Source of the DNA: Candidatus Bathyarchaeia archaeon
Lineage (GTDB): Archaea; Thermoproteota; Bathyarchaeia; Bathyarchaeales; Bathycorpusculaceae
Assembly (NCBI GenBank): GCA_038882955.1
Contig: JAVZNC010000008.1
Span: forward strand, 1 to 38,906
Reading direction: 5' to 3'
DNA length: 38,906 nucleotides
Position numbers and translations under genes: made by a program. Positions within the stretch are counted from its first letter, which is position 1. Each line of letters starts with the position of its first letter. Below are positions 1 to 38,906 of this stretch, piece by piece. The notes under the pieces are model-generated. The model was given only the letters and a program-made list of their open reading frames with translations. It was not told where the DNA came from and did not search any database.

Positions 1-8
1 ATACATTT

Positions 9-326
9 ATGAAACCCATCGCCATACATTCTTCCGTGGTGCGAATGATGAAAAAAGCGTTAAAATATGAAGAAGATGAAATGGAACCGGAACTTTCAGA
101 AAAAGTAATAGAGAAAATAAGCGTTATACAAGGCTTTAAATTATTGTTTCTAAATGGAAACAAAAGCATTCACCAGGTGGAAGTTAGAAGAATCAACTTT
201 CAAGATTTAATGCGCCATTTGCAACAGGGAGAATCCATTCTGATTACTCCAAAGCTTCAGAAAGACTTTTCAGCAACCATAATGAAGCGCGAGGAACAAG
301 CTCCTTGGTACTTTACGCATCTTTGA
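9..326 (+). CDS. hypothetical protein
   Basis: Open frame with protein-like composition, first of a co-oriented run; true start may be ATG at 44/47. Confidence 0.6.
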   Translation: MKPIAIHSSVVRMMKKALKYEEDEMEPELSEKVIEKISVIQGFKLLFLNGNKSIHQVEVRRINFQDLMRHLQQGESILITPKLQKDFSATIMKREEQAPWYFTHL

Positions 327-715
327 CAGAAACTAAATGTTTGAAGGAAGGTCGAATGAACACCAGTTTAATTTCAAACTTGTTAAATTTTATGAAAACG
401 GAAAAAATCAAAATGAGATTAAAGAAAATTAGTGATTCAGAATTTTGGCTTGAGAGTCCAGAAGGATCTTTAACCACCAAATTCGCCATAGACGATAATG
501 CGCATGAAGTTTTTTACGATGTTTTCTCAACCGAACAAGATGTACATCTGAAAGAGGAAACCATCAAGGATGTGGAAAGAATAGATTTCATTGCAGAAGA
601 ACATAAAGAATGGAAACTTGCTAAGGCTGCCGAAGACATGTGGTTAATCCTAGATAGGGTCAAGCTTTGGGCGCAACAAAACAACTATGAGCTTAAAGAA
701 CACGAGATGATATAG
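305..715 (+). CDS. hypothetical protein
   Basis: 136-aa ORF, charged globular composition; start uncertain (internal ATGs at 356/392/413). Confidence 0.7.
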   Translation: MVLYASLTETKCLKEGRMNTSLISNLLNFMKTEKIKMRLKKISDSEFWLESPEGSLTTKFAIDDNAHEVFYDVFSTEQDVHLKEETIKDVERIDFIAEEHKEWKLAKAAEDMWLILDRVKLWAQQNNYELKEHEMI

Positions 716-740
716 ATTAAGCAAAAGGAGGTGACTTAAA

Positions 741-1256
741 ATGTCAGAAAAAAGCGTATTAGTTGAGATTGACAAGCCTCATTTCACAGTTAGACTTTAT
801 GAGAAAGCGCTCATAATAGACGTAAAGGGAACACTCAAAGACGAAATTGAGGAAGCCCTTGAAAATAAGCCGATTCTTAGAGAGACTTTAGGTCGCATCA
901 TTGGCATATTTGCTCCATTACATATACGTCTGAGCGACATAGGTTCAGTAAGCATGGACAAGATGGGGAGCGTCAAAATACACCTTCCTCATCACAGAGA
1001 CGTAGTCATTTCACTTGAACCAAAAGAAGCAAAAAGACTCGTAAACAAACTGAATGAATTGATTCCAGAGGCAAAAGAGGCTGAGCTAGAACGCATCATG
1101 AGAGAAAACAAACTCCAAAAAATTGCAGAAGAAAAACTTGAATTAGGACATGCTGCTGGTCCCGCTGTTCTGCAGTCCCCTGCACTTGAGACTCCTGAGT
1201 TGTCAGAGGAAGTGGAAAAAGCAGAAGAGAAAGAGGAGCAAAAAGAACAAGACTAA
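741..1256 (+). CDS. hypothetical protein (beta-rich N-terminus, acidic tail)
   Basis: AGGAGGTGA RBS just upstream of ATG; 171 aa. Confidence 0.8.
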   Translation: MSEKSVLVEIDKPHFTVRLYEKALIIDVKGTLKDEIEEALENKPILRETLGRIIGIFAPLHIRLSDIGSVSMDKMGSVKIHLPHHRDVVISLEPKEAKRLVNKLNELIPEAKEAELERIMRENKLQKIAEEKLELGHAAGPAVLQSPALETPELSEEVEKAEEKEEQKEQD

Positions 1257-1337
1257 ACACCAGTGTTTCTAAAGTCGAACGGCGATTTCGATTTGCACTC
1301 ATTAAATTGTTGAGTTGAATAGAAGGAGTGAAATATA

Positions 1338-1613
1338 ATGAATAAAAAGGTAATAATTACACTTGCAGGGATCTTTCTTGCAATAGCTTTAGCACTTCCG
1401 TCATATGCATTAATTGAGACAACAACTGAAGATCTCAGACAATTCACCAAGTTCTTACAAGAAAATCAGCTTCCACTCGATGACACTGATGTTGAACAGC
1501 TCATGTACGGTACAAGAATCAGACATCAAACGCTCTTAACAATACTATTACTACTTGAATTAGTTTTTACAATTCTCTTTGCAATCGCAGTGTGGCTAAG
1601 CTTAAAGCCATAA
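1338..1613 (+). CDS. small membrane protein (two hydrophobic segments)
   Basis: AGGAGTGA RBS; N-terminal signal/TM and C-terminal TM. Confidence 0.75.
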   Translation: MNKKVIITLAGIFLAIALALPSYALIETTTEDLRQFTKFLQENQLPLDDTDVEQLMYGTRIRHQTLLTILLLLELVFTILFAIAVWLSLKP

Positions 1614-1699
1614 TTTTTTATTTGCAATTTTTTGCGGAGTATCTTTGGTCAATAAAACATGCACTATTTGAATTTAGGAAAGATTACGTGCACGCAAAT

Positions 1700-2992
1700 T
1701 TATATTTGTTTAAGGAAACCAATTAGTTTTGGCATGAGTTCAGTGCCACTGTTTAAAATACCCAGGCTTCCCTTTTTACATTCTCTCTCAGAAAATTTTG
1801 AGATGTTGTCGCCTTTGATTTTGTTGCCCGATATAAGTAGGGGAACAGGATCATCGCTATGAGCTTTCAATTTACATGGTGTAGAGTGGTCTGCCGTAGC
1901 GCAAATCACAAAGTTTTCTAGCTTAATTTTTTGTAGTAACTTCGCAAAGAAGTATTTGTCTATAATGGAAATTATGTGTTTTTTAGCGTCAAAATTTCCA
2001 TCATGTCCAGGCTCGTCTGGACCCTTAATGTGTATGTAAAAACAATCATAAGCTGGCAAATGTTCAATTAGTTTCTTAACCCTAATCACGCAGTCCTTCC
2101 TAATATCCCGCGAAGGCGGTGGAAGAATTACAATATCCATGCCTGCCAATTTAGAAATTCCTCTTTCAACAGGCATATCGGTTAAAGAAACAAAACGAAC
2201 TCCATAGTGTTCATTAATGTTAAAGAATTTTGGCAATTTATGACCAGCATCCCGTGTGAGTATAACGTTTGCCTTAAGCTTCCCCTCAGCTTCGCGTTTC
2301 TTGTTGATCTCATGTTTATCTAGAACTCCATGACTTTTTTCGACAAATTCGTTCACAAGGTCTGCGGAAATTTTTGCCTCTTCGCTACCATCTGTAGGCT
2401 CACATTTTTTCAGGAACATGTTAATTTTGGCTTCTGCTATTCCAAGCTCTTTTATCCTTGCGTAGCCTGGGTCAGTATTTGTTATTTTGCTTGAAAGAGA
2501 TTTCTGGCGGCTTCTTATGACTAAAACTCCTCTATAACCAACAGTGTTCTTAAACTCGAAATCCGCAGGATGAGATTCAAGCTTCACATTTTCATTAATA
2601 GCTTCACACAACATCGTAGCCTCTTTAGTGGTTAAGTTTCTTCCTGCACGTCTATCAATGAGCTCACCTTTTTCGCCTAAGGTTGCAAAGTTGCATCTTA
2701 AAGCAAGATTACCATCTTTCACTTCAATGCCAGCGCCAACAGCTTCAAGGATTCCCCTACCAGTGCCATACTTGAATGGATCATATCCCAAAATTGAAAT
2801 TACCGCTACGTCGCTTTCTGGAGCGATGCCTTTCCTAACAGTGTACATTAACCCCGTTTTTCCATGCGAAGCAAGAAAGTCCATATTAGGCGTGTCTGCG
2901 GCTTCAAGCGGGGTCTTATTGCCTAATTCTTCAATTGGCAAGTCGCCCATCCCGTCAATGACAACGTAAATCAGTTTTAGAATTTTATCCAC
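1700..2992 (-). CDS. apgM: archaeal-type 2,3-bisphosphoglycerate-independent phosphoglycerate mutase (alkaline phosphatase superfamily)
   Basis: IDGMGD..TPLEAA.TPNMD, PESD catalytic Ser, KGPDEPGHDG, TADHSTP, HSDDPVP motifs. Confidence 0.9.
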   Translation of the reverse strand: MDKILKLIYVVIDGMGDLPIEELGNKTPLEAADTPNMDFLASHGKTGLMYTVRKGIAPESDVAVISILGYDPFKYGTGRGILEAVGAGIEVKDGNLALRCNFATLGEKGELIDRRAGRNLTTKEATMLCEAINENVKLESHPADFEFKNTVGYRGVLVIRSRQKSLSSKITNTDPGYARIKELGIAEAKINMFLKKCEPTDGSEEAKISADLVNEFVEKSHGVLDKHEINKKREAEGKLKANVILTRDAGHKLPKFFNINEHYGVRFVSLTDMPVERGISKLAGMDIVILPPPSRDIRKDCVIRVKKLIEHLPAYDCFYIHIKGPDEPGHDGNFDAKKHIISIIDKYFFAKLLQKIKLENFVICATADHSTPCKLKAHSDDPVPLLISGNKIKGDNISKFSERECKKGSLGILNSGTELMPKLIGFLKQI

Positions 2993-3025
2993 CTCTTTTA
3001 TAGCTTGAAAACTGCAATATAGTAG

Positions 3026-3499
3026 CTATTTCACTATTATCACTGGACAATGTGCTTCGTCTGCAACTCTGTCAGCGACGCTTCCTAAGAAAAACTCTTT
3101 AACTCTGCCTAATCCCCTATGCCCCATTACTATGAGGTCAAAGTTTCCTTCTTTGGCAGTTTCAACAATCTTATCTGCCGGTCGACCTTCCTCCAACACA
3201 TTTGAAATTTTTAAGTTAGGCTTCAGATCCTTAGCCCTTTTGAGAGCATTGGACAATATTTTTTCATGAGCGACTTTCACTTCTTTAGTAAACTCGTCCC
3301 AAGTAGCAGGATAAGCAAACGGTTCTCCTGGATACTCGACCATTGGGTAGATGACCCTCGGTACCTGAAAAACATTTATTATCGTGACGGTTGCAGAATA
3401 TTTTTCCGCTAGATCAAGTGCAAAATCCAACGCCTTATCAGCGTGTTCAGAACCATCAATTGCCACCAAAATTTTTTTAATCAAATCCATCCTATCCAT
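3026..3499 (-). CDS. universal stress protein (UspA family)
   Basis: KILVAIDGSEHA..A; DLIVMGHRG..FFLGSVADRV....CPVIIVK. Confidence 0.95.
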   Translation of the reverse strand: MDRMDLIKKILVAIDGSEHADKALDFALDLAEKYSATVTIINVFQVPRVIYPMVEYPGEPFAYPATWDEFTKEVKVAHEKILSNALKRAKDLKPNLKISNVLEEGRPADKIVETAKEGNFDLIVMGHRGLGRVKEFFLGSVADRVADEAHCPVIIVK

Positions 3500-3563
3500 T
3501 CAAGTTTTTCGCTTTTCTAACTCATAGATTTTTCGCATAAGATCAAGACAAGAAGTACGTCCT

Positions 3564-4484
3564 TTACAGCTTTGATTCTTTATACTCCTTTAAAAATCGT
3601 TCAACAGCTTTTCGATTTGGTAAGGCTCTAGCCCCAACTCTTGTTATCTTTAAATTAGCTGTAGCGTTAGCAAACTCAACAGAGTCTTCAAGGCTTTTAC
3701 CCTCCAATTGGGCAGTGATAAATCCGGCCGAAAATGCGTCGCCTGCTCCAGTCGTGTCAACAACCTTAACGGGATAAGCGGGAACGCTAAAACTTTTGGA
3801 GTGATCCATTGCAAATACGCCATTTGGACCCCTTTTAACTATGACTATTTTCGGTCCAGATGAGAGAAGAGTCTTCGCTACTTTTTCAAGTTCAATTAAG
3901 CCTGTAAGCTCTTGAGCTTCCTCTTGATTCAGAAGAATCTGGTCAACGTAACGTAAGAGAGGCAGCAAGCTTTTCAGTCCTATCCTCGACATAAGTCTTC
4001 CAGGATCAAAAGAAACAGTAACATTTGCTTTCTTTGCTATTTTTGCAGCGGCTAAAGCGGTGTCAAATGAAAGCCCAGTGATGTGAACATGTTCACTAGT
4101 TGAAATGTAATCTTTATCCAAATCGGATGGAAATAACTTGTCGCTTGCTCCAGCGTATCCAAACATCATTACTTGTCCCTTCATGTTAATAGCAATCACT
4201 GTTAACCCCGAACTTGTTGCAGTATCAACTTTAACATGAGTTACGTCGACGCCATCATGTTCAAGTTCTTCTAAAAGCACTCGTCCAAACGTGTCAAAAC
4301 CAATGGATCCTATGAAACCGGATTTAACGCCGAGTCGTGATGCGCCCACAGCCACATTTGCAGCAGAACCTCCACCACCTAGGCTTAACTTGTCAGTCTT
4401 TGCTTCCCCATCAGCTACGGGAAATTCGTCCACAAAAATGCGGATATCCATCAAAACATGACCAATAGCAACAAGGTCAGGCAA
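3564..4484 (-). CDS. PfkB/ribokinase-family carbohydrate kinase
   Basis: GGGSAANVA and DTTGAGDAF signatures; start placed at TTG 4484 (track start 4526 overlaps the upstream gene). Confidence 0.92.
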   Translation of the reverse strand: MPDLVAIGHVLMDIRIFVDEFPVADGEAKTDKLSLGGGGSAANVAVGASRLGVKSGFIGSIGFDTFGRVLLEELEHDGVDVTHVKVDTATSSGLTVIAINMKGQVMMFGYAGASDKLFPSDLDKDYISTSEHVHITGLSFDTALAAAKIAKKANVTVSFDPGRLMSRIGLKSLLPLLRYVDQILLNQEEAQELTGLIELEKVAKTLLSSGPKIVIVKRGPNGVFAMDHSKSFSVPAYPVKVVDTTGAGDAFSAGFITAQLEGKSLEDSVEFANATANLKITRVGARALPNRKAVERFLKEYKESKL

Positions 4485-4506
4485 GACAAACACTTCCTTT
4501 CTTACA

Positions 4507-5469
4507 TCATGGTTTATTGCTTGCATTTAGTATTTCTCTGATTTTCTGTTGAGTCTCTTGTGGAGGAGCAATGGTATTGACCAAGTAAATGTTCGTCTGC
4601 TCAAAGTATCTACGGAAGAAATCCTTTCGTAATTCGAGTTTTCTCTGATCTTTCACAAGCTGATGAGGATTGCAGAAGTCATTTGCAATAATATACTCCA
4701 AGGCTTCATTTGCACTCAATTTAGTAACCATCGTTTTGTCTGCGGAGTCTCTCTTCAACAAAATTATATCCATCATCGTAGTTAGAGGTATAACGCCTCC
4801 ACTTCCGACAATCCATCTGACGTTCACCACCGCTCTGCCTTCCTTATCAAAATGCGCCTTATCTACAAGCCGTTCATACTCATTCCAAATTTTCCCAATA
4901 TCTGCCTCAATATAACAATTCTTTTCCGAACCAAACGCAAGCGGTTCTCTACTGGACAACCTCACGAAATACCAATCATCAGAAACAAGCCTCGCATCTT
5001 TAAGACGCAGCAGTCCCCAAGAATGTGTTGTTTTACCAGTTCCCGAAGGTGCTATTAGCGATACGCCATGACCGTGGATATCTATAGCCGCGCCATGAAC
5101 CGAATAAATTCGATGCTCATCTTCCAAAACGTCTCCAGCAACAGCCAAGGCTATACTTTTTATCCATCCATAATAGTCAACATTTACTAGAAAGGCCGTT
5201 TTAGTATAAGGATCGTATTTTACAGTCATCTGTTGGCCGGGCTCTTCAAGAACTATTAATCTTCCATGAGACCTTACATCTTCACTCATTGTGTAGAAAT
5301 TGTCTTCCCATCGGTCTTTGACATACTCTATTTCTGTAAGCAGTTTTATGCAACAACCATATATCTCTGCCTTTGCCGTGTACAAAAATCTCCCTTCATA
5401 TTGTTGATAGAGTTCCTCCTTCTCTTCTGGACTGATTAGTTGAACAGAATACCGTGTTCCAAATTCCAT
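4507..5469 (-). CDS. HPr-kinase/PEP-carboxykinase-like P-loop protein
   Basis: VHGAA..G.GVSLIAPSGTGKTT followed by LVSDDW, the HPrK/PCK-type Walker A plus DD motif. Confidence 0.8.
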   Translation of the reverse strand: MEFGTRYSVQLISPEEKEELYQQYEGRFLYTAKAEIYGCCIKLLTEIEYVKDRWEDNFYTMSEDVRSHGRLIVLEEPGQQMTVKYDPYTKTAFLVNVDYYGWIKSIALAVAGDVLEDEHRIYSVHGAAIDIHGHGVSLIAPSGTGKTTHSWGLLRLKDARLVSDDWYFVRLSSREPLAFGSEKNCYIEADIGKIWNEYERLVDKAHFDKEGRAVVNVRWIVGSGGVIPLTTMMDIILLKRDSADKTMVTKLSANEALEYIIANDFCNPHQLVKDQRKLELRKDFFRRYFEQTNIYLVNTIAPPQETQQKIREILNASNKP

Positions 5470-5591
5470 ACTAAAACCTACCCTTTCATCTTACATTAAA
5501 TTATATGGCTACAAAAAGGTTTGCTGTTCTCCTCGTAGGCTTTGGATAAAAATAATATAGTGCACACGCAATTTAGGATTGGTGGTCGCTG

Positions 5592-6008
5592 ATGGACTGG
5601 TTTGTTTTAGCGATTCTAGATGCATTTTTTGCTGCGCTTGTTGCGATTTTTGCAAAGGTTGGGTTACAAGGCGTTGATTCCAACGTTGCTACTGCAATAA
5701 GAACCATTGTTATGATGGTTTTCACACTAGGCTTCGTAGTAGCCATAGGTAAGGGTCCTCAACTAACGCAACTAACCAGTAAGGATATGCTTTTCATAGT
5801 GCTTTCCGGAATAGCCGGCGCCGTATCTTGGCTGCTCTATTTTGCCGCTTTAAAATTGACTGACGCTTCGAAAGTTGCGCCAATAGACAGAGCAAGCGTA
5901 TTATTCGTGTTAGTCTTATCCGCCCTTATTCTGGGCGAAAAAATAACACTCAAAACGGCAATGGCTGGAGTCCTCATTTTCATTGGGGTTCTATTGCTTG
6001 CAATTTAA
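5592..6008 (+). CDS. EamA/DMT family transporter (single-repeat)
   Basis: AALVAIFAKVGL.GVDSNVATAIRT; ASKVAPID; LILGEKIT. Confidence 0.9.
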   Translation: MDWFVLAILDAFFAALVAIFAKVGLQGVDSNVATAIRTIVMMVFTLGFVVAIGKGPQLTQLTSKDMLFIVLSGIAGAVSWLLYFAALKLTDASKVAPIDRASVLFVLVLSALILGEKITLKTAMAGVLIFIGVLLLAI

Positions 6009-6118
6009 ACGATACGGATGCAGATCCATGTTTCTGTAGCACAGTGTTAATGCCTTTACAGTTCCGCAATCTATAAATTTTAACCACTACAAACACTTAC
6101 TTTTGATGAGTGATTAAT

Positions 6119-6283
6119 ATGCCAGATGTTTCGTTAACTAAGGTTGAGTTCCTGCCAAAACGTGATTTAGATGAATTAGAGAAAAAAATTATTGACGTTC
6201 TAAAAGACTTTGAGAAAAAACATAAAGGAATTTTCACCTACGCTGAAGTAGAAATAATAAAAAAGGGTCAAGGAACAGAATAG
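6119..6283 (+). CDS. small hypothetical protein, 54 aa (MPDVSLTKVEFLPKRDLDELEKKIIDVLKDFEKKHKGIFTYAEVEIIKKGQGTE)
   Basis: Below the track cut-off; TATA-like CTATAAA at ~6071 and GAGTGA RBS upstream; amphipathic helix flanked by beta strands. Confidence 0.65.
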   Translation: MPDVSLTKVEFLPKRDLDELEKKIIDVLKDFEKKHKGIFTYAEVEIIKKGQGTE

Positions 6284-6322
6284 ATTGTTCATTTAATAAG
6301 AGACATTTGTGAACTAGGGGCG

Positions 6323-7756
6323 CTAAGCCTGTTTAATCATTGCTCTAGCAATAAGCTTTCTTCCCTCTTCCAGCATTTCCTTTAACTTCTCCTTGGTAGT
6401 TGACTCTCCGTATATCCTTAAAAGGGGTTCTGTACCAGAAGGGCGAATAAGCAACCATCCATCATCTTTCAGCAGAAACTTTAATCCATCCATTCTATTA
6501 ACATTTGATATTTCTATGCCAGCGATTCTATTTGGAACGTTTGATGAAAGCTTTTCCATAACTGTCTGTTTTAGTTCATCCGGACACGATACATCGCCTC
6601 GCCCATTAAACAATATTCCATACTCCTTTTCTAAATCCTTAAGCAGTTCAGACAAACGCTTTCCCGTTTTAGCCACCATTTCCGCTATCTTAACTCCTGT
6701 GAAAATGCCATCCTTGTCAGGAATATGTCCTTTAAAACTTACGCCGCCGCTTTCTTCCCCTCCTAAAATCACATCTCTCTCACGCAAATACTGTCCCACA
6801 TATTTGAACCCCACAGGCACCTCATACACGGGGAGCCCATGCTTTTCAGCTATTCTGTCGAGAAGATGAGTTGTAGCTACAGTCCGTACAACACCTCCCA
6901 ACTTTCCGCTTTTGATAGTGTAGTCAAACAGTAGCGGAAGAAGCTGATCTGCAGCAAAAAAGGCGCCATTATTATCATATACTGCTAGACGATCAGCATC
7001 GCCGTCGGTTGCCAACCCTAGGTCTGCCCTAAGGCTGATGACCCTATTTTTAAGATCTGTTAGAAACTCTGGAAGTGGTTCAGGACGCCCTCCACCAAAG
7101 TTGGAATCAACTTCATTATGAATAACTACAACTTTGCAGCCAAGACTTCGCAAAATACGATCCAAATAGCCCCTCGCAGTTCCATACATTGCATCAAAAA
7201 CCACTTTAAGCCTCTTCTTTCTGAAAGCTTCTAAATCTAACTGTTTTTTAACAAATCCTATGTAAGGCGCTGTCGGATCAATCCAATTTAATAAACCGCG
7301 TTGCATCCCAGTTCTGATTGAGATTTCCTTTATTTTACGTTCCATAAAAATTCTGCTAACGTTATTGGTTATCTCTTCAGTAGTTTCCGGCAATGCGGGA
7401 CCTGCATATTCTGGAATGTATTTAATACCATTCCATTCTGGCGGGTTATGCGAGGCTGTAATCATCACTGCGCCAGCAGCTTTCCTGTGTAAAACTTCAA
7501 AGGCTGCGACGGGAGTAGGCACATCTCTTTTTGTAACGTATGTTGGGATATCATTGCCTAACATTATTTCGCATACGCTTTCTGCAAAGCGGCGTGACCA
7601 TTTGCGTGTATCATATCCGACCACAATGCCTCTTTCTTTTAATCCGTGAGATTGAATATAGCCAGCTATACCTTGAGCCACGACTTTTACATTTTCAAAA
7701 GTAAACTCTCTACCTATGACGCCGCGCCAACCGTCTGTGCCAAAACTAATCTTCAC
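6323..7756 (-). CDS. phosphoglucomutase/phosphomannomutase family protein
   Basis: FGTDGWRG, ITASHNP (phospho-Ser), TDGDADR, GEESGG, RPSGTEP. Confidence 0.95.
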   Translation of the reverse strand: MKISFGTDGWRGVIGREFTFENVKVVAQGIAGYIQSHGLKERGIVVGYDTRKWSRRFAESVCEIMLGNDIPTYVTKRDVPTPVAAFEVLHRKAAGAVMITASHNPPEWNGIKYIPEYAGPALPETTEEITNNVSRIFMERKIKEISIRTGMQRGLLNWIDPTAPYIGFVKKQLDLEAFRKKRLKVVFDAMYGTARGYLDRILRSLGCKVVVIHNEVDSNFGGGRPEPLPEFLTDLKNRVISLRADLGLATDGDADRLAVYDNNGAFFAADQLLPLLFDYTIKSGKLGGVVRTVATTHLLDRIAEKHGLPVYEVPVGFKYVGQYLRERDVILGGEESGGVSFKGHIPDKDGIFTGVKIAEMVAKTGKRLSELLKDLEKEYGILFNGRGDVSCPDELKQTVMEKLSSNVPNRIAGIEISNVNRMDGLKFLLKDDGWLLIRPSGTEPLLRIYGESTTKEKLKEMLEEGRKLIARAMIKQA

Positions 7757-7949
7757 TATCAGCCCTCAACAGTTATTATGTTAAACTCAAAGCAAAACCT
7801 TTTCCTTAAGCGCAAAATGCAAATACACTCCACATCAACTTTTTATCAGAATAAATTCTGATTTTCTCCACTATACCATAACCAAAGGTAAAGATATAGA
7901 CATCCTTTAATACAAACTTATGAAATTATAATTTGAAGCGAGGAGTAAA

Positions 7950-9188
7950 ATGCGAATTGGGTTCTTTGTTTGGGAATATCCACCGAAGCTTGTAGGCGGT
8001 TTAGGAACATACGCAGAATATATAACTCACGAGTTCGTTGAGTTAGGCCACGATGTAACAGTTTTTACCCTTAATCCTGGAGATTTGAATACGCGGGAGA
8101 TTTTTAAGGGAGTGGAAGTTCACCGGCCACTTATTGCTGATGCAAGCAATGTTTTTCCAATGTTTGTTACGGAGGACTTGCGAAAATGGGGAACAAACAT
8201 CCGCTTCTTTAACGACATCTTCATTTACAACGTTCTAAGTGCAACTAAATTCATTAACGGACTAATCAGAAAGGAAGGTTATAAATTTGACATTGTTTGT
8301 GTGCACGACTGGTTGAGCAGCATAGCTGGCTTAATAGTCAAGAACGAAACCAAAATCCCGGCTGTTTTTCACGTTCACAGCACTGAATGGGGAAGAAGCG
8401 GCGGGCAAGGCTCAGAGGTTGTTTCACATCTTGAATGGGCAACTGCCCAAGCGGCTGACAAGATAATAACCGTCAGTCATGCGATGAAGGACGACCTTGC
8501 ACGTCACGGTTGGCCTCAGCAAAAGATAAGCGTTGTATGGAATGGTGTAGACCCTATACGCTATAATCCACAGAACTGCAAACCTGAAGATGTTGAGAAG
8601 ATCCGAGAAAAGTACGGAATTCCAGATGATTGGAAAATGCTCCTCTTCCTTGGAAGATTAACTTGGGTGAAAGGCGTTAAAAACTTGATACAAGCAATGC
8701 CCATAGTTTTGAGAGATTATCAGCATACGAAACTGGTGATTTTGGGCAAAGGTGAAGAAGAAAGGGATATAACGGAAACGGCAACTAGACTTGGAATAAA
8801 AGATAACCTTTTTTGTCGTTTTGACTTTGTCCCAGAAGAGGAACGAATTCTACACTATGCCGCTGCAGACGCGTGCGTCTTCCCGTCAATATACGAACCT
8901 TTCGGCATAGTAAGCTTAGAAGCGATGGCGATGGCAAAACCAGTAGTCGTTGGCGCTCGCGGAGTGGTAGGCTTCAGGGAACAAGTAGTTTCCTCCGGTC
9001 CAGAACAAAATGGTATTCACGTCAACGGCGAAGACCCAGCCGACATAGCATGGGGAATAAAAGAAACCCTTAAAGATTCACAAAATGCCAAAACATGGGG
9101 AGAAAACGGACGAAAAAGAGTCTTACAATACTTCACATGGAGAAAAACAGCAGAACAGACAATAGAAATCTACGAAGCACTTCTCTAG
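7950..9188 (+). CDS. GT4 family glycosyltransferase (glycogen-synthase-like)
   Basis: WEYPP..VGGLG, HDWL, GRL..VKG, PSIYEPFGIVSLEAMA. Confidence 0.92.
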   Translation: MRIGFFVWEYPPKLVGGLGTYAEYITHEFVELGHDVTVFTLNPGDLNTREIFKGVEVHRPLIADASNVFPMFVTEDLRKWGTNIRFFNDIFIYNVLSATKFINGLIRKEGYKFDIVCVHDWLSSIAGLIVKNETKIPAVFHVHSTEWGRSGGQGSEVVSHLEWATAQAADKIITVSHAMKDDLARHGWPQQKISVVWNGVDPIRYNPQNCKPEDVEKIREKYGIPDDWKMLLFLGRLTWVKGVKNLIQAMPIVLRDYQHTKLVILGKGEEERDITETATRLGIKDNLFCRFDFVPEEERILHYAAADACVFPSIYEPFGIVSLEAMAMAKPVVVGARGVVGFREQVVSSGPEQNGIHVNGEDPADIAWGIKETLKDSQNAKTWGENGRKRVLQYFTWRKTAEQTIEIYEALL

Positions 9189-9269
9189 GGGTAATCATCT
9201 GACCAAAGCGACGGCCGATTTAATATTATGCTGAAAGTTTAGAACTTAATTTCTGAGGCAATATTTTTC

Positions 9270-10538
9270 TTAGCTGTTACATTCAGAGACATTAACAGAA
9301 GGCTTAAAAAGTTTAAATTGTTCTGGTACGTTCCTTTTTGGTTTTCTTCTGCATTTTAGGACTGAGACGGATGTTATGATGTTGGTTATTATTATTAAAT
9401 TTGTGATAATAACCGTATAAAGGTTTGAGTTGGGCAAGTTATATTGTAGGGGCATTAGGCTAAGTAAGGCGGGGGTTAATCCAAGCGCGCACATGCCCGT
9501 TATTATCTTTCTGTCAGAGAACATGGGGCTTTTCCATGTTGATATTGAAGCAACTAGATAGCGTATAGTCAAGAGAATGCCAATAATAGGCAAATCGTAA
9601 GTTAATGCTGTAAAGAGGTTCAACTGTGAAATTTCAAACATTAAACCTAACAACACGAAAAAGAATGTCCTAAAAATAAAGGAAATTTCGGCTTGGAAAC
9701 GCTCCAAATACCTCTTAACTTCAGAAAAAGTTGCAGGAGGCGGACTTATTCTAAGTATTCTGAGAATTTCCTTATCGTTACCTAAGATTATGCCAATGGT
9801 GAGGACTGAGAGGACTCCGCTGCCTCGCGATATTTCCGACATAACATAGCCAAGTAGAATTATTCCAACTGTAGCCATATACGTGAGCTCTTCCTTCTGA
9901 AGACTGAAGAGGATTCGTAAACAAATTAAGCCTACAACTGCTCCTATCACTATTCCCACGGAGAATTTTGCTGCAATGTAGGTTAAAGCTTCTACAAAGT
10001 CTAGAATCCCGCCAAGTCGTGTTTCAAGGAAAGCGGAAAAGAAAACTATGTTGAATATGCTTGTCACTGTTGCTTCAATAGACAATAAAATCGCCGACTC
10101 TGCTTGAAAACCGACCCTCATAGCCAAGGGCACAATAACAACCGCTCCAGTTTGGCTGACTATGGATCCAAGCATGAAGCTGTCAATCCACTCCCAGCCC
10201 ATAACAAAATGGAGGAAGACAGCCGTCCACACCATTCCAGCGGCGAAGTAGGCGCTTGCTTGAAATAAGGCCCGAAAGCTTCCCGATACAACATCAAAAA
10301 AGTTTAATTCCATTCCCCCACGGAAAAGTATCATAAGAAGAGTGAATGTTGAAACAATGGGCAGGAACGGGAGAAAACCGCTTTTGGAAAAAATATTCAA
10401 AACTGGACCTATGATTATGCCGGCTGCGATAAGAAATAGTAGGTCAGGCCAGCCTGTTTTCTTAAAGAAAATGTTTCCTAGAAAACCGATGAAAAGTACG
10501 GCGGCAATTATGGAAAAGAAAAGTAAGGGATCTATCAC
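9270..10538 (-). CDS. cation:proton antiporter (CPA1/NhaP-like)
   Basis: About 12-13 TM; PDLLFLI..GIIIGP, ILFRGG, FFFVLLG. Start placed at GTG 10538 after GGAGG. Confidence 0.85.
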   Translation of the reverse strand: MIDPLLFFSIIAAVLFIGFLGNIFFKKTGWPDLLFLIAAGIIIGPVLNIFSKSGFLPFLPIVSTFTLLMILFRGGMELNFFDVVSGSFRALFQASAYFAAGMVWTAVFLHFVMGWEWIDSFMLGSIVSQTGAVVIVPLAMRVGFQAESAILLSIEATVTSIFNIVFFSAFLETRLGGILDFVEALTYIAAKFSVGIVIGAVVGLICLRILFSLQKEELTYMATVGIILLGYVMSEISRGSGVLSVLTIGIILGNDKEILRILRISPPPATFSEVKRYLERFQAEISFIFRTFFFVLLGLMFEISQLNLFTALTYDLPIIGILLTIRYLVASISTWKSPMFSDRKIITGMCALGLTPALLSLMPLQYNLPNSNLYTVIITNLIIITNIITSVSVLKCRRKPKRNVPEQFKLFKPSVNVSECNS

Positions 10539-10914
10539 TATGAAGCCTCCACGTGGATCCAAAATTTAACGCTTAATATTTTAAAATGGTTAGACATTTA
10601 ATCACCATTAATTGGTGTTTCTCCACTTTCTAGTGTTATCAAATATCCTTCTACTCTCCTCAACAGCTAAACATATAGTTGGTAGAGTTATCATCTAAGC
10701 AACAACCCTTCATTTAATGTCTGAGGTAGCCCTTGAAATAATCCTTACTTTCTGCAGTTTCTTATAAAGCTCATCTGAGCTGAAGTATAAATGTCCCCAG
10801 CCTCAACAACGTCTCCTTCAGAACTATCTGTTTGCTAATTATCCTCTGCACCTCAGTTCAAGATTGTCGCTTGCAGTACATGTGAAATTGAAATGCAAAA
10901 TTTAGGTTTGCTGA

Positions 10915-10930
10915 GAAAATGTTTATATCT
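10915..10930 (+). promoter_or_regulatory. archaeal BRE/TATA promoter for the riboswitch transcript
   Basis: GAAAAT-G-TTTATAT about 25-30 nt upstream of the aptamer 5' end. Confidence 0.6.
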
Positions 10931-10952
10931 ACTTTTTGGAGCTTGTAAGTTT

Positions 10953-11016
10953 AAGGCGATGAAGCTCGCCTTTAACCGCCCTCGCTTCTTTGTGTGCGAG
11001 GGCTGACAGCTTCTAC
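10953..11016 (+). ncRNA. fluoride riboswitch (crcB motif)
   Basis: GGCGAUG-AAGC-UCGCC-UUUAACC-GCCCUCGC..GCGAGGGC-UGAC-AGCUU-CUAC: P1 GGCGA/UCGCC, 8-bp P2, pseudoknot GAAGCU/AGCUUC, terminal CUAC. Confidence 0.88.
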
Positions 11017-11119
11017 CAGTGTTAAAATGCGTAGGTGTATTGGGTTGGGGGAAGCGGGGCGGTTAGCTCTTGATAAAGAAGAATATTTTAACCATGACAG
11101 TTCTTGAAGGGAGAAAATT

Positions 11120-11566
11120 ATGGCAAATCGAGATAAAAATGTGAAAATTACAGAAATTCGCACTTATGTCCCTTTAAGCCATGATTACGCCGATTTATTG
11201 GCGAATCTGGTTGCTGCTTTGGAGCTATGCGCAACAACAACAGAGCTTTTAGAAATATGGAGAAATAAATTGAAAGATGAGAATTCCAAGCAGCTTGTGC
11301 AACGTATGATCATTAGTCTCTCTCGATATTTAGGATATCCTGAAGGAAGAGCTTTCAGTCTATACCAGCATAGAGGGAAACGTGAATTTCTTGAAATGAC
11401 ATAGGAAATCCGCGACATTAAAAAAGAACTGGAGACTATTTCCATTAGCAAACAAGGCCTTAAAAGGCTGGAAAAAATCGAAAGGAGACTGAATCAGTTG
11501 GCTAAGAACATGCGCATGGAGATTGAGCGTTTAGCAAAGATGGAGGTCATCGAGTATAGCGGATAG
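11120..11566 (+). pseudogene. helical hypothetical protein interrupted by in-frame TAG at 11402-11404 (nonsense mutation or readthrough)
   Basis: Frame continues for 53 coding-like codons (EIRDIKKELETISISKQGLKRLEKIERRLNQLAKNMRMEIERLAKMEVIEYSG) to TAG 11564-11566, 11 nt before the next ATG. Confidence 0.6.
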
Positions 11567-11577
11567 GTTGTGAGTAA

Positions 11578-11901
11578 ATGTATCAGATTTTTGAGATTAA
11601 ACTGAAGCCTAAAGAAATTGATTTGCGGCAGAAGTTTGACGACGTCAATAGATTGAATTGGTATTTAAACTGTGGAAAACTTGTCAGGGACGATGATGAA
11701 CTGGAGCATGTTTTGGATTTTTCAAATTCTAGGATGAAATGCCTTGTCAGCAGCTTGTTTCCCATAGAGAAAGATGAGTGGTCTCCGAGCGATTACCCAT
11801 CCAGAAAGGAAATGGTAAATACTGCGATAAAAGAGTTAGAAAGGCTTCCTTTCCACTTAGAAGTAGTTAAAGTCAAGAGGTTTGTTAAAAATGAAAAGTA
11901 A
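11578..11901 (+). CDS. hypothetical protein
   Basis: 107 aa, tightly packed in the operon; stop overlaps the MFS start. Confidence 0.75.
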   Translation: MYQIFEIKLKPKEIDLRQKFDDVNRLNWYLNCGKLVRDDDELEHVLDFSNSRMKCLVSSLFPIEKDEWSPSDYPSRKEMVNTAIKELERLPFHLEVVKVKRFVKNEK

Positions 11902-13090
11902 ATCGAACAAGCAAAACGGTAAAAAGTGGCTGAACAGAAATGTGGCGGCAATGGGATTCACGAGCTTGTTCAGCGACGCAAGCCATGAGATGGCTACTTC
12001 CATTCTTGCTCAATTCTTAACAGTCGAGTTGCATGGTTCAGCCGAAATCTTGGGCTTAATAGAGGGGCTAGCGGACTTCTCCTCAAGCTTCATTAAGACA
12101 TACTCTGGTTGGCTAAGCGATAAACTGGGCAGGAGAAAACCTCTTGCAACATTAGGCTACACGCTTACAGGCGTATTTATATCTCTATTTGCCTTTGCAT
12201 CTAACTTCCTTCAAGTATTATTTTATAGAACAGTTGGATGGATTGGAAGAGGCGTAAGAGAACCGCCGAGAGACGCCCTCCTAGCCGATTCGGTTGAGCC
12301 TGAAAGCTACGGTCACGCGTTTGGTTTTCATCGAATGATGGACACGTTAGGCGCCATCATAGGCCCAAGCATAGCTTTTATTCTACTACCCCTTATAGGG
12401 TTTAGGAACGTTTTCCTAGTTGCACTTTTGCCAGGCATCTTAGCGATATTGGTTTTCGCGCTTTTCACAAAGGAAAAGGTTTGTAGACAAAAGGTTGAAG
12501 AAAAGAGAAAACTATTAGGCGACATAAGAGGGTTGCCAACTAAATTCAAACATTACTTGTTAGCTGTAGGCGTATTTGGTGTTGGAAATTTCGCCAACAC
12601 ATTTCTAGTGTTAAGGGCTACAGACGCTTTAACACCAAGTCTCGGAGCTATAGTCGCCAGCAGCATCAGCGCCTTCCTTTACGTGCTGCTTAACGTAGGT
12701 GCTGCAGTTTTCGCTTACATTTTTGGCTCATTGGGAGACAAATTCAGCAAAAAGAAGCTATTAGCCCTAGGATACCTAATTTTCAGCATATACTGCATCG
12801 GCTTCATCTTCTCACCTCCAAATCTCTGGATTTACGCTTTTCTTTTCCTCTTGGCAGGCGTAGAAACAGGAGCCATAGACGCAACTGAAAGGTCATATGC
12901 AGCTGAACTGCTAGAAGAAAACAGAAGAGGAACAGGCTTCGGCATACTCAGCACAATCAACGGCATAGGAGACTTCACATCAAGCATCACCGCAGGAATC
13001 TTATGGACACTAACATCAGCTAGCGCATCTTTCACATTCGGAGCAATACTAGCACTAGCGGCAACAGTGATCTTAATAATTCGCAAGTAA
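11891..13090 (+). CDS. MFS transporter
   Basis: Motif A GWLSDKLGRRK, GRGVREPPRDALLA, repeat GSLGDKFSKK; 12 TM; start placed at ATG 11891. Confidence 0.93.
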   Translation: MKSKSNKQNGKKWLNRNVAAMGFTSLFSDASHEMATSILAQFLTVELHGSAEILGLIEGLADFSSSFIKTYSGWLSDKLGRRKPLATLGYTLTGVFISLFAFASNFLQVLFYRTVGWIGRGVREPPRDALLADSVEPESYGHAFGFHRMMDTLGAIIGPSIAFILLPLIGFRNVFLVALLPGILAILVFALFTKEKVCRQKVEEKRKLLGDIRGLPTKFKHYLLAVGVFGVGNFANTFLVLRATDALTPSLGAIVASSISAFLYVLLNVGAAVFAYIFGSLGDKFSKKKLLALGYLIFSIYCIGFIFSPPNLWIYAFLFLLAGVETGAIDATERSYAAELLEENRRGTGFGILSTINGIGDFTSSITAGILWTLTSASASFTFGAILALAATVILIIRK

Positions 13091-13148
13091 GCAATTCCTT
13101 CTGTTTATAACGGTTAATCGAAAATTAGATTCTTCGGCGATTATATTT

Positions 13149-13290
13149 CATTTTACTAGTAAATTTGTGCGTAAATTCACCCCCCACATCTGAAATAGAG
13201 CATTATACTGGATTATTTTGGATAAAGAAGCTTATTTTTCTGGATTTGAGGTGGGGGGCTGAAATTTCAGCACAAAATTACCAGTAAAAA
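13149..13290. repeat. imperfect ~40-bp inverted repeat pair flanking a ~57-bp AT-rich spacer
   Basis: 13151-13190 TTTTACTAGTAAATTTGTGCGTAAATTCACCCCCCACATC vs reverse complement of 13248-13290 TTTTTACTGGTAATTTTGTGCTGAAATTTCAGCCCCCCACCTC. Confidence 0.85.
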
Positions 13291-13291
13291 G

Positions 13292-13741
13292 CTAGTATTT
13301 TACGCTGAGGTATAGTAGAACAATGAGTGCTGCGAATGTGAATAGGTCTGGTAGTAGGGCGAATGGTCCTAGTCCAAATATTCTGAAGCCGAAGATTGAT
13401 ATTACTATTGGGTTGGAGGCAAGGGCGTAGAGGAGTAATGTTGCTGAGAATATTATTAGTCCGATTGTGAATTCTGATTTTGTTTTTCTGTATATGTCGG
13501 CGTATAGAATTATTAGAAATATTAGCATAGTTATGTTGATCGTGGAAACGACTGTTTTTGCTATGTAATAAAATTCTATATCTCCAGGGATTTCGGATGA
13601 GGGGCGGGGTTGCCATGGAGGGCGCGGATACCAGAAGGTTGAAGTTGCCCATGTTGCTGCTAATATTGCTACCGCTATTAAGATGGGTAAAAGTATCAGC
13701 AGTGGCCAAGTCCTCGATTTCTGATCCATTTCATGTGTCAT
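13292..13741 (-). CDS. 4-TM membrane protein partnered with wHTH regulator
   Basis: AGGAGGT RBS before ATG 13741; four hydrophobic helices; co-transcribed with the upstream HTH gene. Confidence 0.8.
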   Translation of the reverse strand: MTHEMDQKSRTWPLLILLPILIAVAILAATWATSTFWYPRPPWQPRPSSEIPGDIEFYYIAKTVVSTINITMLIFLIILYADIYRKTKSEFTIGLIIFSATLLLYALASNPIVISIFGFRIFGLGPFALLPDLFTFAALIVLLYLSVKY

Positions 13742-13758
13742 CTGCTTTACCTCCTTTT

Positions 13759-14061
13759 CTACTTTTTCCAAATTTTCTTCAAAATTTCCTCAAACAAGGC
13801 GTAATTTTCCTCCATAATGGGGGATAGGAAATATGTGGTGCCATATCCTTCACCTGCAGATACTATTAACTTGTTTTTCTCGAGAACTTCAAGATGATGC
13901 CTTATTGTCCTATAATCCAGTTTAAGATTGGTAGCTAACTGATTCGCGTTTTGCGGAGTCTCCTTTAGAGCTATGATTATTTTTGCACGGGTCAAGCCAC
14001 CTCTCGTACCTGCAATTAACCATCCAAGCAGGTACTTAAGGGGACGCATGCTAGCGGACAT
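13759..14061 (-). CDS. ArsR-like winged-helix transcriptional regulator
   Basis: GTRGG.TRAKII..L...P.NANQLA..L.LDYRTIRHHLEVL..N.LI....GYG..Y. Confidence 0.9.
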   Translation of the reverse strand: MSASMRPLKYLLGWLIAGTRGGLTRAKIIIALKETPQNANQLATNLKLDYRTIRHHLEVLEKNKLIVSAGEGYGTTYFLSPIMEENYALFEEILKKIWKK

Positions 14062-14130
14062 TTACAGGGCTCCGAATTTGGCTAAACTTATTTTTAATTA
14101 GCAATAAAAATGTGTCTTCCAAAAATTATC

Positions 14131-14177
14131 AAAGATTAGGGTTAAAATTGGGCTTAATCTTGAAAAACTCTTTAGTA
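14131..14177 (+). promoter_or_regulatory. copy 1 of ~46-bp promoter/operator motif
   Basis: AAAGATTAGGGTTAAAATTGGGCTTAATCTTGAAAAACTCTTTAGTA, similar to 14343 and 15041. Confidence 0.6.
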
Positions 14178-14342
14178 TTCATCAAGCCATTAAATTGAAT
14201 GGTTGGTGGAGGCAAAATTTCAAATTCTCCTCTCCTTTCTCCCTATTTTTTAATCCTCCCCAACCAAAATTTAACGGTGTCAAAGCTTGACAAGAAATAT
14301 CGGTGATGCAAGGTTTAAAAAAGAAGGTTGGAAAGGCGCTTA

Positions 14343-14389
14343 TTTGATTAGGTATAGAATTGGGGTTAATTCTGAAAAATCCTTTAATA
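14343..14389 (+). promoter_or_regulatory. copy 2 of promoter/operator motif (upstream of secreted protein gene)
   Basis: TTTGATTAGGTATAGAATTGGGGTTAATTCTGAAAAATCCTTTAATA ending in BRE/TATA. Confidence 0.7.
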
Positions 14390-14438
14390 ATTTTACCAGT
14401 TTGGCGTGTGTGAAGTGCGCGAGGCACTTCGTGAGAAA

Positions 14439-14957
14439 ATGGAGGTGTTGAAAATAGACAAAAGGAAAGCCCTAATTTTACTATCCATAGTGGTTGCAGT
14501 TGCAATCATAAGCGGAATTGTTTTAAATGCATATTCCACTGCTAACGCACAAGCCACTGTTAACAGCGAACAAGGCTGGAATTTCGGCGCTGGATGGTTC
14601 ATCGGAAATATGAGCATGGGAATGCGAGGCATGCCTTATGGAGGGATGCGTGGACGAGGATGCTTTGGCTATGGATCTGTCGAAGTCAGCGAAGAATTCA
14701 AACAGAACGTGATTAACATAGCCAAAAACGATACAGATGTGCAGAACCTACTAAATGAAGGATACAACATAACGGCAGTAAAGCCAATTATAAAAACCAT
14801 AGTTGAAGGAGACGGAACAGTCATCACTAAGGCAACAAGCGCTATCCTAATACTAGAGAAGGATACAACAGGCCGCGCTTTCGTATGGGTTAATTTAGAA
14901 CAAGCAAAAGTGACAAGGATAGAAATCCTAACTAGAACTGTAATCGAAAAACCCTAA
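14439..14957 (+). CDS. secreted/membrane-anchored protein with Gly/Met-rich segment
   Basis: N-terminal TM/signal, GMRGMPYGGMRGRG stretch, C-terminal alpha/beta domain; start ambiguous (ATG 14439, TTG 14448, or ATA 14454 after GGAGGTG). Confidence 0.8.
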   Translation: MEVLKIDKRKALILLSIVVAVAIISGIVLNAYSTANAQATVNSEQGWNFGAGWFIGNMSMGMRGMPYGGMRGRGCFGYGSVEVSEEFKQNVINIAKNDTDVQNLLNEGYNITAVKPIIKTIVEGDGTVITKATSAILILEKDTTGRAFVWVNLEQAKVTRIEILTRTVIEKP

Positions 14958-15040
14958 ATTATTTAAGTCTCTAAAAACTCCCCTTTCTTTCTAATATTTA
15001 AAACATACCAAATTTTCAATTTCTTTACGGTAGTGCGCAT

Positions 15041-15087
15041 AAAGATAAGGAATAGATTTTGGCATAATTCTGGAAAATTCTTTAATA
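15041..15087 (+). promoter_or_regulatory. copy 3 of promoter/operator motif (upstream of HtrA gene)
   Basis: AAAGATAAGGAATAGATTTTGGCATAATTCTGGAAAATTCTTTAATA. Confidence 0.7.
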
Positions 15088-15123
15088 GCTCATATTCTTG
15101 CTCAGAACATAGGCGGTTTCAAA

Positions 15124-16338
15124 ATGGGAATTTATCAAAAACACAAAGCCGCATATTCTTCATTCATCATATTAATCATTATTATTGCTAGCTTGTTTGG
15201 AGGAGGATTATTCGGTTATTTAATAGACCATTGGGCCATGTCAGAAAAACTGGATAGTCTGGAAAATCAACTTTCAACGCTTCAAGAACAAATGTCAAAC
15301 CTACAACAAACACAGAACATCATAAACCAAAATAACACCTACATATTAGGCGAAAATGTTTCGCTTTCAGAATTATACGAGCAGGTCAAAGAGTCCGTTG
15401 TCATAATTCGTGGGGTAATGGTGCAATACGATATTTTCCACCGTCCCTACTACACTCAAGTTCAAGGTTCAGGCTTCGTCTACAACTTTACCGGAGAAAT
15501 GGTGATAATCACAAACTACCACGTGATCGAAAGTACGATCAACATTACCGTGACATTTATAAATGGAGATGGATATGCAGCAACGGTGCTCGGTTCAGAT
15601 CCTTACGCGGACCTAGCAGTGCTTTCAACGGACGCGCCAACAAGCGAGTTCAAACCTCTTGAAATTGCCAGTTCATCCACATTAAAAGTTGGCGATGTTG
15701 TTGTTGCTGTAGGCAATCCATATGGATTATCTGGCTCCATGAGCATTGGCATAGTAAGCGCATTAGGAAGAACCATAACTGAAGAAACAGGCGGATATCC
15801 AATAGCAAACGTCATCCAAACAACAGCACCACTTAACCCAGGAAATTCTGGCGGACCCCTCCTAAATCTTCAAGGTCAAGTTGTAGGCATAACAACAGCC
15901 ATAATAAGCGACTCCCAAGGATTGGGTTTTGCCATCCCATCAAACACGATATTAAGAGAAATTGCTTCACTAGTGACAACTGGTTCCTACAATAATCATC
16001 CATGGTTAGGCGCGTCGGGAATAGACATGACCTATGAAATTGCAAAAGCCATTAGCGCAAACATAACATATGGATGGCTAATAACTCAAGTGGTAAGCGG
16101 AGGCCCAGCAGCTAACGCAGGACTAAAGGGCGGAACAAAACAAGTTTTGATTGCAGGAGAATACGTTACAGTCGGCGGAGACATCATAATAGCAATAAAT
16201 GGAACAAGAATAACCAGCGTAGATACTTTATCTACTTACCTTGAAGAAAACACTTCGCCAGGACAAACAATAGAAGTAACAATAATGAGAGAAAACCAAA
16301 CAATGAATGTTGCAGTAACGCTAGGAACACGTCCATAA
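15124..16338 (+). CDS. membrane-anchored HtrA/DegP-family serine protease with PDZ domain
   Basis: TM plus coiled coil; GSGF, TNYHV, DLAVL, LNPGNSGGPL; C-terminal PDZ. Confidence 0.93.
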   Translation: MGIYQKHKAAYSSFIILIIIIASLFGGGLFGYLIDHWAMSEKLDSLENQLSTLQEQMSNLQQTQNIINQNNTYILGENVSLSELYEQVKESVVIIRGVMVQYDIFHRPYYTQVQGSGFVYNFTGEMVIITNYHVIESTINITVTFINGDGYAATVLGSDPYADLAVLSTDAPTSEFKPLEIASSSTLKVGDVVVAVGNPYGLSGSMSIGIVSALGRTITEETGGYPIANVIQTTAPLNPGNSGGPLLNLQGQVVGITTAIISDSQGLGFAIPSNTILREIASLVTTGSYNNHPWLGASGIDMTYEIAKAISANITYGWLITQVVSGGPAANAGLKGGTKQVLIAGEYVTVGGDIIIAINGTRITSVDTLSTYLEENTSPGQTIEVTIMRENQTMNVAVTLGTRP

Positions 16339-16370
16339 CGCCTCATATAGAACAGCAATGCACTTACCTA

Positions 16371-16404
16371 CATTTTTACTGGTAAATTTGTGTGTAAATC
16401 CCAC
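16371..16404 (+). repeat. third copy of the 13149/13290 repeat
   Basis: CATTTTTACTGGTAAATTTGTGTGTAAATCCCAC, a direct repeat of 13149-13180. Confidence 0.85.
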
Positions 16405-16459
16405 TCACGCACCATCTATGGGAAAACTCTCGGGGGTTTGTCCGGGTAATGTTGGCTGT

Positions 16460-16580
16460 GCTGGAGGCTTCAGTTTCATTTTTTGCACTTTTGAGATGTA
16501 TTCCCGTTGGTCTTTGAATAGTTCCTTGAAGAGTTGGACGTTAAATGAGGGTGTTTTTGATGTTTTATGCCTAGAGGAGG
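16460..16580 (-). pseudogene. degenerate tyrosine recombinase/integrase C-terminal fragment
   Basis: Allowing several 1-nt indels the minus strand reads LGHK-NIKNTLI-Y-VQLFKELFKDQREYISKV-AKNETEA, i.e. box II LGH...T..Y; lies beside a tRNA 3' end. Confidence 0.6.
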
Positions 16581-16672
16581 GAGTAGGGAAAATAAAAACT
16601 AACAAAATGCCATTTTCCAAAAATCTAGATGGACTAAACTTCTAAAAATTGGTGGTACACCAACGTTTATGG

Positions 16673-16750
16673 TGGTGGACGGGGCGGGATTTGAACCCGC
16701 GGCCTCCACGATGCCAACGTGGCGATCATTCCAGACTGATCTACCCGCCC
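16673..16750 (-). tRNA. tRNA-Ala(GGC), CCA encoded, no intron
   Basis: GGGCGGG..CCACG-TT-GGC-AT-CGTGG..GCGGG-TTCAAAT-CCCGC-CCCGTCC-A-CCA; G3:U70 alanine identity pair. Confidence 0.97.
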
Positions 16751-16793
16751 TTTTTCATGGTATTTCGCTTTTTAATAGGCTATAAGTGTTTCT

Positions 16794-18209
16794 TTAGCCA
16801 TGGTGGATGTATTGTTGTATTAGTTTTTCGATTTTTTCTGGTTTTTCTGCCATGTTTTTCCATAAGTCCTTGTCCTTGTAAGCCCTCAGTTTTTCAATTG
16901 TTTTTTCGATTAGCTTTTTGGGGAATATGCCGTTTGCCTCGTAAAGCTTTCTGTTCTTCCAGAGGTTTTTGGCTGATTCGTGGCATGATTTTGGCAGCAT
17001 CTTAAGTCTCTTGCCTTTGCCTTTTCCGTTTATGTGCAGTTTTTCAGCTGTTTTTATCGCTTCATCTGGATTTTCCATCGCGTGGTTTATAGCTACGACC
17101 AGTCCAGCAAAAAGCAGAAAAGCGTTTGCAAGCGGATCTGGTGCTCTGTACTCGATTGTTTTTCTCGTATTTTCCAATTCAGTTTGTGCGCTTAAAAAGC
17201 TCCACCATAAAGGTATACGTATTAACGCCAAACGGTTTCTTTCACTCCAGCAAATGTGCATCGGCGATTCCTTTCGCGCAATAAAACGCAAATATGAGAT
17301 TGGCGTTGGATTTCCAAAAGCCGTTAGACTCGGCGTAAAGTCCAATATTCCACCAATAATTTTCAAGCCGTCTTCGCTTAGGGTGCCATTTGGATTTGCA
17401 ATCACGTTAGAGCCATCTTTAATTGCACAGAAGTGAATGTGCATGCCGTTTCCAGCGTGTTCCAAGGATACTTTTGGAGAAAATGAAACTGAAACTCCGT
17501 TCTTTGCACAAACGTTTCTAATAATCCATTTGGCAACCGCAATGTTTTCCGCCATGTCCACCAAGTCTTGCGGCAGAAACTCCACTTCATGCTGCTCCAT
17601 CAAAACACCATCCTTACGCCTTAACTGTCCAACTTCGCTATGCGCATATTTTGTTGCAATGCCAACTTCAGAAAGCGAAACCAAAATTTCACTTCTTAAA
17701 CCCTCAAAGATTGAAAAAGGTGAGGATTCATGGTAATTCCTATCGGGCATATTTGGAAAAAGCGCTTCGCTTGTCTCCTTTGCAATTATGTAAAATTCAA
17801 GTTCAGCCAACGCTTTTACGCTAATTCCCTTCGATGATAAAAGCCTCTCCTCTGCCCTTTTAAGAACAAACTTCGGAGCTACATCCAAGGGCTTGCCATT
17901 CTCATCCAAATAATCGCACAAAACGTTTAGCGTAGGCGTGTTTGAGAACGGGTTTATGAAGGCTTTTTTGATGTTTGGCTTTATGTAGATGTCGCTTTTC
18001 TCTGATTCGATGAACGAGAATAAGTTTGAACCGTCAACCCTTTCGCCAAATTCAAGTATCTCAGAAACTCTACCCTTGTCTGATGCGGAGAAACTCAGCG
18101 TTTTGAGCCTGCCATCTTCTGGGATATGGCATAAATCCAGAATTTTTATGCCTTTTTCGGAGATAAATTTGGCAATTTCCTCTTTTTCAGCAAAACCTAT
18201 TCTCTGCAT
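16794..18209 (-). CDS. glutamine synthetase family protein
   Basis: VDGSNL, AELEFY, HSEVG, QHEVEF, GNGMHIH, RNR.ALIRIP, IEYRAPDP.AN. Confidence 0.88.
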   Translation of the reverse strand: MQRIGFAEKEEIAKFISEKGIKILDLCHIPEDGRLKTLSFSASDKGRVSEILEFGERVDGSNLFSFIESEKSDIYIKPNIKKAFINPFSNTPTLNVLCDYLDENGKPLDVAPKFVLKRAEERLLSSKGISVKALAELEFYIIAKETSEALFPNMPDRNYHESSPFSIFEGLRSEILVSLSEVGIATKYAHSEVGQLRRKDGVLMEQHEVEFLPQDLVDMAENIAVAKWIIRNVCAKNGVSVSFSPKVSLEHAGNGMHIHFCAIKDGSNVIANPNGTLSEDGLKIIGGILDFTPSLTAFGNPTPISYLRFIARKESPMHICWSERNRLALIRIPLWWSFLSAQTELENTRKTIEYRAPDPLANAFLLFAGLVVAINHAMENPDEAIKTAEKLHINGKGKGKRLKMLPKSCHESAKNLWKNRKLYEANGIFPKKLIEKTIEKLRAYKDKDLWKNMAEKPEKIEKLIQQYIHHG

Positions 18210-18394
18210 AGAGGGCTCATCTCTGCTTGGGGCACTCTATTCATTTTATTAACTGATATTTTAACTCTCCCACAAAAGTCCACATTAGTAATAAGTAGGT
18301 GTAGCCTTTCACTAGGATATGTCTTAGGGATTCGCTACGTTTATTTACAAAGAGCTTCATTTATAAGGTTGAAAAGCACGAGCAAGAAGGATGA

Positions 18395-18955
18395 ATGTTA
18401 ATGTCTAAAAAGAACCCAACGAAGGATGAAGCCCTAGAGGCTTTAGACTTTATAGTCAATGTTCTGAAGGAACATGAGAAGGATTTGGACAAGCTGATAA
18501 ATGAGTTGGGCAACATAACCGAAAGACTGGGCGACACAGGCGAATTAAGCAGCAAAATCGAAAAGGTTGAAGAAAGGCTTACTACGCTACAGAATGAAAT
18601 AACAAACCTAATCACCTACTTATCAGCTCCACGCGAAACAACACAAACACTAGCACATCCAATCGCAGAACAAAAAACAACAGTTATGGAAGCAAGAGAG
18701 CTGCGCGGTCCACCAGTGATTTTGCGCTGTAAACAATGGGAAGATTTTCAAGCGTTAGCCCACCAAGCGCAAACAGTTTCCTTCCTCTACCGAGAAGCTG
18801 AAAAAAGCTTCCAAGTTGACGCCCTAAAAAACAACCAAATAGTAACATACAGCGGCGAACTACCAAAACCCACATCACTCCTAAAATCCTGGCTAGCCAA
18901 ACAACTAGACATCGACGAAAAAAAGATTCTAGAAGGCATTTTAGCAATAGGTTAA
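18395..18955 (+). CDS. hypothetical protein, N-terminal coiled coil plus C-terminal alpha/beta domain
   Basis: Heptad pattern at residues ~15-75; 186 aa. Confidence 0.8.
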   Translation: MLMSKKNPTKDEALEALDFIVNVLKEHEKDLDKLINELGNITERLGDTGELSSKIEKVEERLTTLQNEITNLITYLSAPRETTQTLAHPIAEQKTTVMEARELRGPPVILRCKQWEDFQALAHQAQTVSFLYREAEKSFQVDALKNNQIVTYSGELPKPTSLLKSWLAKQLDIDEKKILEGILAIG

Positions 18956-19033
18956 AAGCCATCAGTTTGTATATTCTTGGTATTCAGCAAAGCTTTTATA
19001 AGAGAAGCGTATATTAAGTCTTACGATGCAGTA

Positions 19034-19166
19034 TTGGAGGGCTAAGGTTGAAGGCGAAGCCAGCAGCCAAGAATTGTTTTTCCGTTTTTCGAAGCCTTCT
19101 CCTTTCTCCTCGATGACGGAAATGGCTGCATGGTTAGCCAACACACAATGAACGCCCTCCAAAACA
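19034..19166 (+). ncRNA. putative structured RNA (long interrupted hairpin)
   Basis: Nested helices TTGGAGGGC/GCCCTCCAA, GCAGCCA/TGGCTGC, TTTCCGT/ACGGAAA; TATA-like element at 19010-19017. Confidence 0.5.
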
Positions 19167-19178
19167 TGGTGAACCACA

Positions 19179-19325
19179 ATGAGCGCGGATGAAAAGCATG
19201 CAAAGAAAATTCTTGAAGAGTTTGCGCGTTTTAAAATGACGATGGAGGAGTTGCATTTTCTTAGGCAGGTTTCAAATGACTTGAAGAGTTTTAGAGAGAT
19301 GCTTAAGCTTAAAAAGTATGATTGA
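19179..19325 (+). CDS. small helical protein, 48 aa (MSADEKHAKKILEEFARFKMTMEELHFLRQVSNDLKSFREMLKLKKYD)
   Basis: GGTGA RBS upstream; amphipathic helical pattern; below track cut-off. Confidence 0.55.
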   Translation: MSADEKHAKKILEEFARFKMTMEELHFLRQVSNDLKSFREMLKLKKYD

Positions 19326-19377
19326 CGTGGATGAATCCTTAAATATTTTCCATCCATAATCTTTTAGGCGAATTGGA

Positions 19378-20814
19378 ATGGCGTCTAAAACAGCGGAAAT
19401 ATGGCTATTTAACACTTTAACGCGTAGGAAGGAAAGGTTCGTCCCTATAGAAAATGGAAAAGTCAAAATGTACTGCTGTGGACCAACTGTTTACTGGTAT
19501 GCACACATTGGAAATTTTCGCACATACATCTTCGAAGACTTGCTTAGGCGAGTTTTCGAGTTTAACGGCTTCAAAGTGGAGCATGTAATGAACATTACTG
19601 ATGTTGGACATTTAACATCAGACGCTGACACTGGCGAGGACAAAATTGAGGTTGGAGCGAAGAGGGAGCGCAAAACTGCTTTGGAAATCGCCGAATTTTA
19701 TGCAAAAGCCTTCTTTGAAGATGCTGAAAGGCTTAACATATTGAAGCCGACGATTGTGTGCAAGGCGACAGATCACATACAAGACATGATAGCGCTTATA
19801 AAGAGGATTGAGGAAAACGGCTACACGTACATAATTGACACTGGAGTTTACTTTGACACTTCAAAGTTGAAGGATTATGGAATACTAACTGGAATGGATT
19901 TTGAAAGGCTAAACGAGTCGCTGAAGGCTGGGGCACGCGTGGAGTTTAATCCTCAAAAGCGAAACATAACGGACTTCGGGCTTTGGCTCTTCTCGCCGAA
20001 GGACAAGAAGAGGCAGATGGAATGGAATTCGCCATGGGGCGTCGGCTTTCCAGGATGGCACATAGAATGCAGCGCGATGAGCATGAAATATCTCGGCGAA
20101 AACTTTGACATACACTGCGGGGGAATAGACCACATACCGATCCACCACACAAACGAGATTGCACAGGCGGAAGCGGCAACTGGAAAGAAACTAGCTAACT
20201 ATTGGTTGCACGGCGCCTTTCTTGTTTTTGGCAAGTCAATGCGCATGGCTAAATCGGCTGGAGAAATAATAACCGTCAAGAACCTGGTTGAGGAGGGCTA
20301 TGATCCACTTGCTTTTAGGTACCTATGCCTAACAGCCCATTATAGGTCAGAACTTGTCTTCACTTGGGAAAGCTTAGATGCAGCGCAGAAAGCTCTATCC
20401 ACGTTAAGGGAGCACATGCGCAGATTTAAGGAAAACTTTAAGGACAAAGTGAAGGAGACCGCGAAGTCTGATGAATACAGAAGAACTTTTCTTGAAGCGA
20501 TAAACGACGACTTAAACATGCCAAAAGCGTTAACAATCGTTTGGAAGCTTGTGAGAGAGGAGAAAGACCTAAACGAAGGCGAAAAATACCTGCTGTTACG
20601 CGAGTTTGATAAGGTTCTTGCTCTAGATTTGGAGAAGGAGGAGGTTTTGGAGAAGTTGCCAGAAGAGGCTGAAATTCTCATTAAAAAGCGGGAGGAAGCC
20701 AGAAAAGCTAAGGACTGGAAAACGGCGGACAGAATTAGGGAGCAGCTTAGGGCTATGGGCATAATTGTTGAGGACACGCCTCAAGGAGTGAAATGGCGAA
20801 TAGAAAAACGTTAG
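19378..20814 (+). CDS. cysS: cysteine--tRNA ligase
   Basis: [30 protein letters not shown]...HH.NE, KMSKS variant RMAKS, NDDLN, ADRIR..L. Confidence 0.97.
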
Positions 20815-20817
20815 GGC

Positions 20818-21615
20818 TTATGCCTCCAACATGCTTTTCCCATAAAAATTCCATTTGTCAGTAGCGTATTTTTCTCTGCAAAGTTTTTCCGCCAACTCTT
20901 TTTCATACAGTGTCAATTCTTCTTCTATCAACTGGATTTTTAGGGCTTCTTGGAAACCCTCAACCAATGCCTTATGCACTTTTTCAGGCGAGATTGTTTC
21001 TCCAAGTTCAGCTTTTATTGATGTTAACTTGTTTTTTGCGATGCCCACAACTTCCATGCACGTGTTCGCCCAGGGCACTTTAAGAAATGTAAACATCTTC
21101 TCCAAATTTACGTCCAGAAGAATTGTGCCGTGCTGCAACACTGTTCCAGCTTTATGGCATTGGGCGCTGCCAGAAATTTTCCGTCCAGCTATCGTTAGGT
21201 TTGGACATGTCCTGGTATCTCCTTCATTAAAATCTGCCTTTAAGCCCAAAATCTTTAGGGCTTTGACTATTCCGCCGTAAATTGTTGTGTAAACTTTAGA
21301 TATGTCTTTGGCGCCTATGTCTTCTTTGCTTGCGATTATGCTGTACGTGATTTCGCCTTCTGCGTCATGGTATACTGTGCCTCCGCCTGTTATTCGCCTA
21401 ACAATGTCTACGCCGTGTTTGCGGCAACTCTCCAGGTGAACTTCGTTTTCTATTTTTTGGAATTTTCCTATTGAGACTGCTGATGGGCGCCACTTGTAAA
21501 AGCGTATCGTGTTGGGTACAAGCCTCTTTGTTCTTGCGTTTAGTATCGCTTCGTCTATTGCCATATTCGCGAAGGCGTTGTTGGTTTCAAGTTTTAATAG
21601 TCTCCATTGGTTCAT
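20818..21615 (-). CDS. lipoate-protein ligase A / octanoyltransferase family protein
   Basis: NMAIDEA, RRITGGG.VYHD, RKISGSAQ, LQHGTIL; start placed at ATG 21615. Confidence 0.9.
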   Translation of the reverse strand: MNQWRLLKLETNNAFANMAIDEAILNARTKRLVPNTIRFYKWRPSAVSIGKFQKIENEVHLESCRKHGVDIVRRITGGGTVYHDAEGEITYSIIASKEDIGAKDISKVYTTIYGGIVKALKILGLKADFNEGDTRTCPNLTIAGRKISGSAQCHKAGTVLQHGTILLDVNLEKMFTFLKVPWANTCMEVVGIAKNKLTSIKAELGETISPEKVHKALVEGFQEALKIQLIEEELTLYEKELAEKLCREKYATDKWNFYGKSMLEA

Positions 21616-21797
21616 TTTGGATGGGCTCCGCGTTAAACTAGGCTTGCGTTGGAATTTTTGCTTTTTGCTGAAAATCGATGCGATTTGGAACTTTTTCAAG
21701 CCAATAGTGACCTAGCCCTCTAGATTTTTGGGTTTCACGCCTCGTTCAGTTTAAATATTAGATTTGTGATTAGTCGTAGCGAGAGGATAAACGAACT

Positions 21798-22238
21798 ATG
21801 AGTTCGAAATCTCCAAGAGGCGAGTTCGCCGCTAGGAAATTAGTTGAGAAGCGGAAGAGATTCCGTTGGAGTAGCATGTACTATAAAAGGCGGATGCTGA
21901 TGCTTGACGTGAAGGCGGACCCGCTTGAAGGCGCTCCAATGGCAAGGGGCATAGTCTTGGAAAAGGTCGGCGTTGAAAGCAAACAGCCTAACAGTGCCAT
22001 ACGTAAATGCGTTAGAACCCAGCTGATAAAAAATGGTAGGGTCATAACGGCGTTTTTGCCTGGAGACGGCGCCCTAAACGTTGTTGATGAACATGACGAG
22101 GTTGTCGTTGAGGGCATCGGCGGCTCGCGTGGAAGAAGCATGGGCGACATTCCAGGCGTACGCTGGAAGGTCATAATGGTGAACGGCGTTTCGCTGAATG
22201 AGCTTGTTTATGGTAGAAAGCAGAAACCGGCAAGGTGA
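21798..22238 (+). CDS. rps12: 30S ribosomal protein S12 (uS12)
   Basis: [29 protein letters not shown]; [10 protein letters not shown]. Confidence 0.98.
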
Positions 22239-22828
22239 AATTTTTGAGCGAGAAAACGGAGAAGCCTGAAATTAAACTTTTCAACAAGTGGAGCTTTAAT
22301 GAAGTGCAGGTTAAGGACTTGGGATTGCAGAGGTACGTATCGCTCAAGGCCATAGTTATTCCACACAGTATGGGAAGGCATGAGCATAAGCGTTTTCATA
22401 AGGCGAACGTGAACATTGTTGAGAGACTCGTGAACAATCTTATGCGCCCTGGAAAAAATGCGGGTAAGAAGGCTAAAGCCATAAACATTGTGGAACACGC
22501 TTTTGAAATAATTCATTTGCGTACTGGCAGAAACCCGATAGAGGTGCTTGTGCGTGCTGTGGAGAACTCCGCACCATGCGAAGATACAACGCGGATAAGT
22601 TATGGTGGCATAGTTTACCACTTGTCAGTCGATGTTGCGCCCCAAAGAAGGGTTGATTTGGCTTTGAGGCACATATGCGAAGGTGCAAGGCAAGCGTCTA
22701 TGCATAATCCGCGTTCAATAGAGGAATGCCTGGCAGAAGAGCTTATTTTGGCGGCGAACAACGACATGAAAAGCTATGCGGTTTCAAAACGCCACGAACT
22801 CGAAAGAATAGCCATGGCTTCAAGATAG
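22235..22828 (+). CDS. rps7: 30S ribosomal protein S7 (uS7)
   Basis: [53 protein letters not shown]; start may be TTG 22244. Confidence 0.98.
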
Positions 22829-22841
22829 CCATCTTAGACTT

Positions 22842-24017
22842 TTATTTTGTGTGGATTTCAACAATATCGCCATCTTCAAGTGTGAACGTAGCTCCAACCT
22901 TTTGTGGGCTAAAGACCAAACGTTTAGACCAAATCTTTGCAAATGAGAAGCGCTCGCTGAAGTCGCTGTGAATGTTTCTGGCTAAATCATAAACGGTTGC
23001 GCCCTTCCGCAAAATGAAAGGCTTTTCCGAATACATTCTTTCATTTGGCTCTTTAGTGTAAATCCTTATGATATCTAAAGCCTTGAACAATGTTTCTCCA
23101 AGCTTTTCAAAGCCATATCGCTTTTCACATGAAACTGCAAGAATTGGCAGTTTACCACCGATGTGGCTTTCCAGCAGCTTCAAATTGTCTTCTGCGATGT
23201 CTGCATCAGCCTTGTTTGCAACGATGATTGTTGGTTTATAAACTGTGCTTTCAAAAATCGCGTCTTCAACTTCATCCAAAGTTACTTCGCCTGAAATCTT
23301 GACAATGGCGTCTGTCACACGGTAGCTTTTCAGCAGCTCTTCAACATCCTTCAAAGTGCAATCAACAAGCCTTCCAACAAGGATTATGCGCAAACCAACA
23401 CCCATGTGCTTCTTCTCGATTTCAACGCGTCCTCTAGGTTTAAAAACAGATATCCGCGCCTGTTCCAACTCTCCCAGAATGGTCAAGAGCTGATTAACTG
23501 GATCTTGCGATAAGTCGATAACCAAAATTAGGCCGTCGGCGTTGCGCGCCAAAGCGAGTGTTTGGAGACCCCAAGCTTTTCCGTCAGCTGATCCTTCCAT
23601 CAAAGCTGGTGCTTCTATAATCTGGAATTGGATATTCTCGTAATTCATTATTCCAGGGACGGGCTCTCTTGTGGTGTAGGGTGCGGGTGAAACCTCAACT
23701 TTCGCGTTTGTAACCGCCTTGAGTAGGCTGCTCTTGCCAGAATTCGTCAATCCCAAAAGTGCTATTTGGGCTGCACCTTCCTTTTCTATGAAAAATTTTG
23801 GTCCACTTCTTCCAGCCTTTCTATGTTTTTTCTCTTCAATTTCCCTTCGTAGAACAGCCATCTGCTTCTTAACTTGGGCGCAAAGTTTAGCCGTGCCCTT
23901 ATGCTTCGGAACCAAGCTTAAGAATTCTTGCATGAGCTGGATTTTTTCTCTTGGGTTTCTTGCTGCCGAAACTTCAGCCCATTTGCGTTTGGCTTCAGCA
24001 GGCAAGTTTGTCGGCAT
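22842..24017 (-). CDS. DRG/OBG-family GTPase with TGS domain
   Basis: MPTNLP, PKHKGT, GLTNSGKSS, PYTT, NKAD, C-terminal LEDGDIVEIH. Confidence 0.93.
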   Translation of the reverse strand: MPTNLPAEAKRKWAEVSAARNPREKIQLMQEFLSLVPKHKGTAKLCAQVKKQMAVLRREIEEKKHRKAGRSGPKFFIEKEGAAQIALLGLTNSGKSSLLKAVTNAKVEVSPAPYTTREPVPGIMNYENIQFQIIEAPALMEGSADGKAWGLQTLALARNADGLILVIDLSQDPVNQLLTILGELEQARISVFKPRGRVEIEKKHMGVGLRIILVGRLVDCTLKDVEELLKSYRVTDAIVKISGEVTLDEVEDAIFESTVYKPTIIVANKADADIAEDNLKLLESHIGGKLPILAVSCEKRYGFEKLGETLFKALDIIRIYTKEPNERMYSEKPFILRKGATVYDLARNIHSDFSERFSFAKIWSKRLVFSPQKVGATFTLEDGDIVEIHTK

Positions 24018-24096
24018 AAACTGTTCTCATCCAGAAGTTAATTCGAGAATCAACGTTAAATCTTTTCTGTAAGTCGCAAACTTTTAAATCAAACAA

Positions 24097-24405
24097 ATGC
24101 TGAAATTGTTTCGTGAGAAAATGAACGTTGTAAAGGTAAATGGCAATGACAATAGGCATAAGGTTTTCCTTTACGCCTTAAGCACTTGCGCCTGGTGTAA
24201 GCTCACAAAGCAGTTTCTTAAGGAAAATGGAATCGCTTATGAGTATGTGGATGTTGACCTCTGCGGCGAAGAGGACAAGGAAAAGATTAGGAAGGATATA
24301 CTCTCTAGGGGTGGAAGCCTTAGCTATCCAGCAATAATAATTGATGACAAGATTCTAATCAACGGTTTTAGGAAGGACAAGATTAAAGAGGCGTTGGGAA
24401 TTTGA
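24097..24405 (+). CDS. glutaredoxin/NrdH-like redoxin
   Basis: YALSTCAWCK, SYPAIII, GF..DKIKEAL; start may be 24121. Confidence 0.9.
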   Translation: MLKLFREKMNVVKVNGNDNRHKVFLYALSTCAWCKLTKQFLKENGIAYEYVDVDLCGEEDKEKIRKDILSRGGSLSYPAIIIDDKILINGFRKDKIKEALGI

Positions 24406-24941
24406 CAACACTTGAAGAGATTAGGCGTAGAGCGGAAAGCGACGCGAAAACGCATGGCTACTACCTAAACCCGAACGAGGAATTCCTAAAAGAGCTTCTT
24501 GAAGGCTTAAAAAGAAACGAAGAGCGTTACGGATACCCATCATGCCCGTGCCGACTTGCATCTGGAAAATTTGAACTTGACAGAGACATAATCTGCCCAT
24601 GCGACTACAGAGACATAGACGTAGAAGAATTTGGAGCATGCTACTGCGCACTATACGTTAGAAAGGACGTGTTTGAGGGAAAAACTCCAATTTCGCCAGT
24701 TCCAGAACGCAGACCAATAGCGAAACAAGTTAAAGCTTACGGCTCAAGCGCGGAGACAATTGCCGAAAAGCCTCGTGAAGAACCAGTTGCGGAAGCACAT
24801 GGCGCCAAAATGAAGCTTTGGTACTGCAAACAGTGCGGTTACGTAGTTTACCGTGAAGAGCCGCCGTACATTTGCCCAATCTGCAAGGCGAAAAAAGAAC
24901 TGTTCGCCGAAATAAGGTTAAAAATTGATTTGGTTGGTTGA
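24402..24941 (+). CDS. ferredoxin:thioredoxin reductase catalytic-type protein fused to a rubredoxin-like domain (FDR-like)
   Basis: CPCR..CPCDY..CYCALY Fe-S/disulfide motifs; C-terminal WYCKQCG...CPICKA. Confidence 0.92.
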   Translation: MTTLEEIRRRAESDAKTHGYYLNPNEEFLKELLEGLKRNEERYGYPSCPCRLASGKFELDRDIICPCDYRDIDVEEFGACYCALYVRKDVFEGKTPISPVPERRPIAKQVKAYGSSAETIAEKPREEPVAEAHGAKMKLWYCKQCGYVVYREEPPYICPICKAKKELFAEIRLKIDLVG

Positions 24942-24952
24942 ACTGCGCGCTT

Positions 24953-25102
24953 TTACCTTGTCACTTTTATTTCTATTTGCTTCCAGTCCTTTTTAATTCC
25001 CCTTAACGATGTGACTGCACCAACAATTGTTCCGCTTAAAATTTTCACGACAAACTCGTTTAACGCTATTTCTTCGCCGTCGATAAGAAGTTCTACATCC
25101 AA
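24953..25102 (-). CDS. small protein, 49 aa, resembling the C-terminal extension of archaeal MobB (MDVELLIDGEEIALNEFVVKILSGTIVGAVTSLRGIKKDWKQIEIKVTR)
   Basis: Perfect GGAGGTGA RBS then TTG; L.IDG..I.LN.FV...L...I.G....L.G pattern; missed by the track. Confidence 0.75.
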   Translation of the reverse strand: MDVELLIDGEEIALNEFVVKILSGTIVGAVTSLRGIKKDWKQIEIKVTR

Positions 25103-25146
25103 CAAGCTTCACCTCCGAAAGAAGTTTATACTCTGCGCTTTTGATG

Positions 25147-25743
25147 TTAAGTTTTTCCTCCCCGTTTTCGTATTCTAATTTGTTGGATGAAGTATGATAG
25201 GACAAGTATGAAGGCGATTATGGCGAAAACCACTGAAACCGTAATTATTATGATGTTGTTTGTTAGGGTGAATACCATTGAGATTGCCGCTAAGAATACG
25301 CCTATGTAGAGGCTTGCGTTGCTGCGTAGGAAATGGCTGAACTCCGTTTGGATTGCCTTCTTATACTTGCTGATTAGGAGCGCCATTGAAACTATGATTA
25401 AGAACGTGATTATGAAAGTGTATGTGATGTCAGCCCAGTAGGCATGCGCGCTAAGCGTGAGCAGAATTCCAACTTCGTCGCCTATTAATCCGCCTCCGGC
25501 GCCGAAGAGAATAGCAGCCAAACGGTCTATTTTTTCGCTTTGGTAGTTTATTCCAATCCATCCGCCTACTGCCAAAAGCGCTATTCCATACCAGAAGTGG
25601 TGGATGTGGTACTCTCCGCTTTTCAATACGATGTCTGGGTTGAGCGTTGTGAATGTGCGCGCTATCAAAAAAGAGGCTATGAAGGAGGTTAAGGCTATTA
25701 TCGAAAGGTTCGGTTTTTCCTTGATTCCTTCGTGCATAATCAT
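25147..25743 (-). CDS. membrane protein with HIHH motif
   Basis: About 6 TM; HIHHFWYG and G.GLIGDE motifs. Confidence 0.8.
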   Translation of the reverse strand: MIMHEGIKEKPNLSIIALTSFIASFLIARTFTTLNPDIVLKSGEYHIHHFWYGIALLAVGGWIGINYQSEKIDRLAAILFGAGGGLIGDEVGILLTLSAHAYWADITYTFIITFLIIVSMALLISKYKKAIQTEFSHFLRSNASLYIGVFLAAISMVFTLTNNIIIITVSVVFAIIAFILVLSYFIQQIRIRKRGGKT

Positions 25744-25969
25744 GGCTTATACCATTCCCAGAATAGCCCATGAGAACGCTCTTCATTTAAACTTTGCTAA
25801 CAAAACAGATTAGGGAATGGTTTTCCATAAATTTTAAAAATGCCTATGAAAATATTTCTGGAACAAGTCTTCGTTTCTGGCTTGTTAGTCCCGCGCTTCA
25901 ATGCGCGTTAGGAGGCTAATTAGTCGGATTCTGAGGACCTAATATATGCGGATGGAGAAGGCGGAGTGA

Positions 25970-28168
25970 ATGTTGAAAATTAGGATAATTGCCTTGATGG
26001 CGTTGGTTGCGCTTTCTATGAGCATGTTAGTATACGTAAAAGATATTGAGCAAGTTGGAGCAGCAGATGGAATAATTTACATCAATGCTGACGGTTCAAT
26101 TACGCCGTCAGAGGCAAACATAACAACAACCGACTATGTCACGTACACGTTTAATGGCACTAACGTTTATTCAATAGTTGTAAATAGAAGCAACATAATC
26201 ATAGATGGAAATGGCTTTGCAGTTCAAGGCAAAAAAGTTTCTGGATCCTTTGGCATTTCCCTTTACAGCTTGAGCAATGTTACCATTGCAAATGTTACAG
26301 TTAAAGACTTTTATTATGGTATTAAATTGAACGAGACAACTAGCATTAGGATTTTGGGAAGTGTCTTCAATAACACTATGGATAACCTTTGGGGCTACGA
26401 CACTTACAAAACTACAATCTCTGGAAACCACATGACAGGAGGACACGATGGCATTTTTTTCGTGTTTTCTTTTAGCGACACTATCTCTGAGAATAACATC
26501 ACGGGCAACACTTATGCTGGCATACAACTAACAAATGCGCATAACACTACAATTTCTGAAAACAGCATTTCAAAAAACAAGGAAAGCGGACCTAACCCCT
26601 ATGGTAACAGTATTCTCATGTATAGTTCGGCAGACAGTCAAATTTACGGGAACAACATAACAGAAGGCTTTTTTGGCATAAACCTTAACGAATGCAACCA
26701 CACTAGAGTTTACCAAAACAATGTGGCAACGCACGAGTGGAGTGGAATAGCGCTTGTTCGGTGCATAGACATTTCGATGTATAATAATCTGCTTGATAGC
26801 AATGTTTACGGACTCCAAGTTGTTGCAGAAGAATTACGCCATTATCTGCATTCAATTGAAACTTCAAACCTTATAGATGGCAAACCAGCCTACTACCTAA
26901 TCAACCAGCACCATCTAACCATTAACGCGACAACACACCCGGAAGTTGGTTTCCTTGCCCTAATAAACTCAACAGATATCACCGTTGAAGGACTAAATAT
27001 AACAAGAAGCGCAGAAGGAATTTTAGTGGCTTATACAAAAAACATAAAAATCCAAAATAACAATTTCACGAACAACTATAATGGAATAGTCCTAGACAAT
27101 TCTTTAAACACCACAATAATTGGAAACATTATCCAAAAAACCGATCGCGGCATCTACATTACAAATTCCACTGATGTCGCAATTAGCGGAAACACTTTGG
27201 AAGACAGTGACGATAGTGGAATAGAAATTTACTACTCTCCGAACTGCACAATCTCTAACAACGAGATAATAAGCAACGGTTATGGAATTAGAATTCTCTC
27301 TTATTCAAGCGCGGTTATCAGCAAAAATACCATTTCTGCAACCGACACTTGCATTTCCATCGACGTTTCTGAAAGCATCATCTACGCAAACAACATAACA
27401 AACAGCTATACAGCAATTGGCATCGACACCTCTTCAAACAACGTCATACGCAAAAACAACATAGCGAATAACGAGCAAGGCATTGACATTTGGCGTTCTA
27501 ACAACAACACCATATGCGAAAACAACATAGTGAACAACACCTATAGCATAGAGCTTGGTGAATCAGAAAACAACGCAATATACCATAACAACTTTATAAA
27601 CAACACAAACCCAGCATACACATATCAGTCACCGTGCACATGGGACAATGGCTATCCGTCAGGCGGAAACTACTGGAGCGACCATGCAGGAGTTGACAGT
27701 GATTACGACGGCATCAGCGACATACAATATACAATTGACACAGAAAACGTTGACAGATATCCGCTTATGGGTCCAATCAACGTTTTTGACGTTGGAAAAT
27801 GGGATGGTGCAGAACAAAAAATTGACATCATAAGCAATTCAACAGTTTCACATTTCCAACTTGACATAGACCAGAAAAAGGTAAGCTTCAACGTTGCTGG
27901 AGAGTCCTCAAGCGGTTTCTGCAGAATAACAATTCCGAACATCATCGTGCAAGAATTGTGGCAAAACAACTACATCGTCCTATTAAACGGCGAACCAGTG
28001 AACGCCAAAAACTGGACATACGCCGCAGACACATACATATACGTCAATTATACACATTCGACACATGAAATAGCCGTAGTGCCAGAATTTCCATCAGCGG
28101 CGATGCCACTTATGCTTGTTGCAATCACGGCGCTCACAATAATTCTCAAAAAGAAAACTAGAGTTTAA
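25970..28168 (+). CDS. cell-surface parallel beta-helix (NosD/CASH-repeat) glycoprotein with PEF-type C-terminal anchor
   Basis: Signal peptide; many N.I..N.I repeats; WDNGYPSGGNYWSD, DRYPLM; VPEFPS-TM-KKK tail. Confidence 0.9.
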   Translation: MLKIRIIALMALVALSMSMLVYVKDIEQVGAADGIIYINADGSITPSEANITTTDYVTYTFNGTNVYSIVVNRSNIIIDGNGFAVQGKKVSGSFGISLYSLSNVTIANVTVKDFYYGIKLNETTSIRILGSVFNNTMDNLWGYDTYKTTISGNHMTGGHDGIFFVFSFSDTISENNITGNTYAGIQLTNAHNTTISENSISKNKESGPNPYGNSILMYSSADSQIYGNNITEGFFGINLNECNHTRVYQNNVATHEWSGIALVRCIDISMYNNLLDSNVYGLQVVAEELRHYLHSIETSNLIDGKPAYYLINQHHLTINATTHPEVGFLALINSTDITVEGLNITRSAEGILVAYTKNIKIQNNNFTNNYNGIVLDNSLNTTIIGNIIQKTDRGIYITNSTDVAISGNTLEDSDDSGIEIYYSPNCTISNNEIISNGYGIRILSYSSAVISKNTISATDTCISIDVSESIIYANNITNSYTAIGIDTSSNNVIRKNNIANNEQGIDIWRSNNNTICENNIVNNTYSIELGESENNAIYHNNFINNTNPAYTYQSPCTWDNGYPSGGNYWSDHAGVDSDYDGISDIQYTIDTENVDRYPLMGPINVFDVGKWDGAEQKIDIISNSTVSHFQLDIDQKKVSFNVAGESSSGFCRITIPNIIVQELWQNNYIVLLNGEPVNAKNWTYAADTYIYVNYTHSTHEIAVVPEFPSAAMPLMLVAITALTIILKKKTRV

Positions 28169-28200
28169 ACAACCCTAAAACCTAACATTTTCTCTGCTCT

Positions 28201-29136
28201 TTATGGCGCCTTACTCAATTCAACCTCAAACCTATATTCGCGTCCTCTGCGGAAAACAGCAATTTCCACTTTATCTCCAACTTTTCTGGTGTGAATCCCG
28301 TGAAGTAAATCCTCAATCTTATAAATGCTTTTTTCGCCCATCCTCAAGATGATGTCTCCAGCGGCTATCCCAGCATTTTCAGCTGGGCTGTCTTCTGCCA
28401 CACGCGTCACGAGAACACCATAATCAATTGGTAAATCATAGTACCGCGCAAGTTCGCCAGTAATGCTTAAACCAACTATGCCAAGCCAAGGTCTAGCGGA
28501 AATCCCATTCATAATTATCTCGTTTGTGCATTTCTTGGCTAGGTTTATTGGAATTGCAAAGCCTATTCCCTGCGCAAACGGGATAATAGCCGTGTTTATG
28601 GCAACAACTTTGCCCTCAAGGTCAACAAGTGGTCCGCCGCTGTTTCCAGGGTTTATCGCGGCGTCTGTCTGAACAAGGTTTTCCAAAAGTCCTCTCCGCG
28701 ACTCTATTGTTCGGTTAACGGCGCTAATAACGCCAGAAGTCACTGTTGGTCCGCCAGCTAAGCCGAAGGGATTTCCAATTGCGTAGACTCGCTGTCCAAC
28801 ACGCAGCTTATCGGAATCACCGAGCCCTGCTGCTGGCAAATCCGTGGCGTTAACCTTTACAACAGCCATGTCATGCGCCGCACATGAACCAACAAGTTTT
28901 CCTTCCAAGACTTTGCCATTCCAAAGCGTCACATCAATTTTTTCTGCTCCGCCAACAACATGGTTGTTTGTTAAAACGTAACCTTTAGGGTCTATTATCG
29001 TTCCAGAACCCATCCCCTCAACTGGAACCGCTTGATAAAACATGTGGTGGACGATTCTTATTGTGCTTATGTTCACAACGCTTTTGCTGACCTTCTCCAA
29101 AATGTCGAGAACCTTTTCCTCGTCAAAGGAAGACAA
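28201..29136 (-). CDS. HtrA/trypsin-like serine protease with PDZ, no signal peptide
   Basis: GSG, TNNHVV, QTDAAINPGNSGGPL, PDZ. Confidence 0.93.
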   Translation of the reverse strand: MSSFDEEKVLDILEKVSKSVVNISTIRIVHHMFYQAVPVEGMGSGTIIDPKGYVLTNNHVVGGAEKIDVTLWNGKVLEGKLVGSCAAHDMAVVKVNATDLPAAGLGDSDKLRVGQRVYAIGNPFGLAGGPTVTSGVISAVNRTIESRRGLLENLVQTDAAINPGNSGGPLVDLEGKVVAINTAIIPFAQGIGFAIPINLAKKCTNEIIMNGISARPWLGIVGLSITGELARYYDLPIDYGVLVTRVAEDSPAENAGIAAGDIILRMGEKSIYKIEDLLHGIHTRKVGDKVEIAVFRRGREYRFEVELSKAP

Positions 29137-29266
29137 GCTTTCACCATCCTAAAAGTGTTAGACGCTTTTAACTTAAACTTAACTATTTGGTGCTTTGATG
29201 AAGCGAGCAAAGGCTTTAAGTAAGCTATTCCAGGATGCCCGCCAATGCCCTCCAAGTTTGAGCGTT

Positions 29267-30196
29267 TCACAAGCCTAAAATCAAGAGCCACAAGTTCAAG
29301 TATACGGCTGCTCCTAGGGAAGAAATCAGAATCAGAGAGGCAATAGTTTCTTTATAAAAGTTGTAGCGTTCACTTAGGACAATCATTGAGACGGCAACTG
29401 GGACGCTGTGCATCACCACCAAAGTTGCAACTGACAGTTTTGGCAAATTGAAAAAAGTGGCAATTCCAAGGGCGATTAATGGCAAAAGCACAATGCGTAG
29501 CAAACTCAGCTTTAAGGCAGCAGCAACATTAGCATATTGCCTACCATACAAAAAGACGCCAAGCATGAAAATTGCCACAGTTGCCGTGGTGCTCCCCAAC
29601 ATATGCAACGGAATCGAAAAGTAGTCTGGAATTTTCACATTGGCTAATGAAAAAAGAAAACCGAGCAAAATTGATAGTATGAGCGGGTTTCTCGAAAGCT
29701 TCCCAGCAACAATTTTTAATCCCTTCCACAACGAGCTCTCTTCAAGCCTATACAATTCCAGAACAATAATCGACGTAGAAACGCTGATGATGGATATTGA
29801 TGATGCCGCTAATGTTGCAAGCGCTTCCCCTTCGCTTGGAAACGCAAACATGACGAATGGTATGCCGAAGAATGCTAGGCTTCCAAAAACCGTACTCAAA
29901 ATGAGAAGGTAAAGAGTGCCCTTCGAAAATCGAACAGTGAAATATAGGATAAGATATATGGCAATCACTATGAGTATTGGCGTTATGCCAGCGGCAACAA
30001 AGCGAACATTTTCTTCGTTAAATGTCGTTTCAGCCAAATCCACAAAAAATAGTGCTGGCAAAGCAAAATAGTACACGTAAGCGCTCAGTATGCGCTCATC
30101 TCCAGCCCTTAGAATTCCAATTTTTCTCGATAGGAAACCTAAACCCATCAGAAGAAAGATTGGAATTACTGTGCGTAAGGCGACATCAAACTCCAT
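29267..30196 (-). CDS. AEC (auxin efflux carrier) family transporter
   Basis: About 10 TM; YFALPALFF, FFGIP, NPLI, P.AV. Confidence 0.88.
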   Translation of the reverse strand: MEFDVALRTVIPIFLLMGLGFLSRKIGILRAGDERILSAYVYYFALPALFFVDLAETTFNEENVRFVAAGITPILIVIAIYLILYFTVRFSKGTLYLLILSTVFGSLAFFGIPFVMFAFPSEGEALATLAASSISIISVSTSIIVLELYRLEESSLWKGLKIVAGKLSRNPLILSILLGFLFSLANVKIPDYFSIPLHMLGSTTATVAIFMLGVFLYGRQYANVAAALKLSLLRIVLLPLIALGIATFFNLPKLSVATLVVMHSVPVAVSMIVLSERYNFYKETIASLILISSLGAAVYLNLWLLILGL

Positions 30197-30270
30197 TTTA
30201 TCCCACGGATAGTATCCTAGAAAATTTTTAACCTTTTCTTGACCATGACACTTTTGAGCTTAAGCCTCTT

Positions 30271-32409
30271 TCAAATCTTCGACTTGTACTTTTTCGGGTT
30301 ACTTTTGAATTCTTCTTCGCAGTGTTTAGAGCAGAAGTAGACAGTGCGTCCTTCATACTCAATCTTGCTGTAGGCGGTTTCTGGCTCTATCATCATTCCA
30401 CAAACTGGATCTTTTACTAACTGTTTTTTCTCCATAAATTGCACCCCCTTTGGTTCATATTTTCTTAAAGTTTGGGCATTTAAAGCAACTATAACAGTGC
30501 TTAAAGACATCACTAACGCGCCTATCCACGGAGGCAAAACAACACCAAAATTGTAGAGCAGACCAGCCGCTAATGGTATTGTGGCAACGTTGTAGCCAGC
30601 AGCCCACCAAAGGTTCTGAACCATCTTCGAATACGTCTTCCTCGAAAGTTCTATTACTTTTGGGACGTCTCTCGGGTCGTTCTTTACTAGGATTATGTCT
30701 GCGCTTTCTATGGCTACATCAGTTCCAGCACCTATGGCTATGCCCACATCCGCTGTGACAAGCGCTGGAGCATCGTTTATGCCGTCTCCAACCATAGCCA
30801 CCCTAAAGCCCTTTTCCTTTAGAAACTCTATTTTTTCCGCTTTCTTGTCTGGCAAAACTTGGGCAAAGTAATCGTCTATGCCAAGTTCCTCAGCAACCCA
30901 CCTGGCAACTTCCTGTGAATCACCAGTCAACATGTAAACCCTTATGCCTCTATCTTTAAGCTTCTTTACTGCCTCGTATGATTCCTCTCTTATCTTGTCT
31001 GATAGGGCAAACGCGCCAGCAACTTTGCCATCAACCACCGTGAAAACCACTGTTTTGCCATGCGCCATAAGCTCCTCTATCCGCGTGTCATTGATTTTGA
31101 CATTAATTTCGCCGAGAAGGTTTAGGCTTCCAACATAAACCTCTCTTTTTCCCACTTTGCCGTATGCGCCTTTCCCGGGGATTGCCCTAAAACGTTTTGT
31201 TTGGGGGATTTTTACGCCCTTTTGTTCTGCGTATGCAACTATTGCCTTTGCGATTATATGTTCAGAGTTCAATTCGACGCTTGCTGTTAACTTTAAAAGT
31301 TCCTCTTCTGGAATAAACGCGACTGTATCGCTTACGCCGAAACTGCCAAGCGTTAATGTGCCAGTCTTGTCAAAAACAACAGCGTTAACATCCTTAACCA
31401 TCTCGAAGGCTTTTCTGTCTCTAATTAGTATGCCGCTTTTCGCAGTTATTGATGTGGAAAGGGCGACAACCAAAGGAATAGCCAAACCAAGCGCATGAGG
31501 ACAAGCAATAACCATGACTGTGACTGCATTTTCAAGCGCCAAACTTGGATTTCCAAAAACATACCACACCGCATAAGTGATTATGGCAACTGTTAAAGCA
31601 ACATAAAAAAGCAAGGCTGCAGCCCTATTCGCCAAATCCTGCGTCCTAGACCTACTTTCTTGCGCTTGCCACACCAGCTTTATGACTTGCGCCAAATAAG
31701 TGTCTTCGCCAGTCTTCTCTACAACCACCTTTAAGACGCCTTCACCGTTTATTGCACCGCCTATGACTTTGGAGTTCACTTCCTTATGGACTGGTTTGGA
31801 TTCGCCAGTCAAAAGCGCCTCATTCACATAGGATTCGCCCTCCAGCACTACGCCGTCTGAAGGAATTTTCTCGCCTGGACGAACAAGAACAACATCGCTG
31901 GGCTTAAGTTGCGAAGTTGGAACATCCACTATTTCGCCATTTTTTAGTAGATGGGCGGTTGTCGGCATTATTCTTACAAGCTCTTCAAGAGCCATTGAAG
32001 CGCCAAGGACGCTTTTGGCTTCTATCCAATGTCCAAGGAGCATAACGTCTATTAGCGTGGCGAGTTCCCAGAAAAAGTCCATTCCAAGATGCAAAAACAC
32101 GGTTGCAGCGGAATAGAAGAAAGCCACTGTTATTGCCATGCCGATGAGGGTCATCATTCCTGGAAGCTTAGCCTTAACCTCGTCAACCAAGCCCGTTAGG
32201 AACGGCCATCCGCCATAAACATAGACGACCGCCGACAAAAGCAATAGCACGTAATTCTGGAACGGCACTATGGTGATCTTGTTTCCAAGGATTAATGTTT
32301 GAATCATCTCCGAAAGTAGCAATATTGGAATTGTCAGCATGACTGATACGAGAAGTTTCTTTTTAAACTGTGCCATGTGGTGTGCATGGTGCGCGTGGTG
32401 TCCGCTCAT
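30271..32409 (-). CDS. P1B-type heavy-metal ATPase (CopB-like, CPH motif) with C-terminal YHS domain
   Basis: His-rich N-terminus, TGES, CPHALGLAIP, DKTGTLT, SEH, GDGINDAP, YN, MSLS; tail DPVCGM...YFCS..C. Confidence 0.93.
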   Translation of the reverse strand: MSGHHAHHAHHMAQFKKKLLVSVMLTIPILLLSEMIQTLILGNKITIVPFQNYVLLLLSAVVYVYGGWPFLTGLVDEVKAKLPGMMTLIGMAITVAFFYSAATVFLHLGMDFFWELATLIDVMLLGHWIEAKSVLGASMALEELVRIMPTTAHLLKNGEIVDVPTSQLKPSDVVLVRPGEKIPSDGVVLEGESYVNEALLTGESKPVHKEVNSKVIGGAINGEGVLKVVVEKTGEDTYLAQVIKLVWQAQESRSRTQDLANRAAALLFYVALTVAIITYAVWYVFGNPSLALENAVTVMVIACPHALGLAIPLVVALSTSITAKSGILIRDRKAFEMVKDVNAVVFDKTGTLTLGSFGVSDTVAFIPEEELLKLTASVELNSEHIIAKAIVAYAEQKGVKIPQTKRFRAIPGKGAYGKVGKREVYVGSLNLLGEINVKINDTRIEELMAHGKTVVFTVVDGKVAGAFALSDKIREESYEAVKKLKDRGIRVYMLTGDSQEVARWVAEELGIDDYFAQVLPDKKAEKIEFLKEKGFRVAMVGDGINDAPALVTADVGIAIGAGTDVAIESADIILVKNDPRDVPKVIELSRKTYSKMVQNLWWAAGYNVATIPLAAGLLYNFGVVLPPWIGALVMSLSTVIVALNAQTLRKYEPKGVQFMEKKQLVKDPVCGMMIEPETAYSKIEYEGRTVYFCSKHCEEEFKSNPKKYKSKI

Positions 32410-32502
32410 GTAAACCTCTTCTGTTGCTTGATTCCAGCGGAATACAACATTACATATGTAATAAAAACCTTTCGGAAAATATGAAACAAGATTACGGAGC
32501 CA

Positions 32503-32982
32503 TTAGCCTCCAGGAGCGCCGTGAAATGGCACATTCTTCCAGAGAAGTTCCCACCAGTCATCCTCTGTTATTGTCTCGCCCTTCACGAGAATCTCCAAAA
32601 CCATCTTCAAAAGCGCGTGATGCCGCCTTTCATCCGCCAAAATCGCATCCAACAATAGCTTAACTTTCTCATCCTCAACCTTTGGCAAAATCTCGCTTAT
32701 CTTTTTGATGAGTTCAGCTTCCATCCGAATATGCTTCTCAACAAGCCGCCTATGCTCATCAAGATGCTCCTGCGTTAATGCTTGAGAAATGCTTGTTAAA
32801 AGTTCAACGGCGGCAGCGTACATTTCCGCGTGCTTGACAGAATCAAGCGAAATGCCCTTCAATACGCCTTTAACTGGCGGATTCTTTATTCCAACCAAAG
32901 CGTTGTTTAGGGAATCAACAATTTCATTCTCAACTTCAATCTGCTTTCTCATAAACTTCAATAACTCATCTTTTGATTTCAA
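32503..32982 (-). CDS. ferritin-like di-iron four-helix-bundle protein
   Basis: E..DS.KH and E..DERRHH pairs. Confidence 0.85.
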   Translation of the reverse strand: MKSKDELLKFMRKQIEVENEIVDSLNNALVGIKNPPVKGVLKGISLDSVKHAEMYAAAVELLTSISQALTQEHLDEHRRLVEKHIRMEAELIKKISEILPKVEDEKVKLLLDAILADERRHHALLKMVLEILVKGETITEDDWWELLWKNVPFHGAPGG

Positions 32983-32998
32983 AACTTTTTACACCCTC

Positions 32999-33454
32999 CT
33001 AGATAGAATGTGAAACTGCATGCATAAGCCTTTCGGCAATTTTCCGCCCAAAATCCACACACTGCACAACTCCACTTTTATCAGGAGCATACTTAACCAG
33101 AAGCGGAGGCTCAACCACAACCATGCCAAACCTATTCTTAAGTATCTCCAAAACCAACCGCGGTGCTTCACCACTCCAACCATAAGAGCCAAAGGCAGCC
33201 CCAAGCTTTCCACGCAAATCAACGTTCTTGACAGCAACATCCTCAAAGAAATTCTTAAGGCTGAGCGGCATATCATGATGATAAGTTGGGACACCGAAAA
33301 CCAGAGCATCAAATGAAGAAAGTGCTTCCGGAGGCACATAATAGTTAATTTCAACCTCAACGCCTTGAACGCTTTTAATGCCTTCAGCAACAGCCTTAGC
33401 CATAACCCCCGTATTTCCCGTTCTACTATAATACAAAACAAGTATCTTGGGCAT
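32999..33454 (-). CDS. flavodoxin-domain protein
   Basis: YYSRTGNT..MA, G.PTY, AFGSYGWSGEA; start placed at ATG 33454. Confidence 0.92.
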   Translation of the reverse strand: MPKILVLYYSRTGNTGVMAKAVAEGIKSVQGVEVEINYYVPPEALSSFDALVFGVPTYHHDMPLSLKNFFEDVAVKNVDLRGKLGAAFGSYGWSGEAPRLVLEILKNRFGMVVVEPPLLVKYAPDKSGVVQCVDFGRKIAERLMHAVSHSI

Positions 33455-33531
33455 GTGCTCCACAAGCTCTTCTATAGCCCCAAATATAAATATGAAACTT
33501 TTGCAAAAACACATTCAGGAGGTACGCCAAT

Positions 33532-33729
33532 ACGCCAATCGTTCATGTAAACGTTTGGGAAGGATTTGGCGCGGAAAAAACCAAGATCCTGATACAGAAC
33601 ATAACAAAGGTTTTTGAGGATTTAGGCATACCAAAACATGCTGTTGAAGTTGTAGTTTATGAAATACCAAAGTCGCACTGGGGAATAGGCGGAGAACCAG
33701 CATCCGCAAAGTTTCCAAATCGAAAATAA
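33532..33729 (+). CDS. 4-oxalocrotonate tautomerase family protein with ACG at the start position
   Basis: ACG-PIVHVNVWEGFGAEKTKILIQNITKVFEDLGIPKHAVEVVVYEIPKSHWGIGGEPAS..; AGGAGGT 8 nt upstream; in-frame TGA at 33493 and no upstream canonical start. Confidence 0.85.
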   Translation, partial: TPIVHVNVWEGFGAEKTKILIQNITKVFEDLGIPKHAVEVVVYEIPKSHWGIGGEPASAKFPNRK

Positions 33730-33860
33730 TCGGCTAAAATTTCCCTCCTTTTTATGCTGTTAGAGGTTTGGAACGCGGCTTATACCAGTAGAAATATGAC
33801 TTAAATCGTAATATAGGTTAAATCTTTTAAAGGGTTTAGACTATATCAGAATAGTGGAGT

Positions 33861-34208
33861 TTGGTGTTTGGTATGGTTAAGAGTGGAGAGGAGGAGAAGA
33901 TTCGGCGTATACTGACTGATCCGAAGCTTTCAGCGATTAAGGCTATGCTGGAGAAGGATCATGCGATTGATTGCATTTTCTTGCTTTACATGGAGCGGGG
34001 CAAGTGGAAGGAAGCGAAGGAATTCATGCGCGCTAATGGGTTAACGCTTAGTGACGGCACTTTTAGGGCTAGGATGATTGAGATTGAGGAGCTTGGTTTG
34101 GCTAAGGGCGAGCGTATTGACCCCTTGAAGAAGAAGTACTTGAAAACTGAACTTGGCGAGAAAGTGGCGAAGCTTCTGCTTGAGTTCTTTGACAAGCTTG
34201 AGCGCTAG
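33861..34208 (+). CDS. winged-helix DNA-binding protein
   Basis: LSDGTFRARM.EIEELGL....Y..TELGEKVA..L pattern. Confidence 0.75.
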   Translation: MVFGMVKSGEEEKIRRILTDPKLSAIKAMLEKDHAIDCIFLLYMERGKWKEAKEFMRANGLTLSDGTFRARMIEIEELGLAKGERIDPLKKKYLKTELGEKVAKLLLEFFDKLER

Positions 34209-34408
34209 CGTTCTTGTTTTAATGCTTTAAGGGTTGTGTTGTACACGTTTCGTTTTTGATGTTTTTTAGGGGTTTTTCTAGTTCCTTGTCTTTGGTTTTT
34301 TGTAGATTTGTTTTTCAAATGGTTAATATAGTGTAGTAAGTCGTAAGATTTAAATGTCCTTTCTCCCCTTACATAAACAGCAATCCAAAAAGGAGGGATA
34401 AAAAGGAA

Positions 34409-34816
34409 ATGAAGTTGCTTAGGAGTAGGAAAGCCCTTAGCCCAGTGGTTGCGTCGATTATACTTATTGCGGTGACTGTTGCTGTCAGCTTGGCGGTGGC
34501 AGCGTTCATGGGAGCGATTCCTGGACGCTACATGAATCAGCCTACATTAAGCATTACATCAATGAGTTTCACTGGTAACGGCGCCAGCATCACCATTAAT
34601 GTTACAAATACAGGAACTGCTATCGGGACTGTTTCATACGTAAAGGTGAACGGAAACTCTACGACATTTAGCCCAGCTCCAGCGAACATACAGCCAGGAA
34701 GCACTGTAACAATAACTGTGAATTTTGCATGGACATCTGGTCAAAGATACATGGTTTCACTTTATGCGCAGTCTGGTGAACTTTTAACCGCTAGAGAAGA
34801 ATACGCTCCAAGTTAA
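34409..34816 (+). CDS. archaeal type IV pilin (class III signal peptide)
   Basis: RSRKA|LSPVVASIILIAVTVAVSLAVA, followed by a beta-sandwich with N-glycosylation sequons. Confidence 0.92.
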   Translation: MKLLRSRKALSPVVASIILIAVTVAVSLAVAAFMGAIPGRYMNQPTLSITSMSFTGNGASITINVTNTGTAIGTVSYVKVNGNSTTFSPAPANIQPGSTVTITVNFAWTSGQRYMVSLYAQSGELLTAREEYAPS

Positions 34817-34897
34817 GGGCTGCTTTGAGATTGGGGGTGGGGCTGTTAGCCTTTCCATCATTTCCTCTATTATTTGTGTTTGGAGGTGTAGAACGCT

Positions 34898-35323
34898 ATG
34901 GTGGTTGAGATTAAGGAGTATGGTTCAGCTGAAGAGATAGCTGAAGCTCTTGAGAAAGAGATTTCGGAAACCAAGAGTACTTTGGGCGAGTATCTGCGTA
35001 GGCTTGATGATATTCGAGCTTTAGCCGAAAAGTCAAAGAAGATTCGCGAGGTAGTCTTGAAGTTGGCTGGTAAGAAGGCTGTCGGCGAGAGTCTTGGCGA
35101 AATCACTATTGGCAGCTTGAACATCGTTTTGGATGCTAATCCATTTCACGAGTTGACAGCAATTGAAGAGGTTGTGCGCAGTCATCAGGAGAGGCTTTTG
35201 GTTTTGCAGAAGGCTCGTGAAGCCTTAAAGTGGCTTGACCAGCTTGGCGACACTGAAGGCTTAAAGTATCTTGTTGTTGAGAATGACGGTGTTCCTGAGC
35301 GGATACTCTTTAAGATATCTTAA
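34898..35323 (+). CDS. hypothetical protein (helix-hairpin-helix, coiled coil)
   Basis: GGAGGTG RBS; two long heptad helices separated by a beta hairpin; DGVP tail. Confidence 0.85.
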   Translation: MVVEIKEYGSAEEIAEALEKEISETKSTLGEYLRRLDDIRALAEKSKKIREVVLKLAGKKAVGESLGEITIGSLNIVLDANPFHELTAIEEVVRSHQERLLVLQKAREALKWLDQLGDTEGLKYLVVENDGVPERILFKIS

Positions 35324-35351
35324 AGCGTTTGAAAGGGTTGCGTGGTAGAGC

Positions 35352-36197
35352 ATGGACAGCGATGTTTATTCGTTTGCCTTAAAGAGCGCCTTAGATGAAA
35401 TTAGGAACTTGTGTCCAGACGTGACTGGCGCCTTCGTTTTCAAAGAGGACGGCGAAATTGTTGCTTGTGACGGCGCCTTATCAGATAAGGTTATAGTGCG
35501 CGTTGTGGATGCTTTTGACGGCATTTTCGAGAAGGCAGGCGCCATAGGTGGTGTTAACGCCATAACCATTGATGGCTTGGATGGACGCGTTAGCGTTTCG
35601 CGTGTTAACGATATTTACATGGTTATTGCCACTTCAAAGAAGGCTGACGCTAATTATGTTAACACTGTGACTCGCGTTTTGATTCCGACGGTTCTAAGAT
35701 TGCTCGATAAGATCTGCCCCGCCCCCCTCAAAAGCGAAAAGCCACTAGAAGAGTTTTCGTTGAAGGCTGAGGAGTCGCCGTCAACACTATTAGAAGAGAA
35801 ATCCATAAGCGGGACAGCGGTTGAGGAAGAGGAAAACGTTGAGGCTAAAGAGGTTAAGGGTGGAGAGGTTGGAGTAGAGCTGGGGAGTAAAGCTTTTTCT
35901 GCCGAGCCTCCTGTGAATCAGCTTATTGTTGAAAATATTGGGGGTTTGCTTGTGCCTTCTGACACTGTGCGCGTTGATCCCGCGGTTCTGAAGCAGTGGG
36001 GCGAGCTCTATGAGGGCATTGAAATTAGGGAGGTTGACATTGAAACGTTTGGAGGCAAATCTGTGCGTTGCAAGGTTAAGCCTATCAAGGATTCGAAGTA
36101 TGAGGGGAAAGGCGTTATCCAAGTGCCTGAAAAAGTCCAGTCAAGCCTTGAAATTAAGAAGGGTGAGCTTGTTAGGGTTAAGCCTGTTGTTGAATAG
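35352..36197 (+). CDS. roadblock/LC7-like domain + acidic linker + Cdc48-N-like double-psi beta-barrel
   Basis: L.EIR..CPDV.GAFVF..DGEIVA roadblock start; C-terminus DTVRVD...KVKP...GKGVIQVP......IKKGELVRVKP. Confidence 0.7.
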   Translation: MDSDVYSFALKSALDEIRNLCPDVTGAFVFKEDGEIVACDGALSDKVIVRVVDAFDGIFEKAGAIGGVNAITIDGLDGRVSVSRVNDIYMVIATSKKADANYVNTVTRVLIPTVLRLLDKICPAPLKSEKPLEEFSLKAEESPSTLLEEKSISGTAVEEEENVEAKEVKGGEVGVELGSKAFSAEPPVNQLIVENIGGLLVPSDTVRVDPAVLKQWGELYEGIEIREVDIETFGGKSVRCKVKPIKDSKYEGKGVIQVPEKVQSSLEIKKGELVRVKPVVE

Positions 36198-36216
36198 GTT
36201 AGGGGGCTGATGGTTT

Positions 36217-36609
36217 ATGGTTAGGAAGAAGCGTGATGAAGGGGTTTCGGCTGTTGCTGCGCCTGTGGCTGTCGAGGAAACTGTAGGTGTTGGTGATTTG
36301 CGTTCGGTTTTGGAGGAGGTTAAAGGTTACGTCGGTGTTATTGGGTACATCTTGCGGAATTCTACGTCTGCGGCTATTGACCTTAATGACCCCTCGAAGA
36401 TTATTGATTTTGCAATTCTTTCTTCAGCTGCGCTTGAGGCTGGGGAGGACGTTGCAGAGGTTTTCGGTCTGGGTCGGATTAAGGATGTTGTTGTTGAGGG
36501 CGGCGATGTTAAGGTGCTTTCTTTGACTGTTGGCGATAATGAGATTAGTGTTTTTATGGAGAAAGGTGCCGATTCAAATCGGGTTTTGAAGAAGTTGCTT
36601 TCGGGTTAG
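36217..36609 (+). CDS. roadblock/LC7 domain protein
   Basis: L..VK...GVIGYIL; A.LS.......E.F.LG.IKDVVVEG...KVL......ISVF. Confidence 0.8.
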   Translation: MVRKKRDEGVSAVAAPVAVEETVGVGDLRSVLEEVKGYVGVIGYILRNSTSAAIDLNDPSKIIDFAILSSAALEAGEDVAEVFGLGRIKDVVVEGGDVKVLSLTVGDNEISVFMEKGADSNRVLKKLLSG

Positions 36610-36848
36610 GGGGCTATTTCCCTCTCTCTTTTTATTTTGCCCTCGTGTTTTAGAAGTTTTTGGAAGTTTTCTTCGAGTTTTATTTTTTGGGTTTTTGGGT
36701 CTGTTTTTGCGAGGTTGTATTCTTTTAGGAAGTTTATGATTTGCGCTACCTGTTCTATGGTTAGTTTTGTTTTTTGTTGCATCTCTTTTGGTGTGTGCCA
36801 TTCTCCGTCTGCGAGTATTTCCAGCACCTTTGAGAGTGGTGTTGTCGT
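36606..36848 (-). CDS. small winged-helix protein, probable ACG start
   Basis: GGAGG 8 nt before in-frame ACG (36848) giving M-TTPLSKVLEILADGEWH...IINFLKEYN; alternative GTG at 36827 has no RBS. Confidence 0.75.
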   Translation of the reverse strand, partial: TTTPLSKVLEILADGEWHTPKEMQQKTKLTIEQVAQIINFLKEYNLAKTDPKTQKIKLEENFQKLLKHEGKIKREREIAP

Positions 36849-37009
36849 TGATGTATCCTCCGTCGGTGGTATTGTTTTTGTTTTTTGCTTGCTTTTATGG
36901 TTTCTGGGGTTGTTTTTCAGAAGTTTTTTCTAGAGGATTGTTTAGGGATTAGTTTTATTAGTGGTTTTGTATTATTTTATTATTTGCAGAGTTCGTGTTC
37001 GGATTCTGA

Positions 37010-37306
37010 TTGAGTGATGTTGTTATGGTTGAGCGGGGAGGTGGAAGGCGCAGGCGGAGTCGGGTTGAGGTTATAATTGAGATTTTAAGTGAGGCTTTGG
37101 ATGGCGTTAATAAGACTCGGCTTATGTATCGTTGTAATTTGAATTTTGGGAGGTTTAACCGTTATTTGAGGGAGCTTTTAGACGCGGGTTTGCTTGAATG
37201 TGTTGTTTCTAACCCTGATGCGGGTGTTGTTTTGTATAGGACTACGGATAAGGGGCGTGAGTTGCTGAAGATTTTGCGCAGGGTCGGCGAGTTTATGTCC
37301 GTCTAG
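37010..37306 (+). CDS. archaeal winged-helix regulator (RRS..E.I..IL..KT..MY..NL family)
   Basis: RRSRVEVIIEIL...NKTRLMYRCNLNF..F.RYL..L...GLL...Y.TTDKG. Confidence 0.88.
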   Translation: MSDVVMVERGGGRRRRSRVEVIIEILSEALDGVNKTRLMYRCNLNFGRFNRYLRELLDAGLLECVVSNPDAGVVLYRTTDKGRELLKILRRVGEFMSV

Positions 37307-37386
37307 CGTCAATTTTAGGCTGTTTGGGACTGTTAAATTGGATACCCCCTCTAGGTTTTTGCTGTGTGGTTTGAGAAATAGCCTTT

Positions 37387-37812
37387 TTAGTGGATTTTGT
37401 TTATTGCTATTTCGTTTAGTTTTTTGTTTATGCGGATTTCTAGTTCTAGGCTTGTGTCTGTTAGGTTTGTTATGCGTGTGCATTGGATTATTAGCGTCTT
37501 TCGTGGTGGAATTATTATTGTGCCTACGGCTGTTGCTGTTTCTTGTGGCGTTTGTGTTTGAGCTTGCGTTTCTTGTGGGTTTTCTTTTTGGTTTATGATT
37601 AGGGTTTTCCAGTTTTGGTTTAGTTTTATTTGGTTTGTTGCTGGGTTATGTTGTATCATGTCTGCTTGGGCTAGGAATGTGACTATTTGGTTTGCTTTTT
37701 CCTGTGGGATTTCTAGGTTTTTTGCTATGTCTGTTATGTTGTGCCATACGTTGTCGCTTAGTAGGTCTAATAGCTTTTCTAGTTTTGTTGGCAAATTTTG
37801 GCCTTCTGACAT
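37387..37812 (-). CDS. winged-helix protein with C-terminal beta domain (paralog of 36606-36848)
   Basis: LLDLLSDNVWH...IVTFL resembles VLEILADGEWH...IINFL. Confidence 0.8.
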   Translation of the reverse strand: MSEGQNLPTKLEKLLDLLSDNVWHNITDIAKNLEIPQEKANQIVTFLAQADMIQHNPATNQIKLNQNWKTLIINQKENPQETQAQTQTPQETATAVGTIIIPPRKTLIIQCTRITNLTDTSLELEIRINKKLNEIAINKIH

Positions 37813-38007
37813 TTTGTTTTGGCTTTGGTGGGTAGCTTATGCTATGTTTTTGCTGTTTATAAAGGGTTAAGAACTTTTAGGCTAGACTAATGGTCTGGTT
37901 TTAGATATATGCTATTTTTGTTCGGAATTCGAATAAACTTTAAAAATGGATTAATAATGCTAGATTAATTAATGCTAAATTTAATTTGTGGAAGAAGGAG
38001 AAAACCA

Positions 38008-38391
38008 ATGAATCGCGATACACTTAGTTTACTTGAGCAGAGGCTTATCAACGCTTTCATGGATTTTGTTGTGCTTTTTGCGATGCAACGAAATGGCGGC
38101 TATATCAGTGGCTATGATGCTATTAAGTACGTGTATAGGCGGTTCAACTTTCTTCCGAGTTCTGGGACGGTCTATGCGCATTTGTATGCCATGGAGCGGG
38201 ATGGACTGTTGCGGGGTGTACAGAGGAAGCGTTGCATGGTTTATTGTTTGACGCAGAAGGGCATTGATTTTTTGAGGGACATTGAGAGGGCTAATGGAAA
38301 TATCAAGAGGCTTTTGGGCATGATTTTTCCTTTTAAGAACGGTGATGGCGAGGACGGCGAGGGCGCCGACGTTTCTGGTCAAACACTTTGA
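38008..38391 (+). CDS. PadR-family transcriptional regulator
   Basis: SGYD.I....F...SSGTVY..L..MERDGL....Y.LT.KG; AGGAG RBS before ATG 38008. Confidence 0.88.
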   Translation: MNRDTLSLLEQRLINAFMDFVVLFAMQRNGGYISGYDAIKYVYRRFNFLPSSGTVYAHLYAMERDGLLRGVQRKRCMVYCLTQKGIDFLRDIERANGNIKRLLGMIFPFKNGDGEDGEGADVSGQTL

Positions 38392-38530
38392 CTTTTTCCA
38401 CTTTTTTCATCCATGGAATTTTTGCTGGCGCTTCTGTTAATGCTTCGAGTATTTCTTCTTCTATTTCTTTGTTTGTTTTTTCTTCGCTTTCCTCTATTAG
38501 GGTTATTGTTATTGTTGCCTTTTTCTTCGT
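38333..38530 (-). CDS. small hypothetical protein, 65 aa, probable ACG start
   Basis: ACG-KKKATITITLIEESEEKTNKEIEEEILEALTEAPAKIPWMKKVEKVKVFD..; purine-rich AGGAG/GGGAG upstream; in-frame TAA at 38558-38560 and no ATG/GTG/TTG upstream of ACG. Confidence 0.6.
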   Translation of the reverse strand, partial: TKKKATITITLIEESEEKTNKEIEEEILEALTEAPAKIPWMKKVEKVKVFDQKRRRPRRPRHHRS

Positions 38531-38840
38531 TTTCTCCCTTCTCCTCTTCCCTTTAATTTAACATTAGATATTACTAATTTTGCCATAGATTTAAGTCTTG
38601 ATGAAAAATTTTTCTAGAAGACGTTTTAGATTCTTTCGCGGATATGTTCCATTTTTGTTATAGTCTTTTGGTCTAGTTCTTTGTTTCATTGGTGTTTATA
38701 TTCGCTGGAGTATATACCATTATGTGGTTAGGCAATTTAGCCGGCTAGTTGCACCTTTAGGCGGTTAGGCCGGTCTAACCCGTGCCGAGTGTGGGGCACG
38801 TTAAATGTACCCAAAAGAGGAGAAGGAGAGTGATAATGGA

Positions 38841-38906
38841 ATGGAGACCAAGAAATTAGCGGCAATATTCGCAATATTGATTATAGCGTTAGGCGCAGCA
38901 GGATTC
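38841..38906 (+). CDS. secreted protein, 5' part only (METKKLAAIFAILIIALGAAGF...)
   Basis: GAGTGA RBS; signal-peptide pattern; truncated by the window end. Confidence 0.7.
   Translation, partial: METKKLAAIFAILIIALGAAGF

Follow-up and report, generated by a model that had tools for sequence, protein, structure and literature searches.

A fluoride riboswitch heading a remodelled operon in a Bathyarchaeia genome

The riboswitch locus and its genes

The window, a stretch of 38,906 nucleotides analysed at its full length, comes from a metagenome-assembled genome, 95.6% complete, of a Candidatus Bathyarchaeia archaeon living in a hot spring. On its forward strand, a promoter-like sequence and a fluoride aptamer are followed by a remnant leader reading frame, two small genes (ORF1 and ORF2) and a gene for a transporter of the MFS type. 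A cation/H+ antiporter is encoded divergently upstream.

A search of the whole window with Rfam cmscan matched the full Fluoride model (RF01734, positions 1-64) at 10946-11022 (+) with 45.4 bits and an E value of 1.4e-9, where the gathering score is 34. The initial annotation had read this region as an archaeal fluoride riboswitch and proposed a check with the Rfam fluoride covariance model; the outcome bears it out, and 10946-11022 is a genuine archaeal fluoride riboswitch aptamer (crcB motif). Helices P1 (GGCG/CGCC) and P2 (GCCCUCGC/GCGAGGGC) and the 6-bp pseudoknot of the P1 loop with the 3' tail (GAAGCU/AGCUUC) are all intact. Over 26 related leaders, the aptamer helices are paired in 99.6% of cells and the pseudoknot in 100%, and P2 covaries (UA:14/CG:12).

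The core (GGCGAUG ... AACCGCC ... GCUGAU) is complete but for its final position, 11007, where C replaces U. The aptamer had been described as carrying UGACA in place of UAAUG. The sequence does differ, but relative to the Rfam consensus (CUGAUGA, versus CUGACAG in the window) the only notable change is this single U-to-C, and the positions right after 11007 are variable among relatives too. U occupies the equivalent position in all 39 aptamers inspected whose first gene is prenyltransferase-like, as well as in 7 Nudix-first and 6 CrcB-first aptamers. The same substitution (GCUGAC) recurs in L143, G125 and G091; in the last two it stands before intact transporter genes, and so may be tolerated. 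This copy is predicted to bind fluoride, and the C may weaken that binding. Contigs from other sequencing runs carry T at the position of 11007, possibly originating from paralogous or related riboswitch copies.

ORF1 (11120-11404, +) encodes 94 amino acids as it stands and belongs to an uncharacterised family of 94 proteins of ~148-161 amino acids, none with a Pfam domain. Its N-terminus matches the 148-residue forms, and it is truncated at codon 95 of about 148, where AAG has become TAG (11402-11404); the closest relative, L028, has AAG there. The former C-terminal third, 53 codons followed by the family's natural TAG stop (11405-11566, +), is still 90.6% identical to L028. TAG is an ordinary stop codon in this genome. 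Pyrrolysine insertion or read-through at the premature TAG was considered and rejected: the best PylS match has 34.1 bits against a cut-off of 178, no CUA tRNA is present among 33 tRNAs, and TAG ends 209 of 819 long ORFs.

ORF2 (11578-11901, +; 107 amino acids) overlaps the MFS start with its stop and belongs to a small uncharacterised family of 11 members (ten of 107 residues, one of 106). Substitution ratios against L028 show purifying selection on both parts of ORF1 (dN/dS 0.125 for ORF1, with 1.1-1.3 out of frame, and 0.177 for its former C-terminal third) and on ORF2 (0.266, with 0.58-1.02 out of frame). The MFS gene has a ratio of 0.095, and out-of-frame controls across the ORF1, ORF2 and MFS tests span 0.58-1.30. 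The cut at codon 95 suggests that part of the module is under relaxed selection.

Both small proteins had been described as lacking a recognisable family, and profile searches indeed place neither in a Pfam or NCBIfam family. ORF1 is modelled as a four-helix bundle (pLDDT 74.8). Against the PDB, Foldseek found nothing better than E 0.11 for this fold. In a wide VIA-align search, the top matches were FliS and generic and designed four-helix bundles, with Z up to 11.7, which is less than the tool regards as meaningful for helical bundles. An ORF1 profile run against 1.84 billion representatives returned 12 matches, every one from its own family, and the ESM Atlas held no usable match. For ORF2, no Pfam signal emerged over the 11 family members, the model (pLDDT 56.6) was too low for a fold search, and its Atlas rows fell below the Atlas's own bar. 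Kinship of ORF1 and ORF2 with the small proteins of the canonical operon was rejected (BLASTP E 2.6 and 0.59).

The third gene (11882-13090, +) encodes an MFS transporter, as first annotated: PF07690 matches with 155.6 bits (cut-off 33.4; 2.1e-45) in two stretches over both six-helix halves. The frame gives 402 amino acids from TTG 11882, and the likely start is ATG 11891, preceded by GAGG (11877-11880). It shares the 12-TM MFS_1 architecture of the DHA1-type efflux pumps, of which NorA is the best match among solved structures (E 3.1e-8, residues 50-399). However, the similarity is distant, the protein reaches no NCBIfam model, and its subfamily differs from these pumps in having an N-terminal motif, W(L/M)N(R/K)NV...D...E, and a further motif, FGFHR..D..GA..GP. 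Both motifs are conserved over the archaeal and bacterial riboswitch-linked members.

The leader and its putative expression platform

A putative archaeal promoter (10914-10928, +) precedes the aptamer, consisting of a BRE-like purine-rich GAGAAAA and a TATA box, TTTATAT (10922-10928), about 27 nt upstream of P1. By itself the heptamer is not significant: 9.07 occurrences would be expected in the window, and 5 are present. An A-rich/TTTAT(A/C)T box lies at equal distance before the aptamers of the relatives L028, L129, L146, L107 and L116, which supports the TATA box originally noted here.

Beyond the aptamer lie a Shine-Dalgarno-like AGGTG (11033-11037) and a TTG start (11045-11047; both +). 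In our alignment of 26 leaders (A6) this TTG is nearly invariant and, in relatives, in frame with prenyltransferase-like ORFs; where nothing has been deleted, it is the start codon of the prenyltransferase-like gene. The sequence GAAGCGGGGCGGUUA at 11051-11065 (+) pairs with aptamer bases 10973-10988 (UAACCGCCC.CGCUUC) and thus rivals P2. This anti-aptamer helix is part of the minimum free energy fold, and all 15 of its pairs form in the window. Over the related leaders the 15 pairs are formed in 91.0% of cells, compared with 38-54% in slid controls; five pairs are changed on both sides, and the covariation score was reached by none of 500 shuffles. One column covaries with its partner in P2 (UA:14, CG:12) and also with its partner in the anti-aptamer helix (CG:10, UA:10, UG:4).

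The covariation of this helix, next to a TTG start that is conserved, points to a switch that turns translation ON. Without fluoride, the P2 5' strand and loop would pair with the 11051-11065 element, and because this element starts 4 nt past the TTG, its pairing would prevent initiation. With fluoride, P2 and the pseudoknot would retain that strand, leaving the start region free and allowing translation of the first ORF. Bacterial crcB and CLC-F leaders (RF01734) have the same P1, P2, pseudoknot and 5'-leader position, share the core apart from its final base, and are likewise expected to be ON with fluoride. Many bacterial fluoride riboswitches have an overlapping intrinsic terminator, according to passages of PMC2864571. 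Unlike these, the window has an anti-aptamer helix abutting a start codon, and a hairpin-terminator scan found no terminator-like site in the leader. Such scans for sigma-70 promoters and hairpin terminators, which are ill-suited to archaea, returned no more sites than in shuffled sequence. The window also differs from the bacterial leaders in its single core U-to-C and in having genes other than Fluc or CLC-F downstream.

Would the switch still reach these downstream genes? ORF1 has its own Shine-Dalgarno sequence (GGGAG), as does the MFS gene (GAGG), so downstream translation could proceed regardless of the switch. The TTG that the platform would control now opens only a 20-codon remnant, and this weighs against switch control of the genes beyond. 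Translational control and its coupling to ORF1-ORF2-MFS are proposed here.

A derived arrangement of a conserved module

The present layout is secondary: a clean deletion took the operon's original first two genes, encoding a prenyltransferase-like protein and DUF6062. About 1.53 kb with these genes is absent relative to the same-genus genome G002 and to L028, of which blastn finds 3641-5253 missing from the window. Window 11040-11071 corresponds to L023 2109-2140, and window 11070-11093 to L023 3674-3697, just past the DUF6062 stop. The junction, GCTC-TTGA-TAAAG (11066-11075), falls at positions 2140 and 3674 of G002 and has TTGA microhomology on both sides. Left behind is a leader ORF of 20 codons plus TGA (11045-11107, +), in which what were the opening ~9 codons of the prenyltransferase-like gene run on into former intergenic sequence. 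From its end to the ORF1 ATG is 12 nt. Independent losses of the prenyltransferase-like and DUF6062 genes that also leave a 5' remnant occur in L133, L146, L159, L143 and L151.

L028 retains the order GT, antiporter, riboswitch, prenyltransferase-like gene, DUF6062, ORF1, ORF2, MFS, and the full eight-gene form is found in L126, L127 and L137. The ancestral operon would have begun with a prenyltransferase-like alpha/alpha-toroid protein and DUF6062 and ended with the ORF1-ORF2-MFS module, in some cases with two small proteins and then a Nudix hydrolase in between. The microhomology-flanked deletion would have removed the first two genes, leaving the riboswitch to front the remnant, and the premature stop in ORF1 would have been acquired afterwards. 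A second riboswitch copy, on contig C1 of the same genome, keeps the prenyltransferase-like gene, DUF6062 and those two small genes, so that the two loci between them account for all eight genes of the full-length form.

ORF1-ORF2-MFS is a conserved module behind fluoride aptamers. Among metagenome contigs, 34 of 58 ORF1 copies have a same-strand aptamer upstream; of the 24 without one, 13 are cut by contig ends and 11 are informative and show none, which makes 34 of 45 informative copies. Of 47 copies of ORF1, 32 have ORF2 after them, and the MFS gene follows in 27 of 38. Aptamers stand directly before ORF1 in L143, L151, L152 (twice) and L161. A search for homologues behind other fluoride riboswitches had been suggested at the outset, together with the idea that the two small proteins and the MFS are candidate fluoride-response factors; their recurrence together behind aptamers in many contigs makes them good candidates. 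The riboswitch-unknown-unknown-MFS linkage first proposed is conserved; the arrangement in the window is derived by deletion.

The divergent antiporter (9270-10562, -; 430 amino acids) is a neighbour, not a member of the riboswitch operon or a conserved partner. It matches PF00999 (Na_H_Exchanger) with 93.7 bits against a cut-off of 26.2; the best NCBIfam match, to a K+/H+ antiporter, has 84.6 bits, far under its cut-off of 355, which leaves CPA1 and CPA2 both as candidate subtypes. A homologue beside a riboswitch occurs only in L028 (same position, 52% identity), with none in 57 metagenome ORF1 loci or in 24 loci of the class census. The suggestion that this gene shares the fluoride response is not upheld. 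It differs from riboswitch-associated Na+/H+ antiporters in lying on the opposite strand and in not being a conserved neighbour.

MFS homologues also occur away from riboswitches. In L027 and L026 (G011), blastn shows the end of the glycosyltransferase joined to sequence homologous to the window from 11827 on, with no riboswitch and the MFS gene directly after the glycosyltransferase. The gene is intact in L027 and broken in G011. Exactly where this homology resumes, the window has ATAAAAG (11827-11833, +), speculatively an internal TATA-like element. The MFS gene can thus exist without the riboswitch, and an internal MFS promoter is conceivable.

We consider it probable that the riboswitch sits at the 5' end of the mRNA as a translational ON switch, heading a remodelled operon whose module serves fluoride tolerance. 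An unlikely alternative is that the aptamer and ORF1 have been decaying since the deletion, with the U-to-C impairing sensing and with ORF2 and MFS expressed constitutively, whether through read-through starting at the upstream promoter or by way of an internal one near 11827. The C at a position where all 39 prenyltransferase-first aptamers inspected have U, the nonsense codon in ORF1 and the intact riboswitch-less MFS gene of L027 all fit such decay. So do some relatives with an aptamer directly before ORF1: L143 has a degenerate platform element and two changes in the aptamer core, and the aptamers of L151 and L152 score 30.9 and 30.7 bits, under the gathering score. However, the window aptamer is still 11 bits over that score, its 15 anti-aptamer pairs and 6-bp pseudoknot are intact, G125 and G091 bear the same substitution before intact transporter genes, and G011, which lacks the riboswitch cassette, has a broken MFS gene.

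It is less plausible still, and in our view improbable, that changes in the GCUGAU core tune the aptamer to an altered affinity or another ligand matched to transporter-led operons. GCUGAC does occur in four lineages (the window, L143, G125 and G091), all without the prenyltransferase-like gene and with an MFS-type transporter. In L152, L161 and L144, a separate type (GGCGGUG with GCCAAU) alters both partners of what we take, by presumed numbering, to be the A6.U38 pair. That tertiary pair is named in passages of PMC11586693. However, the four lineages are few and of mixed context: aptamers with U accompany the same transporter type in G148 and G063. According to the review PMC5473149, backbone phosphates hold fluoride via Mg2+. 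A base change beside A40 need not alter specificity.

An assembly error that chimerically joined leader and ORF1 across riboswitch copies repeated in the genome or community can practically be dismissed: the riboswitch and leader are indeed repeated (on C1 and C8), none of the contigs listed from four other runs bridges 11068-11080, and one 903-nt contig differs in sequence before 11080, but the breakpoint lies beyond the repeat end at a 4-nt microhomology far shorter than an assembler word, both junction flanks match true neighbouring sequence in G002, and the losses in five other loci are similar. Among the pieces listed, the contigs from those four runs are only fragments of related strains. 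Eight DNA runs, labelled "hot springs metagenome", are listed as sharing sequence, with a best share of words of 0.32.

A probable fluoride response in a genome with no known exporter above cut-off

What might the switch and its module do for this archaeon? The initial annotation had remarked on the absence of Fluc and CLC-F genes from the window, and this extends to the whole genome at the cut-offs used. CrcB (PF02537) has no match in the 95.6%-complete genome, with a positive control that matched in 11 of 14 genomes, and no CLC match (PF00654) is above cut-off genome-wide (one, in a 288-aa frame on C1, has 19.4 bits against 24.8). Of 41 related genomes searched, only 2 have a CrcB match above cut-off. 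Most likely, the module contributes to fluoride tolerance with the MFS protein as a proton-coupled exporter, whose substrate would be either fluoride or something produced under fluoride stress.

The MFS is linked to riboswitches beyond the archaea too. Its homologues lie within riboswitch operons in L028, L030, L032, L036, L034, L065 and L087, and the bacterial ones are in fluoride-riboswitch operons with CrcB or enolase. L065 has the order riboswitch, dynamin-like GTPase, CrcB, DUF190, MFS; L034 has riboswitch, DUF6062, enolase, MFS; and in L087 a second riboswitch stands immediately before the MFS gene. MFS and CrcB occur together in L065, L087, L032 and G005, which argues against a mere substitute fluoride exporter. 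We regard as doubtful the larger proposal that ORF1-ORF2-MFS is a third fluoride-export system replacing Fluc and CLC-F, with the toroid protein and DUF6062 providing a non-export defence. If it were true, the MFS protein would move fluoride or a fluoride complex, the small proteins would be accessory or regulatory subunits, and the system would take over in those Bathyarchaeia that have neither Fluc nor CLC-F.

There is precedent for an archaeal aptamer before a gene other than a fluoride channel. In Thermococcus kodakarensis, a crcB RNA lies at the transcript 5' end upstream of TK0513, according to passages of PMC4247193; there crcB (TK0514) is the next gene, whereas the window genome has no CrcB. 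Passages of PMC11139923 describe accessory genes associated with fluoride riboswitches (Na+/H+ antiporters, enolase, pyrophosphatase, HAD phosphatases and formate hydrogen lyase) that mitigate stress under fluoride control. Of such regulon genes, enolase and CrcB share bacterial operons with the MFS family of the window. The literature searched yielded nothing on the prenyltransferase-like protein, DUF6062, the families of ORF1 and ORF2 or this subfamily of MFS transporters. The initial annotation had listed MFS transporters among the known riboswitch-associated classes; the excerpts of PMC11139923 and PMC2864571 make no mention of them. The riboswitch class is already known; the regulon appears to be unreported.

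Fluoride riboswitches are reliable signposts to fluoride-resistance genes; it was through them, as passages of PMC7266159 recount, that Fluc and CLC-F came to be recognised. In this archaeal order they mark mostly unstudied proteins: the toroid protein, DUF6062, ORF1, ORF2 and a distinct MFS subfamily. The locus shows an operon split into two riboswitch-headed halves through duplication and deletion, and its leader offers a model, supported by covariation, of possible translational control by a riboswitch in archaea. It points to an unstudied fluoride response in microbes without known fluoride exporters. Since bacterial fluoride operons also contain this MFS subfamily and DUF6062, next to CrcB and enolase, the biology is likely to be general.

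A fluoride riboswitch and its usual operon

The initial annotation read a crcB-type aptamer directly from the sequence, and the covariance model bears this out. Rfam cmscan of the whole window places a fluoride riboswitch (RF01734) at 10946-11022 (+), matching the model full-length at 45.4 bits against a gathering threshold of 34 (E 1.4e-9); the only other above-gathering match is a tRNA. A tRNA-Ala (GGC) gene lies at 16676-16750 (-; Rfam, 61.2 bits). The aptamer retains P1 (GGCG/CGCC), P2 and the six-pair pseudoknot (GAAGCU/AGCUUC). The TATA box reported before it is present as TTTATAT at 10922-10928 (+), just 3' of a purine-rich stretch read from the sequence, and recurs in related leaders at equal spacing to the aptamer, although the heptamer by itself is not above chance (5 matches vs 9.07 expected). 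The source genome (1.54 Mb, 31 contigs, 95.6% complete) has no CrcB match and, for CLC, a sub-threshold match only (19.4 bits vs a cut-off of 24.8). CrcB exceeds its cut-off in only 2 of 41 genomes of the order and the aptamer is carried by 7 of the 41, this genome being included in both counts; across the class, 23 of 151 sampled genomes carry it. The window element is a true member of the known fluoride riboswitch class, and the clade-specific operon that it heads is here a remodelled copy.

A second fluoride aptamer of the same genome (contig C1:285824-285900, -, 50.2 bits) heads an operon (locus L004 4514-6901) of PRENYL (~290 aa, a prenyltransferase/squalene-cyclase-like toroid; PF00432, 90.4 bits), a Cys-rich DUF6062 protein (~236 aa, 120.2 bits) and two small coiled-coil-like proteins, and the same four genes follow aptamers in relatives. 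No gene of this operon has a known fluoride role. In a census of the class, PRENYL is the first gene behind 13 of 24 further aptamer matches; CrcB is first in 4 by tblastn (plus a CrcB-like gene recognised by eye in genome G145), a different MFS type in 4, a DUF6062-like gene in 1, and nothing was recognised in 1. The PRENYL-DUF6062-two-small-gene layout is the commonest fluoride-riboswitch operon of the class. Tandem one-strand riboswitch arrangements occur in G070 (L189/L169), G153 (L188/L171), G173 (L190/L170) and L032 3758-7754. In each, riboswitch, PRENYL, DUF6062 and Nudix (plus MFS in L032) come first, then another, divergent aptamer that carries a long post-P1 insertion, and finally CrcB. 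At L108, L112, L114, L116, L118 and L123-L125, a gap of ~600-900 nt without a reference-protein match separates DUF6062 from ORF1, and in these metagenome loci it probably holds another unclassified operon gene.

Literature searches on fluoride riboswitches in Bathyarchaeota/Bathyarchaeia, including a prenyltransferase link, returned nothing relevant, and no paper on DUF6062 was found in the literature searched. On fluoride riboswitches with MFS transporters none was on topic by title or abstract; the gene lists of Baker 2012 and Ren 2012 could include some of these families. A 2024 review names as fluoride-linked Fluc, CLC-F, Na+/H+ antiporters, pyrophosphatase, HAD phosphatases, enolase and formate hydrogen lyase (PMC11139923); MFS does not occur in the searched passages of its main text or of Weinberg 2010. 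In T. kodakarensis, the crcB RNA sits 5' of TK0513, not crcB (PMC4247193).

Origin of the window operon

Behind the window aptamer lie ORF1 (11120-11404, +, 94 aa), ORF2 (11578-11901, +, 107 aa) and, as initially annotated, an MFS transporter (11882-13090, +; PF07690, 155.6 bits). The two ORFs had been described as being of no recognisable family, and Pfam and NCBIfam searches likewise assign none; the MFS reaches no NCBIfam model. In L028, the closest relative locus, the MFS is 94% identical and the flanks are alike, and the operon is longer: glycosyltransferase, antiporter (minus strand), riboswitch, PRENYL, DUF6062, homologues of ORF1 (161 aa) and ORF2 (107 aa), and MFS. By blastn, L028 3641-5253 is absent from the window and the two are otherwise colinear. 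Aligned to G002, a genome of the same genus, window 11040-11071 corresponds to the leader and first PRENYL codons and 11070-11093 to the sequence immediately past the DUF6062 stop codon, with TTGA at each breakpoint. A 20-codon remnant ORF (TTG 11045 to TGA 11105-11107, +) ends 12 nt 5' of the ORF1 ATG. On these alignments, the window operon is a deletion derivative of a longer one.

Loss of PRENYL and DUF6062 leaving a 5' PRENYL remnant is also seen in L133, L146, L159, L143 and L151, and the full-length eight-gene operon in L126, L127 and L137. Jointly, the two loci of the source genome hold all eight genes, split as riboswitch, PRENYL, DUF6062 and two small genes on C1 and riboswitch, ORF1, ORF2 and MFS in the window. 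An even larger loss marks L027 and the related genome G011, where the glycosyltransferase is fused straight to the equivalent of window position 11827, within the ORF2 3' end, and the G011 MFS is broken. At G011:C1 about 15174-16378 (L026/L007) there is no riboswitch cassette, and this MFS, beside the glycosyltransferase, is spread over two reading frames that contain internal stops and looks like a pseudogene.

The window ORF1 ends at a TAG (11402-11404) aligned to AAG (Lys) of L028. Its N-terminus is that of the common 148-aa form, so the internal stop alone shortens the protein; the 53 codons past the TAG are 90.6% identical to L028 and end at the family's usual stop. This genome uses TAG as a normal stop codon: the codon terminates 209 of 819 long ORFs, PylS has no match above cut-off, and a CUA tRNA is absent among the 33 tRNAs found. 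At C7:19520-19618 aragorn makes an unusual tRNA-like call of 99 nt whose anticodon has two bases, possibly an intron-containing tRNA. The stop is probably not a sequencing error, given another, slightly different 94-aa ORF1 sequence (P0087) in the protein collection. AlphaFold predicts for the full-length family (pLDDT 74.8) a bundle of helices with strands at both termini closing it; the truncation takes away the final strand together with the last two long helices. In the comparison of the window with L028, dN/dS is 0.125 upstream and 0.177 downstream of the TAG, 0.266 for ORF2 and 0.095 for MFS, against 0.58-1.30 for out-of-frame controls.

The suggestion that the divergent antiporter joins the fluoride response was not supported: this cation/H+ antiporter (9270-10562, -; PF00999, 93.7 bits) is encoded on the other strand, 383 nt away from the aptamer, and no homologue of it occurs among either the 57 ORF1 loci or the 24 loci of the census. 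It is 52% identical to its counterpart at L028 1939-3225, among flanking genes that are 92-94% identical, a pattern suggestive of a replaced allele or of unusually rapid divergence in one gene. Converging on the MFS 3' end is a gene pair at window 13292-14061 (-): a 159-aa membrane protein whose start is overlapped by a winged-helix regulator of ArsR type (100 aa; HTH_5, E 1.4e-6).

Expression platform and core substitutions

In the MFE fold of 10954-11135, aptamer bases UAACCGCCC.CGCUUC pair with GAAGCGGGGCGGUUA at 11051-11065. Across 26 leaders, 91.0% of cells of this 15-pair anti-aptamer helix are paired, against 38-54% with a slid partner strand; five pairs have both-sided changes, and the covariation score was matched by 0 of 500 shuffles. 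One aptamer column covaries twice, with its P2 partner (UA:14, CG:12) and with its anti-aptamer partner (CG:10, UA:10, UG:4), the behaviour that a pair of mutually exclusive helices should produce. The 3' strand of the helix starts 4 nt past a nearly invariant TTG, itself preceded by AGGTG, which is the PRENYL start codon in undeleted relatives, and no terminator-like site was found in the leader. The covarying helix, the adjacent TTG and the lack of a terminator-like site lead us to infer a switch of the translational ON type. The window copy would now gate the 20-codon remnant ORF, and control of ORF1-ORF2-MFS would need putative termination-reinitiation or mRNA effects.

The window core at 11007 is GCUGAC, with C for the U present in 39 of 39 inspected PRENYL-first aptamers (several near-identical) and in 7 Nudix-first and 6 CrcB-first aptamers. 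C recurs at this position in L143 (where the platform is degenerate), G125 and G091, all without PRENYL and with an MFS-type transporter downstream. Other aptamers immediately 5' of ORF1 have different core changes and score 30.9 and 30.7 bits, under Rfam gathering. In L152 (4692-4761), L161 (4692-4761) and L144 (6750-6820), at about 31 bits and also below gathering, GGCGAUG becomes GGCGGUG and GCUGAU becomes GCCAAU, changes that presumably include both partners of A6.U38. That tertiary pair is named in PMC11586693. In L144 the variant aptamer lies 5' of a membrane-protein gene (MAVDRY...), of which L152 and L161 retain just ~20 initial codons, fused 5' of ORF1. Such core variants may represent decay, tuning or new specificity. 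Together, the deletion, nonsense codon and core substitution make regulation in the window copy less certain than the initial annotation assumed.

A conserved module and its MFS transporter

At E <= 0.01 the ORF1 family comprises 94 proteins, most of them 141-161 aa long and all lacking a Pfam domain; ORF2 has 11 members (107 aa in ten, 106 aa in one). In 57 metagenome contigs encoding ORF1 relatives, searched with a covariance model from 15 aptamers and with genes mapped by tblastn, 34 of 58 ORF1 copies have a same-strand upstream aptamer. For 13 of the 24 others the contig end lies <400 nt from the first recognised operon gene, which is uninformative, so the linkage is 34 of 45 informative copies. 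Homologues of ORF1 are indeed found behind fluoride riboswitches elsewhere. Of 47 copies with enough contig left, 32 have ORF2 after ORF1; MFS comes next in 27 of 38, and the aptamer is immediately 5' of ORF1 in five (L143, L151, L152 twice, L161). Among these contigs there are some near-duplicates.

The window MFS, whose nearest solved structure is the drug/H+ antiporter NorA (E 3.1e-8), is the only transporter that this genome has downstream of a fluoride aptamer. Another MFS type, sharing 24-26% identity with it and bearing an 'MGIVSM(L/F)GDIVYE' motif, stands directly behind aptamers in four further genomes of Bathyarchaeia, G125 (L178), G148 (L182), G091 (L184) and G063 (L185), two of which (G125, G091) have the U-to-C change; the G035 riboswitch operon (L022) closes with a membrane protein resembling this type. 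Among the best 80 loci of window-MFS homologues in species genomes, 7 have an Rfam-confirmed same-strand upstream aptamer (L028, L030, L032, L036, L034, L065, L087). By Pfam, the order is riboswitch, dynamin-like GTPase, CrcB, DUF190 and MFS in Nitrospirota-titled L065; riboswitch, CrcB, DUF190 and, further on, a second riboswitch immediately 5' of MFS in Ignavibacteriaceae-titled L087; and riboswitch, DUF6062, enolase, MFS and DUF6062 in Omnitrophica-titled L034. The L065 GTPase (3353-5143, 596 aa, dynamin family) leads its operon behind a 58.6-bit fluoride aptamer. Eight riboswitch-linked MFS proteins have in common an N-terminal W(L/M)N(R/K)NV motif as well as charged residues that do not vary.

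The conserved linkage lends good support to the initial proposal, which named both small proteins and this MFS as candidate fluoride-response factors. Judged by gene order, the MFS subfamily is linked to fluoride outside archaea too, and its presence with CrcB in one operon argues that it is not simply a substitute fluoride channel.

What the first reader, a model, noticed from the sequence alone, without database searches (positions are those of the whole stretch)
33517..38560. Three genes within 5 kb have ACG where the start codon should be
Seen: (a) tautomerase, AGGAGGT-8 nt-ACG-CCA (33532, +), with no alternative start; (b) wHTH, GGAGG-8 nt-ACG (36848, -); (c) 65-aa protein, purine-rich RBS-ACG (38530, -), with no upstream canonical start. 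All three frames are otherwise intact. Known: tautomerases need Pro-1 exposed by Met removal, which fixes the initiation site at the ACG. Weaker extra cases: GAGGTG-6 nt-ATT (2983, apgM) and GGAGGTG-6 nt-ATA (14454). Inference: this lineage may routinely initiate at near-cognate codons under strong SD control (relaxed aIF1/aIF2 fidelity). Less likely alternatives are C-to-U editing to AUG or coincident pseudogenisation. All three ACGs lie on the locally A/C-rich strand, so T-to-C pressure may generate them. Standard gene callers would miss or truncate such genes.
Basis: partly seen in the sequence, partly recalled or inferred. Interest (0 to 1): 0.85.

Follow-up and report, generated by a model that had tools for sequence, protein, structure and literature searches.

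The report
ACG start codons in Bathyarchaeia
Three genes in this hot-spring archaeal contig begin with ACG instead of ATG, and comparison with relatives shows that a whole order of Bathyarchaeia keeps ACG as the start codon of several housekeeping genes, which standard gene callers do not recognise.

Summary
The three ACGs are real and sit exactly where homologues have Met1. Contigs of a metagenome run match them exactly, though that run is probably the assembly's own source.

The window is a whole contig of a 1.54-Mb Bathyarchaeia MAG. The phenomenon is lineage-wide but specific to ACG. An SD-preceded ACG occupies the start column as follows:
- HflX: 34 of 38 genomes of the same order, 0 of 19 from other orders.
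- Glutamate-cysteine-ligase-like gene: 20 of 22.
- RNA polymerase subunit Rpo6: 28 of 30.
- NuoB-like subunit: 15 of 30.
- The window's wHTH gene (b): 14 of 27.

In-frame stops often lie just upstream. In 313 G000/G003 orthologue pairs, conserved SD+ACG upstream of the first shared canonical start occurs 8 times against about 1 expected. ATA, ATT, ATC and CTG are not enriched.

Genes (a) and (c) are species-specific ATG-to-ACG changes. The mechanism is not shown. I found no description of this in print.

The parts
33518..33524 (+). Shine-Dalgarno site AGGAGGT of the tautomerase gene; last G of GGAGG is 8 nt before the ACG
   Evidence: 16S 3' end ...GGATCACCTCCT; typical spacing 7-10 nt in this genome
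33525..33540 (+). 8-nt tandem copy ACGCCAAT ACGCCAAT; the second copy holds the ACG start and the Pro codon
   Evidence: the spacer in the sister species G003 differs at most positions
33532..33729 (+). gene (a): 4-oxalocrotonate tautomerase family, 65 codons, ACG at the Met1 position, stop at 33727-33729
   Evidence: Orthologues (15 loci): ATG 9, GTG 3, TTG 1, ATA 1, ACG 1 (G000 only)
36857..36861 (-). Shine-Dalgarno GGAGG of gene (b)
   Evidence: kept as GGAGG or GGGGG in G003 and G002 and in most orthologues
36606..36848 (-). gene (b): about 80-aa winged-helix protein with a conserved ACG start at 36848-36846
   Evidence: only weak sub-threshold Pfam matches (TFIIE_alpha 17.2 bits)
38333..38530 (-). 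gene (c): 65-aa protein of an unnamed multi-copy family; ACG at 38530-38528 aligned to Met1 of homologues
   Evidence: no Pfam or NCBIfam match
38534..38551 (-). purine-rich SD-like run GGGAAGAGGAGAAGGGAG upstream of gene (c)
37903..38639 (.). 737-bp segment (PadR-like gene plus gene c) that is missing from some metagenome contigs and from sister species G003
   Evidence: joint 37902->38640 in X1 and X4; blastn gap between window 37922 and 38640 in G003

Best explanation
ACG is a working, evolutionarily maintained translation start codon in an order-level clade of Bathyarchaeia. It is used behind a GGAGG-type Shine-Dalgarno site 5-10 nt upstream, often directly behind the stop codon of the preceding gene.

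The three window genes are of two kinds. In gene (b), a small winged-helix protein, the ACG start is old and shared by many genera. In gene (a), the tautomerase, and gene (c), a small unnamed protein, an ATG changed to ACG recently in this species. The change is tolerated because the lineage's initiation machinery already accepts ACG.

Shown: the codon, its position at the Met1 column, the SD site, the upstream stops and the conservation.

Inferred: that the ordinary initiator Met-tRNA (anticodon CAU) reads ACG with a central mismatch once the SD pairing has placed it in the P site. This would give Met as the first residue, so Pro1 of the tautomerase can still be exposed. Also inferred: that the weak codon serves to keep expression low.
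For: Position at Met1:
- (a): Pfam and NCBIfam alignments and 15 orthologues.
- (c): of 26 homologous loci, 22 have ATG/GTG/TTG at or within 2 codons of the ACG column, 2 have ACG, 1 has ATT and 1 is unclear.

Conservation across the order:
- HflX: ACG in 28 of 30 relatives and 6 of 8 further in-order genomes. An in-frame stop directly precedes the ACG in 3 genomes, and lies within 8 codons in 12 of the 28.
- HflX in other orders: 0 of 19 genomes have ACG; 18 of 19 have ATG/GTG/TTG at that column or up to 5 codons upstream.
- GCS2-family ligase: ACG in 20 of 22 loci, 10 of them with an in-frame stop within 8 codons upstream.
- Rpo6: ACG in 28 of 30 (17 at the column, 11 one codon on), 22 of them with a stop 1-5 codons upstream.
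- NuoB-like (PF01058): 10 of 30 at the column plus 5 that lie 2-3 codons on, 3 of those directly behind TAA. In G000 the first canonical codon lies 72 codons downstream, beyond the Cys motif.
- wHTH (b): 14 of 27. In the genus, codons after the ACG change synonymously while the stretch before it holds indels.

Statistics on 313 G000/G003 orthologue pairs: a conserved in-frame ACG with SD in both genomes occurs 8 times among 106 such codons, against 0.9-1.3 expected (binomial P 4e-6 and 5e-5). Out of frame it occurs 2 times among 273 (Fisher P 8e-4).

SD spacing is typical for the genome. There is one standard initiator tRNA(CAU) and no initiator-like tRNA(CGU).
Against: - There is no RNA or protein evidence; everything rests on comparative sequence.
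- Single-genome counts are weak. ACG was 16 against 4 and 10 in spacing controls. It was 10 in frame against 6 out of frame, P 0.016, with GCA more extreme. It was 13 observed against 4.9 expected and not the top codon.
- Of the 8 conserved ACG candidates, at least 1 (Mut7-C-like) has a shared GTG/TTG 5 codons on that fits the family's N-terminus better. Three (C6:21539, C1:293075, Rpo6 in G000) have a canonical codon 4-8 codons on.
- In G000 gene (b) has an in-frame GTG 7 codons on.
- The 4 in-order HflX exceptions are ACA, ACA, ACC and ACT. These would be double mismatches for a CAU anticodon.
- Only ACG is enriched, not the codons that initiate better in E. coli (AUA, AUC, AUU, CUG at 1-2% of AUG against 0.1-1% for the rest; passages of 10.1101/063800). 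Simple relaxed fidelity does not predict this.
Confidence: 0.75

Rival explanations
1. The DNA ACG is edited to AUG in the mRNA by C-to-U deamination, as at ACG start codons of plant organelle genes, so that translation starts at a normal AUG.
For: Only ACG is enriched, and ACG is the one codon that a single C-to-U change turns into AUG; ATA, ATT, ATC and CTG are not enriched. The middle C is kept in 38 of 38 in-order HflX genes. The exceptions ACA, ACC and ACT would become AUA, AUC and AUU, which are table-11 start codons. Editing of plant organelle ACG starts appears in the search listing.
Against: I know of no mRNA C-to-U editing in archaea (recalled), and none turned up in the searches. 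CDA-fold deaminases (PF00383) are not specific to the clade: they were found in 11 of 19 in-order genomes searched. They were not found in 8, including G108, which is 100% complete and has ACG in HflX, and they are present in many other orders. Other deaminase folds were not searched.
Confidence: 0.12
2. The true starts are other codons near the ACG, and the ACG is merely a conserved Thr codon or lies in the leader. Candidates are the ATA or ATC that public annotation uses for HflX, or the GTG or TTG a few codons on in (b) and Rpo6.
For: Public HflX calls begin MVQRR (4 of the 9 proteins fetched), that is at the ATA 4 codons after the ACG. G000 has GTG at +7 in (b) and TTG at +8 in Rpo6. The HflX exceptions are all Thr codons.
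Against: - The SD lies 9-10 nt before the ACG but 18-22 nt before the ATC/ATA of HflX, whereas the genome's usual spacing is 7-10 nt.
- G022 HflX has no ATH codon in its first 8 codons.
- The Ile codons are also kept in out-of-order genes that start with ATG at the ACG column.
- ACG is a rare Thr codon (0.86% of codons against 2.1% for ACA), yet it fills 34 of 38 columns.
- The GTG of (b) is GCA in G002 and not a start codon in most orthologues.
- Many Rpo6 genes have no canonical codon between the ACG and the conserved GPP motif.
- The tautomerase needs Pro1, and its frame holds no canonical codon.
Confidence: 0.08
3. For genes (a) and (c) only: the ATG-to-ACG change is a start-loss mutation and these two copies are silent or decaying pseudogenes.
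For: ACG is not shared. G003 has ATG and G002 has GTG in (a). Gene (c) sits in a 737-bp segment that is missing from G003 and from some contigs of X1 and X4. The genome holds several frameshift-like breaks elsewhere.
Against: Both frames are intact with strong SD sites at the right spacing. The same genome keeps ACG starts in conserved housekeeping genes, so ACG need not silence a gene here. Relatives show other one-off non-canonical codons at the same columns: ATA in G008 for (a), ATT in G006 for (c).
Confidence: 0.2
4. Initiation at ACG uses Thr-tRNA(CGU) or another route that does not depend on the initiator tRNA, giving an N-terminal Thr.
For: All HflX variants in the order are Thr codons. 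In E. coli, an ACG-started reporter gave some N-terminal Thr peptides beside Met (passage of 10.1101/063800).
Against: tRNA-Thr(CGU) of G000 is an ordinary elongator with G1:C72 and no three G:C pairs in the anticodon stem. A Thr-Pro N-terminus would block the catalytic Pro1 of the tautomerase (established knowledge of the family, recalled). ACG is strongly preferred over the commoner ACA.
Confidence: 0.05

Closest known systems
Conserved AUU start codon of bacterial infC (IF3), recalled from the literature
   Same: A weak non-canonical start codon held fixed in a housekeeping translation-related gene across a large clade, behind a normal SD site. It is presumably kept because it sets the expression level.
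   Different: The codon here is ACG, not AUU. The organisms are archaea with aIF1/aIF1A/aIF2. Several unrelated gene families are involved, not one. No autoregulatory loop is known or was tested.
Near-cognate ACG initiation in eukaryotes and their viruses (for example AAV capsid VP2; search listing, titles and abstracts only)
   Same: ACG is read as a start, most likely by initiator Met-tRNA, at reduced efficiency, and is used to set protein ratios.
   Different: Those cases depend on scanning and Kozak context. Here an SD site, or coupling to an upstream stop codon, places the ribosome.
ACG start codons of plant plastid and mitochondrial genes restored to AUG by C-to-U editing (search listing)
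   Same: The genomic ACG sits exactly at the Met1 position, and ACG is the only non-canonical codon involved.
   Different: No editing machinery is known in archaea. No RNA data could be examined here. PF00383 deaminases do not track the clade.
Measured initiation from all 64 codons in E. coli (bioRxiv 10.1101/063800; passages read)
   Same: Shows that SD-placed ACG can start translation with Met as the first residue.
   Different: In E. coli ACG falls in the 0.1-1% class, below AUA, AUC, AUU and CUG, and is not an annotated natural start. Here it is the one enriched and conserved non-canonical start.
Near-cognate putative start sites in Haloferax volcanii ribosome profiling (PMC7261190; one passage read)
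   Same: Evidence that archaeal ribosomes can sit on near-cognate codons: about 30% of putative alternative start sites.
   Different: Those sites were set aside by the authors as possible false positives. They were not shown to be main starts or conserved, and ACG is not named in the main text (0 occurrences).

Membership tests
Non-AUG (near-cognate) translation start site | The codon lies at the column where homologues have their start Met | tested here: met
   for the window genes. for HflX: out-of-order genes have ATG or TTG at the very column in 5 of 19 and within 5 codons upstream in 13 more.
Non-AUG (near-cognate) translation start site | No usable canonical start upstream; an in-frame stop closes the frame | tested here: met
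   (a) 12 codons and (c) 10 codons from the upstream stop to the ACG, with no canonical codon between. Stop directly before the ACG in 3 HflX, 1 GCS2 and 3 NuoB-like genes, and 1-5 codons before it in 22 Rpo6 genes.
Non-AUG (near-cognate) translation start site | Ribosome-binding signal at the proper distance | tested here: met
   GGAGG-type SD 5-10 nt upstream in all families. The genome's own spacing is 7-10 nt.
Non-AUG (near-cognate) translation start site | The codon itself is under selection, beyond what the encoded residue explains | tested here: met
   34 of 38, 20 of 22 and 28 of 30 ACG, although ACG is 0.86% of codons against 2.1% for ACA. 8 observed against about 1 expected in 313 orthologue pairs.
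Non-AUG (near-cognate) translation start site | The protein product begins at that codon (N-terminal peptide, or a ribosome start peak) | not testable with these tools
   No RNA holder was listed, and the one read-laying run showed contigs only.
C-to-U edited ACG start (plant-organelle type) | The RNA reads AUG where the DNA reads ACG | not testable with these tools
   No raw RNA reads were available.
C-to-U edited ACG start (plant-organelle type) | A deaminase that goes with the trait | tested here: inconclusive
   PF00383 was found in 11 of 19 in-order genomes and in many out-of-order ones. Other deaminase families were not searched.
4-oxalocrotonate tautomerase family (PF01361), gene (a) | Profile match above the curated cut-off, with Pro as the first residue after the initiator | tested here: met
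   41 bits against a cut-off of 22; residue 2 (Pro) aligns to profile position 1. The best NCBIfam model scores 61.4 bits, below its equivalog cut-off of 86, so this is family membership only.
Dedicated second initiator tRNA reading ACG | A tRNA with anticodon CGU and initiator marks (A1:U72, three G:C pairs in the anticodon stem) | tested here: not met
   The only credible tRNA(CGU) has G1:C72 and an anticodon stem GCGGU/ACCGC. The initiator has CAU. The MAG is 95.6% complete, so a missing tRNA gene cannot be excluded.

The most novel reading that the evidence does not exclude
In this order of Bathyarchaeia, ACG has become a regular fourth start codon through a dedicated mechanism rather than through leaky near-cognate pairing. 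Possible mechanisms are C-to-U editing of mRNA start codons, a modified position 35 of the initiator tRNA, or an altered decoding centre or aIF1-aIF2 checkpoint. The codon would be used as a built-in throttle on housekeeping genes such as Rpo6, HflX, a NuoB-like subunit and a small DNA-binding regulator.
Probability: 0.25. Interest if true: 0.95.

Novelty: new variant of a known kind. Interest (0 to 1): 0.85.

Why it matters
Three reasons.

1. Start-codon choice in archaea is thought to be limited to AUG, GUG and UUG (abstract of PMC4705826), and ACG is not among the table-11 start codons. A clade that holds ACG fixed at the start of RNA polymerase subunit Rpo6 and GTPase HflX over order-level distances is a natural experiment. 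It bears on how the eukaryote-like aIF1/aIF1A/aIF2 machinery checks the codon-anticodon pair. It would make that question testable with a defined set of natural mRNAs.

2. It affects annotation. Public calls of these HflX genes start at a downstream ATA, are cut by 21-74 residues, or are extended upstream. In G000 the first canonical codon would cut 75 codons from HflX, 72 from the NuoB-like gene (removing its Cys motif) and 54 from the GCS2 gene. Metabolic reconstructions of Bathyarchaeia from MAGs inherit these errors.

3. It gives a rule for reading further cases: SD, then 5-10 nt, then ACG, often just behind a stop codon.

Tried and rejected
Single-genome counts of codons behind SD motifs were too noisy to decide. 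Spurious ORFs, triplets that are part of the SD, and codons next to true starts dominate them. In one search ACG was the top codon (11 in frame against 5 in two other frames, P 0.0019). But 4 of those 11 were directly followed by ATG, GTG or TTG, and 2 looked spurious. With other thresholds ACG was not the top codon.

My gene finder and the orthologue filter are home-made. Of 1277 best-hit ORF pairs, 670 passed the synonymous-change filter and 313 were kept after removing overlaps. The rest were dropped. Only contig C1 of G003 (391,207 bases) was compared.

False or doubtful ACG candidates:
- Mut7-C-like C1:345579: shared GTG/TTG 5 codons on.
- MazG-like C2:172057: ATG 5 codons on.
- C3:174542 and C1:165656: poor context.
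- C2:280164: not followed up.
- Class I aaRS C1:289049: ACG only in 4 of 30, and the start is unclear.

Other ideas that led nowhere:
- A special initiator-like tRNA(CGU). Rejected. The extra 5' A in ARAGORN's output is a flanking base.
- Loss of aIF1. Rejected: present in G000 and in 18 of 18 other in-order genomes of the sample. An alignment of 4 in-order and 9 other sequences showed no clade-specific residue, but this is a small sample and not a test of function.
- A clade-specific PF00383 deaminase. Not found.

Data and tools that gave nothing:
- No RNA holder was listed. The laid runs were contigs only, and 691 further differences were not shown, so minor variants at the ACGs cannot be excluded.
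A smaller alignment, A2, was used instead.
- Supplementary files of the papers were not opened. Supplementary Figure S8 and Table S1 of PMC7261190 may list which near-cognate codons were seen.

Full report
What is in the window. The window is the whole 38,906-base contig C8 of a 1.54-Mb, 31-contig genome with 43% G+C. Relatives found in the public genome collection carry titles such as 'Candidatus Bathyarchaeia archaeon'. The sequencing runs that hold the stretch are hot-spring metagenomes.
- (a) AGGAGGT, then 8 nt, then ACG-CCA at 33532 (+). It opens a 65-codon frame with no ATG, GTG or TTG at all.
- (b) GGAGG, then 8 nt, then ACG at 36848 (-).
- (c) A purine-rich run, then ACG at 38530 (-), with an in-frame TAA 10 codons upstream.

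Gene (a) is a member of the 4-oxalocrotonate tautomerase family. Its Pro2 aligns to position 1 of the Pfam profile and to position 2 of NCBIfam models that include the Met. Contigs of run X1 cover all three sites without a difference at depths of 25-42. That run is probably the assembly's own source, so this rules out an assembly slip but not a sequencing artefact. The conservation described below rules that out for (b).

The three genes in relatives.
- (a) In 15 orthologous loci the codon before the Pro is ATG 9 times, GTG 3, TTG 1, ATA 1 (G008, behind GGTGA) and ACG 1 (G000 only). The sister species G003, 92% identical, has ATG.
- (b) The ACG is shared by all three species of the genus that hold the gene. 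It sits behind GGAGG or GGGGG. Indels occur only upstream of it, and synonymous changes follow right after it. The alternative GTG of G000 is GCA in G002. Over 27 loci from the order, 14 have ACG at the column or one codon off, and one of them has an in-frame TAG two codons before it. The rest have ATG, TTG or, once, CTG. Eight of 10 loci from the named genome collection also have ACG, though at least four of those appear to be the same records.
- (c) This gene belongs to a multi-copy family of 55-65-residue proteins without a name. Of 26 loci, 22 have a canonical start at or within two codons of the ACG column, one more has ACG, one has ATT with a stop 7 codons upstream, and one is unclear. 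Gene (c) and the neighbouring PadR-like gene lie on a 737-bp segment that is missing from G003 and from some metagenome contigs.

Is ACG a start codon elsewhere in the genome? The 16S rRNA ends in ...GGATCACCTCCT. Confident starts show a G-rich SD at -13 to -8, and 54 of 172 have a 5-mer or longer match against 5.7% in the background. Counts within G000 alone were suggestive but noisy.

The clean test used the sister species. I compared 391 kb of G003 with G000 and kept 313 orthologue pairs. I then counted codons that are identical in both genomes, in frame, preceded by an SD in both, and upstream of the first shared canonical start. ACG occurs 8 times among 106 such codons, against 0.9-1.3 expected from codon usage (P 4e-6 and 5e-5). 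Out of frame it occurs 2 times among 273 (Fisher P 8e-4). ATA (2), ATT (2), ATC (0) and CTG (2) are at or below expectation. Inspection left 5-6 of the 8 as credible.

Family-by-family check. Four genes of G000 that have no canonical start in a sensible place were followed through 40 relatives.
- HflX (Pfam GTP-bdg_N from residue 15). 28 of 30 loci read GGAGG(A), then 9-10 nt, then ACG-AAA-GCN-ATH. A TGA stands directly before the ACG in three genomes. The other two loci have ACA and ACC.
- HflX, class-wide sample. Six of eight further in-order genomes have ACG (the others ACT and ACA). None of 19 genomes from other orders does. 18 of those 19 have ATG, GTG or TTG at that column or within five codons upstream, for example ATG-AGG-GCG-GTC-ATA-GTT.
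- GCS2-family ligase: ACG in 20 of 22 loci.
- Rpo6: ACG in 28 of 30. In 22 of those it lies one to five codons behind the stop of the preceding gene.
- NuoB-like subunit (PF01058): ACG in 10 of 30 at the column and in 5 more two or three codons on. In G000 it overlaps the upstream stop as TAACG.

The trait is therefore old, specific to one order-level clade, and under selection at the nucleotide level. ACG is a rare Thr codon in this genome (0.86% of codons, against 2.1% for ACA).

How common is it? With strict criteria, 13 of 1542 confident genes of G000 have an SD-preceded in-frame ACG at least five codons before the first canonical codon. About 8-10 of these look credible. The orthologue sample gives 5-6 of 313. 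ACG starts are thus a small minority, roughly 0.5-2% of genes. 'Routine' is too strong; 'regular and conserved' is fair. Three within 5 kb is more than this rate predicts, with about 0.1 expected among some 11 genes, but that is a post-hoc count. Two of the three are recent changes in a variable stretch of the contig. I have no explanation for the clustering.

Mechanism. This part is inferred, not shown. G000 has one standard initiator tRNA (A1:U72, GGG/CCC anticodon stem, anticodon CAU). Its tRNA-Thr(CGU) is an ordinary elongator. aIF1 was found in all 19 in-order genomes searched and shows no clade-specific residue in a small alignment.

The simplest reading is that SD pairing, or coupling to a terminating ribosome, places ACG in the P site, and that Met-tRNAi is accepted with a C-A mismatch. 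In E. coli, SD-placed ACG gives 0.1-1% of AUG with Met as the first residue (passages of 10.1101/063800).

Two facts do not fit simple leakiness. First, only ACG is enriched. Second, the four HflX exceptions keep the middle C (ACA twice, ACC, ACT). Both would be expected from C-to-U editing. I could not test editing: no RNA holder was listed, and PF00383 deaminases do not track the clade. I put about 0.12 on editing and 0.05 on Thr-initiated translation.

The 'ATT at 2983' gene has an in-frame GTG at 2992. The 'ATA at 14454' gene has an in-frame ATG at 14439 and TTG at 14448. Neither needs a non-canonical start. T-to-C pressure on an A/C-rich strand may have helped to produce (c), but it cannot explain (b).

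What is known. I found no paper describing ACG starts in archaea. The searches were: 'ACG start codon' with archaea; Bathyarchaeota with 'start codon'; aIF1 with near-cognate; six ACG phrases; ribosome profiling in archaea; and Bathyarchaeia with start-codon terms. The hits were eukaryotic, viral or plant-organelle work.
- A review of recoding in archaea mentions only that aIF1 discriminates against non-canonical starts in Sulfolobus extracts (passage of PMC8211752).
- Ribosome profiling in Haloferax found about 30% near-cognate codons among putative alternative start sites and set them aside (passage of PMC7261190).
- Table 11 lists TTG, CTG, ATT, ATC, ATA, ATG and GTG as starts, not ACG.
- Public gene calls show the consequence. 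Of nine HflX relatives fetched, four begin MVQRR (called at the ATA four codons after the ACG), one begins MLVQRR, two are cut by 21-23 residues, one is cut by 74, and one is extended upstream through the SD.

Verdict. It is wrong in its breadth, since other near-cognate codons are not involved and the extra cases fail. This is a new variant of a known kind of thing, non-AUG initiation. It is clade-wide and conserved in housekeeping genes, and it matters both for how archaeal initiation checks the codon and for the annotation of Bathyarchaeia genomes.

Noticed in passing
window 36000-38906: The + strand is G- and T-rich (GC skew +0.38 to +0.43, AT skew -0.36 to -0.41) whichever way the genes run. 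Minus-strand genes are very A/C-rich (proteins rich in K, T, Q, N, P) and plus-strand genes are G/T-rich. This looks like a strand-specific mutation bias, as in an element replicated asymmetrically. The stretch is conserved at about 89% identity in G003.
   Followed up: partly
window 33788-34378 and 36940-37727: These segments have 5-20 times the contig depth of their surroundings in metagenome runs X1, X2 and X4, with many divergent contigs. The genes here (an unnamed 111-aa protein and the HTH_45 winged-helix gene 37010-37306) seem to be shared by many members of the community.
   Followed up: no
window 33525-33540: An exact 8-nt tandem copy, ACGCCAAT ACGCCAAT, spans the SD spacer and the start of the tautomerase gene. 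The spacer differs from that of G003 at most positions. A small templated duplication may have happened together with, or after, the ATG-to-ACG change.
   Followed up: partly
G000 contig C1, minus strand, about 289049-289070 (locus L213/L238): A 989-aa class I aminoacyl-tRNA synthetase has, across the order, an in-frame TGA followed by GGG, AT[ACT] or AC[ACT], a variable codon, then TTC-TCN. Only 3 of 30 genomes have ATG or GTG there, so its start codon is unclear. It may be another non-canonical start.
   Followed up: partly
G000 C4:64793(-), C1:338926(+), C7:20236(+), C22:4383(-): Four genes look broken near the 5' end or internally by a frame change: a gene whose N-terminus I took for topoisomerase IB, a RelE-like gene, a dockerin-bearing gene and a LeuA-like gene. 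In each, an ATG-started piece or a continuing frame lies in another frame just upstream. These could be assembly indels, real pseudogenes or frameshifting. The names come from reading the translations, not from a family search.
   Followed up: no
locus L004 (G008) and locus L084 (G006): Relatives show one-off non-canonical codons at start columns. G008 has ATA behind GGTGA in the tautomerase. G006 has ATT behind GGAGG, with a stop 7 codons upstream, in the family of gene (c). G011 has CTG at the start column of gene (b)'s family.
   Followed up: partly
window 37387-37812 (-) and 37010-37306 (+), 37972-38391 (+): The end of the contig is dense in small DNA-binding proteins: a paralogue of gene (b) that starts with ATG, an HTH_45 protein (72 bits) and a weak PadR-like protein.
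   Followed up: no
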